A stretch of DNA of 64,000 bases, from the NCBI GenBank assembly GCA_017482495.1, contig JAFUMU010000083.1, positions 3,342-67,341 of the forward strand. The letters run 5' to 3'. A program made the position numbers and the translations under genes. Origin of the DNA: Clostridia bacterium. Its GTDB lineage: Bacteria; Bacillota; Clostridia; Oscillospirales; CAG-272. The notes below the pieces were generated by a model. The model was not told the origin of the DNA. It made no database searches and worked only from the letters and a program-made list of their open reading frames with translations. This document shows, one piece after another, positions 1 to 64,000 of the stretch (position 1 is the stretch's first letter; each line of letters starts with the position of its first letter).

Positions 1-1671
1 CTTACCCTCCTTAATAAGGGTGGGAAGGAGGCGATAGAACATTGTAAGCAGAAGCGTTCTTATCTGGAATCCATCCTCATCGGCATCGGTACAGATGATT
101 ATCTTTGACCAACGGAGATTTTTTATGTCAAAGGTCATCATATCGTCCTTTGCCTTTGTCTTTATCTCGACACCGCATCCTATAACACGGAGCAGGTCTA
201 CAATGATATCGCTTTTGAATATTTTATCGTAAGTGCTTTTAAGACAGTTGAGAGTTTTACCTCTGACGGGGATTATAGCCTGAAACTCCGCATCGCGACC
301 CAGCTTACAGCTTGTCATAGCAGAGTCACCCTCCACTATATAGACCTCTCGCTTTTCCGGATCCTTGGAACGGCAGGAAACGAACTTTTCAACTCTGCTT
401 GCAACATCTGTCTGTGAAGCAAGTTTCTTTTTGATATCAAGCTTTGTAGTTTCAGCTCTTTCTCTTGCTCTCTTATTTATAAGCACCTGAGAAAGGAACT
501 TGTCCGCCTCTGTGGGATTTTCGGCAAAATAAAATTCAAGCTGCTCCTTCATAAAAGCTGTAAGAGCTTCTGCAATAAAGGAATTTGTTATAGCCTTCTT
601 GGTCTGGTTTGCATAGGAGGTCTGAGTGGAAAGAGAGTTTGTAACAAGCACAAGGCAGTCCTCAATATCGGAGAAGGTCACCTTGGATTCATTTTTATTA
701 TATTTGCCGAGAGCCTTAAGACGCTTGTCCACCGCATAGGTAAATGCTGTTTTTACAGCTCTCTCAGGGGAGCCGCCGTGCTCAAGAAAGCTGGAGTTGT
801 GATAATATTCAAGAACGTTAACTGTGTTCGATATACAAAAAGCAACATCGGCAACAAGTCGGTATTCGTCCTTGTCATCACGGTCGCGGCCCTTTGTTTC
901 AGGCATCTTCCACAGAACAGGCTGCGTCATTGCAGTCTCACCCGCAAGTCTTGCTACATAGTCAGCTATACCCTTGGGATATTCAAATTCCTTTGTGTCA
1001 AAGCTTCCGTCGGGATTCTCCCAGTTAAAAATAAATTTAAGACCTGCATTTACCACAGCCTGCTTCTCAAGCACCTCTTCGAAATGGGCACGAGGAATAG
1101 CTATGTCGGTAAATACCTCAAGGTCGGGACGCCAGTATGTGACAGTACCCGTCTTCTTTTCCCTTCTCTCAAGCTCTCTTATCTGCATCTCGCCGACAGG
1201 ATTACCTTTTTTAAAGGACATATGGCGCTCATTTTTTCCGTCGTAAGAGTATACCTCGAAAAACTCGGAGGAATACTGAGTTGCGCAGGCACCGAGACCG
1301 TTAAGACCAAGGGAAAACTCGTATGCGGAATCTCCGGAGTTGTTATTATACTTACCGCCTGCGTAAAGCTCGCAGTATACGAGCTCCCAGTTATAGCAAT
1401 TATACTTTTCGTTGTAATCCAGAGGGACGCCGCGTCCCTTGTCCTCTACCTTAAGAGAATGGTCGGCATATGCCGTAACGGTGATAACATTACCGTATCC
1501 CTCTCTTGCTTCGTCAGCAGAATTGGACAGTATTTCAAAGAAAGCATGGCAGCAGCCCTCAAGTCCGTCAGACCCGAAAATGACCGCAGGGCGCAGACGA
1601 ACTCTGTCAGCGCCCTCCAGCTTTTCAATTGATTGATCGTTATATTTTACAGTTCCTTTTTTCTCAGCCAT
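1..1671 (-). CDS. Type IIA DNA topoisomerase B subunit (GyrB/ParE family), 3' end cut by window edge
   Basis: My own minus-strand translation from ATG at 1669-1671; the ORF is absent from the track because it runs off the edge. Starts MAEKKGTVKYNDQSIEKLEGADRVRLRPAVIFGSDG...FEILSNSADEA (GHKL ATPase N-box). Later has YIVEGDSAMTS and ICTDADEDGFQIRTLLLT (Toprim motifs). Open reading frame continues to base 1. Confidence 0.85.
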   Translation of the reverse strand, partial: MAEKKGTVKYNDQSIEKLEGADRVRLRPAVIFGSDGLEGCCHAFFEILSNSADEAREGYGNVITVTAYADHSLKVEDKGRGVPLDYNEKYNCYNWELVYCELYAGGKYNNNSGDSAYEFSLGLNGLGACATQYSSEFFEVYSYDGKNERHMSFKKGNPVGEMQIRELERREKKTGTVTYWRPDLEVFTDIAIPRAHFEEVLEKQAVVNAGLKFIFNWENPDGSFDTKEFEYPKGIADYVARLAGETAMTQPVLWKMPETKGRDRDDKDEYRLVADVAFCISNTVNVLEYYHNSSFLEHGGSPERAVKTAFTYAVDKRLKALGKYNKNESKVTFSDIEDCLVLVTNSLSTQTSYANQTKKAITNSFIAEALTAFMKEQLEFYFAENPTEADKFLSQVLINKRARERAETTKLDIKKKLASQTDVASRVEKFVSCRSKDPEKREVYIVEGDSAMTSCKLGRDAEFQAIIPVRGKTLNCLKSTYDKIFKSDIIVDLLRVIGCGVEIKTKAKDDMMTFDIKNLRWSKIIICTDADEDGFQIRTLLLTMFYRLLPTLIKEGK

Positions 1672-1705
1672 TAAAAAATATACCTTTCAACAAACTGAAT
1701 ATTAA

Positions 1706-2191
1706 TTACCAGTCAAATTTTGTGATCTTTCCCTCAGGAGTGATTATAAGATATCCGCTGTTAGTATATCTGTCGTCTTCTTCGATATACGCAGCTATTC
1801 TTATCTTATAATCCCCCTCATCAGTCATTTCCTCAAATCTATAGGATAACTTGTATCCGGAGTCGGGATCAACATCACCGTTATAATCACGTGCGATCTG
1901 CAGAGCTCTCTCAACAGTCATAGCGGTCGCAGGTTCTGTTGCAGGCTCGGTAACATCTTCAGTATCAAGTTCGTCATCCTCTGTTTCCGTCTCCTCACCC
2001 TTACCCGTTGTTGTCTCTTCGATAATAGGAGCAGGAGGATCCTCACGCTCCGATGTGGTTCCATCTCCGTTCTCATCTGTGGTAACATCATAGGCATCCG
2101 TTGTATCCTCAGGTGTATCGTCAGTTCCCTTGCAGGAAGCAAGAGTAACTACAGCAGTGAGAATAAGCATAATAGCAATTAACTTTTTCAT
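1706..2191 (-). CDS. Acidic secreted lipoprotein, unknown function
   Basis: Track ORF. N-terminus MKKLIAIMLILTAVVTLASC gives a signal peptide plus lipobox Cys. A D/E/T-rich linker is followed by a small C-terminal domain. Confidence 0.6.
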   Translation of the reverse strand: MKKLIAIMLILTAVVTLASCKGTDDTPEDTTDAYDVTTDENGDGTTSEREDPPAPIIEETTTGKGEETETEDDELDTEDVTEPATEPATAMTVERALQIARDYNGDVDPDSGYKLSYRFEEMTDEGDYKIRIAAYIEEDDRYTNSGYLIITPEGKITKFDW

Positions 2192-2211
2192 AAGCGACCG
2201 CCTTTCTTTTA

Positions 2212-3522
2212 TTATTTAGCTCCTATCTGCAGTGACTTAAGATAAGCCGCCTCGGTAAGTGTTTCCATATTATACATCAAAAGCACCTTATCGATATCAT
2301 TTGTCTCAGCATAACGTAGCATTGATGCAGGATAGTAACGAAGGTCAACAAGAACAAGGTCATAATGGCGCGCAAGAAAAGGCACAAGAGAATGTGCAAA
2401 GGAGTCCTTTACTACAAGAAGTGTTTCCCTTTCCTCGTCCGTATTCTTTGTGATCTTTGTTATACCGTGATTGCCTCCGATAAAGGAAGCGTATTTATCC
2501 TTTTCGTTTAAAAACTTTTCCACATAGAAACCGTTGCAAACAGCATATTTTGCACCGTCCTCCTCAATATGTGTGAAGCCTTCAAGACCTTCAAACTCTC
2601 CCGACTTATCGATGATCTTCATTGTATAATCCTCATCTCCGTCAAATCGGTAGTATTCGATGGTGTCGCCCTTAGTCCACTTAGCCCCTGCTGCAGACCA
2701 GGTAGTACCGTAAAAGTCGTCCGTCACTGTCTCTATTCTGAAATCATCCTCAGCATAGGGAGTGCCTCCAAGCTCTGTTATTATCTCAACATACGCAAGA
2801 TATGCACCGTGTGAGGTCCAGTGATGGTCGGAATCATAATAAAGACCGTCATCGTTTTTTGCAGCTTCTCTGAGAGTATTTCTCAGATTAAGATAACTAA
2901 GCTCTCCGCCTGCCGCTATCTCATCAAGCTTATTCCATATGCGGTCGGAATAGTATGAGCCGTAATAGGACGGTAATTTATTATCATAGACATCCATCTT
3001 TCTGCCTGCAAAGGCTGCCACCACATCTATTCCCTTTTTTTCTGCTGCATTTTCAAACTTTGCCGCAGAGGATACATTTATGTTGAGAAAATCCTCGTTG
3101 GGATAATCGTTTCTCGCCACAAGAAAGTCACCGATAATAAATGTATCGTTATTGACCTGCTTAAGCTGAGCTGTCTCACTTACAGCCTTAAGCCCAACAA
3201 AGAACTTTCTTGCAGGAAACTGATCTGCCATATATTCGCCAAACTCGCTCGTGAATTCACCTGAAAGGAAGGTCTCACGAGTAAACTCCGGAAACATTTT
3301 AAGTCCGCTTTCCTCGGAAGTATATTCCCTATCGGGCACTACCCAAAAGAGGATAGCAAAAATAAAGATAAATGCCATTGCCAAAATCGAGCACAGCCAG
3401 TTAGAGACCTTGCTCTTATCCTTAAGCGAAAGCTGAAGCTCAAGAAGTCTGTCAGCTTCGCTGTCACCGTCTATCCTCTTTTTTTTAGGAGCGGGAACCG
3501 CATCAACATTTTTCTCTTCCAT
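2212..3522 (-). CDS. DHHW-motif protein (AlgX/AlgJ-like partner of MBOAT acyltransferases)
   Basis: Track ORF with an N-terminal TM helix and the motif YYDSDHHWTSHGAY. Lies directly downstream of the MBOAT gene on the same strand. Confidence 0.75.
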   Translation of the reverse strand: MEEKNVDAVPAPKKKRIDGDSEADRLLELQLSLKDKSKVSNWLCSILAMAFIFIFAILFWVVPDREYTSEESGLKMFPEFTRETFLSGEFTSEFGEYMADQFPARKFFVGLKAVSETAQLKQVNNDTFIIGDFLVARNDYPNEDFLNINVSSAAKFENAAEKKGIDVVAAFAGRKMDVYDNKLPSYYGSYYSDRIWNKLDEIAAGGELSYLNLRNTLREAAKNDDGLYYDSDHHWTSHGAYLAYVEIITELGGTPYAEDDFRIETVTDDFYGTTWSAAGAKWTKGDTIEYYRFDGDEDYTMKIIDKSGEFEGLEGFTHIEEDGAKYAVCNGFYVEKFLNEKDKYASFIGGNHGITKITKNTDEERETLLVVKDSFAHSLVPFLARHYDLVLVDLRYYPASMLRYAETNDIDKVLLMYNMETLTEAAYLKSLQIGAK

Positions 3523-3538
3523 AACAGCTCACCTCCGC

Positions 3539-4957
3539 TTAGAATCTAAAATAAAGGAAGGGATTATATGACGAATCAACCAGATACGCCGTACATACTA
3601 CAAGCATAAACACTGCAACCACACTGAGTACACACCTGCAAATCTGATTTTTTTCATAGATCTTATAGAATATCTTTCTCGGCAGAGGTGTAGACGCAAC
3701 GCAAAGTACAGCAACGAAGAACAGATTGCGCACAACATCAAATGTTACACCGGGATCAGTAAAGCCTACGACCCCCTGGCCGAACATCTGAGAAAGGAAG
3801 GTAACTCCTGCGCCAAGATCTTCAAACACGAACAGCCACCATCCAAACAGCACTATCACAAGGCTGTATATATGGCTTACAAAGGAAGGAAGCTTCTCAA
3901 GCCACTTCATCAGGAAGGCTTTCTCTATAAGGAGGAACAAGCAGTAGTAAAGGCCCCAAAGAACATAGTTCCAGCTTGCGCCGTGCCAGAAGCCTGTAAC
4001 AAGCCAAACTACTATAATATTGCGGTACATTTTCCACTTTGCACATCTGTTACCGCCCAAGGGAATATAAACATATTCTCTGAACCAAGTGCCCATGGAG
4101 ATATGCCATCTTCTCCAGAATTCCGTTATACTCTTTGAAACATAAGGATAGAAGAAGTTCTCCTTAAATCGGAAGCCCATCATCTTGCCGAGACCGATCG
4201 CCATATCCGAATATCCGGAAAAGTCAAAATATATTTGGAATGCGTAGAATATAAGTCCCGCCCAAGCACCAAGCACCGTTGCATTTGTGTCGGAAAGTGC
4301 TCTGAAATGATCCCACATAGCGCCTGCAGCATTTGCAAGAAGTATCTTCTTGGAAAGACCGCATATAAATGTACGTATACCGGAGGCAAAAAGCTCTATA
4401 TTATGAGGACGGCTGCGAAGCTGGTCGTCCACGTCCTGATATCTTACGATAGGTCCTGCAATAAGCTGAGGGAACAGAGTTACGTAAGCACCGAAGGAGG
4501 CAATATTCTTCTGAACCTTAGCATCGCCTCTGTAAATGTCGATGGTGTAAGACATTGTCTGGAAGGTGTAGAAGGAAATACCGATAGGAAGCTCCACATC
4601 AGCAAATGTGGGAATAGCCTGCAGAAAATCAAGGGGGATAAGCTGCAGATTGGTGACAATAAACGTGTAGTACTTAAAAAATCCAAGAACAGCTAGGTTA
4701 AGCATAGCACTGGCGATAACAGCCGCTCGCGCTTTTTTCTTATTGGTCTCCCGATATTTTCCCGCAAAATAACCGCATATGTAGTCTACAATTATGGAGT
4801 ATACCATTATGAACACATATAAAGGCTCGCCCCAACCGTAGAAAACAAGGCTCACAATAAGGAGCACAAAGTTACGAAGCTGCAACGGTACTGCAAAATA
4901 TATAAAAATGCTTGCGGCAAAATAGAGAAACAGGAATTCAAGAGATGAAAATACCAT
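3539..4957 (-). CDS. MBOAT family O-acyltransferase (AlgI/DltB-like)
   Basis: Polytopic membrane protein with FWRRWHISMGTWFREYVYIPLGGNR and the conserved His region WHGASWNY. Confidence 0.9.
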   Translation of the reverse strand: MVFSSLEFLFLYFAASIFIYFAVPLQLRNFVLLIVSLVFYGWGEPLYVFIMVYSIIVDYICGYFAGKYRETNKKKARAAVIASAMLNLAVLGFFKYYTFIVTNLQLIPLDFLQAIPTFADVELPIGISFYTFQTMSYTIDIYRGDAKVQKNIASFGAYVTLFPQLIAGPIVRYQDVDDQLRSRPHNIELFASGIRTFICGLSKKILLANAAGAMWDHFRALSDTNATVLGAWAGLIFYAFQIYFDFSGYSDMAIGLGKMMGFRFKENFFYPYVSKSITEFWRRWHISMGTWFREYVYIPLGGNRCAKWKMYRNIIVVWLVTGFWHGASWNYVLWGLYYCLFLLIEKAFLMKWLEKLPSFVSHIYSLVIVLFGWWLFVFEDLGAGVTFLSQMFGQGVVGFTDPGVTFDVVRNLFFVAVLCVASTPLPRKIFYKIYEKNQICRCVLSVVAVFMLVVCTAYLVDSSYNPFLYFRF

Positions 4958-5181
4958 ATTCCCTCCACAGTTACTAATTTTCTATCATAGTATAACACAT
5001 CTTTGTTAATAAATAAAGAAGAAAATTATTTTTTGCAAACTTTTAACTTTACTGTTGTTTCTGAAATATATTTAGTGTATAATCTTTCATATCTTATTTT
5101 TTAGTTCTCCGGAAAGGGTGTGTTATGCCCTCTCTTTCACAGAGATGTCATAACACAATAAATATATCAAGGACATATACT

Positions 5182-6429
5182 ATGAACATTTCAAATGAAA
5201 CAAGGTCGCTCTGCCTGCAGGCGGAGGAGGCGCTAAGCGAGCAGTTTGCTCATATAGATAAGGTTTCCCGCATATGCACGGAACGGGTCATGGACATTTT
5301 CCGCGAAGAAAGAGTTAACGAATCCATGTTTGCCGCAACGACGGGCTACGGCTACGGCGACCGCGGACGCGATGCCATCGACCGAATTGCCGCAAGAATT
5401 TTCGGCGCAGAAGCAGGATTTATGCGCCCTTCAATACTCAGCGGTACCCACGCCATCTCCATCGGTCTTTTCGGACTTCTCCGTCCCGGCGACATAATGC
5501 TTTCCGTTACAAGCGCGCCCTACGACACACTTCGCGGAGTTATCGGTATCGGCGACAGCTGCGGACAGGGCAGTCTTGACGAATTCGGCGTTGAATACCG
5601 TCAGATAGAGTTCAACAGCGAGGGCTACATAGACATTCCTGCTCTTGATGCCGCTATTACAGAATGCGGCGACAGGCTGAAGGTGGTATTTATGCAGCGC
5701 TCCAAGGGTTATCTTGACAGACGCACGCTTTCAGTTGCTGAAATTGCAGAGGTTGCCAAGCTGGTTCACTCCAAGTGCAATGCTTACGTGGTTCTTGACA
5801 ACTGCTACGGTGAATTTACGGAAACCACCGAGCCCGCCGCCCACGGAGTTGACCTTATGATAGGCTCACTCATAAAAAATCCCGGAGGCGGTATGGCTGA
5901 TATCGGCGGATATCTTGTAGGCTCCCCCAAGGCTGTAGAGCTTGCAAGCTACAGACTCTCCTGCCCCGGAGTCGGGCTTGAAGTCGGCGCATCTCTCGGT
6001 CAGAACAGAAATCTTCTGAGAGGTCTGTTCTTTGCCCCCCACACCACAGCTCAGGCATTGAAAACAGCCCATCTTGCCGCATATATCTTTGACAGTCTGG
6101 GCTACGAGGTCTCTCCCGGACCCTTCGAGAAGAGAAGCGACATTATTCAGACAGTCAAGCTGGGAAGTCCCGAGGGACTTGTTGATTTCTGCCGCGGCAT
6201 TCAGTCTGCGTCTCCCGTTGACGCATATGTTTCTCCCGAAGCCTGGGATATGCCCGGATATGACGATCCTGTTGTTATGGCGGCAGGTGCATTTATCGGA
6301 GGCTCCTCCATCGAGCTTTCCGCCGACGGCCCCATCCGTCCTCCCTACATTGCATTTATGCAGGGCGGTCTTACCTACGAAAGCGCACGTCTCGGCATTA
6401 TGGCAGCAGCTGACAGGCTTAAGAAATGA
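5182..6429 (+). CDS. YnbB-like PLP-dependent enzyme (aluminium-resistance / methionine gamma-lyase family)
   Basis: Track ORF 5125-6429 trimmed to the internal ATG preceded by AAGGA. Contains TTGYGYGDRGRDAIDRIAARIFGAEAGFMRPSILSGTHAIS, typical of the family. Confidence 0.75.
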   Translation: MNISNETRSLCLQAEEALSEQFAHIDKVSRICTERVMDIFREERVNESMFAATTGYGYGDRGRDAIDRIAARIFGAEAGFMRPSILSGTHAISIGLFGLLRPGDIMLSVTSAPYDTLRGVIGIGDSCGQGSLDEFGVEYRQIEFNSEGYIDIPALDAAITECGDRLKVVFMQRSKGYLDRRTLSVAEIAEVAKLVHSKCNAYVVLDNCYGEFTETTEPAAHGVDLMIGSLIKNPGGGMADIGGYLVGSPKAVELASYRLSCPGVGLEVGASLGQNRNLLRGLFFAPHTTAQALKTAHLAAYIFDSLGYEVSPGPFEKRSDIIQTVKLGSPEGLVDFCRGIQSASPVDAYVSPEAWDMPGYDDPVVMAAGAFIGGSSIELSADGPIRPPYIAFMQGGLTYESARLGIMAAADRLKK

Positions 6430-6436
6430 TTAGTAA

Positions 6437-6495
6437 TGCAGGGAGGCTTTTTAAGGAAAAGCCCCCTGCACCCCCAAAACCTTTTCGGATAAAAT
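6437..6495 (+). repeat. Solo L module of the intergenic repeat family
   Basis: TGCAGGGAGGCTTTTTAAGGAAAAGCCCCCTGCA hairpin followed by CCCCCAAAACCTTTTCGGATAA. Same as the left ends of the copies at 27045, 37101 and 43748. Confidence 0.75.
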
Positions 6496-6575
6496 CCGTG
6501 GGTCCGCATAATGCACAGCCAAAGTATATGGCACAGAGCTGCGTCAAGCAGTATGAAAAAAGTATTTGCACCGGG

Positions 6576-6604
6576 TTGACCAAATCAATAACATATGGTA
6601 TAAT
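6576..6604 (+). promoter_or_regulatory. Sigma-A type promoter
   Basis: TTGACC (6576-6581), 17 bp spacer, TATAAT (6599-6604). Confidence 0.7.
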
Positions 6605-6610
6605 ATTACG

Positions 6611-6682
6611 ACTGAACAGGCAGCGGCAAGTCCGCGAAGCCGGGTCTTACAAGACAACAGATACGCATCTGTGGGACAGTAC
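6611..6682 (+). promoter_or_regulatory. NiCo (czcD-type) riboswitch aptamer
   Basis: ACUGAACAGGCA..GAAGCCGGGUC..GACAACAGAU..AUCUGUGGGACAGU matches my recollection of the conserved NiCo junction nucleotides. P1 is ACUG/CAGU and three hairpins lie inside. It sits upstream of a CDF transporter. Confidence 0.7.
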
Positions 6683-6711
6683 ACAAAAAGCTGTTTCTCA
6701 GATGCTTTTTT
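6665..6711 (+). terminator. Riboswitch expression-platform terminator
   Basis: GCATCTGTGGGACAG pairs with CTGTTTCTCAGATGC (15 pairs including two G-T wobbles, plus one T-T mismatch) and is followed by a T-run. The 5' arm overlaps the 3' part of the aptamer, so the two folds are mutually exclusive. Confidence 0.65.
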
Positions 6712-6726
6712 ATTTGGGAGGTACAA

Positions 6727-7842
6727 TTGAAAAAAGAGATAAACAGATCGAAAATAGGGCAGATATCCGGAATAATCGGAATAATATGCAACTGCGTTCT
6801 TTCTGCAACCAAAATATTCGCAGGAGCCGTTTCAGGTTCCCTGTCAGTTACAGCAGACGGATTAAACAATCTCAGCGATGCCGCAAGCTCCGTCGTCGCC
6901 TTTCTCGGTTACAGGCTGTCCGAAAAGCCCGCAGACAAGAAGCATCCCTTCGGACACGCAAGAATAGAGTATCTTGCCAATCTGACGGTTGCAACCCTTA
7001 TGCTTTTTATGGGATTTGAGCTTACGAAATCATCCGTTATAAAAATGATCTCCACCGAAAAAGCCTCATTTTCCGTCCTCACCTTCATCATCCTTGCCAT
7101 ATCCATAGCAGTAAAGATATTTATGATGCTGTTCAACAGGCATATGGGCAAAAAGATATCTTCAGCTACACTTATGGCGGTTGCCGCAGACAGCAGAAAC
7201 GATGCCATAGCAACAACCGTTGTTGCCCTTTCAGCCGCAACCGAATATTTTTTCAACATCAAAGTCGACGGTATAGCAGGACTTCTTCTGGCATTATTCA
7301 TACTTTACAGCGGAATAATCACGGCCAAGGGCGCCGTCTCCACTCTTTTGGGCGAGGGCGGGTCGCCGAAGCTGAAAAACGAAATAACAGCTCTTATCCT
7401 CTCAAACAATGATATCATAGGATGCCACGACCTTATAGTACACGACTACGGGCCCGAAAAAATATACGCCAGCATCCACGTTGAGATGAACAAAAACGCC
7501 ACTCCTATGTACAGCCACAGAATAATCGATCTTCTTGAGAGGAAATGTCTTAAGCGCCTCGGTGTGCATCTGGTCATCCACCACGATCCCGTTGCAACCG
7601 ACGATCCGGGGGAAAATCAGATCCGACAAGCAATAGAAGATTTTTTATCGGAAAGAGACCCTCGGCTAAAATTCCACGATCTTCGCATAGTTGAGCGAAA
7701 TACCGCAACTCTTCTCTATTTCGACATAGAGATCCCCGAAGAAATCTTCGGTGAGCGGCACAGCATTGCTCTTGAGCTTGAATCACATCTGAACGAAAGC
7801 CTCAGCCGCCGCTTCATACTGAATATTACCTACGACATTTAA
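6727..7842 (+). CDS. Cation diffusion facilitator (CDF) family metal exporter
   Basis: TTG start 6 nt after GGGAGG. Contains SLSVTADGLNNLSDAASS and KKHPFGHARIEYL motifs, six TM helices and a cytoplasmic C-terminal domain. Confidence 0.9.
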   Translation: MKKEINRSKIGQISGIIGIICNCVLSATKIFAGAVSGSLSVTADGLNNLSDAASSVVAFLGYRLSEKPADKKHPFGHARIEYLANLTVATLMLFMGFELTKSSVIKMISTEKASFSVLTFIILAISIAVKIFMMLFNRHMGKKISSATLMAVAADSRNDAIATTVVALSAATEYFFNIKVDGIAGLLLALFILYSGIITAKGAVSTLLGEGGSPKLKNEITALILSNNDIIGCHDLIVHDYGPEKIYASIHVEMNKNATPMYSHRIIDLLERKCLKRLGVHLVIHHDPVATDDPGENQIRQAIEDFLSERDPRLKFHDLRIVERNTATLLYFDIEIPEEIFGERHSIALELESHLNESLSRRFILNITYDI

Positions 7843-7883
7843 AAAAACGCATTGGTCTCGCTAAACGAAGCCAATGCGTTTTT
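7841..7883. terminator. Bidirectional intrinsic terminator
   Basis: AACGCATTGG...CCAATGCGTT stem flanked by an A-run and a T-run, between convergent genes. Confidence 0.7.
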
Positions 7884-7897
7884 ATCATATCTGAAAA

Positions 7898-8320
7898 TTA
7901 TTTGAACTTAGACTCGCAATAGATACAGCGATATACCTTGTTCTCGCGGTCGATGAGTTTGAACTTATGGGGAAGCTCCTGCTCTATGGAAGTGATACAT
8001 CTGGGGTTCTTACAATGAATAACGTCGCTGATGGTATCGGGAAGAGAGAGGTGCTTGCGCTCAACAACCACGGAATCCTCTATCTTATTGATAGTAACGC
8101 CGGGATCGATATAGCCGATAACGTCAAGATCCAGAGCAACAGCCCCGTCGATCTTGATAATATCCTTCTTGCCCATTTTCTGGCTGTATGCGTTTGTGAT
8201 GATGGCAACAGGGCATTCAAGCTCGTTAAGGCGAAGGATCTTATAAAGCTTCATACCGTTACCTGCGCTGATATGGTCAAGAACAGTACCGTTTTTAATA
8301 GGGTTGACTAACATTTGCAT
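7898..8320 (-). CDS. pyrI: Aspartate carbamoyltransferase regulatory subunit
   Basis: VNPIKNGTVLDHI N-terminal domain and a C-terminal Zn domain (CKNPRC...CIYC). Confidence 0.9.
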   Translation of the reverse strand: MQMLVNPIKNGTVLDHISAGNGMKLYKILRLNELECPVAIITNAYSQKMGKKDIIKIDGAVALDLDVIGYIDPGVTINKIEDSVVVERKHLSLPDTISDVIHCKNPRCITSIEQELPHKFKLIDRENKVYRCIYCESKFK

Positions 8321-8327
8321 TTCCTCC

Positions 8328-9242
8328 TTATTCTATTCCCAGGAGCTTCATAATAAGCGCCATTCTTATGATCTTACCGTTGAATACCTGCTTGAAGTAA
8401 CAAGCTCTGGGATCGTCGTCAACTGCAACGGATATCTCATTAACTCTGGGCAGGGGATGGAGGATGCACATATCGCTCTTTGCATTTTCAAGCTTATCGG
8501 GAGTGAGGATATAGCTATCCTTCAGGCGGATATAATCAGCCTCGTTGAAGAATCTCTCCTTCTGAACTCTTGTCATATAAAGGATATCAAGCTCGGGCAT
8601 TGCATTCTCAAGGCTTGTTGTTTCAACATATGTGATGTTATCCATCTTATCAAGAGCGTCCTTCATATATCCGGGGAGCTTAAGCTCGTCGGGTGAGATA
8701 AGAACTATCTTAACGCCCTTATATCTTGTAAGGGCATCGATAAGGGAGTGAACCGTACGTCCGAACTTAAGGTCGCCGCAGAAGCCCACTGTTATGTTAC
8801 CGAATGTACCCTTTTCGCGTCTTATGGTGAGCAGGTCTGCAAGAGTCTGAGTGGGGTGATTGTGTCCGCCATCGCCTGCGTTGATGATCGGCACTGTGCT
8901 CTTCATGGAAGCAACAAGGGGCGCGCCCTCCTTGGGATGACGCATTGCAATGATATCAGCATAGTTGCTTACAACGCGAACTGTGTCGGAAACGCTTTCG
9001 CCCTTAGATGCAGAGGAGCTTCCCGCATCGGAAAATCCGATAACGTGACCGCCCAGCTCATACATTGCCGCCTCAAATGAAAGACGTGTTCTTGTGGAGG
9101 GCTCGAAGAAGAGAGTAGCGAGCTTCTTCCCCTCGCACTTGTGCGCATACTTTGCAGGATTCTCGATGATATCAAGACCTGTATTAACAAGCTGATCTAT
9201 CTCCTCTACGGAGAGATCAAGAATACTTATAAGACTTCTCAT
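8328..9242 (-). CDS. pyrB: Aspartate carbamoyltransferase catalytic subunit
   Basis: Contains [17 protein letters not shown] and HPLPR motifs. Confidence 0.95.
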
Positions 9243-9280
9243 TTTTTGTATTCCTTTCAGAGTTTCAAAGGGGGGTATTA

Positions 9281-9979
9281 TCAGCCTACAAATTCAGCCA
9301 TGCAACGGCGGTATGCCGCAACAGGGTCTGCAGCCGCTGTGATAGGTCTGCCTACAACGATATAGTCGCTGCCGATCTCCTTAGCCTTCTCGGGAGTTGT
9401 AACGCGAACCTGGTCGCCGATGTCGCCGTCTGCAAATCTTACGCCGGGAGTTACCGTGAAAAACTCCTTGCCGCAAGCTTCCTTAACGAGACCTGCCTCA
9501 AGGGGAGAGCATACAACGCCGTCAAGTCCTGCAGCCTTAGCATTCGCCGCATAGTGGCAAACAACGTCTGCAATATTTTCGTTAATAAGAAGGTCGCGTG
9601 TCATGACCTCCTGGCTTGTGGATGTGAGCTGTGTAACAGCAAGAAGGATAGGACGGCTGCCATCTTCTCTTGTAAGGCCCTTGATAGCTGCTTCCATCAT
9701 GGGGATAGTGCCTGCGGCGTGCAGATTACACATATCAACGCCAAGGTTTGCAAGAACAGACATTGCCTTCATAACTGTGTTGGGGATATCGTGGAGCTTA
9801 AGGTCGAGGAATATCTTATGTCCTCTTTCCTTGATCTCACGAACGATATCGGGGCCTGCTCCGTAGAACAGCTCCATACCGATCTTAACGAAAGGCTTCT
9901 CCTCCTCGAACTTGTCAAGGAATTTCATACATTCATCTCTTGAGGGAAAATCGCATGCGATAATTACGTCACGTCCCAT
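9281..9979 (-). CDS. pyrF: Orotidine 5'-phosphate decarboxylase
   Basis: Contains [12 protein letters not shown] and VVGRPIT motifs. Confidence 0.95.
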
Positions 9980-10890
9980 TAGTGTGCTCCTCCTATTATA
10001 TCAGATAGTTTATTAATACCGTATTTTTCACAGGCCTCGGGCAGAGCCTCGATAATATCCTTACAAGCATAAGGATTAACAAGGTTCTCAGCACCTACCT
10101 GAACTGCGCTGGCGCCTGCAAGCATAAGCTCGATCACGTCATCTGCGCTTCTTACTCCGCCCATACCGATTATGGGAATATTGACCGCCTCGTATACCTG
10201 ATAGATCATTCTGCAGGCAACGGGGAAAATAGCGGGTCCGGAGAATCCTCCCATCTTGTTTGCAATAACGGGCTTCTTTGTCTTAAGGTTGATTCTCATT
10301 CCGAGAAGAGTATTTATCATAGAGATACCGTCGGCGCCCTCTGCCTCAACTGCGCGAGCGATCTCGGTAATATCTGTAACGTTGGGTGTAAGCTTGATAT
10401 AAACAGGCTTATTTGTAACGCTTCTGACAGTCTTTGCAACAGAAGCAGCAGCAGCCGCGTTAGTACCGAAGCTGATACCGCCGCCGTGAACGTTGGGACA
10501 GCTGATATTTACCTCGATAATACCAACCTGATCAACTGCGTCCATCTTCTCTGCGCAAAGCTTATATTCGTCAAGTGAAAATCCGCTTATATTTGCTATA
10601 AGAGGCTTCTTATAGAATTTTGCAAGGTGGGGAAGCTCCTCGTTTACCACCTTTTCAACACCGGGATTCTGCAGACCTACGGAATTGATAAGTCCCTCTG
10701 TGCATTCAGCTATACGGGGAGTGGGGTTACCGAAGCGGGGCTCGGCTGTGGTTCCCTTGAAGGAGATGGAGCCGAGGATGTTTATATCGTAGTAATCTGC
10801 AAATTCATAGCCAAAGCCGAAGGTTCCGCTGGCGGGAATTACAGGATTGTCAAGCTTGATGCCGGACAGTGTTGTTGAAATGTCTACCAT
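9979..10890 (-). CDS. pyrD: Dihydroorotate dehydrogenase (class 1B) catalytic subunit
   Basis: Contains NPVIPASGTFGFG, NISCPN and GGV..DV.E...AGASAVQVG. Its stop overlaps the pyrF start (TAATG). Confidence 0.95.
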   Translation of the reverse strand: MVDISTTLSGIKLDNPVIPASGTFGFGYEFADYYDINILGSISFKGTTAEPRFGNPTPRIAECTEGLINSVGLQNPGVEKVVNEELPHLAKFYKKPLIANISGFSLDEYKLCAEKMDAVDQVGIIEVNISCPNVHGGGISFGTNAAAAASVAKTVRSVTNKPVYIKLTPNVTDITEIARAVEAEGADGISMINTLLGMRINLKTKKPVIANKMGGFSGPAIFPVACRMIYQVYEAVNIPIIGMGGVRSADDVIELMLAGASAVQVGAENLVNPYACKDIIEALPEACEKYGINKLSDIIGGAH

Positions 10891-11621
10891 ATGATCTCTC
10901 CCTTTCTGAGAACCGGACCTTCCTTGCAGATTCTCTTGTTACCGTATTTTGTCTTGCAGCTGCATCCCATGCAAGCGCCGAATCCGCATCCCATTCTTTC
11001 TTCGAAGGAAAGCTGGCCGTCAAGCTCGCTTGCGTTGTAGAGCGCCTTCAGCATAGGCTCGGGACCGCATGCGTAGTAGAAGGTGGGAGCTTCAACTGTC
11101 TCAAGAGCGTTGGTAACGAATCCCTTAACTCCGTAGCTTCCGTCGGCTGTTGCAACGATAACGTCTGCGCCGATAGCCTTGAAGTCGTCCTCGCAGAAGA
11201 TCTCCTCTTTTTTATTAAATCCAAGGATCGCCGTAACCTTCTTGCCCTCAGCAATAAGCTCCTTTGCAAGAAGGAACATGGGAGGAACACCAACGCCGCC
11301 GCCGATAACAACAGCGTGATCTCCGGAAAGGCTTGTGTCAAATCCGTTGCCGAGACCTGTAAGAACGTCAAGCTCGCCCTCTGTCATATTCATCATAGCC
11401 TCTGTGCCGCGACCGACCACCTTATAGATGACGGTAACAGTACCCGCTTCTCTGTCAACGTCGTGAACGGAGATGGGACGGCGAAGATAGAAGCCCTCGA
11501 GAGCGATATTGATAAACTGACCGGGAGCAGTTATATGAGATACGTCGCCAGAGAGCACCATTTTATAAACCATAGGTGCAATGCACTTATTTTCAATTAT
11601 CTTATAAATGCCTTTATTCAT
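10884..11621 (-). CDS. pyrK: Dihydroorotate dehydrogenase electron-transfer subunit
   Basis: FAD/NAD-binding fold (RRPISV, GGGVGVPP) and a C-terminal 2Fe-2S Cys cluster (CGFGACMGCSC). Overlaps pyrD by 7 nt. Confidence 0.9.
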   Translation of the reverse strand: MNKGIYKIIENKCIAPMVYKMVLSGDVSHITAPGQFINIALEGFYLRRPISVHDVDREAGTVTVIYKVVGRGTEAMMNMTEGELDVLTGLGNGFDTSLSGDHAVVIGGGVGVPPMFLLAKELIAEGKKVTAILGFNKKEEIFCEDDFKAIGADVIVATADGSYGVKGFVTNALETVEAPTFYYACGPEPMLKALYNASELDGQLSFEERMGCGFGACMGCSCKTKYGNKRICKEGPVLRKGEIIW

Positions 11622-11635
11622 CTCTATATCCTTTC

Positions 11636-12904
11636 TTATGCCTTATATGCTACGTTACCGTCGCAAACAGTAAGGAGGCATTTACCGTATACCTTATCTC
11701 CCGCAAAGGGAGTTGCGCGGCCCATCGTTGCAAAGTCGTCGGGGCAAACAGTATATTCACAGCTTACGTCAAAAACTGTAAGGTTTGCAACCTGTCCCTT
11801 CTCAATGCCATGCTCTCTTCCGAGTCCGAAGCGGCGGCAGGGATTTTCGTACATTATTTCAACCAGCTTCTCAAGAGTGATAACGCCTGTCTTTACAAGG
11901 TGAGTATACATTTCTGCGAAGGCTGTTTCAAGACCCACAACGCCCATAAGGCTCTTTTCAAGGCCTCTTCCTTTTTCCTCGGCGGAATGGGGAGCGTGGT
12001 CAGTTGCAAGCATGTCGATGGTGCCATCCTTGATTCCTTCAACAAGGGCTTCCATATCGCTTCTTGCGCGAAGGGGAGGATTCATCTTGAATCTTGCATC
12101 CTCCATGAGATCCTCATCGCAAAGGATGAGATAGTGAGGTCCTGTTTCGCAGGTGATATCAACGCCCTCGGCCTTAGCCTGTCTGATTATGTCAACGCTT
12201 TCCTTTGTGGATATATGGCATACGTGGTAGGGGCATCCTGTTTTCTTAACAAGCTCGATATCTCTTGCTATCTGCACCCATTCGCTCTCAGAGCATATGC
12301 CCTTGTGACCGTGTGCTGCGGCATACTGACCGTCATGGATATATCCGCCGCGAAGAAGCTCGTTTACCTCGCAATGGGCAACGATCATCTTGCCTAGCGA
12401 CTTTGCCTTGTACATAGCCGCCTCCATCATAGAGTCTGCCTGAACTCCGCGTCCGTCGTCGCTGAATGCAACTGCCTCGGGCATAGCCTCCATATCGGAA
12501 AGCTCCTCGCCCATCTGCCCCTTTGTGATGGTGGCATAAGGATGAACTCTTACTACAGCATCGCGCTCGATGATGTCAAGCTGTATCTTCAGATTTTCCG
12601 CAGAGTCGGGTGCGGGCTTAAGGTTGGGCATTGAGCAAACATCTGTATATCCGCCTCTTGCCGCCGCCGCAGTACCGCTTGCGATGGTCTCTTTGTATGA
12701 AAAACCCGGCTCTCGCAAATGTACATGTACATCGGCAAAGCCGGGGAAAATAAAGCTACCGTTCAAATCGAAAATAATAGCATCATCGGGGACAAAACCG
12801 TCACTGAAAGTGTCGGAAATAATACCGTTGTCAATAACAAGAGTGCCGTATTCAAAGCCGTTTTTAGTATAGATATTTGCGTTTTTGAGTACTGCGTTCA
12901 GCAT
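11636..12904 (-). CDS. pyrC: Dihydroorotase
   Basis: Track ORF trimmed to ATG at 12902-12904, which lies 5 nt after GGAGG. Contains DVHVHLREPG and ATDHAPH metal-binding motifs. Confidence 0.9.
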   Translation of the reverse strand: MLNAVLKNANIYTKNGFEYGTLVIDNGIISDTFSDGFVPDDAIIFDLNGSFIFPGFADVHVHLREPGFSYKETIASGTAAAARGGYTDVCSMPNLKPAPDSAENLKIQLDIIERDAVVRVHPYATITKGQMGEELSDMEAMPEAVAFSDDGRGVQADSMMEAAMYKAKSLGKMIVAHCEVNELLRGGYIHDGQYAAAHGHKGICSESEWVQIARDIELVKKTGCPYHVCHISTKESVDIIRQAKAEGVDITCETGPHYLILCDEDLMEDARFKMNPPLRARSDMEALVEGIKDGTIDMLATDHAPHSAEEKGRGLEKSLMGVVGLETAFAEMYTHLVKTGVITLEKLVEIMYENPCRRFGLGREHGIEKGQVANLTVFDVSCEYTVCPDDFATMGRATPFAGDKVYGKCLLTVCDGNVAYKA

Positions 12905-12932
12905 ACTGTCCTCCATTATATTCATTTTTATA

Positions 12933-12961
12933 AGTATACCATATTCCGCAAAATGTGTCAA
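12933..12961 (-). promoter_or_regulatory. Sigma-A type promoter of the pyr cluster
   Basis: Minus strand: TTGACA, 17 bp spacer, TATACT. Confidence 0.6.
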
Positions 12962-13099
12962 GCAGAATTAATACCCTTTACTTCTGTTTTAGTGTACAAA
13001 AGATACCGCAATTACTCATCGGTTTTCGCCGATTTACAGTACAACCTTCCGCTTTCTTACTAAAAAATCGCATTCAGCCGACCGACCTGTTAAAAAGAC

Positions 13100-13135
13100 T
13101 TGTTTTAAACTCACATTTGTGATATAATATTATAT
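13100..13135 (+). promoter_or_regulatory. Promoter with overlapping 14-bp AT palindrome (possible operator)
   Basis: TTGTTT, 17 bp spacer, TATAAT with an upstream TGTG. The perfect palindrome ATATAATATTATAT (13122-13135) covers the -10 box. Confidence 0.45.
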
Positions 13136-13161
13136 TATCGAAAAAAAGAGGTAGATAAAAA

Positions 13162-14304
13162 ATGACTAAGATAGATATTTTCTCAGGCTTTCTCGGAGCA
13201 GGCAAGACCACTCTTATAAAGAAGCTTATTTCCGAAGCATACAAGGGCGAAAAGCTTGTTCTTATTGAAAACGAATTTGGTGAGATCGGCGTTGACGCAG
13301 GATTTCTTACCGACGCAGGTATCAACATCACAGAAATGAACTCAGGATGTATATGCTGCTCTCTTGTGGGAGACTTCAGTCAGGCACTTAAAAAGGTCAT
13401 AGCAGAATATGCTCCCGACAGGATCCTCATCGAACCCTCCGGAGTCGGCAAGCTTTCCGACGTTATGGCGGCTGTTAAGGGTAGCGCAGAGGGTGCGGAG
13501 CTTTCTGCGGCGGTAACAGTTGTTGACGCTAAAAAATGCAGAATGTATATGAAGAATTTCGGTGAATTTTTCAACAATCAGGTTGAAAATGCAACCACCA
13601 TCGTCCTCAGCCATACCAAGGGACTTTCAGAGGATAAGCTGAACCGTGCAATAGAAATGATCAGAGAGCACAATGCAAAGGCAAGCCTTGTTACAACTGA
13701 GTGGGACGAAATAAGCGGCGCTGATATTCTATCTGTTATTGACGGCACAGATTCCCTTGAAGCAGAGCTTCACAAGCTGGAGGAGGAGGCTGTTTGTCCC
13801 GAATGCGGTCACCATCACGGCCCTCATCATCACCACGATGAAAGCTGCGACTGTCACGAGCATCATCACGACCATCACCATCACGATGAGGGCTGCGACT
13901 GTCATGAGCATCATCACGACCATCACCACCACGATGAGGGCTGCGACTGTCATGAGCATGAACATCATCACCATCATCATGACGAAGAATGCTCCTGCGG
14001 ATGCGGCGGTCACGGTCACCATCATCACCATGCAGACGAGGTGTTCTCAAGCTGGGGAATGGACGGCACACGCAAGTATACAAAAGAAGAGATCGAAAAA
14101 GCTCTTCACGAGATAGAAAACGAAGAAAAATACGGTATGGTTCTCAGAGCTAAGGGGATAGTTCCCTCCGACGGCTGCTTTATCCACTTCGACTATACCC
14201 CCGGCGAAGCAGATATAAGAGAGGGCAGTGCAGTTGCCGCAGGCAGACTTTGCGTTATCGGCTCAAATATCAAGGAAGATGCTCTGAGAGAGCTCTTTGC
14301 ATAA
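13162..14304 (+). CDS. COG0523 (CobW/HypB/UreG, G3E) GTPase metallochaperone with His/Cys-rich insert
   Basis: Walker A GFLGAGKTT, CxCC motif GCICCS and an EPSGVG switch. Carries a long HHHH/CDCHEHHH insert before the CobW C-terminal domain. Confidence 0.9.
   Translation: MTKIDIFSGFLGAGKTTLIKKLISEAYKGEKLVLIENEFGEIGVDAGFLTDAGINITEMNSGCICCSLVGDFSQALKKVIAEYAPDRILIEPSGVGKLSDVMAAVKGSAEGAELSAAVTVVDAKKCRMYMKNFGEFFNNQVENATTIVLSHTKGLSEDKLNRAIEMIREHNAKASLVTTEWDEISGADILSVIDGTDSLEAELHKLEEEAVCPECGHHHGPHHHHDESCDCHEHHHDHHHHDEGCDCHEHHHDHHHHDEGCDCHEHEHHHHHHDEECSCGCGGHGHHHHHADEVFSSWGMDGTRKYTKEEIEKALHEIENEEKYGMVLRAKGIVPSDGCFIHFDYTPGEADIREGSAVAAGRLCVIGSNIKEDALRELFA
13837..13980 (+). repeat. In-frame 48-bp tandem repeat (3 units) coding DE[SG]CDCHEH[HE]H[DH]HHHH
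   Basis: Three consecutive near-identical 48-nt units are visible in the DNA and the protein. A fourth, degenerate unit (DEECSCGCGGHGHHHHH) follows. Confidence 0.85.
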
Positions 14305-14316
14305 AGGAGAATATCA

Positions 14317-15237
14317 ATGCTTGATACACCTGTATACCTTGTTACCGGCTTTCTGGAAGCAGGTAAAACAAAGTTTATAAATGACACCATGGGTGACCCC
14401 AAATTCACCGACGCAGACAAGGTCCTTGTGATTGCTTGCGAAGAAGGCGAAGAGGAATTCGATGACTTTGCCGTTGAATATATTGATGACATAAGCGAGA
14501 TCTCCCCCGAAAATATGATCCGTCTTCAGAAGCGTCACGATGCAACAAAGATCATTGTTGAATATAACGGTATGTGGCAGATATCCGACCTTTACAGCAG
14601 AGCGCCGGAGCATTGGATAATCGGACAGAATATCCTCTTCTTCAATGCCGAGACATTCGATGGCTACAATAAGAACATGAGAAGCCTTGTGGTTGATAAG
14701 ATACAGAATGCAGATCTCATCATCTTCAATAGAGTTGACGATGCGGACTGCATGGAGCTTCACAAGGCCGTAAGAGGACTTTCACGAAGCGCCGATATCA
14801 TATATGAAAAATCCACAGGCGAAACTGCCTATGATGATATCGAAGATCCCCTGCCCTTTGACAAGGAAGCGGACGTTATCACCATTGAGGACAGAGACTA
14901 CGCCCTTTTCTACCGCGATCTCAGCGAGGATATGGCATCCTACGACGGAAAAACAGTCTCCTTCAAAGCTGTTGTTGCAAAGGACAGATCTCTTGGATGC
15001 GGTACGATGTTCGTAGGACGTCATATTATGGTCTGCTGTGCAGACGATATCCAGTACAGCCCGCTTGTTTGCAAATGGGGCAGAAGCGATGACTATGAAA
15101 GCTATGACTGGGTAAACGTTACGGCAAAGATCAAGATAGCACATCATAAGGCATATCAGACAGCAGGTCCTGTGCTGACAGCCATCAGCGTTACCAAAGC
15201 ATATCAGCCCACAGATCCCGTGGCAACATTTTATTGA
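14317..15237 (+). CDS. Divergent G3E-like GTPase domain fused to a DUF1980/TIGR03943-like C-terminal domain
   Basis: Good RBS (AAGGAGA). The N-terminus LVTGFLEAGKTKF fits GxxxxGKT, but I see no CxCC motif. The C-terminus FVGRHIMVCCADDIQYSPL...WVNVTAKI resembles the CCxAD motif region as I recall it. Confidence 0.6.
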   Translation: MLDTPVYLVTGFLEAGKTKFINDTMGDPKFTDADKVLVIACEEGEEEFDDFAVEYIDDISEISPENMIRLQKRHDATKIIVEYNGMWQISDLYSRAPEHWIIGQNILFFNAETFDGYNKNMRSLVVDKIQNADLIIFNRVDDADCMELHKAVRGLSRSADIIYEKSTGETAYDDIEDPLPFDKEADVITIEDRDYALFYRDLSEDMASYDGKTVSFKAVVAKDRSLGCGTMFVGRHIMVCCADDIQYSPLVCKWGRSDDYESYDWVNVTAKIKIAHHKAYQTAGPVLTAISVTKAYQPTDPVATFY

Positions 15238-15246
15238 TAAGCATAT

Positions 15247-15274
15247 AAAAACGGACGCCGCGGCGTCCGTTTTT
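15247..15274. terminator. Bidirectional intrinsic terminator
   Basis: AAAA-ACGGACGCCG/CGGCGTCCGT-TTTT perfect palindrome between convergent genes. Confidence 0.8.
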
Positions 15275-15291
15275 CGTATGTTTAATTCTGA

Positions 15292-15867
15292 TTACTTAAT
15301 GATCTCGCCGTAGCAGACACCGAACGCGCAAGCCGCGTTAGATTCGTCTGTGTCGATATGCATAGCAGCAGCGAAGTTGGGGTTAACACGAACTACAACA
15401 TCACCGAATACTGTGCTTCTTGTGTCGTTTTCAATCTTAACGCTGACTATCTGCTTATCCTCAACGCCGAAAGCCTCAGCATCAGCGGGAGTAAGGTGAA
15501 TGTGACGCTTAGCCACGATAACACCCTCTGTAAGCTCAACCTCACCGCAGGGACCAACCAGCTTGCAAGCGCCGCTTCCTGCAACGTCGCCGCTTTCGCG
15601 AACGGGAGCAGCTATACCGAGAGTGCGTGCGTCTGTGAGAGAAACCTCAACCTGGCTCGCAGGTCTTGCAGGTCCGAGAATAATAACGTTGGGAATAGAC
15701 TTCTTGGGTCCTACAACTGTAACTCTCTCCTCGCAGGCAAACTGACCGGGCTGGCTCAGATCCTTCTTGTGTGTAAGTGTTGCACCCTCGCCGAAAAGGA
15801 TAGCGATATGCTCTGCAGAAAGATGCACGTGACGTGCGCTTGTTTCAACTAAAACTTTATTTTCCAT
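15292..15867 (-). CDS. pduL: Phosphate propanoyl/acetyl-transferase PduL type
   Basis: Track ORF trimmed to the ATG after AGGAGGG. Shows the duplicated PduL signature SARHVHLS ... AKRHIHLTPADAE. Confidence 0.85.
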   Translation of the reverse strand: MENKVLVETSARHVHLSAEHIAILFGEGATLTHKKDLSQPGQFACEERVTVVGPKKSIPNVIILGPARPASQVEVSLTDARTLGIAAPVRESGDVAGSGACKLVGPCGEVELTEGVIVAKRHIHLTPADAEAFGVEDKQIVSVKIENDTRSTVFGDVVVRVNPNFAAAMHIDTDESNAACAFGVCYGEIIK

Positions 15868-16013
15868 GGGACTTGCCCTCCTAACATTAATTTCTATTTT
15901 GATTATAGCACTACACGCATTCAAAATCAACCGGATTAAGAAAAAATATGTATCTATCAGGAGCTCCTTTTGTTGAAAGTTTCCTCGCCAAAATGATTTT
16001 TTTTAAAAAACTG

Positions 16014-16042
16014 TTGTAAATAAAAGGATAATGTGCTATAAC
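16014..16042 (+). promoter_or_regulatory. Sigma-A type promoter upstream of pgk
   Basis: TTGTAA, 17 bp spacer, TATAAC, preceded by an A/T-rich tract. Confidence 0.5.
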
Positions 16043-16106
16043 TAATATGAAAGATTATGTCGGCGCTTTTGCGGCGGCAAGTTATATAAAAGAAAGGGTT
16101 TTTACA

Positions 16107-17303
16107 ATGAACTACAATAAGAAATCCGTTGAAGACATTGACGTTGCCGGCAAGAAAGTTCTCGTTCGTTGCGACTTTAACGTTCCTCTCAAGGACGGCG
16201 TTATCACAAACGATAAGAGAATCGTTGCAGCTCTCCCCACGATCAAGTACCTTATGGAAAAGGGCGCAAAGGTCATCCTTTGCTCTCACCTTGGCAGACC
16301 CAAGGGCGAATACAAGCCTGAATTCAGCCTTGCTCCCGTAGCTGCCCGTCTTTCCGAGTATCTCGGCAAAGAGGTTAAGCTTGCAGAGGATCCCGAAGTT
16401 GTTGGCGAAAACGCACGCGCTATGGCTGCAGCTCTCGAAAACGGCGATGTAATGCTTCTCGAGAACGTTCGCTACAGAAAGGAAGAAACAAAGAACGAAG
16501 AGAACTTCACAAAGGAGCTTGCTTCCCTTGCAGAAGTATTCGTTAACGACGCATTCGGTACAGCTCACAGAGCTCACTGCTCCACAACAGGCGTAGCTTC
16601 CTACCTCCCTGCTGTTTGCGGTTACCTCATCGAGAAGGAGATCAACTTCATGGGCGGCGCTCTTGCTAACCCCAAGAGACCTCTCGTTGCTATCCTCGGC
16701 GGTGCTAAGGTTTCCGATAAGATCGGCGTTATCACAAACCTCATCGACAAGTGTGACACACTTATTATCGGTGGCGGTATGGCATACACATTCATGAAGA
16801 GCCTTAACTACAACATCGGTACATCCCTCCTTGAAGAGGACCAGGTTGAAAATGCAGGTAAGATGATGAAGGACGCAGAGGCTAAGGGCGTTAAGTTCCT
16901 TATCCCCGTTGACAACAAGGTTGGTCTTGAGTTCGACGAGAACACAGAGAGCCAGATCGTTGAAAGCTGCAAGATCCCCGACGGTTGGATGGGTCTTGAT
17001 ATCGGTCCTAAGACACAGGAGCTCTTCGCTGACGCACTTAAGGGCGCAGGTACAGTTATCTGGAACGGACCTATGGGCGTTTCCGAGTGGGACAACTTTG
17101 CTTCCGGTACAATTTCCGTAGCAAAGGCTGTTGCTGAATCCGGCGCTATCTCCATCGTTGGCGGCGGCGACTCTGTTGCAGCAGTTACAAAGCTTGGCTA
17201 CAGCGACAAGATGAGCCACATCTCAACAGGCGGCGGCGCATCCCTCGAGTTCCTTGAAGGCAAGGAGCTTCCCGGTATAGCTGCTCTTATGGACAAGGAA
17301 TAA
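16107..17303 (+). CDS. pgk: Phosphoglycerate kinase
   Basis: Trimmed to [28 protein letters not shown]. Contains SHLGRPKG and GGGDS motifs. Confidence 0.95.
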
Positions 17304-17327
17304 TTCCAAATTTGTCAATACACCTGA

Positions 17328-17352
17328 AAGCGGCGGGAGACCGCCGCTTTTC
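17328..17352 (+). terminator. Intrinsic terminator or attenuating hairpin after pgk
   Basis: AAAGCGGCGG-GAGA-CCGCCGCTTTTC. Confidence 0.6.
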
Positions 17353-17382
17353 TTAAAAATAATAATAAAGAGGTATACTGAA

Positions 17383-18150
17383 ATGAACAAGGCTACTCGT
17401 AAGGCTATTATTGCCGGCAACTGGAAAATGAACATGACTCCCTCCGAGGCAGCAGCTGCAGTTAAGAAGACAGCTGAGCTCGTAGCAGGTAAGGACGGCT
17501 GTGAGATCGTTCTCTGCGTTCCCTTCGTTGATATCGCAGCAGCAGTTGAGGCTGCTAAGGGTACTAACGTTAAGATCGGTGCTCAGAACGTTCACTTTGA
17601 GGCTAAGGGCGCTTTCACAGGCGAGATCTCCGCAGCTATGCTCGTAGAGTGCGGCGTTGAGTACGTTGTAATCGGTCACTCCGAGAGAAGACAGTACTTC
17701 GGCGAAACAGACGAAACAGTTAACAAGAGAACTAAGGCTGCTCTCGCTGCAGGTCTTAAGGTTCTTCTTTGCCTCGGTGAGGTTAAGGAGGAGAGACTCG
17801 CAGGTATCACAGATGAGGTTGTTTCTATCCAGACTAAGCTTGACCTTGCAGGCATCAGCGCTGAGGATATGAAGAACGTTATCATCGCATACGAACCCGT
17901 TTGGGCTATCGGTACAGGTCTTACAGCTACTCCCGAGCAGGCTGATGAAACTTGCGGCGTTATTCGTGCAACGATCGCAAAGCTTTATGGCACAGAGGTT
18001 GCAGAGGCTACAACTATCCAGTACGGCGGTTCTATGAACGATGCTAACGCAGCAGAGCTTCTCTCCAAGTATAACGTTGACGGCGGTCTTATCGGCGGCG
18101 CTTCTCTCGTTCCCGAAAAGTTCGACGCTATCGTTACTGCTGCTAACTAA
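17383..18150 (+). CDS. tpiA: Triosephosphate isomerase
   Basis: Contains AGNWKMN, IGHSERR and AYEPVWAIGTG motifs. Confidence 0.95.
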   Translation: MNKATRKAIIAGNWKMNMTPSEAAAAVKKTAELVAGKDGCEIVLCVPFVDIAAAVEAAKGTNVKIGAQNVHFEAKGAFTGEISAAMLVECGVEYVVIGHSERRQYFGETDETVNKRTKAALAAGLKVLLCLGEVKEERLAGITDEVVSIQTKLDLAGISAEDMKNVIIAYEPVWAIGTGLTATPEQADETCGVIRATIAKLYGTEVAEATTIQYGGSMNDANAAELLSKYNVDGGLIGGASLVPEKFDAIVTAAN

Positions 18151-18177
18151 GCTTTAGAATTTGATATGTGTTATTTT

Positions 18178-18676
18178 AAGGGGGGACCTCTCTTTCGGAG
18201 AGCGGTCCCCCTTTTTTTATATGGGGGAACCTCTCTTTCGCAGAGAGGCTTCCCCCAAGCCCCCTCCAGAGAACCTATAACAAGGGTAAATGTTATTAGG
18301 TGCGCTGTATTTCGCGCATTCCCGCCGAGAGCTTTTTCGGTGGAACCTCTCTTTCGCAGAGAGGCTTCCCCCGTACCCCCTCCAGAGAACTTTGAATAAA
18401 GGTGAACGTAATATGATGCGCTGAACGAACGCGTCTTCCCGCCCCAATGCTGTGCATTGGGGATAAGGAAAAGAAAAGGATATTGAAAAAGGAAGCTCGT
18501 TTCCTTTTTCAATATTCTTTTGCTTTTCCGGGCGACCTGCGGTCGCTTACGGGAAGACTAACCTAACTTACGGTGCTCAGAATCCCATTTAGCCTTAGAA
18601 CATCGTAACCACCAAAATAAGCGTTATCTTAAAAGGTTTGGGGGCGTGGGGGCCTTTCCTTAAAAGGCGCCCCACA
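18178..18676 (-). repeat. Intergenic modular repeat, inverted orientation, with duplicated R module
   Basis: Reverse complement of the 27045 and 37101 copies. On the + strand it reads three GGGGGA.CTCTCTTTCG.AGAGAG..CCCCC hairpins, two R modules, the core (GTCTTCCCG...CGGGAAGAC) and the L hairpin at 18645-18675. Confidence 0.85.
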
Positions 18677-18689
18677 TATCCTCTTCCCC

Positions 18690-19193
18690 TCACATATCGA
18701 TCACCAAGGTGTGGCCGTCGGAGAAGCTAAGCTCTATTTTAACGGGAGTACCGTCGGAATCGGTAATGACCTTGCCGGAGAGATCGGGGGATATGACGGT
18801 AGCCTCGGTGAGTCCGTTATCAGCGGCAACGATATCGGAGATCATATCCTCTGAAAGGGAGAATGCCGACTCGATCTTTTTAACGATGCCTGCGGTTTTT
18901 TCACCGAAGGGTATCTCAACATCGCCCATTTTCCCCTTGTATGTACCGCCACTTTTTTCAAGAATATAACCACCGATTATGGAAGGGGAGATGTATTCAA
19001 CGGAAACTGTTTCACGCACACCGTTTTCGTCGGGTGCACTGAGGGTAATTTTAGCTTCATTTTCATTTCCGTCGTACACGAGGACGCAATCGAAGCAAAA
19101 ATCACTGTTCTGATAGTCAAAAAAATTGGTATGTGTAACATCACATGACACCATAAATATAACACACAAAAGGCACAGCACGATCTTACGCAT
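18690..19193 (-). CDS. Lipoprotein, unknown function
   Basis: Trimmed to the ATG after GGGAGGAAAT. MRKIVLCLLCVIFMVSC gives a signal peptide plus lipobox. Confidence 0.6.
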   Translation of the reverse strand: MRKIVLCLLCVIFMVSCDVTHTNFFDYQNSDFCFDCVLVYDGNENEAKITLSAPDENGVRETVSVEYISPSIIGGYILEKSGGTYKGKMGDVEIPFGEKTAGIVKKIESAFSLSEDMISDIVAADNGLTEATVISPDLSGKVITDSDGTPVKIELSFSDGHTLVIDM

Positions 19194-19252
19194 ATTTCCT
19201 CCCAAAAAAGCAAAGCGCACATATTTCTAAATGAAATATATGCGCCGTTTTT

Positions 19253-20251
19253 TTATTTATTACCGATAAGGCTAATAAGTGATGAGGGTGCAAGGATGTC
19301 CTCGCCGTAGTAAAGGTCGTACATAAGCATATCTCTGTTGTCCTCGCTGTATTCAATTTCCTTGGAGTAAAGCTTGGCGGCGGAAACGTAGGCCTCAAGA
19401 GTCGTGTCCTCTGCCATAACGGATATCATCAGACATCCTGCCGCGGCAAAGCACACCTTTGAGAGAAGGTCTTCGTCAAAGAGTGCCTTCATAAAATACC
19501 GCCACAAAAAATATACGAATATTCTTGAAAGATATGTGTCGTTTGTTTCCGGTGACTTGCCGTTAAGCGAATTAAGCTTTTCTGTCCATACTTGGTCGAT
19601 GGGCTCAAAACGTGAAAACAATGAGACAAATTCCGAAAAGTCCGCTTCCTGCATCTCGTTATCATAAAACTTGGCTTGCGGAACGCTTCCTACCAGACCT
19701 ATATCCATACAGTCCTGCAGGTCCTCTGCGTAGTTGAGTGATATAGCGATTTTTTCGGCAAAGCTAAGATTTCCTTCAAATATTTCAAAAAGCTTTTTTC
19801 GTGCGTTCTGAAGAAATGCAAGAAGCTTTTCGTTCTCTTCTTCGCCTTCTTCATCTGTTTCCACTTCATAATACTGACCGGAACCCTCAGTGAGTATAAG
19901 CTTTGCCGCCGCCTCACAGCTGAGTCCCACGCCGCCTTCCTTTATATCTCCGTACCAACCGTAGTATCTTGGATGATTGTCGCAGATATAACAAAGATGC
20001 TCACTTCCGAGATTTATGATTATGTCGCAGAGATTGCGCTCGTTGAGAAACGGACATCTCTCTCCGCACAGCTTGAAGCTGCTGTTTTCTATATTATCCC
20101 GAAGCCTTTTACCGAAATCTCCTTTAACCGTATCATAAAATGATTTGGTCGCAGGATCAATATCTATTTCCCAGCCGACACAGCAGTTGTCCGTACAACG
20201 GTCTGCTATGCAGGAGAATTTTTTATAGTACAGTGGATAACGGAGCTTCAT
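19253..20251 (-). CDS. Cys-cluster protein, FliB-like (flagellin lysine-N-methylase family / YkgJ-type)
   Basis: N-terminus FSCIADRCTDNCCVGWEIDID plus CGERCPFLNERNLC. Family assignment is from memory of the motif. No flagellar genes are nearby. Confidence 0.5.
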   Translation of the reverse strand: MKLRYPLYYKKFSCIADRCTDNCCVGWEIDIDPATKSFYDTVKGDFGKRLRDNIENSSFKLCGERCPFLNERNLCDIIINLGSEHLCYICDNHPRYYGWYGDIKEGGVGLSCEAAAKLILTEGSGQYYEVETDEEGEEENEKLLAFLQNARKKLFEIFEGNLSFAEKIAISLNYAEDLQDCMDIGLVGSVPQAKFYDNEMQEADFSEFVSLFSRFEPIDQVWTEKLNSLNGKSPETNDTYLSRIFVYFLWRYFMKALFDEDLLSKVCFAAAGCLMISVMAEDTTLEAYVSAAKLYSKEIEYSEDNRDMLMYDLYYGEDILAPSSLISLIGNK

Positions 20252-20964
20252 TTTGCAAGCCCTTCAAGATAGAGGCACATTTCTTCAAATGTACCGCGTC
20301 TGCAATCTGTTGCGTATTCATCGTTTGGAATAAGACAGTCTGTAACAAGGTAGGTGTCAAGCCCTGCCGCATTTGCCGCATAGGCGTCCTCTCTCTCATC
20401 ATTACCGATCATAAGACAGTCCTCGGGGTCAACCCCCATCCTTTCGCAGATCGAGAGGTAATATTTGGGATTGGGCTTGCAATAGCAGTCGCTGTCGTAG
20501 GAGGTTATAAGGTCGAAGTCATTTTCAGATAGACCGATCCATCAGATTCTTGTAAGCTGACCCTGATGGGGGAAGAAGGGGTTGGTTGCAAGGATCACCT
20601 TGCCCGCCGCCGCTCTTGCCGCCTCCACAGCTCTTCTTGCAAGAGGATTGTCCTTTGTTGCGGCTCTTGCCTTGTGGAACTCTCCTGTGTAATAGCTGTC
20701 GCAAAGCTTCTTTGCCTCTGTTGTGTCTGTGCCGATAATTGCATCGAAGGTCTCCCAGAACACCTCGCCATTCAGCTTTGCGCCGTCATTTTTCACCATT
20801 GCGCCCGTGCCCTTCCAAACGGAGTCCACAATAAGGTTTGCATCAAGCCCTGTAGGGGCAAGGACGGCGCAGAGATTCTTGAAATATGCATTCATAAATG
20901 CGTTCATATCCATGGGGAGAAGTGTTCCGTCAAGGTCGAAAAGTATTGCTTCGTATTTTTTCAT
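20248..20964 (-). pseudogene. HAD-superfamily hydrolase interrupted by one in-frame TGA
   Basis: Track ORFs 20542-20964 and 20248-20439 are in the same frame. Motif I is LFDLDGTLL. TGA at 20542-20544 is followed by WIGLSENDFDLITSYDSDCYCKPNPKYY and motif IV MIGNDERED. Confidence 0.65.
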
Positions 20965-20973
20965 AAATACCTC

Positions 20974-22146
20974 TTATTTTCTTGCAAGATTGGAGATGCC
21001 GCGCTTAAGAGCTGAAAGAAATATATCTATTTCATCTTCAGTGTTTTCGTGGGAAAGGCTGATGCGTACAGATGTGTCTGCTTCGTTTTTAGGAAGACCG
21101 TATGCAAGCAGAGCGGAGCTTGGACCTGAAGAATGAGTTGAGCAGGCGCTTCCTGCTGAAATACATATTCCCTCGCCTGAGAGATAGTTGAGCATGATCT
21201 CACTTCTGATGCCGGGAAGGGTGATGTTTACTATATTGGGTAGATGGCTTTCGGGGATGTTGGGTCGCACTTCAATTTCACCGAGACCGCAGAGAAGCTT
21301 TTCTCGCAGGGCGTTCATTTTTTCGATCCTTGCAGTAAAGCTTTCCTTTCCCTCTGCCGCTGCGGCGCCGAATGCGGCGATGGCGGGGACGTTTTCCGTT
21401 CCGCTTCTGTAATTATCCTCCTGACCGCCGCCGTAGATAATAGGTATGATACGCTTAGCTGTTATCATCTCACGGGTAACGCAAAGTGCGCCTGCGCCCT
21501 TGGGTGAGAATATCTTGTGGGCGCTTACGGAGATAGCATCTGCGGTGAGCGATGTGGGAGTGAATTTTGTTTTCAAAAATGCCTGAACCGCGTCAACATG
21601 GCATACTGCCTTGGGCGATACTGCGCGAATAGCGGAAAATGCACTCTTAACATCGTAAATTGCGCCTGTTTCATTATTTGCCAGCATAAAGGATGCTAAA
21701 ACTGTGTTATTATCTGCATTTTCGCGGATAAAGTCAAGATCAAGAACTCCGCCCCTTGTTGGCACCTTAAGGACGGTAAATCCGTCGTCCTCAAGCTTTT
21801 TTGCGGCGTTTGCAACAGAGGAATGCTCTCCGTCGGAAATAAGTATCTTACCTCGGCTTCCGTTTTTCACCGGTCTTTCCTTTGCATATACGCATCCGAA
21901 TATTGCAAGGTTATTTGCTTCTGTTCCTCCTGAGGTAAAGATAAGTCGGCAGTCATCAGCTCTGCGTACTCCCAAAGCTGATATTATCTGCTTTCTTGCT
22001 TCATTTGTTATTCTTTTTGCCTCGTTACCCATTTTATGAACGGACGAGGGATTTCCCCACGCAACATTCAAAGCCTCTCCCATTTTACGGAGAGAGGCCT
22101 CGGAGGGTTTCGTTGTTGCGCTGTTATCAAGATAAATACAGTTCAT
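20974..22146 (-). CDS. Cysteine desulfurase (NifS/IscS-like class V aminotransferase)
   Basis: Contains YLDNSATT, SVSAHKIFSPKG (PLP Lys) and the active-site loop SAGSACS. Confidence 0.85.
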   Translation of the reverse strand: MNCIYLDNSATTKPSEASLRKMGEALNVAWGNPSSVHKMGNEAKRITNEARKQIISALGVRRADDCRLIFTSGGTEANNLAIFGCVYAKERPVKNGSRGKILISDGEHSSVANAAKKLEDDGFTVLKVPTRGGVLDLDFIRENADNNTVLASFMLANNETGAIYDVKSAFSAIRAVSPKAVCHVDAVQAFLKTKFTPTSLTADAISVSAHKIFSPKGAGALCVTREMITAKRIIPIIYGGGQEDNYRSGTENVPAIAAFGAAAAEGKESFTARIEKMNALREKLLCGLGEIEVRPNIPESHLPNIVNITLPGIRSEIMLNYLSGEGICISAGSACSTHSSGPSSALLAYGLPKNEADTSVRISLSHENTEDEIDIFLSALKRGISNLARK

Positions 22147-22149
22147 TTA

Positions 22150-22680
22150 TTAGTCCTTGAATTCAAAATAGCTTACAACCTCATCAAGTGTTTCAAGATG
22201 AGCTTCATATTTTTCGGGAGTGGATGTGTAGAGCATATAGTAAACGTAGTTGTCCTTCACAACGGCGATGCAGATAAAATTATACTGTTTTTCTGCCAAC
22301 ATGGCTGTGTATGTGAATTTTTTACCGTCAACTCCGCCAAGCTTAGCGTCTTCTGTGGAGAGAAGCTCATAGCTTTCAAATGCTTCGTTAAACTGAGCTT
22401 CATATCCCTTCCACCAATCTTCAACTGTGGAATCCTCAAAATCCATTCCGCCTGCTGTAACAGAGATGCTTGAAGGGTCGCCGGAGGAATGGTATGCGCT
22501 TGTGTAGAGGGTCTGATTATCGATCATCCAGGTGTCGGGAACGTACAGAACGTAGTCGCAGTCGGAGATCGATGCTATTTGATATCCCTTGGGAATTTCG
22601 GACGGTGTCTTATCTCCGCATCCTGCAAGGAAAAGCACAGGTATCATAAGAAGTGCTATAACAGAAAGTATCTTTTTCAT
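22150..22680 (-). CDS. Lipoprotein, unknown function
   Basis: MKKILSVIALLMIPVLFLAGC gives a signal peptide plus lipobox. Confidence 0.6.
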   Translation of the reverse strand: MKKILSVIALLMIPVLFLAGCGDKTPSEIPKGYQIASISDCDYVLYVPDTWMIDNQTLYTSAYHSSGDPSSISVTAGGMDFEDSTVEDWWKGYEAQFNEAFESYELLSTEDAKLGGVDGKKFTYTAMLAEKQYNFICIAVVKDNYVYYMLYTSTPEKYEAHLETLDEVVSYFEFKD

Positions 22681-22691
22681 TTTTCAGCCTC

Positions 22692-23933
22692 TTATTCGTA
22701 AAGGGGATACTTTTCGCAGAGCTTTGTAACCTCGGCACGGATGTAATCTGCCTTTGTTTCAAATTCTGTTGCAGTAAGTGTGATAAGGCGTGCAAGAACT
22801 TCCATATCCTCTTCCTTAAGTCCTCTTGAGGTTACTGCAGGTGTACCGATTCTGATACCGCTTGTAACTGCAGGCTTTTCAGGGTCATTGGGGATAGCAT
22901 TCTCATTAACTGTAATATAAACCTCGTCAAGTCTTCTCTCAAGCTCCTTGCCTGTGATATGCATGGGACGAAGGTCCAGAAGCATAAGGTGATTGTCGGT
23001 TCCGCCTGAAACAAGGTCGAATCCGCCTTCAAGAAGTCCCTTTGCAAGAGCCTTTGCGTTCTTTACGATCTGCTCCTGGTATGCCTTGAATTCGGGCTTA
23101 AGTGCTTCGCCGAAGCAGATAGCCTTAGCCGCGATGATGTGCTCAAGAGGACCGCCCTGCATTCCGGGGAATACTGCCTTGTCTATTGCCTTGGCATATT
23201 CCTCCTTGCAGAGGATAAGGCCGCCGCGGGGCCCGCGGAGAGTTTTGTGAGTTGTTGTTGTAACGATGTCTGCATAGGGTACGGGAGAGGGATGAACGCC
23301 TGCGGCAACAAGACCTGCGATGTGCGCCATATCTACCATGAATATTGCGTCTACCTTCTTTGCGATCTCGGAAATTCTCTTGAAGTCGATAGTTCTTGCA
23401 TAAGCAGATGCTCCTGCAACGATAAGACGGGGACGGGCTTCAAGGGCGATGCGCTCCATCTCGTCATAGTCGATAAAGCCATCCTCGTTTACTCCGTAGG
23501 GAACGAAGTTATAGTTCTTACCGGAGAAGTTAACAGGGCTGCCGTGTGTAAGGTGACCGCCGTGAGCAAGGTTCATACCCATAACTGTGTCGCCGGGGTT
23601 GAGAAGGGAGATATAAACTGCCGTGTTTGCCTGTGCGCCGGAATGGGGCTGAACGTTTGCATGGTCAGCACCGAAAAGCTTGCAGGCACGATCGATCGCG
23701 ATCTGCTCTGTAACATCAACACACTCGCATCCGCCGTAGTAACGGCGTCCGGGATAGCCTTCTGCATACTTGTTTGTAAGAGGTGTACCCATAGCAAGCA
23801 TAACAGCCTCGGAAACTGCGTTTTCACTTGCGATAAGCTCAAGACCTCTCTTCTGTCTCTTGTATTCAGCGTCAATGGATGCGCCCACCTCTGGGTCGTA
23901 TTCCTTAAGCATTTCAATAATATTCTTAATCAT
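22692..23933 (-). CDS. glyA: Serine hydroxymethyltransferase
   Basis: Trimmed to MIKNI. Contains [19 protein letters not shown] and [14 protein letters not shown]. Confidence 0.95.
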
Positions 23934-24063
23934 TTTTTTATTCCTTTCGGGCATACTATTTATTTATTTTACATCACATTTCCGTCAATTTCAAGGGGAT
24001 TTTGTAAATACATCAGCATTTTTGCGATTTAAAGCATTAAATTTTCGCTTTTTTTAGTAATCA

Positions 24064-24092
24064 TTGACTTTATGGCACTTTGGTTGTATAAT
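24064..24092 (+). promoter_or_regulatory. Sigma-A type promoter
   Basis: TTGACT, 17 bp spacer, TATAAT. Confidence 0.7.
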
Positions 24093-24131
24093 TAATCTGT
24101 ATATTTTTATTTTGTACAAAGGTACGGTTCA

Positions 24132-24686
24132 ATGGTGGATCTTCTTCAGCTTCAGAAGCATTTTATATTAAACCATCTTCACGAAGGCGATGTTGCCTGC
24201 GATTTTACTATGGGCAACGGTCACGACACAGAATTTCTTTCAAAAACTGTGGGCAAAAGCGGAAGCGTTACAGCATTCGACATTCAGCCACTTGCGCTGG
24301 AAAGTACGGCGCGCAATCTCAGAAATGCAGGCTGTCCCGATAACTGGCGACTTATCTGCGCTTCACATCATCTTGCTCCCGAATATGTAAAGGGACCCAT
24401 AAAGGCAGGTATGTTCAATCTGGGATATCTCCCCGGAAGCGGCAACAAGGCGCTAACCACTATGAGGGAAACTACTCTTCCTGCCGTAGAGAATGCACTT
24501 TCAATGCTTGGACGCGACAGTATACTTCTTGTGGCAGTATATCCGGGGCATCCCGAGGGCGCACTTGAAGGTGAAGAGTTGGAAAAATATTTTGCCACAC
24601 TTTCAAGATTCAAAATGAGTATCGGCAAGTTCCGTTTTGTCAATTCACCCACATCTCCCTATTTTATGATAGCGGAAACAAAATAA
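24132..24686 (+). CDS. Class I SAM-dependent methyltransferase (YtqB-like putative RNA methylase)
   Basis: Contains DFTMGNGHDT, FDIQ and NLGYLPG motifs. About 184 aa. Confidence 0.7.
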   Translation: MVDLLQLQKHFILNHLHEGDVACDFTMGNGHDTEFLSKTVGKSGSVTAFDIQPLALESTARNLRNAGCPDNWRLICASHHLAPEYVKGPIKAGMFNLGYLPGSGNKALTTMRETTLPAVENALSMLGRDSILLVAVYPGHPEGALEGEELEKYFATLSRFKMSIGKFRFVNSPTSPYFMIAETK

Positions 24687-24710
24687 CAAGTGAAAGGAGT
24701 GAGATGTTAA

Positions 24711-25784
24711 GTGGAACAGAGAAATAATGTAAACAGAGCATCTCGCTCTGCAGCAAATCCCCCCCCTCAGAGAATGCCCCGTCAGGCACGGCCAGGCGTG
24801 ACCTCCCCCCGACATACCGGCAATACGCCTATGAGAGATCCGAGGGGACAGAAGCCTCAAGGTCAACGTCCTTCACGGCCCATGCAACAGAAAAAAAGAC
24901 CTGCAAACAGCTCACATCCCGCAAATGATAAAGGTCGTTCAGCAAACGCCCCTGTAAGAGAGCGCAGAAATACGCCTTCTGCCGCAGGCAGACAGGGAAG
25001 GCGTCCTGCAGAACAGCAAAAGCAGAGGCGCCCCGCCAATACCCAGCCGAGAAATAACACAGTTCCCCGCGCAAAAAGGAGTAATGAATGGATATATCCC
25101 GAGGGATATACTCCTCCGAAGTCTCAAAATCGTCGTCCTGCCGACAACAGAAGAAAGGCTCCTGCAAAGAAACAGCAGAAGCCTGCGGTAATCGTTGACT
25201 GGAAGCGTGTGGGCAGTATCATTCTGGCAATACTTATAAGATTCCTCATTTGCCTTGCCGCGGTGGTGCTTGTAATGGGCATTGCATACAGGAATATATT
25301 CTATTCGACCATGAAGCCTCCCGTAAAAAACGTTACTTACAAATTTATCACCGTGGAAGGCGAAGGAGACGAGGCTGAAACTCTCACAAACGAAATGGAT
25401 TTCCCATATACCAAGGCATACAGCGGTGACCAAATGCTCATCAGCTTCTCCGAGGTATCCAAATGGCTTGGTACGGCGCAAGTGGGCGATGTATACCAAA
25501 TGAGATTTATTTTGGGTGAGGGCACGGATTCCGACGAAGACGTAGTCTTCCACAATTCCTCCCATAACGCAATTGTAAACGGTTCCATAATCACTATGAA
25601 AGCTCCTGCTCAGTTCAGAAACGGAGAGGTCTGGATACCTGTATCGTTTTTGACCGATTATCTTGTGGGAGTAGAAATAATTCAGACTCCGGAAGCGGCA
25701 ACTCTCAGCCTTTCAGGCGAGCCTGTTTCCTTTATACTCCGCCCATCTCAGCCACTTACACCTGCTGAGCCGCCGGAAGATTGA
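24711..25784 (+). CDS. Membrane-anchored protein with long basic disordered N-terminus
   Basis: GTG start. About 170 aa are rich in R/P/Q/K, then one TM helix (VGSIILAILIRFLICLAAVVLVMGIAY), then an extracytoplasmic domain. Confidence 0.5.
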   Translation: MEQRNNVNRASRSAANPPPQRMPRQARPGVTSPRHTGNTPMRDPRGQKPQGQRPSRPMQQKKRPANSSHPANDKGRSANAPVRERRNTPSAAGRQGRRPAEQQKQRRPANTQPRNNTVPRAKRSNEWIYPEGYTPPKSQNRRPADNRRKAPAKKQQKPAVIVDWKRVGSIILAILIRFLICLAAVVLVMGIAYRNIFYSTMKPPVKNVTYKFITVEGEGDEAETLTNEMDFPYTKAYSGDQMLISFSEVSKWLGTAQVGDVYQMRFILGEGTDSDEDVVFHNSSHNAIVNGSIITMKAPAQFRNGEVWIPVSFLTDYLVGVEIIQTPEAATLSLSGEPVSFILRPSQPLTPAEPPED

Positions 25785-25796
25785 TTTGCAGAAAAT

Positions 25797-27002
25797 ATGA
25801 AATACGATACACTATCTAAAGAACTGTCCCAACGTATAGAGGAGGACAGGCTCAAAGGCAGACAGCCCAAGGTCGGTTTTCCCGATCATATGGCGCTGAG
25901 ACGCCGAATGAATCATGATAAGCCCACTGTGTGGAGACCGGCATTTGTCCGCGACGTAGATAAGATCCTTCACTCAGCCTATTACAGCAGATTTGCCGAC
26001 AAAACTCAAGTCTTTTCCTTCTACAGAAACGACGATATCTCAAGGCGCGCGCTTCACGTTCAGCTTGTATCAAGAATAGCGCGAAGCATAGGAAGCGTTC
26101 TCAATCTCAATCTTGACCTTATAGAGGCTATCGCCCTCGGTCACGATATGGGACATACTCCCTTCGGACACGCAGGCGAGAAATATCTTGACCAGCTTTA
26201 CAGCGGTGCAACAGGACGCCATTTTGCTCACAATGTCCATTCCGTAAGAGTCCTTGACGGTATATATCCCTACAATATGACTCTTCAGACCTTAAACGGT
26301 ATCATCGCTCACAACGGCGAGATGGAATGCGAGATATACCGTCCGAGGGCGCTCTCTTCCTTTGATGAGCTTGACCAGCAGATCGAGTCATGCTACCGCG
26401 ACACAGCAAACTGCGCTCATATTATGCCCTCCACACTTGAAGGATGCGTGGTACGTATATGCGACATCATTGCATATCTGGGCAAGGATAGGCAGGATGC
26501 AGTAAAGGCAGGGCTTATCGGTAAGGAAGAAGATATATTTGAGTATGGGGTAATAGGACGCCATAACGCTGAAATAATCAATAATCTCAGCGTTAACATA
26601 ATTGAAAACAGCTACGGCAAGCACGAGATCAAAATGAGCCGCGATTATTTTGAGGCTCTGCGCGCCGCAAAACGTAACAATTACGAGCGTATCTATCTTT
26701 CCAATGATGTTTCAAAACCGCAAAATGAAATAATCCGACCTATGTTCTGCCGTTTGTATGAAAAACTGGTCAAGGACCTTAAGGAGGATAACAGAACATC
26801 ACCCATATTTGAGCATCATATAATCCCTGTTGACAGCTCCTTCTACAAAAGAGATATCCCCTATAGGGAAACTGATGCCGACACCATAGTTTGCGATTAT
26901 ATCGCTTCTATGACCGATGACTATTTTGTTTGGCTTCATCAGTATCTCTTCCCCCATCTGCCTACGATCGAATATAAGAGCTATTTGGAATTGTCTAAGT
27001 GA
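25797..27002 (+). CDS. HD-domain phosphohydrolase, dGTP triphosphohydrolase-like
   Basis: Contains RALHVQLVSRIARSI and LGHDMGHTPFGHAGE. Confidence 0.8.
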   Translation: MKYDTLSKELSQRIEEDRLKGRQPKVGFPDHMALRRRMNHDKPTVWRPAFVRDVDKILHSAYYSRFADKTQVFSFYRNDDISRRALHVQLVSRIARSIGSVLNLNLDLIEAIALGHDMGHTPFGHAGEKYLDQLYSGATGRHFAHNVHSVRVLDGIYPYNMTLQTLNGIIAHNGEMECEIYRPRALSSFDELDQQIESCYRDTANCAHIMPSTLEGCVVRICDIIAYLGKDRQDAVKAGLIGKEEDIFEYGVIGRHNAEIINNLSVNIIENSYGKHEIKMSRDYFEALRAAKRNNYERIYLSNDVSKPQNEIIRPMFCRLYEKLVKDLKEDNRTSPIFEHHIIPVDSSFYKRDIPYRETDADTIVCDYIASMTDDYFVWLHQYLFPHLPTIEYKSYLELSK

Positions 27003-27012
27003 ATATTTTTGT

Positions 27013-27037
27013 GGGGACTTTTAGTAAGTCCCCTTTT
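27013..27037 (+). terminator. Intrinsic terminator
   Basis: GGGGACTTTTAGTAAGTCCCC followed by a T-run. Confidence 0.7.
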
Positions 27038-27044
27038 GTTTTTT

Positions 27045-27380
27045 GCGGAGGACCTTTTAAGGAAAGGTCCCCCTCGCCCCTCCAAACCTTTTAGTGAAAC
27101 GCTTATTTTGGTGCCTGTGATATTATTCAGCTAAATGGGATTCGGAGCAGATTGCTGTATAAGTCTTCCCGTATGCGACCGCAGGTCGCCGGGAAAAGCA
27201 AAAGGATATAAAAAAAGGAAACGAGCTTCCTTTTTTTATATCCTTTTCTTTTCCTAATCCCAAATGCACAGCATTTGGGCGGGAAGACGCGACATTCAGC
27301 GCATCATATTACATTCACCCTTATTCAAAGTTCTCTGGGGGAGCACGAGGGGGACTCTCTCCGAAAGAGAGTCCCCCTCG
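27045..27380 (+). repeat. Intergenic modular repeat, single-unit copy (L - core - R)
   Basis: L hairpin 27045-27077. Closing helix GTCTTCCCG (27163-27171) / CGGGAAGAC (27280-27288) encloses three hairpins. R module ends with hairpin 27346-27380. Confidence 0.85.
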
Positions 27381-27404
27381 TAAATCATAAAATTCTAAAC
27401 CAAA

Positions 27405-29492
27405 TTAAAACAGTCCGAAGTTAACAACCAGAGCTGCGAACACGATAGAAACCATAGAGAGCAGCTTAATAAGGATGTTGATAGCGGGGCCGGAGGTATC
27501 CTTGAAGGGGTCACCAACAGTATCACCGACAACAGCCGCCTTGTGGCAATCGGAGCCCTTACCACCGTGGTCACCGCCCTCGATATGCTTCTTAGCATTA
27601 TCCCAAGCGCCGCCTGAGTTAGACATAAAAATAGCCATAAGGAAGCCTGTAGCTGTAGCGCCTGCAAGCATACCAACAACGCCTGTGCAACCAAGCAGGA
27701 AGCCTACGGCAATGGGAACAATAACAGCAACGATAGTGGGAAGGATCATTTCGTGGAGGCTGGCCTTGGTACAAAGATCAACACATCTTGCGTAGTCTGC
27801 CTCGCCCTTGCCTTCCATAAGGCCGGGGATCTCCTTGAACTGACGGCGAACCTCAACTACAACGCTCTGTGCAGCCTTACCAACAGATTCCATAGTAAGA
27901 GCCGCGAACACGAAGGGGAGACACGCACCCACAAAAAGACCTATAAGAACGTTGGGATTCATAAGACTGAGGTTAGCGATCTTTTCAGCACCGCCTTCAA
28001 GAGACTGTACCTTTTCAATATATGAAGCCATAAGCGCAAGAGCTGTAAGTGCGGCAGAGCCGATAGCAAAGCCCTTACCTGTAGCTGCAGTAGTGTTGCC
28101 GAGAGCATCCAACGCGTCTGTGCGCTCTCTTACCTCAGGCTCAAGACCTGCCATCTCAGCGATACCTCCTGCGTTATCTGCAACAGGACCGTATGCGTCT
28201 GTTGCAAGAGTGATACCGAGAGTGGAGAGCATACCTACTGCTGCAAGTGCTATTCCGTAAAGACCCATCGATGGGCTGTTTCCGCCGCCTGATACGAAGT
28301 ATGATACCATAACGCAAATAGCAATAATAAGGATGGGGGCTGCAGTTGAAAGCATACCGAGAGAAAGACCGCTGATCATGATAGTTGCGGAACCTGTCTC
28401 AGAGGAATCGGAAAGCTTAATGGTAGGTCTGTATGTATCGGAGGTAAAATATTCTGTGGACTGACCGATAAGCACACCTGCAATAAGACCTGCAAGGATA
28501 GCAAAGTAGATCATCCAGTTTTCACGTCCCAGAACCAACCAAACAAGGGGGAAGGAAAGAATTCCTATAAGAACAGCGGAGAAATTGGTACCTCGGCTGA
28601 GAGCCTTCAGAAGATTCTTCTGACTTGCGCCCTCCTTGGTACGAACAAGGAATGTACCGAAGATGGAGCAAATGATACCAAGTGTCGCAAGAATAAGAGG
28701 AAGAGCCATTGCTGTAATACTGCCGCCGAAAGCAGCAACGCCCAGCGCAGATGCTGAAATAATAGAGCCTACATAGGACTCGTACAGGTCAGCGCCCATT
28801 CCCGCAACGTCACCGACATTGTCGCCAACATTGTCCGCAATAACCGCAGGATTTCTGGGGTCGTCCTCAGGGATACCTGCTTCGACCTTACCTACAAGGT
28901 CTGCACCAACGTCTGCAGCTTTTGTAAAAATACCGCCTCCTACTCTTGCAAAAAGAGCCATGGAGGAAGCACCCATACCAAAGGTAAGCATTGCACCGGT
29001 GATCTCGCTTGCTGTGAGATCGAATACAAACTTAAGCAGGAAGAACCACAGAGAGATATCAAAAAGTCCGAGACCGACTACCGTGAAGCCCATAACGCTT
29101 CCTGCAGAAAATGCAACACGGAGACCGCGGTTAAGACCCTCGCGGCAAGCATTGGCTGTTCTTGCATTGGAAAGAGTGGCTATCTTCATACCAATAAAGC
29201 CGGAAAGTGCTGAGAAAAATCCGCCTGTTACAAATGCGAAGGGAACGAAGGGAGTAAGAAGACCGAAAATCGCCATAACGCCCAGAATAAGAAACATGAC
29301 AGCAAAGAAAACGAGAACTATGGCGTACTGACGTTTGAGATAGGCATTGGCGCCTGCTCTGATAGATGCGGAGATCTTCTGCATCTTTTCTGTACCCTCA
29401 GAAAATTTAAGAACCTTTCTTGCAGTGAACAGCGCAAACAGAAGTGCTGCCGCTGCACCGATGAATGTAAAAATTACAAGATATAATTCCAT
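27405..29492 (-). CDS. hppA: Membrane-bound H+/Na+-translocating pyrophosphatase
   Basis: 695 aa polytopic protein with GGIFTKAADVGADLVGKVE, DNVGDNVGD and DTVGDPFKDT motifs. Confidence 0.95.
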   Translation of the reverse strand: MELYLVIFTFIGAAAALLFALFTARKVLKFSEGTEKMQKISASIRAGANAYLKRQYAIVLVFFAVMFLILGVMAIFGLLTPFVPFAFVTGGFFSALSGFIGMKIATLSNARTANACREGLNRGLRVAFSAGSVMGFTVVGLGLFDISLWFFLLKFVFDLTASEITGAMLTFGMGASSMALFARVGGGIFTKAADVGADLVGKVEAGIPEDDPRNPAVIADNVGDNVGDVAGMGADLYESYVGSIISASALGVAAFGGSITAMALPLILATLGIICSIFGTFLVRTKEGASQKNLLKALSRGTNFSAVLIGILSFPLVWLVLGRENWMIYFAILAGLIAGVLIGQSTEYFTSDTYRPTIKLSDSSETGSATIMISGLSLGMLSTAAPILIIAICVMVSYFVSGGGNSPSMGLYGIALAAVGMLSTLGITLATDAYGPVADNAGGIAEMAGLEPEVRERTDALDALGNTTAATGKGFAIGSAALTALALMASYIEKVQSLEGGAEKIANLSLMNPNVLIGLFVGACLPFVFAALTMESVGKAAQSVVVEVRRQFKEIPGLMEGKGEADYARCVDLCTKASLHEMILPTIVAVIVPIAVGFLLGCTGVVGMLAGATATGFLMAIFMSNSGGAWDNAKKHIEGGDHGGKGSDCHKAAVVGDTVGDPFKDTSGPAINILIKLLSMVSIVFAALVVNFGLF

Positions 29493-29543
29493 ACTGACAT
29501 TACTCCTTTAATATTCAATAGAAGAGTTTTTGCTGTCTGCGTC

Positions 29544-29572
29544 ATTATAGTCCCCGTTTTACATAAAGTCAA
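29544..29572 (-). promoter_or_regulatory. Sigma-A type promoter of hppA
   Basis: Minus strand: TTGACT, 17 bp spacer, TATAAT. Confidence 0.7.
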
Positions 29573-30026
29573 TAGGATTTGATGATTTTAGGCGATTTCA
29601 CCAAAGAAACTTGGTAAAATAATTTGTAAATACTTTTATGAAATGTCTTGCACAGCGACAAAATCTTGTATTTTTATGTGAATTTTCGTGTTGAATTTGT
29701 CATCAGATAGTCGCTTTTGTCAATCTGTACACTATAGTTACAATATGTTTTAGTCATTTTCACGATTATACTTTATGTCATTTGATGTGACAACAACTTT
29801 CATCAAATCATTTTTTTGCACAGCATAAGATCACAATCCTGCAAAATTACCTGCGAGAATAAAAAAATTTTTTCTAAGATTTTATTTTTACCGTAAAACT
29901 TGTTTTTTGTGTAATTTTACCCCGTAAATACGGGAAAATTTTCTACTCCACTTGTATTGGGAGATGTATTATGATAAAATCAAATCAATAATAACCGCAT
30001 ATTTGCGGCACACAGGAGAATATTTT

Positions 30027-31712
30027 ATGGAAGAAAAAGTAAAAGAGGTTTCTACTGTTATTTTTAAGCCTATTCCGGAAACTGAGAAGTGTTTCCTTGA
30101 CGAAGATATTGCAACAAAGGCTCCCCATAGAAAAGCATCTATGCTCAGAGGTGAGCGTTTCAGCTTCCAGCTTGCATATCAGGATATGAAGATGCGCTAT
30201 GACAGACGTATCGGACATATCAAGGTCGAGGGCGATATTGCAGATTGGGTCACGATCCAAAGAGCGGAATGTGTTCCCCTCCGACTCCCTATCAGCCGCG
30301 CCTGCGAAGACATGAATTTCCTGCGCCGCACCCCCGGTCTCTATCCCGACCTTCTCCGACCCATAACAGAGAAAAACAGGATCTATGTTACAAACGATCT
30401 TCAGTCCGTTTGGGTAGATATCAGAGTTCCCGAGGATGCTCCTGCAGGAGAGCACAAGCTGAAGTTTACCCTTTATAACGGAGAAAGCACGGAGGAGGAA
30501 ATATTCGGCTCCTGCGAATTCACAGCGGTGGTTATCCCCGCAACATTACCGAAGCAGAAGCTTATCGTTACACAGTGGTTCTATTGCGACTGCCTTGCTT
30601 CCTACTATGATGTTGAAATGTTCTCAGAACGCCATTGGGAGATCATTGAGAACTTTATAAAAACTGCCGTTGATAACGGCATCAATATGATACTTACTCC
30701 TGTTTTCACTCCTGCTCTTGATACTCAGGTGGGTGGCGAGCGTCCCACAAACCAGCTTGTTGCCATCACTCGTAGCAACGGCAAATGGAGCTTTGACTTC
30801 ACTCTCCTTCACAGATGGATAGAGATGTGCAAAAGATGCGGAGTGGAATATTACGAGATATCTCATCTCTTTACCCAGTGGGGAGCGGAGCATGCCCCCA
30901 AGGTAATGGCAACGGTAGACGGCGAATACAAGAAGGTATTCGGATGGGAAACAGACGCAGGCGCAGAGGAATATACAGGCTTCCTTACGGAAATGATCCC
31001 TCAGCTTATCGAGGTGCTTAAGGCTCACGGAGTTGATAAAAATACTGTATTCCACATTTCCGACGAGCCCGGCGGATGGATGCTTGAATCATATAAGAAG
31101 GCTAAAAGCACCGTGGAAGACGTTCTTGACGGTCAGATGATCATAGACGCACTTTCCGATTATTCCTTCTATGAGCAGGGTATACTTAAAAATCCCGTTG
31201 TTTCCACAGACCATGTTGATAAGTATATCGAAAACAACGTACAGGATCTTTGGGTCTACTACTGCTGCTGTCAGGTAAATAAGGTGTCCAACAGAATGAT
31301 CGCAATGCCTACAGCAAGAAACAGAATAATCTCCACTCAGTTCTATAAATACAAGATAGCCGGCTTCCTCCATTGGGGATACAACTTCTATTTCACCCAG
31401 CATTCCTGCGAGCCCTGTAACCCCTATAGCTGCAGCGACGGAGGATTCTGGGTTCCCGGCGGTGATACATTCTCTGTTTATCCCGCTCCCGACGGAACCG
31501 CATACGAAAGCATCCACCTCCTTGGCTTTACAGCCGCGCTCAACGACCTTCGCGCCATGGAGCTTGCAGAAAGCCTTTGCGGAAGAGAAGCTGTTATGGC
31601 ACTGATCGAGGATGATATCGATCCCATTACCTTCTCCGAGTATCCTCACGAGCAGGAGTATATTCTTGATATGAGAGAGAGACTTAATAAGCTTATCGCA
31701 GATAATATATAA
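30027..31712 (+). CDS. DUF4091-like protein (glycoside-hydrolase-like)
   Basis: Track ORF trimmed to the ATG after AGGAGA. Family call is from overall resemblance (about 560 aa, WFYCDCLASYY, HISDEP) and is not verified. Confidence 0.6.
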   Translation: MEEKVKEVSTVIFKPIPETEKCFLDEDIATKAPHRKASMLRGERFSFQLAYQDMKMRYDRRIGHIKVEGDIADWVTIQRAECVPLRLPISRACEDMNFLRRTPGLYPDLLRPITEKNRIYVTNDLQSVWVDIRVPEDAPAGEHKLKFTLYNGESTEEEIFGSCEFTAVVIPATLPKQKLIVTQWFYCDCLASYYDVEMFSERHWEIIENFIKTAVDNGINMILTPVFTPALDTQVGGERPTNQLVAITRSNGKWSFDFTLLHRWIEMCKRCGVEYYEISHLFTQWGAEHAPKVMATVDGEYKKVFGWETDAGAEEYTGFLTEMIPQLIEVLKAHGVDKNTVFHISDEPGGWMLESYKKAKSTVEDVLDGQMIIDALSDYSFYEQGILKNPVVSTDHVDKYIENNVQDLWVYYCCCQVNKVSNRMIAMPTARNRIISTQFYKYKIAGFLHWGYNFYFTQHSCEPCNPYSCSDGGFWVPGGDTFSVYPAPDGTAYESIHLLGFTAALNDLRAMELAESLCGREAVMALIEDDIDPITFSEYPHEQEYILDMRERLNKLIADNI

Positions 31713-31717
31713 TTGAA

Positions 31718-31746
31718 AAAGGGGCTTCACAGCCCCTTTTGGTGTT
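31718..31746 (+). terminator. Intrinsic terminator
   Basis: AAAAGGGGCTTCACAGCCCCTTTTGG. Confidence 0.65.
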
Positions 31747-31772
31747 GCGAAAACAAAAACACGGAGGCAGAT

Positions 31773-33353
31773 ATGGCAAAGAAAAAAATATCAATAAAGC
31801 TATTTTCAATAATGCTTGCCCTGTTGATGGTAATTATGACGGGATGCATTAATACTAAGTATCCCAGATATGACAAAGCGGCTCAGCTTAAGGAGCCGTA
31901 TTACGGAAGTCTTGAAAACGGAGATACATACTATACTCCCGCAAGCAAAAGCTGCGTTGCTGATAAGGACAGAACTGTCCTTTATTACAACGAGCTGGTT
32001 CTGGTGTTTACAAAAACAGACCTTTCGGACGATGACATCAATGACATAGCAAAAAAAGCAGGCGGAGAAGCAGTGGGAATTGTCAGCGGAGCGATCCATT
32101 CCATACAGATAAAGATCCCCGCCGCAACTCTTGGGGAAATTGAGGCCCTTGCCAATGAGCTTTGCGAGGATGAAAATGTCATGTATGCCTGCCCCGAATA
32201 CCCTCTGCAGATAATGAACACCGACGAGCCCTGGGGCGAAGAGGAAGAAAATATTATCGGTAATGAGGCAGAGCCCGGAGGAAGCGACTGGTGGGCAGAA
32301 GCTATCGGAGCATATACAGCATGGGAATACAGCGAGCTTTGTGGAAAGATAAATGTTGGCATAGTAGATAACAGCTTTTCCATAGGCCATTCTGAATTAA
32401 AAGGCCAAATAACTATGATAAATGATAATACAGTGGATACGGAAATGGACCACGGTACACACGTAACAGGTATTATGGCTGCACACGCAAACGGCGATGG
32501 AATACGTGGGATCGCCTCCACGGCACACTACTACTGCGCGGATATGTGGCCTTCTGTCGGCGACACATCATTCCATACCATAGGAGAGCTGTTGGCTATC
32601 TATAATTATATGGCTGAGCTTGATGTTAAGGTGATAAATAACTCATGGGGATGCGTTGCATATACAGAAACCGCCTATAAAAGGCTGTCTGTGGGAAATG
32701 AGCTTCCTTACAGTCAGTGGATGGATATGCGAAAGGATAAGGATATCGTTCCCACGGCAGAGGCTATGATCGTTATGATAAGCCAGCTTATAATGTCAGG
32801 AATAGAGAATATCATATTTGTACAGGCGGCAGGTAACGGACTTGATGACAATGTTGCAACAGAAAACACAGATGCTGTGTATAACGGATTCTTTTCAACG
32901 ATAACAGAAGAAATATTCGACAGCATGGACGAGGATTTCATAAATACCGTAAAGGAAAAAGGTATTGACTATAAAACTATTGACGACAGAATATTTGTTG
33001 TGGGCTCCGTTGATTGTGTGGTTGACGGAAACGGTAACTATTTTATGTCTGACTTCTCCAATTATGGCGAAACAGTTGATATATGCGCTCCGGGCGGAGG
33101 AGTTTACAGTACCGTTGGCGTCATGGGAGGCGGATATGAGTTTTTTTCAGGAACATCAATGGCATCTCCCATGGTCACAGCATCCATAGCATTTGTCTGG
33201 TCGATCGACCCTACACTTTCTGTGTGTGAGGTAAGAGATATTATTCTCAACAGCGCACAGGTCAAAGCCCTTGGCGTGGAAAACGGAAGCGATTACAGCT
33301 ACCCCATGCTAAATGTAGGCGCAGCAGTAGAGCGCGTTGTGCAGATCCAATAA
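31773..33353 (+). CDS. S8 (subtilisin-like) serine peptidase, lipoprotein
   Basis: Trimmed to the ATG after GGAGG. Signal plus lipobox LMVIMTGC. Catalytic motifs VGIVDN, DHGTHVTG and GTSMASPMV. Confidence 0.85.
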   Translation: MAKKKISIKLFSIMLALLMVIMTGCINTKYPRYDKAAQLKEPYYGSLENGDTYYTPASKSCVADKDRTVLYYNELVLVFTKTDLSDDDINDIAKKAGGEAVGIVSGAIHSIQIKIPAATLGEIEALANELCEDENVMYACPEYPLQIMNTDEPWGEEEENIIGNEAEPGGSDWWAEAIGAYTAWEYSELCGKINVGIVDNSFSIGHSELKGQITMINDNTVDTEMDHGTHVTGIMAAHANGDGIRGIASTAHYYCADMWPSVGDTSFHTIGELLAIYNYMAELDVKVINNSWGCVAYTETAYKRLSVGNELPYSQWMDMRKDKDIVPTAEAMIVMISQLIMSGIENIIFVQAAGNGLDDNVATENTDAVYNGFFSTITEEIFDSMDEDFINTVKEKGIDYKTIDDRIFVVGSVDCVVDGNGNYFMSDFSNYGETVDICAPGGGVYSTVGVMGGGYEFFSGTSMASPMVTASIAFVWSIDPTLSVCEVRDIILNSAQVKALGVENGSDYSYPMLNVGAAVERVVQIQ

Positions 33354-33367
33354 ATTCTTTCACACTA

Positions 33368-33396
33368 TTGAAAAGTGTATAAAAATAAGATATAAT
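33368..33396 (+). promoter_or_regulatory. Sigma-A type promoter
   Basis: TTGAAA, 17 bp spacer, TATAAT. Confidence 0.7.
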
Positions 33397-33426
33397 GATA
33401 AAAACGTAAATTAAGAGGTAAAGCCC

Positions 33427-34365
33427 ATGAAGCACAGAGTGTTAGTAGTAAGCTCAGCCAATATGGATTTTGTACAGAGGATAGATAAGATACCAAGCGC
33501 AGGGCAAACTGTGGTTACCGACTGTACATACAGCTATATTCCCGGAGGCAAGGGCGCTAACAGTGCCGTCGCCTTTGCACGTCTTGGCGCTGATACCGTA
33601 TTTTGCACAAGAGTGGGCAAGGATTCAAACGGAGCGGCTCTCAAGCGCATATATCAAAAAGAAGGTATAGATACACGTTTTCTTGTTGAAGACGTCGAAA
33701 AGCCCACAGGTCTTGCCTCCATCATCGTAGAGGATGACGGCGCCAACAGAATAATAGTATATCCCGGAGCCAATACCGAGATATCCGAAAACGAGATCGA
33801 GGACGCATTCACCACATATCCCGATGCAGTATTTTTGCAGTTTGAGATACCCTTTGAAGCAGTGGTAACTGCGGCAGAATTTGCCGCAGAGCAGAATATC
33901 CCCATGTTTGTAGACGCCGGCCCCGTCAACGGCGAGGTAGACCTTAGCCGCCTGAAAAAGGTGGAAATACTTTCACCCAACGAATCCGAATGTGAAGCAC
34001 TTACAGGCATATATCCCGACTCTCTCGAAAATTGCCTGCGCGCCTGCATACGCCTTTGCTCCATGGTAGAGATCAAATATGTTGTCCTCAAGCTGGGCAA
34101 GAGAGGCGCATTTGTATACGACGGCAAATACTATCACTTGGTACAGGGACACAAGGTAAATGCAGTTGACACGACAGCCGCAGGAGACGTGTTCTCTGCG
34201 GCAGTAACATATGCTTATCTGAAAAAGGGAGATATTCTTGAGGCAACAAGATTTGCTAATCTTGCGGCAGCCCTTTCCGTGACAAAAGAGGGAGCATTCC
34301 CTTCAATACCTACTCTTGCAGAGGTCAAAGAATTTTCCATAACATTGAAAAGTAAGGAACAGTAA
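33427..34365 (+). CDS. rbsK: Ribokinase
   Basis: PfkB family with GGKGANSAV and DTTAAGDVF motifs. Confidence 0.85.
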   Translation: MKHRVLVVSSANMDFVQRIDKIPSAGQTVVTDCTYSYIPGGKGANSAVAFARLGADTVFCTRVGKDSNGAALKRIYQKEGIDTRFLVEDVEKPTGLASIIVEDDGANRIIVYPGANTEISENEIEDAFTTYPDAVFLQFEIPFEAVVTAAEFAAEQNIPMFVDAGPVNGEVDLSRLKKVEILSPNESECEALTGIYPDSLENCLRACIRLCSMVEIKYVVLKLGKRGAFVYDGKYYHLVQGHKVNAVDTTAAGDVFSAAVTYAYLKKGDILEATRFANLAAALSVTKEGAFPSIPTLAEVKEFSITLKSKEQ

Positions 34366-34366
34366 T

Positions 34367-34777
34367 ATGAATAAGGTTTTACTCGGAGTTGACTACGGCG
34401 ATGCAAGAACAGGACTTGCGACAAATGCAGGTACATTTGCTTTCGGCGCAGGATGCATAAAAAGCGAAGGTATGAAAAAAACAGCACAGGCTGTAGCTGA
34501 TGCCGCTATAGCAAAAAAGGCTGAGCTGATCGTTGTGGGTAACCCCATAAATATGAACGGGACCGAAGGACCTCGAAGCGAGAAATGCAGAGCATTTGCG
34601 GCTATGCTTACAGAAATGTCCGGAATTCCCGTGGAGCTGTACGATGAAAGACTCACAACAGTCAATGCCCATAATATTCTTTCCGAGCTGAACGTAAGGG
34701 GAAAAAAGCGCAAGGATAACGTGGACGAGTTGTCCGCGACACTTATTCTGCAAGCTTATATAGACAGTAATAAATGA
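34367..34777 (+). CDS. ruvX: Holliday-junction resolvase-like nuclease YqgF/RuvX
   Basis: Contains LGVDYGDARTGLA and a DERLTT motif. 136 aa. Confidence 0.9.
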   Translation: MNKVLLGVDYGDARTGLATNAGTFAFGAGCIKSEGMKKTAQAVADAAIAKKAELIVVGNPINMNGTEGPRSEKCRAFAAMLTEMSGIPVELYDERLTTVNAHNILSELNVRGKKRKDNVDELSATLILQAYIDSNK

Positions 34778-35022
34778 TCGGATAATTTTTTTAAAGGAGT
34801 TCTTCATATACGTGAGAGCTCCTTTTTAGATTGTCGAAAAAAGAAGGTCGGATGAGACCATAGAGAACAGGCGGATAAAATGAAATCACACAGCGGCGTC
34901 ATGGCTTTCTCTGCGGATATTTGGAAAACATATTGCCAAAATTCAGCAAAACAATAATATTGAATGTGGAGATCATATATGATAGAATTATAGTAACAAG
35001 CTTACGAAAAGAGAATGATGAT

Positions 35023-35811
35023 ATGTTCACCTACAAAAAAGGAATATGGCAATCGGACATACTGAATATGAAAGGAATAAGTCATGGATTTTCCACACGT
35101 CTCGGCGGAAAAAGCGTACTTTCCCATACAGCATCTATGAATACGGGTTTTTTTCGCGGAGATGACGACAGCCTTGTTGTCGAAAACATCAGAGAGCTTT
35201 GCACTCTTTCCGACTCAAGCATGGATGTAGTATGCACTCCGCAAATACATTCTGATATTATCCGTTATGTTACAGAAGAAAATATAGGTGAGGGAACTGT
35301 ATGCGACGTTCCGTTTTCCTGCGACGGATTTGTAACAGACCGCCCGGGCGTAACTCTTCTTGTAAGAGTTGCCGACTGCACCCCTATACTTATGTGCGGC
35401 AAAAAGGCTGACGGATCTCCTGTTGTGGCGGCTGTCCACGCAGGATGGAAGGGCGCTGTTGCGGGAATAGGATCCAATGCTGTTCAAAAAATGCGAGAGC
35501 TTGGTGCTGACAATATACACTGTGCCATCGGAGCCTGTATACACAAATGTTGTTTTCAGGTGGGGGAGGATTTCATAGAGTCGGTAAAAACGGCAAGAGG
35601 AGCTGATTTTGCAAGTGAATATATTGAGCATCGAAACGGCTCATATTATGCAGATCTGCCCGGTATGAATGCAAACATCCTTCGCAGCGCAGGCATTGAT
35701 CAGATCGATATTATCGACGAATGTACACTTTGTAAGCCGTATCTCTACCATTCCCACAGAGCGACAGGCGGCAAGCGCGGCACCATGGGTGCAGTTATTT
35801 GTATTAACTGA
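35023..35811 (+). CDS. pgeF: Peptidoglycan editing factor PgeF (YfiH / laccase-domain family)
   Basis: Trimmed to MFTYKK. Contains HGFSTRLGG, QIHSD, VRVADCTPIL, HAGWKG and SHR motifs. Confidence 0.85.
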   Translation: MFTYKKGIWQSDILNMKGISHGFSTRLGGKSVLSHTASMNTGFFRGDDDSLVVENIRELCTLSDSSMDVVCTPQIHSDIIRYVTEENIGEGTVCDVPFSCDGFVTDRPGVTLLVRVADCTPILMCGKKADGSPVVAAVHAGWKGAVAGIGSNAVQKMRELGADNIHCAIGACIHKCCFQVGEDFIESVKTARGADFASEYIEHRNGSYYADLPGMNANILRSAGIDQIDIIDECTLCKPYLYHSHRATGGKRGTMGAVICIN

Positions 35812-35824
35812 GAAATATTAAATC

Positions 35825-35853
35825 GGGGGACTTTCTTTCAGCGAAAGTCCCCC
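35825..35853. terminator. R-type hairpin acting as terminator between convergent genes
   Basis: GGGGGACTTTCTTTCAGCGAAAGTCCCCC, the same design as the terminal hairpins of the repeat family. Confidence 0.6.
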
Positions 35854-35863
35854 TTCATAGAAT

Positions 35864-36001
35864 CTAATACAAATTGTTTTTTGAGTCTATAATATAATCA
35901 AGCTTCTCATCGTCGGAAAGAGAATTAAAATACAGCATTTTTTCCTCATTCTGCGCCAGTTCCATTGCCAGTTCCTCAGGCATTTTTATTGTTTCGTCCA
36001 T
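35864..36001 (-). CDS. Possible small protein (45 aa)
   Basis: My own translation: MDETIKMPEELAMELAQNEEKMLYFNSLSDDEKLDYIIDSKNNLY. AAAGGA lies 8 nt upstream. Below the size cutoff of the track. Confidence 0.35.
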   Translation of the reverse strand: MDETIKMPEELAMELAQNEEKMLYFNSLSDDEKLDYIIDSKNNLY

Positions 36002-36049
36002 ATTCAAAATCCTTTCGTGTTACTGTTAAAAGTATTCCCGAAAAAATTC

Positions 36050-36078
36050 TTGACATAAGCACTTTTTGATGTTAATAT
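36050..36078 (+). promoter_or_regulatory. Sigma-A type promoter
   Basis: TTGACA, 17 bp spacer, TAATAT. Confidence 0.65.
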
Positions 36079-36097
36079 ACCATTGTAGCTACAAAAT

Positions 36098-36190
36098 TCA
36101 ATACAGGGGTGCTGTTACAGGACGGCTGAGACGGAAATTTTCCGAACCCTTTAACCTGATACGGGTAATTCCGGCGTAGGGAGCATTGTT
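36098..36190 (+). promoter_or_regulatory. TPP (THI-box) riboswitch
   Basis: CAGGGGUGC...GGCUGAGA...ACCCUUUAACCUGAUACGGGUAAUUCCGGCGUAGGGAGC matches the TPP aptamer consensus. Confidence 0.9.
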
Positions 36191-36223
36191 TTAAGGCACT
36201 ATTATATTATTTTGCTTTTTACT

Positions 36224-36251
36224 ACACCCTGCCGAGAGCAGGGTGTTTTTT
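36224..36251 (+). terminator. Riboswitch terminator
   Basis: ACACCCTGC-CGAGA-GCAGGGTGT followed by a T-run. Confidence 0.8.
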
Positions 36252-36291
36252 GCTCTTATATTTCGGAAACGAAAGGAGTAATTATTTTAAA

Positions 36292-37086
36292 ATGAAAAAA
36301 AATTTAGCACTTAAACTTACGGAAAGCGCAATGATGATCGCGCTGGCTACCATTCTCAGCTTTATCAAGCTGGCAAATCTGCCTTACGGCGGCAGTATAA
36401 CTATCGCATCTATGCTGCCAATACTTATTATCGCCGTTCGCTACGGCACACCGTGGGGTCTTTTCACAGGACTTGTCCACGGAACCCTGCAGCTTATAAT
36501 TGATCCCGGACCTCTCAGCTACTTCTCTGACGGGCTGAGCGTTGCGGCAATAATTGTGCTTGACTATATTCTCGCCTTCAGCCTTATAGGCTTAGGAGGA
36601 CTTGCCGGAAAAGCCAAAGCTCCCACTGTTTCACTTAGCATAGGAGCACTTATCGCAGGTGTGCTTCGCTATCTGTGTCACGTGGTATCAGGTGCAACAG
36701 TTTGGGCGGGACTCTCTATTCCCACCTCCGCCGCACTTGCTTATTCCTTCGTCTACAATGCAACATATATGCTTCCCGAAACACTTATCCTCATTATATC
36801 AGCATATTTTATCGCTTCATCTGTGAACTTCCGTTCTCAGCGCCTCGCTCCTGCAAAGCGCGGCGATAAAAAGGTCTCCGTTTTCTCTGTTTTAGGATTG
36901 GCATTTTTCTCCGGCGGACTTATCTTTGACATTGCTTCAGTATTCTCTAAGCTGCAAAACGGAGAAACAGGTGAGTTCGATATCACAGGCATCGCTTCTG
37001 TTAACTGGATCCTCGTTCTTGCTGTAACCGCTGTCTGCTTCGCCCTCGGTGCAGTTATGCTCCTTGTGGCAAAGAGGAAGAAATAA
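36292..37086 (+). CDS. thiT: ECF-type thiamine transporter S component ThiT with C-terminal extension
   Basis: Trimmed to MKKNLALKLTESAMMIALATILSF. Has a ThiT-like six-TM core downstream of the TPP riboswitch and about 80 extra C-terminal residues with two further hydrophobic helices. Confidence 0.7.
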   Translation: MKKNLALKLTESAMMIALATILSFIKLANLPYGGSITIASMLPILIIAVRYGTPWGLFTGLVHGTLQLIIDPGPLSYFSDGLSVAAIIVLDYILAFSLIGLGGLAGKAKAPTVSLSIGALIAGVLRYLCHVVSGATVWAGLSIPTSAALAYSFVYNATYMLPETLILIISAYFIASSVNFRSQRLAPAKRGDKKVSVFSVLGLAFFSGGLIFDIASVFSKLQNGETGEFDITGIASVNWILVLAVTAVCFALGAVMLLVAKRKK

Positions 37087-37100
37087 TTTGAGGATTTTAT

Positions 37101-37608
37101 GCAAGGGGGATTTTAAGGAAATCCCCCCTGCACCCCCAAACCTTTTCGGATAACGCATGATTTGGTGGCTACGATATTCTATATCTAAACGGGATTCGGA
37201 GCAGTATAAGGTAGGTTAGTCTTCCCGTATGCGACCGTAGGTCGCTCGGAAAATTAAAAGGATATTGAAAAAGGAAACAAGCTTCCTTTTTCAATATCCT
37301 TTTCTTTTCCTTAACCCAAATGCAATAGCATTTGGGCGGGAAGACGCGCCCGTTCAGCGCACAATATTACATTCACCCCTATTCAAAGTTCTCTGGAAAG
37401 GGGTACGGGGGAGAACCTCTCTGCGAAAGAGAGGTTTCCCCCGAAAAAGCTTCGTGCGGGAATGCGCGAAATTCAGCGCACCTTATAAAGTTCACCCTTA
37501 TTCAAAGTTCTCTGAAAGGGGCGGCCGGGGTTCCCCAATGCGAGCTTGCCGAGCCTTGGGGGTTCACGGTACGGGGGAATCTCTCTCCGAAAGAGAGATT
37601 CCCCCCGC
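37101..37608 (+). repeat. Intergenic modular repeat, copy with duplicated R module
   Basis: L hairpin 37101-37131. Closing helix 37219-37227 / 37337-37345. First R module ends with hairpin 37407-37442; second R module ends with hairpin 37573-37607. Confidence 0.85.
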
Positions 37609-37624
37609 ATTAATTCACACATAA

Positions 37625-38263
37625 TTAAATTAACTCAGCGATGTCAATGTTTTCACCAATGAGACCGACATAAGCGCCGTCGGAAGCCTCAGAGGAATCG
37701 GGATGAGCCAGGAGCCATTTGTTTCTTGCACGAAGGAGAGTGTCTTCAAAGTTTCTGGGCTCGAAAACAGGCTTGTCTGTGTTTGTACCCTTGGGGAGCG
37801 CAATAAGAACCTTAAAACCCTTGCTTGCATCTGCGTGGCAGGGGGCATAGTGAAGAGTTGTAGCATAGCACTCAACCATAACGCCTGCAGGAGCACGGAA
37901 AGCCTTGACCTTTGCTGTATCCAGCTTGCCGTCTTCTATCTCGTCCTGCTTGGCAACAAGGAGGATAAAATCCTCACATCCAAGATTAAACTCGCTGTCT
38001 CTGTGATATTCAAGGCAGTTGAGACGGGTGTTGTGGCCGTTGCACCAGCCCATCTGAACGGGCATGCCGCCATAGAGATGCTCAGAAACCTCAACTGTTG
38101 CCGGAAGCTCCTGCAGAGCCTCGTCCTCCGCAGTATATTCCACGCCCTCGGGAAGAGGTGTTCTTGAGAGAGCGCCAAGAATTTCGGAAACAGCCTCATC
38201 AAGACCGGAGACAACCTTGCCGTAGGAGGCAAATTCTTTATCATATACTGAATAGATCTTCAT
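37625..38263 (-). CDS. DUF4867-like cupin-fold protein
   Basis: Trimmed to MKIYSVYDKEF after GGAAGGA. Family call from memory (GWCNGHNTRLNCLEYHRDSEF). Confidence 0.65.
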   Translation of the reverse strand: MKIYSVYDKEFASYGKVVSGLDEAVSEILGALSRTPLPEGVEYTAEDEALQELPATVEVSEHLYGGMPVQMGWCNGHNTRLNCLEYHRDSEFNLGCEDFILLVAKQDEIEDGKLDTAKVKAFRAPAGVMVECYATTLHYAPCHADASKGFKVLIALPKGTNTDKPVFEPRNFEDTLLRARNKWLLAHPDSSEASDGAYVGLIGENIDIAELI

Positions 38264-38286
38264 AATTACATCCTTCCGTTCTAATT

Positions 38287-39714
38287 TTACTGCCAATAAT
38301 CAACATCGTGAGGCAAACCGATGTCTTTCGCCTTAAATACAGGATCCTTGCCTGCCTTTCTCTGCTTGGTATAATCGTCAAGCGCTCTGAAAGCATATTT
38401 GCCCAAAATAATGATAACAGGCATATTGATAAGAGTCATTCCACCCATCATAACGTCGGCAACTCCCCAAAGAAGATCTGCGCTGAGTCCGGCACCAAGG
38501 AAGATAACAGCAGAAGCGATAATGTAGTATACTGTGTTGAATACCTTGCCGGGAGTTTTCCTAAGAAGGAAGGTGAATGTCTTATCAACGTAGAAAAGGT
38601 TACCGAGAAGGGTCGTAAATGCAAAGAGAAGCATTGCAACTGTGATAAATACAGGACCGAAATCACCAAGAGTTGCCTTGATAGCCTCCTGAACATAGGG
38701 CGCACCTGAAAGATCTTCTGTAGGAGCGACGCCTGATGCCATACACATAAATGCTGTTGCGGAGCAAACAAGGATAGTGTCGATAAACACAGAAAGAACC
38801 TGAACCAATCCCTGCTTAACAGGATGAGCTACCTCAGCGGAAGCGGAAGCGTTGGGCGCTGAACCGACACCTGCCTCATTTGAGAAGAGACCTCTCTTAA
38901 TACCGTACATAACACAGGAACCGGAGAATCCTCCGAATATAGCCTTAAAATCGAAAGCACCTTTGAAGATCTGATGTAAGATGCCGGGAAGCGCGGGGGC
39001 ATTCATAAGAGTGATAACAAGAGCAACTAAGATATAAGCCGCGCCCATAAAGGGAACGATAAATGAGGTTGCCGCAATAATTCTCTTGCCACCGCCGAAA
39101 AGGCAGAAGCAAACGAGAGCAGCAATAATAAATCCGATTATCCAAGGAGCAATGTTTGCGTGATCCTTGTAAAAACCGTAGCCCGAGAATGTGGACTGCA
39201 GATTGTAGGAGGCAAGCATGTTGAAGCCTACACCGTATGTAAGAATAAGAAAAACTGAAAATACTATAGCAAGAGCACGGTTTTTAAAAGCAGCCTCGAT
39301 ATAGTATGCAGGTCCGCCGAAGCTTCCCTCAGGTCCTCTTTTCTTGTATATCTGAGCAAGTGTACTTTCAACAAAGGCAGATGCACCGCCGATGATGGCA
39401 ATTACCCACATCCAAAAAACAGAGCCGAAGCCGCCGAGGCAAAGCGCCGTTGAAACGCCGACGATATTACCTGTACCAACTCGGGAAGCAGTTGACACCA
39501 TAAGCGCCTGAAAGGATGAAACACCCTTTCCGTCTGCAGGCTTTTCCATAACAGCGCGGAACTGTTCTCCAAGCATTCTGAACTGAACGAATTTTGTTCT
39601 GATGGTAAAATAAATACCGCCGAGAACAAGAAGTATTATGAGAACATAGCTGTAAAGTGCATCATTGGCTGTGTTTACAATGTTCTCAAGAAAATTGATT
39701 ATATTTGTAAGCAT
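38287..39714 (-). CDS. Alanine/glycine:cation symporter (AGCS family)
   Basis: Trimmed to MLTNIINFLE after AGGGGGG. Contains SSFQALMVSTASRVGTGNIVGVSTA and GLFSNEAGVGSAPNA. Confidence 0.9.
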   Translation of the reverse strand: MLTNIINFLENIVNTANDALYSYVLIILLVLGGIYFTIRTKFVQFRMLGEQFRAVMEKPADGKGVSSFQALMVSTASRVGTGNIVGVSTALCLGGFGSVFWMWVIAIIGGASAFVESTLAQIYKKRGPEGSFGGPAYYIEAAFKNRALAIVFSVFLILTYGVGFNMLASYNLQSTFSGYGFYKDHANIAPWIIGFIIAALVCFCLFGGGKRIIAATSFIVPFMGAAYILVALVITLMNAPALPGILHQIFKGAFDFKAIFGGFSGSCVMYGIKRGLFSNEAGVGSAPNASASAEVAHPVKQGLVQVLSVFIDTILVCSATAFMCMASGVAPTEDLSGAPYVQEAIKATLGDFGPVFITVAMLLFAFTTLLGNLFYVDKTFTFLLRKTPGKVFNTVYYIIASAVIFLGAGLSADLLWGVADVMMGGMTLINMPVIIILGKYAFRALDDYTKQRKAGKDPVFKAKDIGLPHDVDYWQ

Positions 39715-39742
39715 ACGATCCCCCCTACGTTTATATACCAAC

Positions 39743-39771
39743 ATTATATCTTGAATTGAAAATTTTGTCAA
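39743..39771 (-). promoter_or_regulatory. Sigma-A type promoter of the symporter gene
   Basis: Minus strand: TTGACA, 17 bp spacer, TATAAT. Confidence 0.7.
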
Positions 39772-39857
39772 TTGGTGACGCCGGGATTTATGCACGCTCT
39801 GCATGATAATAAGCGACAACCTCAGGTGGATTTATTCCGCTGTCGGATGATCTAACT

Positions 39858-39990
39858 AAAAAAAGAACCCACACTTGTCATTGACAAATGTGGGGACAGC
39901 CAAAAACTCCGCAATATCACATATCACCATGAAAATGGTGAATATAACGCCTAAAAACTTAAAAATACTCTTTATTTATCTCTCACCTTT
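39858..39990 (-). ncRNA. Candidate small RNA or leader (promoter-to-terminator unit, no credible ORF)
   Basis: Lies between a consensus promoter (39997-40025) and the terminator CCCACATTTGTCAATGACAAGTGTGGG plus U-run (39858-39895). Contains an internal GAAA-tetraloop hairpin CACCAUgaaaAUGGUG. Confidence 0.35.
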
Positions 39991-39996
39991 CTCGAA

Positions 39997-40025
39997 ATTA
40001 TATCAAGCTTACACAAATCAGTCAA
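39997..40025 (-). promoter_or_regulatory. Sigma-A type promoter
   Basis: Minus strand: TTGACT, 17 bp spacer, TATAAT, with a TG at -15/-14 (extended -10 context). Confidence 0.6.
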
Positions 40026-40227
40026 AGCGAAGACTGTATATCATAAAACGTGAATCTGCGGCAAGCCGCAGTGAAATTTGGGCTATCGCTCAAGTGAAGT
40101 ATTGCACCTGCGATGCAATATGAAGTTAATGTTCCAACTATCGTGCCGAAGGCATATATAATCGCTCGCAGAACGATATCATATCGAAGATATATCACCC
40201 GTTCCGCAGGGAACGGGTATCATTGAA

Positions 40228-40258
40228 AAAAGACGATTGCTCTCGCAATCGTCTTTTT
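40228..40258. terminator. Bidirectional terminator downstream of tRNA-Ser
   Basis: AAAAAAGACGATTGC-TCTC-GCAATCGTCTTTTT. Confidence 0.75.
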
Positions 40259-40260
40259 CA

Positions 40261-40351
40261 TGGCGGAGAAGGAGAGATTCGAACTCTCGAACCCTTTTAC
40301 AGGTTACACGATTTCCAATCGTGCGCGCTCGACCAGCTACGCGACTTCTCC
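40261..40351 (-). tRNA. tRNA-Ser (anticodon GGA), CCA encoded
   Basis: Minus strand reads GGAGAAG..CACGA-UUGGAAA-UCGUG..long variable arm..GAGAG-UUCGAAU-CUCUC-CUUCUCC-G-CCA. The cloverleaf was folded by hand. Confidence 0.9.
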
Positions 40352-40371
40352 GTGTCGTTACTGACTCGATT

Positions 40372-40431
40372 ATAATAACACAACGATTTTAAAAAATCAA
40401 TACCTTTTTTAAATTTTTTTAAATTTTTTTC
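40372..40431 (-). promoter_or_regulatory. tRNA promoter with phased A-tract UP element
   Basis: Minus strand: AAAAAAATTTAAAAAAATTTAAAAAAGG (10-bp phased A-tracts), then TTGATT, 17 bp spacer, TATTAT. Confidence 0.6.
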
Positions 40432-40500
40432 TTTGCTTTCATCTACACCTTTTTCGCCGACGGTGGCGGGCATATCCGCCAACCACCGCCGTCATTTGAT

Positions 40501-40749
40501 TTAGCTGTAAGCTGCAATGCTTTTATTATAGTTTTCAGGTGTATATTTGTACATCAATGAGGAATACACTCCGCACCCTCTGCAGCACTTTCCTACGCAG
40601 AAGTTGTTTTCATATTCCTTCTTATCCTTTTCTGAAACAAACTGATTCACTGTTTTGTCGCCGATTATACCCTCACAGGTAATTGAAGTCTTTGCCTCGC
40701 TGATGTAAAACGGACAGTACACCAGCGCATCTATTGCTTTATTTGCCAT
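40501..40749 (-). CDS. Small Cys-rich protein (82 aa), unknown function
   Basis: Strong RBS (AAGAGGAG, 5 nt spacer). Cys pattern YCPFY..ITCEG..FCVGKCCRGCG. Confidence 0.55.
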   Translation of the reverse strand: MANKAIDALVYCPFYISEAKTSITCEGIIGDKTVNQFVSEKDKKEYENNFCVGKCCRGCGVYSSLMYKYTPENYNKSIAAYS

Positions 40750-40764
40750 ATATTCTCCTCTTTA

Positions 40765-41055
40765 TTAAACATGATCCCTTACTCTTTTCGACCGCTCTGC
40801 GCACTCCTTGCACAAAACCAGGTCATCTGAAACCAATGCCTCTTGGCCGTCCGGAAGATATACAGAGCATCGGGAACACACCGCACTCCCATGCCTTTCT
40901 ATCCGTACACATCTTCCGCAAACGTTTATGTCGAAAATCTTATAATATTCTTCATCAGATCGGAGTCTACCTCCGCATATGTCACACACAGATGCACTGA
41001 AACAATCCCGACACGCTGTGCATTTCCGCGCGCCGTTAATACATATGTATCCCAA
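40765..41055 (-). CDS. Multi-CxxC zinc-ribbon protein (96 aa)
   Basis: TTG start immediately after the upstream stop (TAATTG), with GGAGG 6 nt upstream. Has five CxxC pairs plus CxxCxxC. Confidence 0.55.
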   Translation of the reverse strand: MGYICINGARKCTACRDCFSASVCDICGGRLRSDEEYYKIFDINVCGRCVRIERHGSAVCSRCSVYLPDGQEALVSDDLVLCKECAERSKRVRDHV

Positions 41056-41268
41056 TTACTGCCTCCAGAAAAGCTCTGTTGCTTCCTTATCGCTGAGATT
41101 CAAAAACTTCGTGATCCTTTTTGCTTCACCTATTGTCAAAGACGATAATCCTCCTTTCGTTTTTCTGTAGAGAGTGCTACGATCTATCCCAAGAGCCGTG
41201 GCGACTGCTTCAAGGGTCGTGTTTTTCTGTGCTACCGTACGCTTAAATTCAACTGATTCTTTTTCCAT
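41056..41268 (-). CDS. Small HTH DNA-binding protein (Cro/XRE-like, phage type)
   Basis: TLEAVATALGIDRSTLYRKTKG is the helix-turn-helix. The LTIGEAKRITKFLNLSDKEATELF tail resembles DUF739-type phage regulators (from memory). RBS is AAGAGG. Confidence 0.6.
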   Translation of the reverse strand: MEKESVEFKRTVAQKNTTLEAVATALGIDRSTLYRKTKGGLSSLTIGEAKRITKFLNLSDKEATELFWRQ

Positions 41269-41301
41269 ATTTTACCTCTTATGTTAATTACTTACAGTTA
41301 C

Positions 41302-41330
41302 ATTTTACTTCACCAATCTTAAACGGTCAA
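41302..41330 (-). promoter_or_regulatory. Sigma-A type promoter of the small-gene trio
   Basis: Minus strand: TTGACC, 17 bp spacer, TAAAAT. Confidence 0.55.
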
Positions 41331-41491
41331 TGCTGCATATGTTGAATTATCGCAACAAAACTGTTTTTTCAGAGATTTTTGGTTCCTTATGTAATGATTT
41401 TAGCACAGATGTTCGCGTTTTTCTCCCTATGCTTGCAATTATAACACAACATGTGTCCAATAAACCGGACTTATCTCAATAAATTTCACTC

Positions 41492-41520
41492 TTGACAAGT
41501 TTTTTTTGCTGTGATATACT
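41492..41520 (+). promoter_or_regulatory. Sigma-A type promoter of thrS leader
   Basis: TTGACA, 17 bp spacer, TATACT. Confidence 0.75.
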
Positions 41521-41526
41521 TTTTCT

Positions 41527-41760
41527 GTCGGATGATTCCGACGAAGCAGAACATGTCCGGTGAATTTCCTTTGTCAGAGAGCCGCTCCCCGTGCTGAAAG
41601 GGCGGTCAAACGAACCACTCGGGTACCATCTGCGGATATTATGAATACAAATTGAGTTAAACGCTCGGGTGGAACCGTGGGAATTTCTGTAGCAATGCAG
41701 TTTCTCACCCCGACAATCTTTTTTGTCGGCGCCGGGCTTTTTTCATTTTAACCGCGCCGA
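41527..41760 (+). promoter_or_regulatory. T-box leader (Thr specifier ACC)
   Basis: Has an AGAGA box (CAGAGAGCC), the specifier context GGUACCAUC and the T-box sequence AAACGCUCGGGUGGAACCGUGGGA. A terminator-like hairpin plus U-run follows (CCGACAA..TTGTCGG..CTTTTTT). It is upstream of thrS. Confidence 0.8.
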
Positions 41761-41790
41761 TCACCAAAATCTTATAGGAGGTATTTTGAA

Positions 41791-43725
41791 ATGAAGATCA
41801 GATTTACAATTGGCGCCGAGATCGAAAGTGCCGAAGTAAAAAGCGTTTATGACCTTGCGGCAGAAGCTTCTCTGATTTCAAGAGAGGTCATTGCGGCTAA
41901 GGTAAACGGCGAGGTAGTTGACCTCACAACTCCTGTTTCCTGTGATGCGGAGATCGAGCTGCTCACCTTTGAAAACGAGGAAGGACAGAAGGTATTCAAC
42001 CATACAGCAAGCCACATCCTTGCGCAGGCAGTCAAGCGTCTCTATCCCGATGCTAAGCTTACTATCGGACCTGCCATCGATAACGGCTTCTACTACGACT
42101 TTGATTCAGACGAAACATTTTCTTCAGAGGCTCTTGCCAAGATAGAGAAGGAAATGAAGAAGATCGTTCGCGAAAATCTTAAGCTTGAGAGATTTACTCT
42201 TCCCCGCGATGAGGCTATTAAATTTATGGAAGAAAAGGGCGAGCCCTATAAGGTTCAGCTTATTGCAAGAGTTCCCGAAGGAGAGGATATCTCCTTCTAC
42301 CGCCAGGGTGAATTTACAGACCTTTGCGCAGGTGCTCACCTCTTCTCAACAGCCGCGGTTAAGGCATTCAAGCTCCTTTCCTGCACAGGCGCTTATTGGG
42401 AGGGTAACAGCAAGAATAAGATGCTGCAGCGTATCTACGGTACAGCATTCCCCACAAAGGAGGCTCTCCAGGCTCACCTTACACAGCTTGAAGAAGCAAA
42501 GAAGCGCGACCACAACAAGCTTGGCCGCGAGCTTGAATATTTTACAACAGTAGACTACATCGGTCAGGGTCTTCCCATTCTTCTGCCCAAGGGCGCAAGA
42601 ATGATCCAGCTTCTTCAGCGCTTCGTTGAGGATGAGGAGCAGAAGAGAGGCTATCTCCTTACCAAAACTCCTCTTATGGCAAAGAGAGATCTTTATAAGA
42701 TCTCAGGTCACTGGGATCACTACCGCGACAGTATGTTCATCCTTGGCGATCCCGACGATGAAACAAAGGAATGCTTTGCGCTCCGTCCCATGACATGCCC
42801 CTTCCAGTATCAGGTATATCTCAACAGAAAGCGCTCCTACCGCGATCTGCCTATGCGTCTTGGCGAAACATCAACTCTTTTCCGTAACGAAGAATCAGGC
42901 GAGATGCACGGACTTATCAGAGTTCGTCAGTTTACAATTTCCGAGGGTCACCTTGTTCTCCGTCCCGACCAGCTTGAAGAGGAGTTCAAAGGATGTCTGG
43001 AGCTTGCTAAGTATATGATGGATACTCTCGGACTTGCAGAGGACTGCACATACCGCTTCTCACAGTGGGATCCCAACAATACAGAAAAGTACGAGGGTAC
43101 AGCCGAGCAGTGGGACGAGGCTCAGGGCATTATGAAGAAGATCCTCGATAACCTTGGGGTTGACTACAAGATCGGTATCGACGAAGCAGCATTCTACGGA
43201 CCTAAGCTTGATATCCAGATCAAGAACGTACACGGCAAGGAGGATACACTTATCACTATCCAGATCGATATGCTTCTTGCAAAGAAGTTCGGCATGGAAT
43301 ATACAGATTCCGACAACACTCAGAAAACTCCCTATATCATCCACCGCACAAGCCTTGGATGCTACGAGAGAACTCTTGCTCTTCTTATAGAAAAATATGC
43401 AGGTGCAATGCCTCTTTGGCTCTCACCTACTCAGGTTACAGTTCTCCCCGTTTCCAATCTCTTTGAGGACTACGCTAAGAAGGTTGCAGACAAGCTTGAG
43501 GCTATCGGCATCAGAGTTGAGTGCGACACACGTAACGAAAAGATCGGCTACAGAGTCCGCGAGGCTCAGCTTTCCAAGGTGCCTTATATGGTCATCGTTG
43601 GTGCTGATGAGCAGGACGCAGGTACTGTTTCCGTTCGTGCTCGTAAGGAAGGCGAGGGCGGAGTTATGTCCCTTGACGAATTTAAAGCGAAGCTCCTCCT
43701 TGAGGTGGCTACAAAGAAGCACTAA
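41791..43725 (+). CDS. thrS: Threonine--tRNA ligase
   Basis: 644 aa with a TGS domain, an editing domain (HTASHILAQAV), class II core motifs and an anticodon-binding domain. Confidence 0.97.
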   Translation: MKIRFTIGAEIESAEVKSVYDLAAEASLISREVIAAKVNGEVVDLTTPVSCDAEIELLTFENEEGQKVFNHTASHILAQAVKRLYPDAKLTIGPAIDNGFYYDFDSDETFSSEALAKIEKEMKKIVRENLKLERFTLPRDEAIKFMEEKGEPYKVQLIARVPEGEDISFYRQGEFTDLCAGAHLFSTAAVKAFKLLSCTGAYWEGNSKNKMLQRIYGTAFPTKEALQAHLTQLEEAKKRDHNKLGRELEYFTTVDYIGQGLPILLPKGARMIQLLQRFVEDEEQKRGYLLTKTPLMAKRDLYKISGHWDHYRDSMFILGDPDDETKECFALRPMTCPFQYQVYLNRKRSYRDLPMRLGETSTLFRNEESGEMHGLIRVRQFTISEGHLVLRPDQLEEEFKGCLELAKYMMDTLGLAEDCTYRFSQWDPNNTEKYEGTAEQWDEAQGIMKKILDNLGVDYKIGIDEAAFYGPKLDIQIKNVHGKEDTLITIQIDMLLAKKFGMEYTDSDNTQKTPYIIHRTSLGCYERTLALLIEKYAGAMPLWLSPTQVTVLPVSNLFEDYAKKVADKLEAIGIRVECDTRNEKIGYRVREAQLSKVPYMVIVGADEQDAGTVSVRARKEGEGGVMSLDEFKAKLLLEVATKKH

Positions 43726-43747
43726 TAGAATAGGAATAATAAAGAAA

Positions 43748-44057
43748 GGGGGCTTTTAAGAAAAGCCCCCCCTGCCTCATGAATATACATCGACTACATT
43801 ATCGTTCAACTAAAATGAATTTCGAAGTATTAGCCGTGTTAGTCCTCCCTGCAAATCCCCTGAATAATCCGGATAATTAAAAGGAGATGGATGTAAAAAC
43901 GGAAGCTTATTTCCGTTTTTACATCCATCTCCTTTTACATTGCCGCTTTGTGGCACATGAGAAGGCGCAAGGTTCTGCGCACATATATTATTACCTTCAT
44001 TTCAGGTTCTCTGAAGGGGGCTCGTGGAGAACTCTCTGCGAAAGAGAGTTCTCCACG
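43748..44057 (+). repeat. Divergent copy of the intergenic modular repeat
   Basis: Same order of elements: L hairpin GGGGGCTTTTAAGAAAAGCCCCC, long central hairpin, GCGCA/TGCGC hairpin, TTCAGGTTCTCTGAAGGGGG, and terminal hairpin 44023-44057. Stem sequences are largely different. Confidence 0.7.
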
Positions 44058-44072
44058 AAATAACTAACCTAA

Positions 44073-45485
44073 TCAACCGTTGATCTTCTCATGTATAGCC
44101 TTTGCCGCAGTTTTACCTGCACCCATTGCGAGTATAACAGTAGCGGCACCTGTAACAGCATCGCCGCCTGCGTAAACCCCGTCACGTGATGTGAGTCCGG
44201 TTTCTTCTTCAACAATGATACCACCGCGACGGTTAACATCAAGACCGTCCGTAGTGTCCTTGATAAGAGGATTGGGACTCGTACCGATAGACATGATAAC
44301 ACAGTCAACATCCAGTACAAACTCACTGCCTTCCTTAACGATAGGACTGCGGCGACCGCCCTCATCAGGCTCGCCAAGCTCCATTTCCACGCATTCCATT
44401 CCGCAAACGAAGCCATTCATGGGATCGCGCTTGTCTTCTTCGTTACGGTAGCCAAGTATTTTTGTCGGATTGGTAAGGAGCTTGAACTCGATACCCTCCT
44501 CCATGGCATGCTCTACCTCCTCGCGTCTTGCGGGAAGCTCGTCAAGAGAACGGCGATATACAATGTATACCTTGTCCGCACCGAGACGGAGAGCAGTTCT
44601 TGCAGCATCCATAGCAACGTTACCGCCGCCCACAACTGCAACCTTTTTCGCCTTCATAATAGGTGTTGCGCTGCCGTCTCTGTATGCCTTCATAAGATTG
44701 CTTCTTGTGAGGAATTCGTTTGCTGAGTAAACACCCTTAAGACTCTCGCCGGGAATACCCATAAATCTGGGCAGACCTGCGCCGCTGCCTACAAACACCG
44801 CCTCATAGCCTTCCTCAAAAAGCTCATCGATGGTCAGTGTCTTACCTATTATAATATTTGTCTTTATATCAACTCCGAGAGCGCGGAGAGTTTCCACTTC
44901 CTTTGCAACGATAGCCTTGGGAAGACGAAACTCGGGAATTCCGTACACAAGCACGCCTCCTGCTGTGTGAAGCGCCTCAAAAACAGTAACACTGTATCCA
45001 AGCTTTGCAAGGTCGCCTGCACAGGTAAGCCCTGAAGGACCGCTTCCTACCACTGCAACCTTGTGACCGTTAGCTTCGGGCTTAACAGGTGCTTCTGCGC
45101 AATATGTATTGTGCCAGTCGGCAACAAATCTCTCAAGTCTGCCTATACCTACAGGCTCGCCCTTGATACCTCTGATACATTTAGATTCGCACTGGGTTTC
45201 CTGAGGGCACACTCTTCCGCAAACTGCAGGAAGAGAGGACGACTGATTGATTATCTGATATGCACCCTCAAAATCTCCTTCCTTTACCTTTGAAATAAAT
45301 TCGGGAATATGGATCTTGACCGGGCATCCGTCCACACAAAGAGGCTTTTTGCAATTGAGACAGCGCGCCGCTTCGTCAAGAGCTGTCGCCTCGTCATATC
45401 CTGTTGCCACCTCGTCGAAGCAGGAAGCTCTCAGCTTTGCATCAAGCGTGGGCATAGGATTCTTAGTATTCTTCATATTTGCCAT
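44073..45485 (-). CDS. nfnB: NADPH-dependent oxidoreductase, glutamate synthase small-chain-like (NfnB type)
   Basis: Trimmed to MANMKNTK. Has two 4Fe-4S Cys motifs and GSGPSGL and GGGNVAMD dinucleotide folds. Paired with an NfnA-like gene. Confidence 0.8.
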   Translation of the reverse strand: MANMKNTKNPMPTLDAKLRASCFDEVATGYDEATALDEAARCLNCKKPLCVDGCPVKIHIPEFISKVKEGDFEGAYQIINQSSSLPAVCGRVCPQETQCESKCIRGIKGEPVGIGRLERFVADWHNTYCAEAPVKPEANGHKVAVVGSGPSGLTCAGDLAKLGYSVTVFEALHTAGGVLVYGIPEFRLPKAIVAKEVETLRALGVDIKTNIIIGKTLTIDELFEEGYEAVFVGSGAGLPRFMGIPGESLKGVYSANEFLTRSNLMKAYRDGSATPIMKAKKVAVVGGGNVAMDAARTALRLGADKVYIVYRRSLDELPARREEVEHAMEEGIEFKLLTNPTKILGYRNEEDKRDPMNGFVCGMECVEMELGEPDEGGRRSPIVKEGSEFVLDVDCVIMSIGTSPNPLIKDTTDGLDVNRRGGIIVEEETGLTSRDGVYAGGDAVTGAATVILAMGAGKTAAKAIHEKING

Positions 45486-45495
45486 TGCTCTTACC

Positions 45496-46332
45496 TCAAT
45501 TCTGCTTGAAAAGATTGCAGACCTTTTCTCTCTCAGCGGCTTCGTGGCTGTGGTACATTGTGCTTCTTTCCATAGCCTCGTCGAAATCAACCAGATATCC
45601 GTCGAATTCGGGGCCGTCTACGCAAGCAAACTTTGTCTTGCCGCCAACTGTAAGTCGGCATCCGCCGCACATTCCCGTACCGTCGATCATAATGGGATTC
45701 ATTGACACAACTGTGGGGATCCCATAGGGCTTCGCCGTTGCAACAACGAACTTCATCATAACAAGAGGACCGATGGCAATGATACGGTCATATTTCTCAC
45801 CGGAATCGATAAGCGCCTTGAGAGGAGAGGTTACAACGCCCTTTTCTCCATATGATCCGTCGTCGGTGACCATAATAAGCTTGTCGGAGCAAGCTCTGAA
45901 TTCGTCCTCAAGAATAACCAGATCTCGATTTCTGAATCCGATTATTGAATGCACCTCACAGCCCTCGCTGTGAAGCTTCTCGGCAACGGGCAGTGCAATT
46001 GCACAGCCTACACCGCCGCCAACCACGGCAACCTTCTTAAGCCCTTCGGTTTCTGTTGCACGTCCGAGAGGACCTGCAAAATCGGGGATAAAGTCGCCTT
46101 CGCTCAGCGCGCCAAGCTTCATTGTTGAAGCGCCAACTGTCTGAAATATTATCTTAACTGTTCCCTCTTCCCTGTCATAGCCTGCAACTGTCAGGGGAAT
46201 ACGCTCTCCCTCACTGTCTGCTCTGAGAATGATAAATTGACCCGCCTGCGCTTTTCTTGCAACATAGGGAGCCTCTATATCCATCATTATTACAGAAGAA
46301 TTAAGAACCTTTTTTCTTACGATGCGGTACAT
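45496..46332 (-). CDS. nfnA: Ferredoxin-NADP+ reductase-like FAD/NAD subunit (NfnA type)
   Basis: PyrK-like fold (RIPLTV, GGGVGCA) with the C-terminal Cys cluster GTGMCGGCR. Confidence 0.8.
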   Translation of the reverse strand: MYRIVRKKVLNSSVIMMDIEAPYVARKAQAGQFIILRADSEGERIPLTVAGYDREEGTVKIIFQTVGASTMKLGALSEGDFIPDFAGPLGRATETEGLKKVAVVGGGVGCAIALPVAEKLHSEGCEVHSIIGFRNRDLVILEDEFRACSDKLIMVTDDGSYGEKGVVTSPLKALIDSGEKYDRIIAIGPLVMMKFVVATAKPYGIPTVVSMNPIMIDGTGMCGGCRLTVGGKTKFACVDGPEFDGYLVDFDEAMERSTMYHSHEAAEREKVCNLFKQN

Positions 46333-46525
46333 AATAAAACTCCAAGTCTTTAAATATACAGCATAAGTATAAACCCATTTTATATTTTTGTCAACGGCAT
46401 ACCCTGACCAAATAAGTCCAAATATTTGCTAACGGAAAGTAAATTTTTTATATAATCCTTGAAATAACAGGAAAACTGTGGTATACTTACTGTAATCATC
46501 AATACATAAAGGAGAAATTTCTATT

Positions 46526-47107
46526 ATGGCACGTTTTCATGACGGTCAGGAGATCGACCGCGCTACTCATTCGACCAACTTTACAGAATTTACAGTAAAG
46601 AAAGCAATGGAAGGCTCTCTTGTTACAACAAGACTCCTTCTTATCCTTGGCTACATTGCAATCGTAGCTCTTGCGTTTGTTGTAATGACTATCCCCGGCC
46701 CCGGTATGTATCTCGGTATCGTATTCTTCCTTGCAGTTATTATCGTAGTATTCTTCACATGGCCTCTTACAACAATTGAATATGAATATGTAACCGCGTC
46801 GGGAGAAATAACATTTACCACTATCATCGGCGGTGGCAAGATGAAGAAGGAAAACCTCAAGTTCAAGATCAAGGATTGCGAGATCATTGCTCCCTACACA
46901 TCCGAGCACACAGACAAGTTCGCAACAGTGACCAAGAAATACGATTTCCGCAGATCCGTTAAGGATACAGAGGATATCTACTTCGCAGTTATCAACGAAA
47001 AGGACGCTAAGGCAATGGTGATCTTCCAGTGCACAAACAAGGCTCTTAAGATCTTCAAGTCCTACAATAAGGAACACACAGTATCTGTTGATACTCTCCG
47101 TTATTAA
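46526..47107 (+). CDS. Two-TM membrane protein, unknown function
   Basis: RBS is AAAGGAG. Two adjacent hydrophobic helices are followed by a soluble domain. The overlapping antisense ORF was rejected. Confidence 0.55.
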   Translation: MARFHDGQEIDRATHSTNFTEFTVKKAMEGSLVTTRLLLILGYIAIVALAFVVMTIPGPGMYLGIVFFLAVIIVVFFTWPLTTIEYEYVTASGEITFTTIIGGGKMKKENLKFKIKDCEIIAPYTSEHTDKFATVTKKYDFRRSVKDTEDIYFAVINEKDAKAMVIFQCTNKALKIFKSYNKEHTVSVDTLRY

Positions 47108-47112
47108 TATGT

Positions 47113-47140
47113 AAAAAAGGATCCTTTCGGATCCTTTTTT
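47113..47140 (+). terminator. Intrinsic terminator
   Basis: AAAAAAGGATCC-TTTC-GGATCCTTTTTT. Confidence 0.8.
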
Positions 47141-47206
47141 GTTTCCTTCTTTCTTGACGCACATGGCAATTTATGCTATTATCTAAGAAAAAAGGAGGTT
47201 TTTCTT

Positions 47207-47926
47207 ATGTTTGAAAATATAGGCAGAAAAATAATGACATTAGCAGAGATAGTCACATGGCTGGGTATCATCGGATTCATACTATACGGACTTGTAATAA
47301 TGGCGCAGGACGAAGATCTTATTATCGTCGGTTTCCTCGTAATGGGTCTTGGCTCCCTTGGCTCATGGATCGGATCTTTCCTGCTTTACGGCTTCGGTCA
47401 GCTTATTGAAAATACCGAGGAAATGACACGTATTCTTAAAAGCACCAACGCCATCATCTCGTATAATGAAAATTACGCACGCAGGCAAAAGACAACCAAA
47501 AAGGCCACAGATGAGTATTATGATAACGGCAGAGGCGAGAGCGCTCCGACTCCACCATCATATATACCTCCCATAGATGTTTCAGACGTTCACAGTTGGC
47601 GTTGCAGCGGATGCGGAAAAACCATCACCACGGATATCTGCCCCTTCTGCGGCACAAATTCTGTAACAGCATTTCCGTTCTCTGATGAAAGTGAATCCGT
47701 CGAAGTCGAAACTGAGGCCGAAGCTATCAGCGATGAGGATGCTATCGCCAACGCTTACCTTGAGGGCAAAGACCACAATACAAAGGATAAGTTTGCCGAC
47801 GATGATGACTCAGAGATCATTGACGGTCATAACGGAGACTCAGGCTCTGTTAAAATATGCCGCCTGTGCGGCGCAGTCCTTGAGGAGGATAGCCTGTTCT
47901 GTACATCCTGCGGTAATAAATTGTGA
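47207..47926 (+). CDS. Membrane protein with two C-terminal zinc ribbons
   Basis: RBS is AAGGAGG. Two TM helices, then CSGCG..CPFCG and CRLCG..CTSCG. Confidence 0.55.
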   Translation: MFENIGRKIMTLAEIVTWLGIIGFILYGLVIMAQDEDLIIVGFLVMGLGSLGSWIGSFLLYGFGQLIENTEEMTRILKSTNAIISYNENYARRQKTTKKATDEYYDNGRGESAPTPPSYIPPIDVSDVHSWRCSGCGKTITTDICPFCGTNSVTAFPFSDESESVEVETEAEAISDEDAIANAYLEGKDHNTKDKFADDDDSEIIDGHNGDSGSVKICRLCGAVLEEDSLFCTSCGNKL

Positions 47927-47941
47927 TTAATTACGTTTTTT

Positions 47942-48087
47942 GCAGGGAACCTATTAAGTATAGGTTTCCTGTCCTCAAACCTTTTGGTATAGGTGTCTTG
48001 TTGGTGTTTGCAGACATTGCTAAAAAGGTCAGAGAGACAGAGAACATAAGGTGGGGGAATCGCTCTTTTGCAGAGCGGTTCCCCCAC
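47942..48087 (+). repeat. Short form of the intergenic repeat (L module + terminal hairpin)
   Basis: GGGAACCTATTAAGTATAGGTTTCC followed by CTCAAACCTTTTGG. Ends with GTGGGGGAATCGCTCTTTTGCAGAGCGGTTCCCCCAC. Confidence 0.6.
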
Positions 48088-48101
48088 TAAATATATACAT
48101 G

Positions 48102-49031
48102 TTATTCATCAAAAAGAGGTGTAGAGAAGTAGCGCTCCGCTGTGTCGGGAAGGATGGTTACAACAGTTTTGCCGGGGCCAAGCTTCTTTGCCAGTTTGAG
48201 CGCTGCGCAAACATTGGTGCCGGCGGAGATGCCGCACATAATACCCTCCCTTGCCGCCAGATCTCTCGCAGTACCGATAGCCTCGTCGTCGGTGATGATA
48301 CATATCTCTGAATAGATATCGCAATTCAGAATAGGAGGAATAAGTCCGTCGCCGATGCCCATCTGAATGTGAGTTCCTATATTACCGCCTGCAAGGATAG
48401 CCGCATTTTCGGGCTCAACTGCCCATATCTCCATGTCGGGATTCTTCGACTTGAGAGTTTCGCCGATACCTGTGATAGTTCCGCCGGTGCCAATACCTGA
48501 GCAGAAGCCGTCAATAGGTCCGTCCACCTGAGAAAGAAGCTCAATGCCTGTGTTGGAGCGGTGAACAGCAGGGTTGGCAGGATTTTCAAACTGCTGAGGA
48601 ACGAAAACGTTGGGATTCTCTCTTGCCATTCTGAGAGCTGTTTCGAGACACTCTTCGATACAGAGACCGATATTTCCCGCATCATGTATAAGGATAACCT
48701 CGGCACCGTAGTGACGCACCAGCTTTCTTCTTTCTTCGCTTACAGAATCGGGCATGATGATAATAGTCTTATATCCTTTAACTGCACCCACAAGAGCAAG
48801 ACCGATGCCCTGGTTGCCGCTTGTAGGCTCAACGATAATGGTATCCTTGTTAATAAGCCCTCTCTGTTCAGCATCAAGGATCATATTGTATGCAGTTCTT
48901 GTTTTGATAGAGCCTCCCACATTAAGTCCTTCAAACTTAACAAGCACGCGTGCCATATCCGGTGTTGTCATTCTGGAAAGCTGTATCACGGGAGTATTTC
49001 CCATAGCCTCAAGTATATTGTTATATATCAT
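48102..49031 (-). CDS. cysK: Cysteine synthase A (O-acetylserine sulfhydrylase)
   Basis: Contains GGSIKTRTA (PLP Lys region), TSGNQGIGLA and GTGGTITG. Confidence 0.9.
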   Translation of the reverse strand: MIYNNILEAMGNTPVIQLSRMTTPDMARVLVKFEGLNVGGSIKTRTAYNMILDAEQRGLINKDTIIVEPTSGNQGIGLALVGAVKGYKTIIIMPDSVSEERRKLVRHYGAEVILIHDAGNIGLCIEECLETALRMARENPNVFVPQQFENPANPAVHRSNTGIELLSQVDGPIDGFCSGIGTGGTITGIGETLKSKNPDMEIWAVEPENAAILAGGNIGTHIQMGIGDGLIPPILNCDIYSEICIITDDEAIGTARDLAAREGIMCGISAGTNVCAALKLAKKLGPGKTVVTILPDTAERYFSTPLFDE

Positions 49032-49062
49032 AAACCTGTTTCCTTTAAAATGAATCCTTTAC

Positions 49063-49091
49063 ATTATACACAACTTTTTCCGCTTTTGCAA
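49063..49091 (-). promoter_or_regulatory. Sigma-A type promoter of cysK
   Basis: Minus strand: TTGCAA, 17 bp spacer, TATAAT. Confidence 0.65.
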
Positions 49092-49156
49092 CCGTATGCA
49101 GAAAATTGTTTGTATATTGACAAAATTTATTAGCACCACAGTTAACGGAAATCCTG

Positions 49157-49185
49157 TTGAAATGAGACTTTGAATGTGTTATAAT
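49157..49185 (+). promoter_or_regulatory. Sigma-A type promoter
   Basis: TTGAAA, 17 bp spacer, TATAAT. The track start ATG at 49184 lies inside the -10 box, which supports the later start. Confidence 0.65.
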
Positions 49186-49222
49186 GAAGGATAATAATGG
49201 CCAAAGGAGAAAAAACAAGTTT

Positions 49223-50350
49223 ATGAAAATATTGCACACAGGAGATCTGCATCTTGACAGCCCTTTTTCAAGCCTTTCAGGGGAATTGGCGCAGAAGGCT
49301 AAAGCTGAGCTGAGAAACACATTTTCAAGTATGCTTTCTTATGCAAAAGAAGCAGAAACAGACCTTATACTCATCTCCGGCGACCTTTTCGATTCAGGCT
49401 TTGCCACAAGGGAAACTGCAGCACTTATCACAAGAGGATTTGAAAGCGTAAGCTGTCCCATAATCATATCTCCCGGCAACCACGATTGCTACAGTGATAA
49501 CAGCATATGGAAATACATGAGCTTTCCCGACAACGTTTACATATTCAGCTCATCAGAGCTTTCATATTTTGATTTTCCCCACCTGGGAGCACGAGTCTAC
49601 GGCTACGCATTTGAAAGTCCCTCAATGAAGATATGTCCCCTCTCCGGAAAAACAGTTGAGGACAAAAGCATCATCAATATACTATGCGCACACGGAGATA
49701 CCTCATCTCCGCTGTCTCTCTATTGCCCCATAACCTCAGGGGATCTTGTTAGCTTCGAAGCAGACCATGCAGCTCTCGGTCATATCCACAATCCCGAAGC
49801 CGCCAACGAAGCGCTTCGCTCCAAGGGGATATCAGCAGTTTATTGCGGATGTCCTCAGGGCAGAGACTTCGGAGAAACAGGAATAAAAGGAGCTCTCCTT
49901 ACCGAAATAGAAAAATCAGGTGAAAAAACACAGGTAAATACCACCTTTATCCCCTTTTCCAAAAAGGTATATAAGGAAATACAGCTTGAGCTTGACGGAG
50001 CTGAGACCACAGCGGATATCATAAGTGAGCTTCGCACCCGTATATCTGAGGAAGCTCCCGATGAAAACACTGTTTTGCGCGCAGAGCTGTGCGGATATAT
50101 ATCCCCCCGACTTGCAGTGGTATGCAGCGAGATCGAGGAGGCTTGTAAAGATGGGCTGTGCTCCATTACAGTTACCAACAACACTGTACCAATGCTTTCA
50201 TCAGAAGAATTGGAGCTTGACCGAGGCATCAGAGGAGAAGTCTATAGACTTCTGTCCCCCACGATTGAAAACGGAAGCAAGGAAGAAAGAAACGAAGCTC
50301 TCGGCGCCCTCAGATATGCTCTCAGCGCGCTCAGTGGCGAAAATATATAA
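49223..50350 (+). CDS. SbcD/Mre11-type metallophosphoesterase nuclease (YhaO-like)
   Basis: MKILHTGDLHLD, ISGDLFD and GNHD motifs. Confidence 0.8.
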   Translation: MKILHTGDLHLDSPFSSLSGELAQKAKAELRNTFSSMLSYAKEAETDLILISGDLFDSGFATRETAALITRGFESVSCPIIISPGNHDCYSDNSIWKYMSFPDNVYIFSSSELSYFDFPHLGARVYGYAFESPSMKICPLSGKTVEDKSIINILCAHGDTSSPLSLYCPITSGDLVSFEADHAALGHIHNPEAANEALRSKGISAVYCGCPQGRDFGETGIKGALLTEIEKSGEKTQVNTTFIPFSKKVYKEIQLELDGAETTADIISELRTRISEEAPDENTVLRAELCGYISPRLAVVCSEIEEACKDGLCSITVTNNTVPMLSSEELELDRGIRGEVYRLLSPTIENGSKEERNEALGALRYALSALSGENI

Positions 50351-50362
50351 GAAGGAGCTATC

Positions 50363-52615
50363 ATGCAGATAAAAACAATACATATCGACTCCTTCGGAGG
50401 AGTCAGAGACCTGACTCTCGAACTGAAGCAGGGACTCAATATTCTTGAGGGAAAAAACGAAAGCGGCAAAAGCTCCGTTGCAATGTTTATCAAATTCATC
50501 TTCTACGGTCTTTCAGGCAGAGGGGTCGACGGCAAGATGAGCGAGAGAAGCAGATACGTCAACTGGGAAAGCGGAAGTGCCGCAGGATATATAATTCTCG
50601 AAAAAAACGGCATTACATACAAAATATCCCGTGAGCTTTACGTCTCGGACGATGCCACCAGAGAAAGAGTTAACATAACTGATACAGAAACAGGCGAAAA
50701 GCTGTTCAAGGGAGAATGTCCCGGAGTTGCACTGTTGGGTATGCCTGAGCAGATGTTTTACAACTCAGTTTTCGTACGTCAGCTTTCCGATGCCTCAATT
50801 GACGGAAACGGTATGAGCGAGGCTATAGAAAACATCCTCTATTCCGGAGACGAGGAGGTAAGTACAAGACGCGCACTTGAAAAGCTGGAAAAATCAAGAA
50901 AATCTCTACTTCATAAAAACGGCAACGGCGGCAGAATATACGAGCTGCGCCGCGAGATAGCAAGACTTGAAGCATCTCTCAGTGAGGCTGTGGCAAACAA
51001 TGCTGAAATAATGCAGAATGAATACCTTGTGGCAGACAGCGCAAGGCTCATCGCCTCAAGAGAAAAGCATGCAGAGGAGCTGGAGGAAATACTTGAATGT
51101 CACGACAAGCTGGCAAGACTTGCTTCTCTTGAAGAACTTGAAAAGCAGGAAGCGGAAATACGCAGGCTTAAGGCTATGCTTGACAGCTTCCCCTCAAGAA
51201 CAGAGCTTGAAGGTGCCTGCGATGAGATGAGAAATGTGTCATCAAAGCGCAGAGAAGCTGAGCTGAAGCTTAAGACCGTCAGGATCAATCTTGCTACACT
51301 TAATAAGACCCTTCCTCCCATGGTTTCAGAGGAGGAAAAGGCGGAGGATAAGCTGGATATAAACACGGCTGCCAAAGCGCTTGGTAAAAGAAAGAGCTGC
51401 TTCGGCATTTCTGTTGCTCTGTTTGTTCTCAGCGTCATTTGCGGAGCAGGAGTATTCTTCCTGCTTGCTGTTGATAAGTCACTTGCTATAATAGCAGGCG
51501 GAGCCGCAGCGGTTATGCTTGCGGTCGCAACAGTCCTGCTGTGCATCAGCATCACTTCTCTAAAAAAATATAACGCCATCCTTGATAAATGGAGAGCAAG
51601 AACCATTGAGGAAATGGTGCATATGGCGGAGGAAAAGGTGGAAAAGGCTCTTCGACTCAGAGGAGAAGGCTCTGAATATGAGACTCTTATGAGAAATGAG
51701 GAGGAAACTGACAGAGAGAGAGAGAGATTGCTTTGCGAGCAAAGAAATCTCTCAGCCAGATTCACCCCCGAGGAACCTGACACAGATACAATGACAGAAA
51801 AGGCTCTCTCAAGAGCCACAGCAACTCTTAGAGAAATGGCGGCAGTCACAAGAGAATATGACACTGCCATGGGTAAGCTGTCAGCTATGGGAGAGAGAAC
51901 TGCCGAGGAAAGAGTCAAGATACGTCTTGACGCCGCAGCTGCACTTGAAACAGAAGCAGGTAAAACAGCTCAAAAGCTCACTCACGCAGAATATGAAAAA
52001 ACTGTAAGGGACAAGGGCTTTTTCAGAAGCAGTACAGACGCACAGAAGCGCCGTCATCAGTCTCTTGAAAAGGAGCTTAGCGCACTGATCGCAGTTGCAG
52101 TATCTCCGGCAGATATATCCATGAAGATAAATGAAGCAAAGGCTGAGCTTGAAGAGCTCAGCGCAAAATATAACGCAGTCGCCCTTGCTATAGATACCAT
52201 AACCAAAGCAAGCGAAAGCCTGAGAGCATCCCTTCTTCCAAGAATAGTTGGAGAAGCGGGAGTTCTTATGGGCGCCTTTACCGCAGGCAAATACACGGGT
52301 CTGGGAGTTGACCGCAACTTTGATATGAGCTATAATCACGGCGGATATCAAAGAGAGGCTGATTTCATGTCAGCCGGTACAAGAGACGCAGCATACCTGA
52401 GCGTGAGAAACGCACTGATGAAAGTGCTTTTCCCGGGAAATGCTCCCTTTGCCGTTTATGATGAAAGCTTTTCAAGAATTGATGAGGAGCGACTTAAGAG
52501 ACTTCTGGATGTGCTGAGCACAGCGGGGGACGAAGGAACACAATCGCTTGTGTTCACCTGCAGAAGTCTTGAAGGACATCTTACGGGAGAAAACATTCCC
52601 ATAATCAAGCTGTAA
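50363..52615 (+). CDS. SbcC/Rad50-like AAA ATPase with central hydrophobic hairpin (YhaN-like)
   Basis: N-terminal Walker A GKNESGKSS, long coiled coils, and a C-terminal signature / Walker B region (FAVYDESFSRID). Confidence 0.75.
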   Translation: MQIKTIHIDSFGGVRDLTLELKQGLNILEGKNESGKSSVAMFIKFIFYGLSGRGVDGKMSERSRYVNWESGSAAGYIILEKNGITYKISRELYVSDDATRERVNITDTETGEKLFKGECPGVALLGMPEQMFYNSVFVRQLSDASIDGNGMSEAIENILYSGDEEVSTRRALEKLEKSRKSLLHKNGNGGRIYELRREIARLEASLSEAVANNAEIMQNEYLVADSARLIASREKHAEELEEILECHDKLARLASLEELEKQEAEIRRLKAMLDSFPSRTELEGACDEMRNVSSKRREAELKLKTVRINLATLNKTLPPMVSEEEKAEDKLDINTAAKALGKRKSCFGISVALFVLSVICGAGVFFLLAVDKSLAIIAGGAAAVMLAVATVLLCISITSLKKYNAILDKWRARTIEEMVHMAEEKVEKALRLRGEGSEYETLMRNEEETDRERERLLCEQRNLSARFTPEEPDTDTMTEKALSRATATLREMAAVTREYDTAMGKLSAMGERTAEERVKIRLDAAAALETEAGKTAQKLTHAEYEKTVRDKGFFRSSTDAQKRRHQSLEKELSALIAVAVSPADISMKINEAKAELEELSAKYNAVALAIDTITKASESLRASLLPRIVGEAGVLMGAFTAGKYTGLGVDRNFDMSYNHGGYQREADFMSAGTRDAAYLSVRNALMKVLFPGNAPFAVYDESFSRIDEERLKRLLDVLSTAGDEGTQSLVFTCRSLEGHLTGENIPIIKL

Positions 52616-52638
52616 CAGGAAAGGGGAAATATACAGGC

Positions 52639-53925
52639 ATGGATACCGATTATCTCAAAAGAGTAGGTCTATATATAGTCAGCGCCGTTATCTCACTGGG
52701 CATAATAGTGTATTTCGGATATCATATCTGGAGCACATTTAAGCCTGATGTAAAAACCGAGCCTGTTATGCAGACTACTGTTACAAAAACCGTGGATTCA
52801 CAGTGCTATATTTTCAGACATGAGCTTCCATTGTCTACCGATTCTGCAGGAGTGCTTGTACCTACAGCCGCAGAGGGAGAAAGAGTTCGCTCCTACGGAG
52901 AGGCTGCAGCCATCTACAGCGATGCTGATGCCGAAACAATACGCCGCATCAAGGAGATAGACGTTCAGACAGAGCTTCTCAGTGAAGCGGCCGCAAACGG
53001 AAATATGACCTTCAAGGATGCGGCAAAAACGGATAACGAGCTTTACGATGTTATGACCCGTATACGGCAGTGCCTTGCAAAGGGTGATGCGGAGGCGGCA
53101 AATATGCTCAGACAGGAGCTCATTTCCGGAGTTAATAAAAAAGAAGTAATTATGGGCAACAGCGGAGATATAGAGCAGAAGCTCAGCGAGCTGAAGACCG
53201 AAAGACAAGAGCTTGTTGAGAGTCTCGGAACAAAAACAGGCTCTGTTACAACATCGAAAAGCGGATTCTACTATAGCACATCAGACGGATTTGAAACTTT
53301 GTTTGACCCCACTGTGTTTGCCTCGTCAGATTATGAGACATTGAGAGCGCTCACCGCAGAATCAGTACCGGAAACCGCGTCAAACGCCGGCAAGGTAGTA
53401 ACGGACTCAAGATGGTATGCAGTGTGCTTTGTGGATAAAGGCATAGGCGCGCTTATGACAGAGGGAGAAAGCAGAAAGGTCTCCTTCCCATATAACGGTC
53501 TTGAGATCGAAATGGAGCTTGAAAATCTTATTCGTGGAGACGACGGATATGCTTGCGTCTTTTCAAGCGATATCATTCCCGATGGATTTGACTATGCAAG
53601 AACCCAGCCTGCGGAAATAGCACTGGCGGAATATACAGGCTTTAAGGTGCGTATAAGTGACGTAAGAATGATAGACGGAAAGCAGGGAGTCTATATCCTT
53701 GACGGAAGCACAGTAAGATTCAGGTTGGTAGTTCCCATAACAGACCATGAGGGCTATTATATTCTTGAAACTGCCCCTGACACAGACAGCTATCCGTCTG
53801 ACGAAGAACAAACATCCGACGGTGAGACTACAGACACAGGAGACAACTACCCGTATCTTAAGCTGCACGATATTATAATCACAGAGGGCACCGGACTCTA
53901 TGACGGACGCATTCTCGGAAAGTGA
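52639..53925 (+). CDS. Membrane-anchored coiled-coil / beta-barrel protein (HlyD-like), unknown function
   Basis: One N-terminal TM helix, a coiled-coil segment and a beta-rich C-terminus. Family call is tentative. Confidence 0.45.
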   Translation: MDTDYLKRVGLYIVSAVISLGIIVYFGYHIWSTFKPDVKTEPVMQTTVTKTVDSQCYIFRHELPLSTDSAGVLVPTAAEGERVRSYGEAAAIYSDADAETIRRIKEIDVQTELLSEAAANGNMTFKDAAKTDNELYDVMTRIRQCLAKGDAEAANMLRQELISGVNKKEVIMGNSGDIEQKLSELKTERQELVESLGTKTGSVTTSKSGFYYSTSDGFETLFDPTVFASSDYETLRALTAESVPETASNAGKVVTDSRWYAVCFVDKGIGALMTEGESRKVSFPYNGLEIEMELENLIRGDDGYACVFSSDIIPDGFDYARTQPAEIALAEYTGFKVRISDVRMIDGKQGVYILDGSTVRFRLVVPITDHEGYYILETAPDTDSYPSDEEQTSDGETTDTGDNYPYLKLHDIIITEGTGLYDGRILGK

Positions 53926-54654
53926 GTGAAAATGGATCAGATAAGGAAAGCTATAATACGCGACAATTATATGCGCGTTATGGAAAAAATAGAGACGGCA
54001 AAGGCGAGAAGCCCCTATCATCAGGAGGTCACCCTCCTTGCCGCAACGAAAACAGTTCCCGCAGAGGAAATAATATACGCAATAGAAGAGCTGGGACTTC
54101 CCGTGGCAGGAGAAAATAAGGTCCAGGAGCTTCTCTCAAAATATGATGAGCTGAAAGGCAAATGCCCCCTTCATATCATAGGTCATCTGCAGACAAATAA
54201 AGTAAAAAGCATCATCGGCAAGGTGGATATGATACAGTCAGTCGACAGTATCAGACTTGCAGAGGAAATAGCTAAGAGAAGCCGTGATGCGGGCGTTGTG
54301 ACAGACGTGCTGTGCGAGATAAATATAGGCCGTGAGGAAAATAAGGGCGGCATAATGCCCGAGGAAACAGAGGAGTTCGTTTCCCGACTTCTGGAAACGG
54401 AAGGCTTACGACTGAGGGGCCTTATGACCATGGCTCCGGTTTGTGAGAAAAATGACGAATATAAAAAATATTTTAGCAAAACATACGATATTTATCTTGA
54501 CATTTTAGGAAAAAAATCGCATAATATAATAGAGCCTATATTATCTATGGGTATGAGCGACAGCTTTGAAGTCGCAATTGAAGAGGGGGCTAACCTTGTA
54601 AGAGTAGGAAGCTCCATATTCGGAAGCAGATTTTATCCCGAGAAGGGCGTATAA
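53926..54654 (+). CDS. YggS/YlmE family PLP-binding protein
   Basis: Contains LLAATKTV (PLP Lys), HIIGHLQTNK and MGMSDSFEVAIEEGANLVRVGSSIFG. The start may be the ATG at 53932. Confidence 0.9.
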   Translation: MKMDQIRKAIIRDNYMRVMEKIETAKARSPYHQEVTLLAATKTVPAEEIIYAIEELGLPVAGENKVQELLSKYDELKGKCPLHIIGHLQTNKVKSIIGKVDMIQSVDSIRLAEEIAKRSRDAGVVTDVLCEINIGREENKGGIMPEETEEFVSRLLETEGLRLRGLMTMAPVCEKNDEYKKYFSKTYDIYLDILGKKSHNIIEPILSMGMSDSFEVAIEEGANLVRVGSSIFGSRFYPEKGV

Positions 54655-54689
54655 TTAAATTTTCATATTAAATACGGAGGTATACTACC

Positions 54690-55220
54690 ATGGGTATCGT
54701 TGATAATATCAGAAAGAGAATGGGCGGTAACGTTGCAGACGACAACTACGATGATGCATACGAGGATGACGGCTACTACGCTGACAACTTCGGTTCATAC
54801 GAAAGCGATGATTCCGACATGAATATGGGAGGAGCAGCTCCTTCTGCAGGCGTTGGAATGGGAACAGGAATGAGCGGCGGCATCAGCCTTTCCGGCAACT
54901 CCGGAAGCGCACTTGAGATGAAGGTCGTTAAGCCCGACTCCTTCGACAGCGTTGCGCAGATCGCTGACCACCTTCTTTCCAAGAGAACTATCGTTCTCAA
55001 CCTTGAGAGCACAAATAAGGAGACAGCACGCCGTCTTATCGACTTCCTTTCCGGCGTAGCATATTCCATCGACGGATCTCTCAAGAAGATCGCATCCAAT
55101 GCATATGTTATCACACCCAGCAACGTAGACGTTGGCGATGCAAAGCTCACACGCAAGGCCCAGGCACCTGCTGCACAGCCTGTTGCTGAAGAGAGCGGCG
55201 ATGAATTCGGCGACTATTAA
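54690..55220 (+). CDS. sepF: Cell division protein SepF
   Basis: Low-complexity N-terminus, then the conserved core VVKPDSFDSVAQIADHLLSKRTIVLNLE...RRLIDFLSG. Confidence 0.9.
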   Translation: MGIVDNIRKRMGGNVADDNYDDAYEDDGYYADNFGSYESDDSDMNMGGAAPSAGVGMGTGMSGGISLSGNSGSALEMKVVKPDSFDSVAQIADHLLSKRTIVLNLESTNKETARRLIDFLSGVAYSIDGSLKKIASNAYVITPSNVDVGDAKLTRKAQAPAAQPVAEESGDEFGDY

Positions 55221-55230
55221 TTAGCCGACT

Positions 55231-56085
55231 TTGAAAAATATCAATAACAAGGTGGGAAATATTCCTGACCTGACCGATGAAGAGCGACTGCTGATTTCGA
55301 GGGCGGCGGAACTTTCCGCACGTTGTGACTATCAAGCAGTCGCATCGTGTTTTTTGTCCCCCCGAGAGCAGAGGATACTGTATGAGACAGGCGTCTCCCA
55401 TGGGGGATTTTTCTATGGAGGCACAAAAGGCGCCTCAAGAAGAAAGCTCATATTTCTGCCGCAGTGGATAGAAGCGGATAAAGGTGTGACGGGCATTTTT
55501 TCCGATGAGCACGAGAATGCCCTCAGAGAAGCGCTTGAAGCATACGGAGCATCAGATATGCTGGACGAATTTTATGTACCGGTACACCTTGTAAGCAGTG
55601 GATATCTGCAGCTCACTCACCGTGATTGGCTGGGCTCTCTTATGTCTTTGGGTATAAAGAGAGAAACTCTTGGGGATATATGCTTTTTCAGTGGAGAAGC
55701 GTACGTTTTTGCCGAGCCGAAGGCGGCGGAATATATCACACTTGAACTGAAAAGAGCCGGCAGAGACAAGGTAAAGGGCGAAATATGTAAGCTTCCCGAA
55801 GGATTTGTACCCGAAACCGATTTTGAAGAAATAAATACCACCGTCGCTTCACCCAGACTTGACGGTATCGTAAGAGCTCTGTGCAATATTTCCCGCGATG
55901 ATGCGTCGGAATCGGTCACATCAGGACTTTGCGAGCTTAATTACTTTATGGAAACAAAGCCTGATGCACAGGTAAAAAACGGCGACGTGATCTCCGTGCG
56001 GGGCTACGGTAAATATATCGTGGACTCAACTGACGGAATAACAAAAAAAGGACGCTGCAGATTGACAGCACGTAAATATATTTGA
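55231..56085 (+). CDS. YlmH-like RNA-binding protein (S4 domain)
   Basis: TTG start. C-terminal S4-like RLDGIVRALCNISRDDASESVTSGLCELN. Position between sepF and divIVA fits. Confidence 0.7.
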   Translation: MKNINNKVGNIPDLTDEERLLISRAAELSARCDYQAVASCFLSPREQRILYETGVSHGGFFYGGTKGASRRKLIFLPQWIEADKGVTGIFSDEHENALREALEAYGASDMLDEFYVPVHLVSSGYLQLTHRDWLGSLMSLGIKRETLGDICFFSGEAYVFAEPKAAEYITLELKRAGRDKVKGEICKLPEGFVPETDFEEINTTVASPRLDGIVRALCNISRDDASESVTSGLCELNYFMETKPDAQVKNGDVISVRGYGKYIVDSTDGITKKGRCRLTARKYI

Positions 56086-56098
56086 CGAGGTATAAACA

Positions 56099-57157
56099 AT
56101 GAATTGTAAGTACGGCTTTAAGGAAGCAAGAAAGGGCTACGATCCTCAGGAGGTCGATGCATATATCGATGAACAGCTTGCCCGCATGACTGCTATGCAG
56201 AAGCAAAATGAAATACTTATGCGTAAGCTGCAGGAGGCAGAGGATAAGCTCAGCACACTTTCAGAGAAAGAACAGTCCCTTCGTAACAGTATTGCAGAAT
56301 CCAAGAGAGGTGCTGCCGCAATGCTCAGCGACGCAAGAACACGCAGTAACACACTTATCGACTCCGCAAGACAGGAGTGCAATAAGATCGTTGACGAGCT
56401 TGACGCAGAGATCGAAAGCCGCTATAAGACCATCGAGGATATGCGAGGCGCAGTTTCCGCATTCAAGAGCGAGCTTTTCAGACTTTACAGCGACCATATT
56501 GAAAATATAGAAGCTCTTGCAGCGGCGGCCGAAGGCTTCACCTATGAGCCTGATTTCACAGCCCTCTCCGAGGCCATCGATGAATTTGAGGAAAGCGGAG
56601 ATGTTGCTCCCGCGCAGATACCCGATTTCCCCGAGATAACAGAGGAAACTGTGGCGGCAGAACTTGAAATGGATGATGAAGATATCGAGGAGCCCGAGCT
56701 TTCACAGCTTGAATTCGGATTTGATGAGTCCGAAGAAACAGAATTTGAACCTGACGCTTCTGAAGAAGAGACATTGCTTTTCTATGACCCCGCAGAGACG
56801 ACTCAGCTTCCCGAGGATGAGCCGGTATTTGCCGCAGAAAAGCCTGAGCGCGAGGAAAAAGAACCGGAAGCCATGAACGAGGATGACGAGCTCTTTAGCT
56901 TTCCCGAGGAAGAAACATCAGATGGGGAAGAACTTGATTTCGTCACAGAGGAAGAAATGTTTGCATTCCTCGACGAAACAGATGAAGATAAAGCGGAAGC
57001 TGAAGAAACAGAGCAGGAGGAGATCTTCGCATTCCCCGAGGAGGAAGCAGAAGTAGACCCCGACGACGATATGTTCATCACAGACAAGGATGAGCATAAG
57101 GATAAAGAAGACCTTTTCAACTTCCTGAAAGATTTCGTTAACGGTACTGAGGAATAA
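56099..57157 (+). CDS. divIVA: DivIVA-domain protein with long acidic tail
   Basis: N-terminus FKEARKGYDPQEVDAYIDE (DivIVA lipid-binding domain), a coiled coil, then about 200 aa rich in D/E. Confidence 0.8.
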   Translation: MNCKYGFKEARKGYDPQEVDAYIDEQLARMTAMQKQNEILMRKLQEAEDKLSTLSEKEQSLRNSIAESKRGAAAMLSDARTRSNTLIDSARQECNKIVDELDAEIESRYKTIEDMRGAVSAFKSELFRLYSDHIENIEALAAAAEGFTYEPDFTALSEAIDEFEESGDVAPAQIPDFPEITEETVAAELEMDDEDIEEPELSQLEFGFDESEETEFEPDASEEETLLFYDPAETTQLPEDEPVFAAEKPEREEKEPEAMNEDDELFSFPEEETSDGEELDFVTEEEMFAFLDETDEDKAEAEETEQEEIFAFPEEEAEVDPDDDMFITDKDEHKDKEDLFNFLKDFVNGTEE

Positions 57158-57159
57158 AT

Positions 57160-57651
57160 ATGATCCTATCCTTTGCTATAATGCTTCTGGCAGTAGCGCT
57201 GGACCAGATATCAAAATATCTTGTAGTACAAAACATGGATCTTTTTGAATCTGTTCCCGTTATACCCGGATTTTTCCGATTCACCTATATCGAGAATAAA
57301 GGTGCGGCATTCGGAATGCTTGCAGAGCATAGATGGGTGTTTCTTATAGTATCCACAGTTGCTATTGCGGCATTTGTTTTCTATCTTGTAAAATACCGTC
57401 CCCGTGACCTTCTTCTCAGAATATCCGCATCCTTTATAATAGGCGGCGGAGTGGGCAATATGATCGACCGTTGTCTGAGAGGAAGTGTGGTGGACTTTAT
57501 CGACGTTGAATTTATAGACTTTTATATATTCAACGTTGCAGATATGTTCGTGTGCGTTGGCTGCGGACTTATGATACTTTATCTTATTTTGTCAGAGATA
57601 AAGGAAAAAAAGAAAAATAAAGCTGAAGGGGAAACAGACTCAAATGAATAA
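57160..57651 (+). CDS. lspA: Signal peptidase II
   Basis: Contains DQISKYLV, NKGAAFG and FNVADMF motifs. Confidence 0.9.
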   Translation: MILSFAIMLLAVALDQISKYLVVQNMDLFESVPVIPGFFRFTYIENKGAAFGMLAEHRWVFLIVSTVAIAAFVFYLVKYRPRDLLLRISASFIIGGGVGNMIDRCLRGSVVDFIDVEFIDFYIFNVADMFVCVGCGLMILYLILSEIKEKKKNKAEGETDSNE

Positions 57652-58588
57652 CGCTGTTACAGCAGACTATAAATTGACAGTTGCCTCTGACAAAGCAGGT
57701 ACGCGCCTTGATAGCTTTATTGCAGAGCATACGCCCCTGAGCCGCAGTGCGGCACAGGGGCTTCTTCCGGAAAACAAAATAACAGTTAACGGTAAATGCG
57801 TGTCAAAAAGCTGTAAGCTGAAGGCAGGAGATATCATCGAGGTATTTCTCCCCGAAGCTGAATTGTGTGAAGCAGTGCCCGAGGATATCCCCCTTGATAT
57901 CGTCTACGAGGACGATGATGTGGTGGTGATAAATAAGCCTCAGGGAATGGTTGTCCATCCCGCACCGGGACATGAAAGAGGTACACTTGTAAATGCTGTC
58001 ATGTTCCACTGCAAGGACAGCCTCTCTGATATTAACGGAGTTATCCGTCCCGGTATCGTCCATAGGATAGATCGTGACACAAGCGGACTTCTTATCGTTG
58101 CAAAAAATAACGAGGCACACCTTGCCCTTGCCGCTCAGCTTGAGGACCATTCTCTTTCCAGAGTTTACAAAACTATCCTCTGCGGAAGACTCAAGGGAGA
58201 CGGAACTGTGGACGCTCCCATCGGACGCCATAAAACTGACAGAAAGAAAATGGCAATATCCCCCGACGGCAGACGCGCCGTCACTCACTATAAGCAGATT
58301 TGCGAGCTGGAGGGAGGCTTTTGCCTGGCGGAAATGCGTCTTGAAACAGGAAGGACCCATCAGATAAGAGTCCATATGGCACATATAGGCCACCCGGTTC
58401 TTGGCGACCCTGTGTACGGAAGACCTACCCAGTTTGAAAAAAAGCATCCGTCTCTCTTTATGGGGCAATGCCTGCACGCAGGCGAGCTTACCTTTCGCCA
58501 TCCCCGCGACGGCAGAGAGGTCACGGTCACAGCTCCCTTGCCTGAAAATTTCAAGAGAATACTGACCTTGCTTGGTTATGAGCAATAA
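57644..58588 (+). CDS. rluD: RluA-family 23S rRNA pseudouridine synthase
   Basis: S4 domain followed by HRIDRDTSGLLIVAK and GRTHQIRVH. Confidence 0.9.
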   Translation: MNNAVTADYKLTVASDKAGTRLDSFIAEHTPLSRSAAQGLLPENKITVNGKCVSKSCKLKAGDIIEVFLPEAELCEAVPEDIPLDIVYEDDDVVVINKPQGMVVHPAPGHERGTLVNAVMFHCKDSLSDINGVIRPGIVHRIDRDTSGLLIVAKNNEAHLALAAQLEDHSLSRVYKTILCGRLKGDGTVDAPIGRHKTDRKKMAISPDGRRAVTHYKQICELEGGFCLAEMRLETGRTHQIRVHMAHIGHPVLGDPVYGRPTQFEKKHPSLFMGQCLHAGELTFRHPRDGREVTVTAPLPENFKRILTLLGYEQ

Positions 58589-58626
58589 AAAATGCAGTAT
58601 CACGTTTTGTGATACTGCATTTTTTA
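58587..58626. terminator. Bidirectional intrinsic terminator
   Basis: AAAAAATGCAGTATCAC-GTTTTGT-GATACTGCATTTTTT. Confidence 0.8.
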
Positions 58627-58627
58627 T

Positions 58628-59340
58628 TTAAAGCTTGTCGAAAAACTGTTGCTTGTTTGTAACCTCTTCTGCCAAAACCGCCTGCTCCTCAGCATATACC
58701 AAAAGATCATATATGGGTCTCATTGCCAAAAAAGTCTGCCTCACCTGCTCCGCAAGATCAGGAGAAAAAAGCTGTTTTCCCGAGGGAAATACCGTAATCG
58801 AATAGTCTTCCTGTCAAGCCAAATCCGTTTATCTTCAGAATAGTGGGGATAACGGCTTCTTTTGTACATTTCTCCGTCAATGACTATTTCCTCATTTGCC
58901 ATCAAAACATCTCTTGCGCGAATATACATAGGATGGTCGGAAGCGACCATCTTTCTTATCTCCGCCATAACTGGAGTCTTCGTACAATAGTAACCGCAAC
59001 CGTAGAAAAATGTACCGGGCGAAATAATAAAATAAAATTCCGGCCACGCCTGAAAGCACTTCTTGTCACGTCTGAAAGATACCCACAGCATATCTCTGTA
59101 CAAGCTTCCTTTTGCAAAACGCGCATCTCTGTATATACGTGAGACCGTATTTCTCGGTAATGTAATTATGTGTGGATCTATGTCCTCAACAGCAGGAGCA
59201 ACATACTGAGAAAGTGCCACAAGCGGCTCTTGCACATACTTTTTATATTTATCTTTATGCTCCTCAAACCATACCTTGCTGTTCATAAAAGCATTTTCTG
59301 CTATAAAATCAAGGGTTTCGGGGTAAAAAATCGTCTTCAT
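58628..59340 (-). pseudogene. DUF2461 (TIGR02453-like) gene with frameshift at a T6 run (A6 on the + strand)
   Basis: Track ORF 58741-59340 ends as ...FPRENSFFLLILRSR*. The -1 frame continues SPDLAEQVRQTFLAMRPIYDLLVYAEEQAVLAEEVTNKQQFFDKL* and ends at 58628, next to the terminator. Confidence 0.6.
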
Positions 59341-59349
59341 ATCTCTCTG

Positions 59350-61149
59350 TTAATTATTCATAAGAAAATCAAACAGCTCTTCAAAATCACTTTTGCGATT
59401 TGCATTCACATAGGCATTGAGTGCTGTTGCAATATCAGCCATATACTTCTTTCTCTTGGCAGCATCTGCGGCACTCTCGCCCCTATTTTCCTCTGCTGGC
59501 GCTTTAGTATATGCCACAGCCTTATCATATGCCTCTCTGCACAAAGCCTCCAGCTCTTTATCGCTGAACTTAAGGCGCAGAGTTTTCTCCATTGTACCGA
59601 TCTTATTCTTTATTTCTTCATCAGTAAAATTCTTACCTGCTCCCAGATCACGTAGAAGTGAAACCGCAAGATATGCGCTCATGGCTTCAACGCTTTTATA
59701 GCCTGCGGCTATATTAAAGAACATAAGAGCAGAGGAAATGTCCCCGTTTTTCCACGCCTTCTTAGCGGATGCCACAGACTTTTCAATGCTGTCCTTTGTT
59801 ACTATATCTTTAACGCTTGTGACTACAGCAGATGCTATAGTCTTATTTCCTGTAATCGAGAATTTTCTCTGAATGTATGGGTCTACGATATCCAGTATTG
59901 CTGCAAAAATAGCCTTTTCTCTGTCACTCAGATCATCTCTCTTGCGCAGAGTCTCAATGGACTGCAATACAAAAGACTCTTCCATACGCGATAAGGTCTG
60001 AGCCAGTCTGCAATAAAGGTCCAGCAAAAGTGCTCCGCTTATACCCTCATAGCAGGCATCCTCACAGAGGAGTATTGCAGAATTGTAGTCGGATTTCGTC
60101 TCCACAAGCTGAAGTGCCTGTGTGTATTTTTCCATAGCCTGCTCTGTTCTCTTCTTTTTCAGCTCTGCAACCTTTCCTTGAAGGGCATTAGCTGTATTCA
60201 CGCAGAATCTTTCTACGTCCTTATTCTGTATTCCCTCTCCGATAACCTGAAGGAGATGCTTATAATTATTTTCCATACGGGACGGCTCTGTCTCTCCCAT
60301 AGCGGCTACTGCCACAGCCGCCGCTTCTCCGTCTCTATTATTCATTGAAGCCGAATATCTGATCTTTCGGATAGCCTCGTCTGCATTGCCTGCCGCCATT
60401 TCTGCCATGGCTTCCTCAATTGCTTTGATACCGCTCCTTGTGCGTCTGAGAGTATTTTCATATTCTCTGATGCTTGTACTTATGGTTTCAACGTCGATGA
60501 TCTTCATTTTAGCAAAGGTGATCGCACGAAGGATAAGACCTATCACCAGGTATATCACATACAGAGCTCCTGCCGTCAAGACCGCTCTTACGATCACAGA
60601 AGCCTCAAACACTGCCGTCATTGCTACCGCTGCCGCAAATGCCGCAAAAACTGCAACAAGCGGACCGATCGTCATATATAAACGTAACCTATCCAGCTTG
60701 CCGCACTCATCAGGGATCACAGCACAATAGTAGTGTATCTTCTTAAAAAGCTCTTCTTCATCATCCGGAACACTGTATTCATCCTCATCCTTTATCTTCG
60801 CCGCAGGACGCAGACGCATAAGAACTGAGGTGAGGACAGTAAGCGCTACCACAACGCCAACTGATATCAATGCAGCACCTATACTGTTCGCATCAACGGG
60901 CAAATACTGAAGAAGCAATGTGTACTCGCACATCAATGAGTTATCCGTAAAAGCTTCTTCTCCGTACATCCCTATTATTGTATTGAGTATAACAAACAAC
61001 GCCCCCGCAAAGACCGCAAGAGTGTAAACCAGTCCTGTTGAATTATTAACAGATAAAGCCTTGGGCAGTCTTCTCTTGACCATTTTATAGTCCTCTGCCA
61101 AGGTTATACATGAGCTTTTCAGCCTTTCAAAAGCCTTATTATCGTCCAT
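59350..61149 (-). CDS. Polytopic membrane protein with large helical cytoplasmic domain, unknown function
   Basis: 599 aa. Several N-terminal TM helices, then about 370 aa of helical sequence with no motif I recognise. Confidence 0.5.
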   Translation of the reverse strand: MDDNKAFERLKSSCITLAEDYKMVKRRLPKALSVNNSTGLVYTLAVFAGALFVILNTIIGMYGEEAFTDNSLMCEYTLLLQYLPVDANSIGAALISVGVVVALTVLTSVLMRLRPAAKIKDEDEYSVPDDEEELFKKIHYYCAVIPDECGKLDRLRLYMTIGPLVAVFAAFAAAVAMTAVFEASVIVRAVLTAGALYVIYLVIGLILRAITFAKMKIIDVETISTSIREYENTLRRTRSGIKAIEEAMAEMAAGNADEAIRKIRYSASMNNRDGEAAAVAVAAMGETEPSRMENNYKHLLQVIGEGIQNKDVERFCVNTANALQGKVAELKKKRTEQAMEKYTQALQLVETKSDYNSAILLCEDACYEGISGALLLDLYCRLAQTLSRMEESFVLQSIETLRKRDDLSDREKAIFAAILDIVDPYIQRKFSITGNKTIASAVVTSVKDIVTKDSIEKSVASAKKAWKNGDISSALMFFNIAAGYKSVEAMSAYLAVSLLRDLGAGKNFTDEEIKNKIGTMEKTLRLKFSDKELEALCREAYDKAVAYTKAPAEENRGESAADAAKRKKYMADIATALNAYVNANRKSDFEELFDFLMNN

Positions 61150-61227
61150 TTTATACCTGCCGTCACATATTATGTATATATTATACTTGACTGTAACAAT
61201 TTGTCAAGGAAAAGCTGTACATAACAG

Positions 61228-61254
61228 AAAAGGGCTGCCGAAAGACAGCCCTTT
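61228..61254 (-). terminator. Intrinsic terminator after typA
   Basis: Minus strand: AAAGGGCTGTCTTTCGGCAGCCCTTTTC. Confidence 0.7.
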
Positions 61255-61262
61255 ATTATGTC

Positions 61263-63098
61263 TTATTTCTGAGCTTTCTTAAGCTTAGCCTCTTCCTTGA
61301 GACGAAGCTCTGTATTGAGTATCCTCTTTCTCAGTCTGATAGACTTGGGAGTCACCTCCATAAGCTCGTCCTCGCCGATAAATTCGATAGCCTGCTCAAG
61401 ACTGAACACCTTGTGAGGAACAAGTCTGAGCGCTTCATCCGCTCCGCTGGAACGGATAGCTGTCAGATGCTTCTTCTTACAAACATTGAGGGCAATATCC
61501 ATCTGCTTGGGGCATTCGCCAACGATCATTCCCTCGTATACGGGGGTCTGAACGCCGATGAACATTGTACCTCTGTCCTGACAGTTGAAGAGGCCGTAGG
61601 ATGTGGACTCGCCTGCCTCGCTTGCAACAAGGCTGCCTGTGTATCTTGTTGTGATCTCTCCCTTGAAGGGCTCGTATCCTGCGAAGATGGATGCCATGAT
61701 GCCCTCTCCGCGAGTATCTGTGAGAAATTCGCTTCTGTAGCCGAAGAGTCCACGTGCGGGGATAACATATTCGATCTTCATTCTTGTTCCGCGGAGGTTC
61801 ATTTCAAGAAGCTCGCCCTTTCTTGAGCCAAGCTTTTCGATAACTGTACCAACGTATTCCTCGGGAACGTCAAGGGTAACCTTTTCCATAGGCTCGTGCT
61901 TCTTGCCGTCTATCTCCTTATAAAGCACGTGAGGTGTGGAGCAGCAGAGCTCGTAGCCCTCTCGTCTCATATTCTCGATGAGAATGGAAAGGTGCATCTC
62001 TCCTCGTCCTGCAACCTTGAAGCTGTCGGTGGTCTCGCCGTCTTCAACTCTGAGGGAAACGTCGCGAAGTGTTTCCTTATAAAGTCTTTCTCTGATCTGA
62101 CGGCTTGTTACGAACTTGCCCTCCTTACCTGCGAAGGGGCTGTCATTAACGGCAAAGGTCATTTCCAGCGTGGGCTCGCTTACCTTAACGAATTCAAGCG
62201 CTTCGGGAGCTTCAACTGCTGTGATAGTGTCACCGATGGTGATGGACTCAGCGCCGGAGAAGCAAACGATGTCGCCGACAGTTGCGCTGTCGACAGTTTT
62301 CTTGCCCAGACCGTCGTACTGATAGAGAGAAACGATCTTAGTTTTCTTGGGGGCAGCGTCGGGTGTGTGGAAGTTAACGATAACTGCCTCTCCGCCTACC
62401 TTCATAGTACCTCTTTCGATTCTGCCTATACCGATCCTACCAACGTAGTCGTTATAGTCGATGGAGGAAACCAGCATCTGAAGGGGCTCGTCGGGCTCGC
62501 CCTCGGGCTGGGGGATATATTCAAGAATAGTATCAAGCAGAGGCTTAAGGTCGGTTCCCTCACCGTGGGGGTCAATAGATGCCGTACCTGCTCTGCCGGA
62601 ACAGAAGAGCATGGGAGAATCAAGCTGCTCGTCTGTTGCATCAAGCTCAAGAAGAAGCTCAAGCACCTCGTCGATTACCTCATCGATTCTTGCATCGGGA
62701 CGGTCTATCTTGTTAACAACAACGATCACTCTGTGGCCAAGCTCCATCGCTCTCTGAAGAACAAATCTTGTCTGAGGCATGGGACCCTCTGCAGCGTCTA
62801 CAAGAAGGATAACGCCGTTAACCATCTTAAGGATACGCTCGACCTCACCGCCGAAGTCTGCGTGTCCGGGTGTATCTACAATATTGATCTTAACATCTTT
62901 ATAAATAACAGAAGTATTCTTTGCAAGGATGGTGATACCGCGCTCACGCTCAATATCGCCCGAGTCCATAACTCTGTCCTGCACCACCTGATTTTCGTGA
63001 TATTCACCGCACTGCTTGAGCATTTCGTCAACAAGGGTAGTCTTACCGTGGTCAACGTGAGCGATGATAGCCACATTTCTTAAATCTTCTCTCTTCAT
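61263..63098 (-). CDS. typA: Translational GTPase TypA/BipA
   Basis: Trimmed to [22 protein letters not shown]. Contains [11 protein letters not shown] and NKID motifs. Confidence 0.95.
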
Positions 63099-63239
63099 AA
63101 AACCAATTCCAATCTTTTGAATTTCCAACTATTTATTATAACGCAGGATCACACATATATCAAGAACTTTTTTGGATTTTTAGGGAAAAAGAAAGATAAA
63201 AAGTTTTTTCATATATATGTGAGCAAATTAATAAACTAC

Positions 63240-63268
63240 TTGAAAAAAATAAGGGAATGTGATAAGAT
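63240..63268 (+). promoter_or_regulatory. Sigma-A type promoter
   Basis: TTGAAA, 17 bp spacer, TAAGAT. Confidence 0.5.
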
Positions 63269-63317
63269 TAGTGTAGAAAATAATGCCGATACGGCTATAT
63301 ACGGAGGTCATTCTGAA

Positions 63318-64000
63318 ATGGAAAAAGTTATTAATGTTACCATCTGGAACGAATTCAGACATGAGAAGACAGTCGATGAAGTAAAAGCACTTTATCCTGA
63401 CGGAATCCATGCTTACCTCAAGGGCGTTCTTGAGTGCGACGAGGTAAAGATCACACTTGCAGCTCTTGACGACGGTCCTGAGCACGGTCTTACAGATGAT
63501 GTGCTTAACAACACCGACGTTCTTATGTGGTGGGCACACATGGCGCATCACGAAGTAAGCGATGCTATTGTTGAAAAGGTGCGCGAGAGAGTATATATGG
63601 GTATGGGTCTTATCGTTATGCACTCCGGACACTACTCCAAGGTATTCCAGAGAGTAGTCGGCACAACAGGTAACCTGCTTTGGGGCGCAAACGTTAAGGA
63701 GATCGTTTGGAACATCAACCCCACTCACCCCATCGCCGAGGGTATCCCCTCTCACTTCAAGCTTGATGCTGAAGAGATCTATTCCGAGCCCTTCCAGATC
63801 CCCCAGCCCGAGGAGCTTGTATTCAGCGGTTGGTATGAAACAGGCTATGTATTCCGCAGCGGCTGCTGCTGGACACGCGGCTTCGGTAAGGTGTTCTACT
63901 TCCAGCCCGGTCACGAGACAGTTCCCACATATCACAACAAGCACGTTCAGAGAATTCTGGCAAACGCTATCCGTTGGGCTGCCCCCAAGGAAACAGGCTT
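63318..64000 (+). CDS. ThuA-domain protein, 3' end cut by window edge
   Basis: My own translation; the ORF is absent from the track because it is open at the edge. Reads MEKVINVTIWNEFRHEK...DVLMWWAHMAHHEVSD...LIVMHSGHYSKVF...FRSGCCWTRGFGKVFYFQPGHETVPTYH. GGAGG lies upstream. Confidence 0.8.
   Translation, partial: MEKVINVTIWNEFRHEKTVDEVKALYPDGIHAYLKGVLECDEVKITLAALDDGPEHGLTDDVLNNTDVLMWWAHMAHHEVSDAIVEKVRERVYMGMGLIVMHSGHYSKVFQRVVGTTGNLLWGANVKEIVWNINPTHPIAEGIPSHFKLDAEEIYSEPFQIPQPEELVFSGWYETGYVFRSGCCWTRGFGKVFYFQPGHETVPTYHNKHVQRILANAIRWAAPKETG

Follow-up and report, generated by a model that had tools for sequence, protein, structure and literature searches.

A strongly diverged copy of a hairpin-rich intergenic repeat, with an apparently inverted core, downstream of thrS in an uncultured gut Clostridia bacterium

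Sequence comparison showed the hairpin-rich segment that follows thrS to be a genuine copy of a species-specific intergenic repeat, but one that has diverged strongly and has been rearranged internally. This segment (D43, 43748-44057) was compared with three close copies, A37, B27 and C18, that are present in the same window, by which we mean the whole 64-kb stretch of DNA that was analysed. The repeat fills the gaps between convergent genes and probably supplies them with a two-way transcription terminator. The explanation that we favour, with moderate confidence, is that of a composite interspersed repeat in which a central two-way terminator would be combined with outer hairpins at the 3' ends of mRNAs, D43 being a variant with a flipped core.

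D43 is situated in a 347-nt spacer (43726-44072) between thrS (41791-43725, + strand) and a convergent gene for a gltD-like NADPH glutamate synthase, the stop codon of which is at 44073. All hairpins and motifs that the initial annotation had listed between 43748 and 44057 were found in place. The copy starts 22 nt past the thrS stop codon with the L hairpin (43748-43770, + strand), in which GGGGGCTTTT and AAAAGCCCCC form 10 perfect pairs around AAG. On the - strand this hairpin is followed by TTTCTTTATTATT and was flagged as terminator-like. Next comes a C-rich stretch with the linker (43771-43841, + strand), which was collinear in the nhmmer alignment and carries the conserved motif TAAAATGAATTTCGAAG at 43811-43827 (+ strand). 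The core is enclosed by the two arms of a closing helix, GTCCTCCCT at 43842-43850 and TGAGAAGGC at 43958-43966 (both + strand), with the second of which the 3' module also starts; the corresponding arms of the close copies are GTCTTCCCG and CGGGAAGAC. The segment between the arms (43851-43957) is apparently inverted with respect to the family ends and is assigned to the - strand, as its reverse reading outscored the forward one. It contains the long hairpin (43879-43936), which consists of an A-tract, a 27-bp perfect stem and a T-tract and is terminator-like on either strand; its arms (43879-43904 and 43910-43936) form 27 Watson-Crick pairs with no mismatches. The small hairpin CATTGCC..GGCACATG (43938-43959, + strand) has 8 pairs and a bulge. 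The 3' module comprises the GCGCA..TGCGC hairpin (43965-43980, + strand), the stem CCTTCA/TGAAGG (43994-44017, + strand) with GTTCTCTG in its loop, the motif TTCAGGTTCTCTGAAGGGGG (44001-44020, + strand) and the terminal hairpin (about 44023-44057, + strand), which has 15 perfect pairs and ends 15 nt before the convergent stop codon of the gltD-like gene. Together, the L, long and terminal hairpins are perfect stems with 52 Watson-Crick pairs in total, and on either strand D43 folded far better than its dinucleotide shuffles (z = -12.8 and -12.5).

An nhmmer profile of the three close copies aligned with D43 end to end and in collinear order (profile positions 3-336 with 43748-44056; 78.6 bits, E=6.6e-24). 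Covariance models were built without D43: a 104-position model of the 3' module, based on five other modules, and a 276-position model of the middle, based on the three close copies. D43 matched both of them over the full length, with 73.0 bits (E=5.3e-15) and 43.0 bits (E=1.6e-9), respectively. In its 3' module we found the GCGC hairpin, the stem around the GTTCTCTG loop and the G5..C5 hairpin with CTCTCTNCGAAAGAGAG, and the pattern GTTCTCTG..CTCTCTNCGAAAGAGAG occurred five times in the window, while none was expected. An alignment of this structure-aware type had been proposed in the initial annotation as a check on the resemblance, and D43 scored well in it. As D43 was left out of the models, these scores identify it as a true family member and not a run of unrelated hairpins. 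Although the interior of D43 shares no more than 43-54% identity with the other copies and D43 lacks two of the family helices, a chance run of unrelated hairpins or terminators in a long intergenic region is an extremely improbable explanation of such an end-to-end match, of the two covariance model scores (E=5e-15 and 1.6e-9) and of the fivefold occurrence of the pattern.

The close copies were mutually 80-85% identical, and D43 was 60-64% identical to them overall. Its identity to the close copies was 75-88% in the L hairpin and 73-82% in the terminal hairpin, 65-75% in the remaining 3' module and 65-67% in the long hairpin, but 46-54% in the linker, 43-51% in the closing-helix and small-hairpin region and 43-52% in the region of the CCCAAATGC hairpin. 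The earlier description of D43 as a copy in which almost every stem differs in sequence was thus correct for the interior, but not for the L hairpin, the terminal hairpin and the inner CTCTCTGCGAAAGAGAG, which have largely the same sequence. The closing helix, which had not been found again earlier, does have its arms at the homologous place, but their pairing has decayed: between 43842-43850 and 43958-43966 there are 6 pairs in 9 positions, as compared to 9/9 in the close copies, which fits the failure to recognise the helix. The long hairpin had 27 of 28 pairs in this comparison, and the core as a whole fitted better in the reverse orientation. In the structure-aware alignment only 2 of 6 pairs were retained for the GCGACC/GGTCGC hairpin, which is lost in D43. 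The long-range helices between the linker and the 3' module, which belong to the rod-like fold of the close copies, had 13 of 25 pairs in D43 as opposed to 22-25 in those copies. A MAFFT alignment showed that the linker of D43 is without 18 nt present in the close copies (CTTTTCGGATAACGCATG); this deletion takes out the pairing partner of GTTCTCTGG. The proposal that the architecture had been kept by structural selection holds for the L, long and terminal hairpins, which are perfect with about 15 pairs changed on both sides, but does not extend to the GCGACC hairpin, the long-range helices and the closing helix. With its conserved ends, near-random interior and flawless stems, this single copy would more readily be explained as a member of a separate variant lineage than as an old copy in uniform decay. 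No second copy of the D43 type was found in the window, its extension of ~3.6 kb, the thrS and gltD loci of relatives or the genome, viral and metagenome collections searched.

The central ~100 nt of D43 matched the family better as the reverse complement, and this was observed with three methods. Pairwise scores of the core were 46-56 in reverse (z 13-17) and 31 in the forward orientation (z about 8). With the covariance model the reverse core scored 43.5 bits and aligned both the small and the long hairpin as well as part of the third, whereas the forward core scored 35.2 bits with the long hairpin only. With nhmmer the scores were 27.5 bits (E=1e-7) and 16.7 bits, respectively; the close copies gave 142-148 bits forward and 41-44 bits in reverse. 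When the core of D43 is read in reverse, its loop is GGAAATAAGCTTCC, the family loop being ggaaacgagcttcc, and CATTGCC..GGCACATG falls where the family has the GCGACC/GGTCGC hairpin. It appears that the core was flipped between its 9-nt inverted arms, or that the module was put together in the other orientation; with 8-11 bits in one copy, the signal is moderate. This shift in orientation was absent from the initial annotation.

The other copies in the window differ in the number of their modules. A37 (37105-37607, + strand) has a unit at 37105-37443, followed by a tandem second 3' module at 37457-37607, and lies between a ThiT-like gene and a DUF4867 gene. B27 (27047-27380, + strand) is found between an HD-domain gene, which retains a terminator of its own at 27013-27033, and an H+-pyrophosphatase gene. 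C18 (18179-18673, - strand), between tpiA and a hypothetical gene, consists of a unit (18338-18673) that is followed by another 3' module (18222-18324) and by a terminal hairpin, the third of this copy (~18180-18216). B27 and D43 thus have one 3' module each, A37 has two, and C18 has two and an extra hairpin. In addition, a solo L-hairpin module was detected 12 nt past a stop codon, upstream of a NiCo riboswitch (6441-6492, + strand; nhmmer 23.6 bits, E=3.5e-7), and a short mosaic variant at a convergent junction (47944-48086, + strand) has an L-like hairpin, CTCAAACCTTTT and then a terminal-type hairpin in the opposite orientation (48047-48086). The latter is the only opposite-orientation palindrome that was seen; the tandem 3' modules are direct repeats. 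Family modules were therefore found solo, in tandem and in either orientation.

The family is a set of modules, in which an L hairpin close behind a stop codon is followed by a linker and by a core within inverted arms of 9 nt; behind the core there are one to three 3' modules, and a G5..C5 hairpin closes each of these. The unit is ~335 nt long, with a G+C content of 42-57% and folding energies of -128 to -150 kcal/mol. The motif GTTCTCTG did not vary among the eight 3' modules, of which the tandem ones lack a 5' partner, and its conservation is hence not explained by pairing with the 5' linker. A protein-coding repeat was also considered and rejected because the reading frames are not conserved but shift between the copies; six-frame translations gave no match in the protein database.

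Some further features of the window were recorded. A 43-nt hairpin-forming insert (GGGGTTCCCCAATGCGAGCTTGCCGAGCCTTGGGGGTTCACGG) interrupts the second 3' module of A37 at 37526-37568. It was also detected, with 83-86% identity, at L083 13903-13945 and L085 8437-8475, in two related genomes without the main family, and by this distribution we regard it as a separate small repeat that landed within the main one. The 3'-module model gave a weak match (23 bits) at 5061-5155 (+ strand) around the CTCTGTGAAAGAG hairpin, in a divergent spacer upstream of a methionine gamma-lyase gene, and the same weak match was also listed at L099 4451-4545 and L102 894-988; it may be a remnant or merely a similar hairpin. 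The NiCo riboswitch (6603-6681, + strand) is upstream of a cation-efflux gene, with the solo L-hairpin module between it and the preceding stop codon, and the ThiT-like transporter is preceded by a TPP riboswitch (36095-36199, + strand). The 642-nt spacer in front of thrS contains a weak match to a T-box leader (41532-41715, + strand; 28 bits, with a gathering score of 93) that could be a diverged T-box or chance. A match to Gut-1 RNA, barely over the gathering score (51.1 vs 50 bits), adjoins a tRNA gene (40151-40225 and 40264-40351, both - strand). A 48-nt tandem repeat (13800-13991) codes for a His/Asp/Cys-rich stretch in a gene for a CobW/HypB-type GTPase.

The elements were not evenly distributed over the spacers of the window. 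Based on a greedy ORF map with ~9 convergent junctions and 46 others, they were present at 5/9 convergent junctions and at 0/46 of the others (Fisher p=3.6e-5; p=3.7e-4 with the four full copies alone). The flanking genes are housekeeping genes. In six out of seven cases the L hairpin started 11-22 nt past a same-strand stop codon, and the last hairpin ended 15-29 nt short of the convergent stop codon, so that the spacers are nearly filled. Each of the four full copies has a long hairpin with a 21-27-bp stem between an A-tract and a T-tract, and a consensus scan flagged it as terminator-like on both strands; no further terminator-like site was found on the gene-proximal side in three of these four. 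The element-free convergent junctions of the window have classical bidirectional terminators of the A-tract/stem/T-tract type, e.g. AAAAACGGACGCCGCGGCGTCCGTTTTT. Promoter-like sites were limited to three weak ones on the - strand of D43, with none in A37, B27 or C18.

According to the explanation that we favour, the long hairpin with its A-tract and T-tract would terminate transcription from both convergent neighbours, and the outer G+C-rich hairpins could shield the 3' ends of the two mRNAs. D43 retains both ends and the terminator hairpin but has lost the secondary helices, and its core would have turned round between the inverted arms. Termination is less readily reconciled with the long (21-27 bp), A+T-rich stems and with the U-tracts of D43, which are just four U long; typical terminator stems are short and G+C-rich. 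A more far-reaching version, which we put forward tentatively and consider rather doubtful, is a self-spreading 'terminator cassette', i.e. a non-autonomous element with a bidirectional terminator as payload that lands behind stop codons and, at most convergent junctions of this genome, has taken the place of the native terminators; its core would flip by DNA inversion, and D43 would represent the flipped state. If the repeat does terminate transcription as we propose, more than half of the convergent gene pairs of this gut bacterium would depend for this on a copied repeat and not on locus-specific terminators, and the family would clearly illustrate how an element that is selfish or duplicated can turn into gene-end architecture.

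The window originates from an uncultured Clostridia/Oscillospiraceae-like MAG from animal gut; its ThrS is MBQ7836899.1, to which that of the nearest species representatives is 75-81% identical. The portion of this genome that was read amounts to ~68 kb, i.e. the 64-kb window and ~4 kb, or about 3% of a genome. For comparison, thrS loci were taken from 80 related species and from 8 close relatives, and gltD loci from 8 close relatives. Relatives with a ThrS of 87-95% identity had a plain intrinsic terminator after thrS and different downstream genes, and those with a GltD of 92-94% identity had a plain terminator after gltD and different neighbours. The two covariance models detected no copy in 197 kb from the close relatives and the short extension of the window's genome, the 3' model detected none in 572 kb from the 80 related species, and none was present in the ~3.6 kb extension of the window. 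The exact pattern GTTCTCTG..CTCTCTNCGAAAGAGAG, which fits both subtypes, had no match in viral contigs or in 185,579 species-representative genomes and one match in JGI metagenomes, a close-type copy cut by the contig end (L082, JAEIGA011629961.1, 894-1015). BLAST in distant mode gave no match for the D43 unit in plasmids and none for the A37 copy in phages. As judged from these searches, the repeat is confined to the present organism, an uncultured Oscillospiraceae-like gut bacterium.

The metagenomic element L082 is located ~110 nt upstream of a same-strand gene that by eye is response regulator-like; such elements are thus not always at a convergent junction. The L-hairpin module was also seen alone in one related genome. 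Close relatives carry a different family of hairpin repeats with GTAGGGGCGACCATCGGTCGTCC-like units, often several per spacer (L087 5206-5915, L091 10826-11180, L086 12240-12560, L084 12600-12640 and L093 3225-3700). The CGACC..GGTCG stem of these units resembles the GCGACC/GGTCGC core hairpin of the close copies that is missing in D43. L082 ends in the repeat, and many of the thrS and gltD contigs of relatives do not exceed 2-4 kb; assemblies of this group would thus seem to be broken routinely by such repeats, in the vicinity of which many contigs of relatives end. As repeats of this kind break metagenome assemblies and can pass for structured RNA genes, a family model is of use in the annotation of uncultured Oscillospiraceae.

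Several of these observations would also be expected of a non-autonomous transposable element moved in trans, either by cut-and-paste as in MITEs or by a single-strand Y1 transposase as in IS200/IS605 derivatives and in REP/BIME with RAYT. The end hairpins would then be recognition sites and the terminator would be incidental. Such an element would be in line with conserved ends and a diverged interior, with end hairpins that are G+C-rich and subterminal, with a dense and species-restricted occurrence (4 full copies in 64 kb and none in relatives) and with assemblies that break within the repeat; pneumococcal repeats and IS elements are likewise over-represented between convergent genes (PMC3049150). 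However, target-site duplications were absent from the flanks of the four copies, inverted repeats at the termini did not go beyond G5/C5, the G+C content (42-57%) is not that of an A+T-rich element, no transposase, integrase or reverse transcriptase was found among the ~57 ORFs of the window, and no pair of filled and empty sites was recovered. We consider transposition as the whole explanation unlikely. It is partly compatible with the terminator explanation, as an element could be both mobile and co-opted.

The changes within the stems were analysed for compensation. In the long hairpin of D43, ~10 pairs had changed on both sides in comparison to A37 and none was broken. In an alignment of seven 3' modules 96.6% of the cells were paired, as compared to 27-63% in slid controls, and 5 pairs (10 cells) had changed on both sides, which was reached by 0/500 shuffles; every double change counted there was in the outer stem of the terminal hairpin. 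The pairs were almost exclusively of the Watson-Crick type. In 28 hairpin instances of the family, 374 pairs were Watson-Crick and 4 were internal G-U pairs; of the mismatches, 2 were A-C and 2 were of other kinds. D43 alone had 60 Watson-Crick pairs and 1 G-U pair. The fold energies were approximately equal on both strands, for whole units as well as for single hairpins. Stems that vary freely but are almost without G-U point to palindromes that act on both strands, and not to an RNA of one strand. In our favoured explanation both DNA strands would be read, and the stems would accordingly pair on both; if both strands are transcribed and the stems must pair on each, or if they must pair as DNA, this would account for change by full Watson-Crick compensation only. 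If true, near-exclusive Watson-Crick compensation would be a simple sequence signature of hairpins that work on both strands. The asymmetry between G-U pairs and A-C mismatches was mixed, with three cases in favour of the reverse strand and the stem around the GTTCTCTG loop in favour of the forward strand. In this stem several U-G pairs are possible on the + strand only, and together with the invariant GTTCTCTG this is a hint of a strand-specific role, as RNA or in protein binding, outside the terminator idea.

A structured non-coding RNA gene, or a cis-acting RNA motif of one strand in the 3'-UTR, with D43 as a paralogue under selection for RNA structure, would explain the very low folding energies (z about -12.8), the covariation in the terminal hairpin and the invariant GTTCTCTG in a loop with a variable closing stem that has U-G pairs of the + strand only. 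It would also be in agreement with the long-range helix TAAAYGGG/CCCRTTCAG of the close copies, in which C-G, U-A and U-G pairs are seen. We consider it quite improbable, as the two strands are equal in fold energy, the stems are nearly free of G-U (4 in 378), the modules occur solo, in tandem and in either orientation, and the long-range helices and one hairpin have been lost in D43. Moreover, the three close copies are without a promoter-like site, congeners are without the family, and Rfam gave no family match over the repeat elements at any threshold, neither at the gathering score nor at E-value thresholds, where only spurious microRNA-hairpin matches far under threshold were obtained.

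We know of no similarity of the window repeat to IS ends, and to our knowledge sequence similarity to BOX would not be expected in Oscillospiraceae. The comparison with known systems is one of layout. Ordinary bidirectional terminators between convergent genes have an A-tract, a stem and a T-tract, giving a hairpin followed by U's on either strand (bioRxiv 10.1101/2022.10.23.513370). The long hairpin of the window repeat is of the same design, but its stem is far longer (21-27 bp) and A+T-rich, and it is inside a conserved repeat of ~300 nt that has been copied to several loci. The defining properties of MITEs are terminal inverted repeats, target-site duplications and a high A+T content; MITEs and Correia elements may contain terminators or processing sites with effects on neighbour genes (PMC3049150, PMC3184786). 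The window repeat is, like them, highly base-paired, non-coding, interspersed and under about 500 bp, but has none of these three defining properties.

With REP/BIME elements the window repeat shares extragenic G+C-rich palindromes, mosaic elements, species specificity and a position at 3' ends; its L and terminal hairpins are G5..C5 stems of 10-15 bp at 11-29 nt from stop codons, as is typical of REP. A REP/BIME system is recognised by a cognate RAYT flanked by palindromes and by >100 copies per genome. No gene for a RAYT (Y1 transposase) was found among the ~57 ORFs of the 64-kb window, and the window repeat also differs in that it has no regular alternation of palindromes, no established head of the GTAG type, longer hairpins and a host in another phylum. 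The REP/BIME elements of Proteobacteria are mobilised by RAYT and have been proposed to act as attenuators and stabilisers of mRNA, including between convergent genes (PMC2817692, PMC3116915; bioRxiv 10.64898/2026.03.23.713779).

The pneumococcal SPRITE repeats have been described as the third of the families of small interspersed repeats, which as a rule are under 200 bp. They are terminator-like, lie near the 3' ends of genes, are more strongly enriched between convergent genes than any other type of pneumococcal repeat and have been proposed to be co-opted as terminators (PMC3049150). By description, the window repeat is similarly terminator-like and located near gene 3' ends between convergent genes, but its terminator-like hairpin is just the centre of a composite of several modules. 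The pneumococcal BOX element (boxA-boxB(n)-boxC) is, like the window repeat, a composite hairpin-rich intergenic repeat of a Gram-positive host without coding capacity (PMC3049150). Both have fixed end modules and one module in variable tandem number (boxB(n) in BOX, 1-3 copies of the 3' module here), are confined to one species or its nearest relatives and are over-represented between convergent genes. Compared by description only, the window repeat differs from BOX in that the variable module is terminal and not internal, the unit is larger (~335 nt) and there is a central terminator-like hairpin that is bidirectional. By analogy of layout, we classify the family as a composite repeat of the REP/BOX/SPRITE-like type and thereby as another example of a well-known kind of bacterial repeat.
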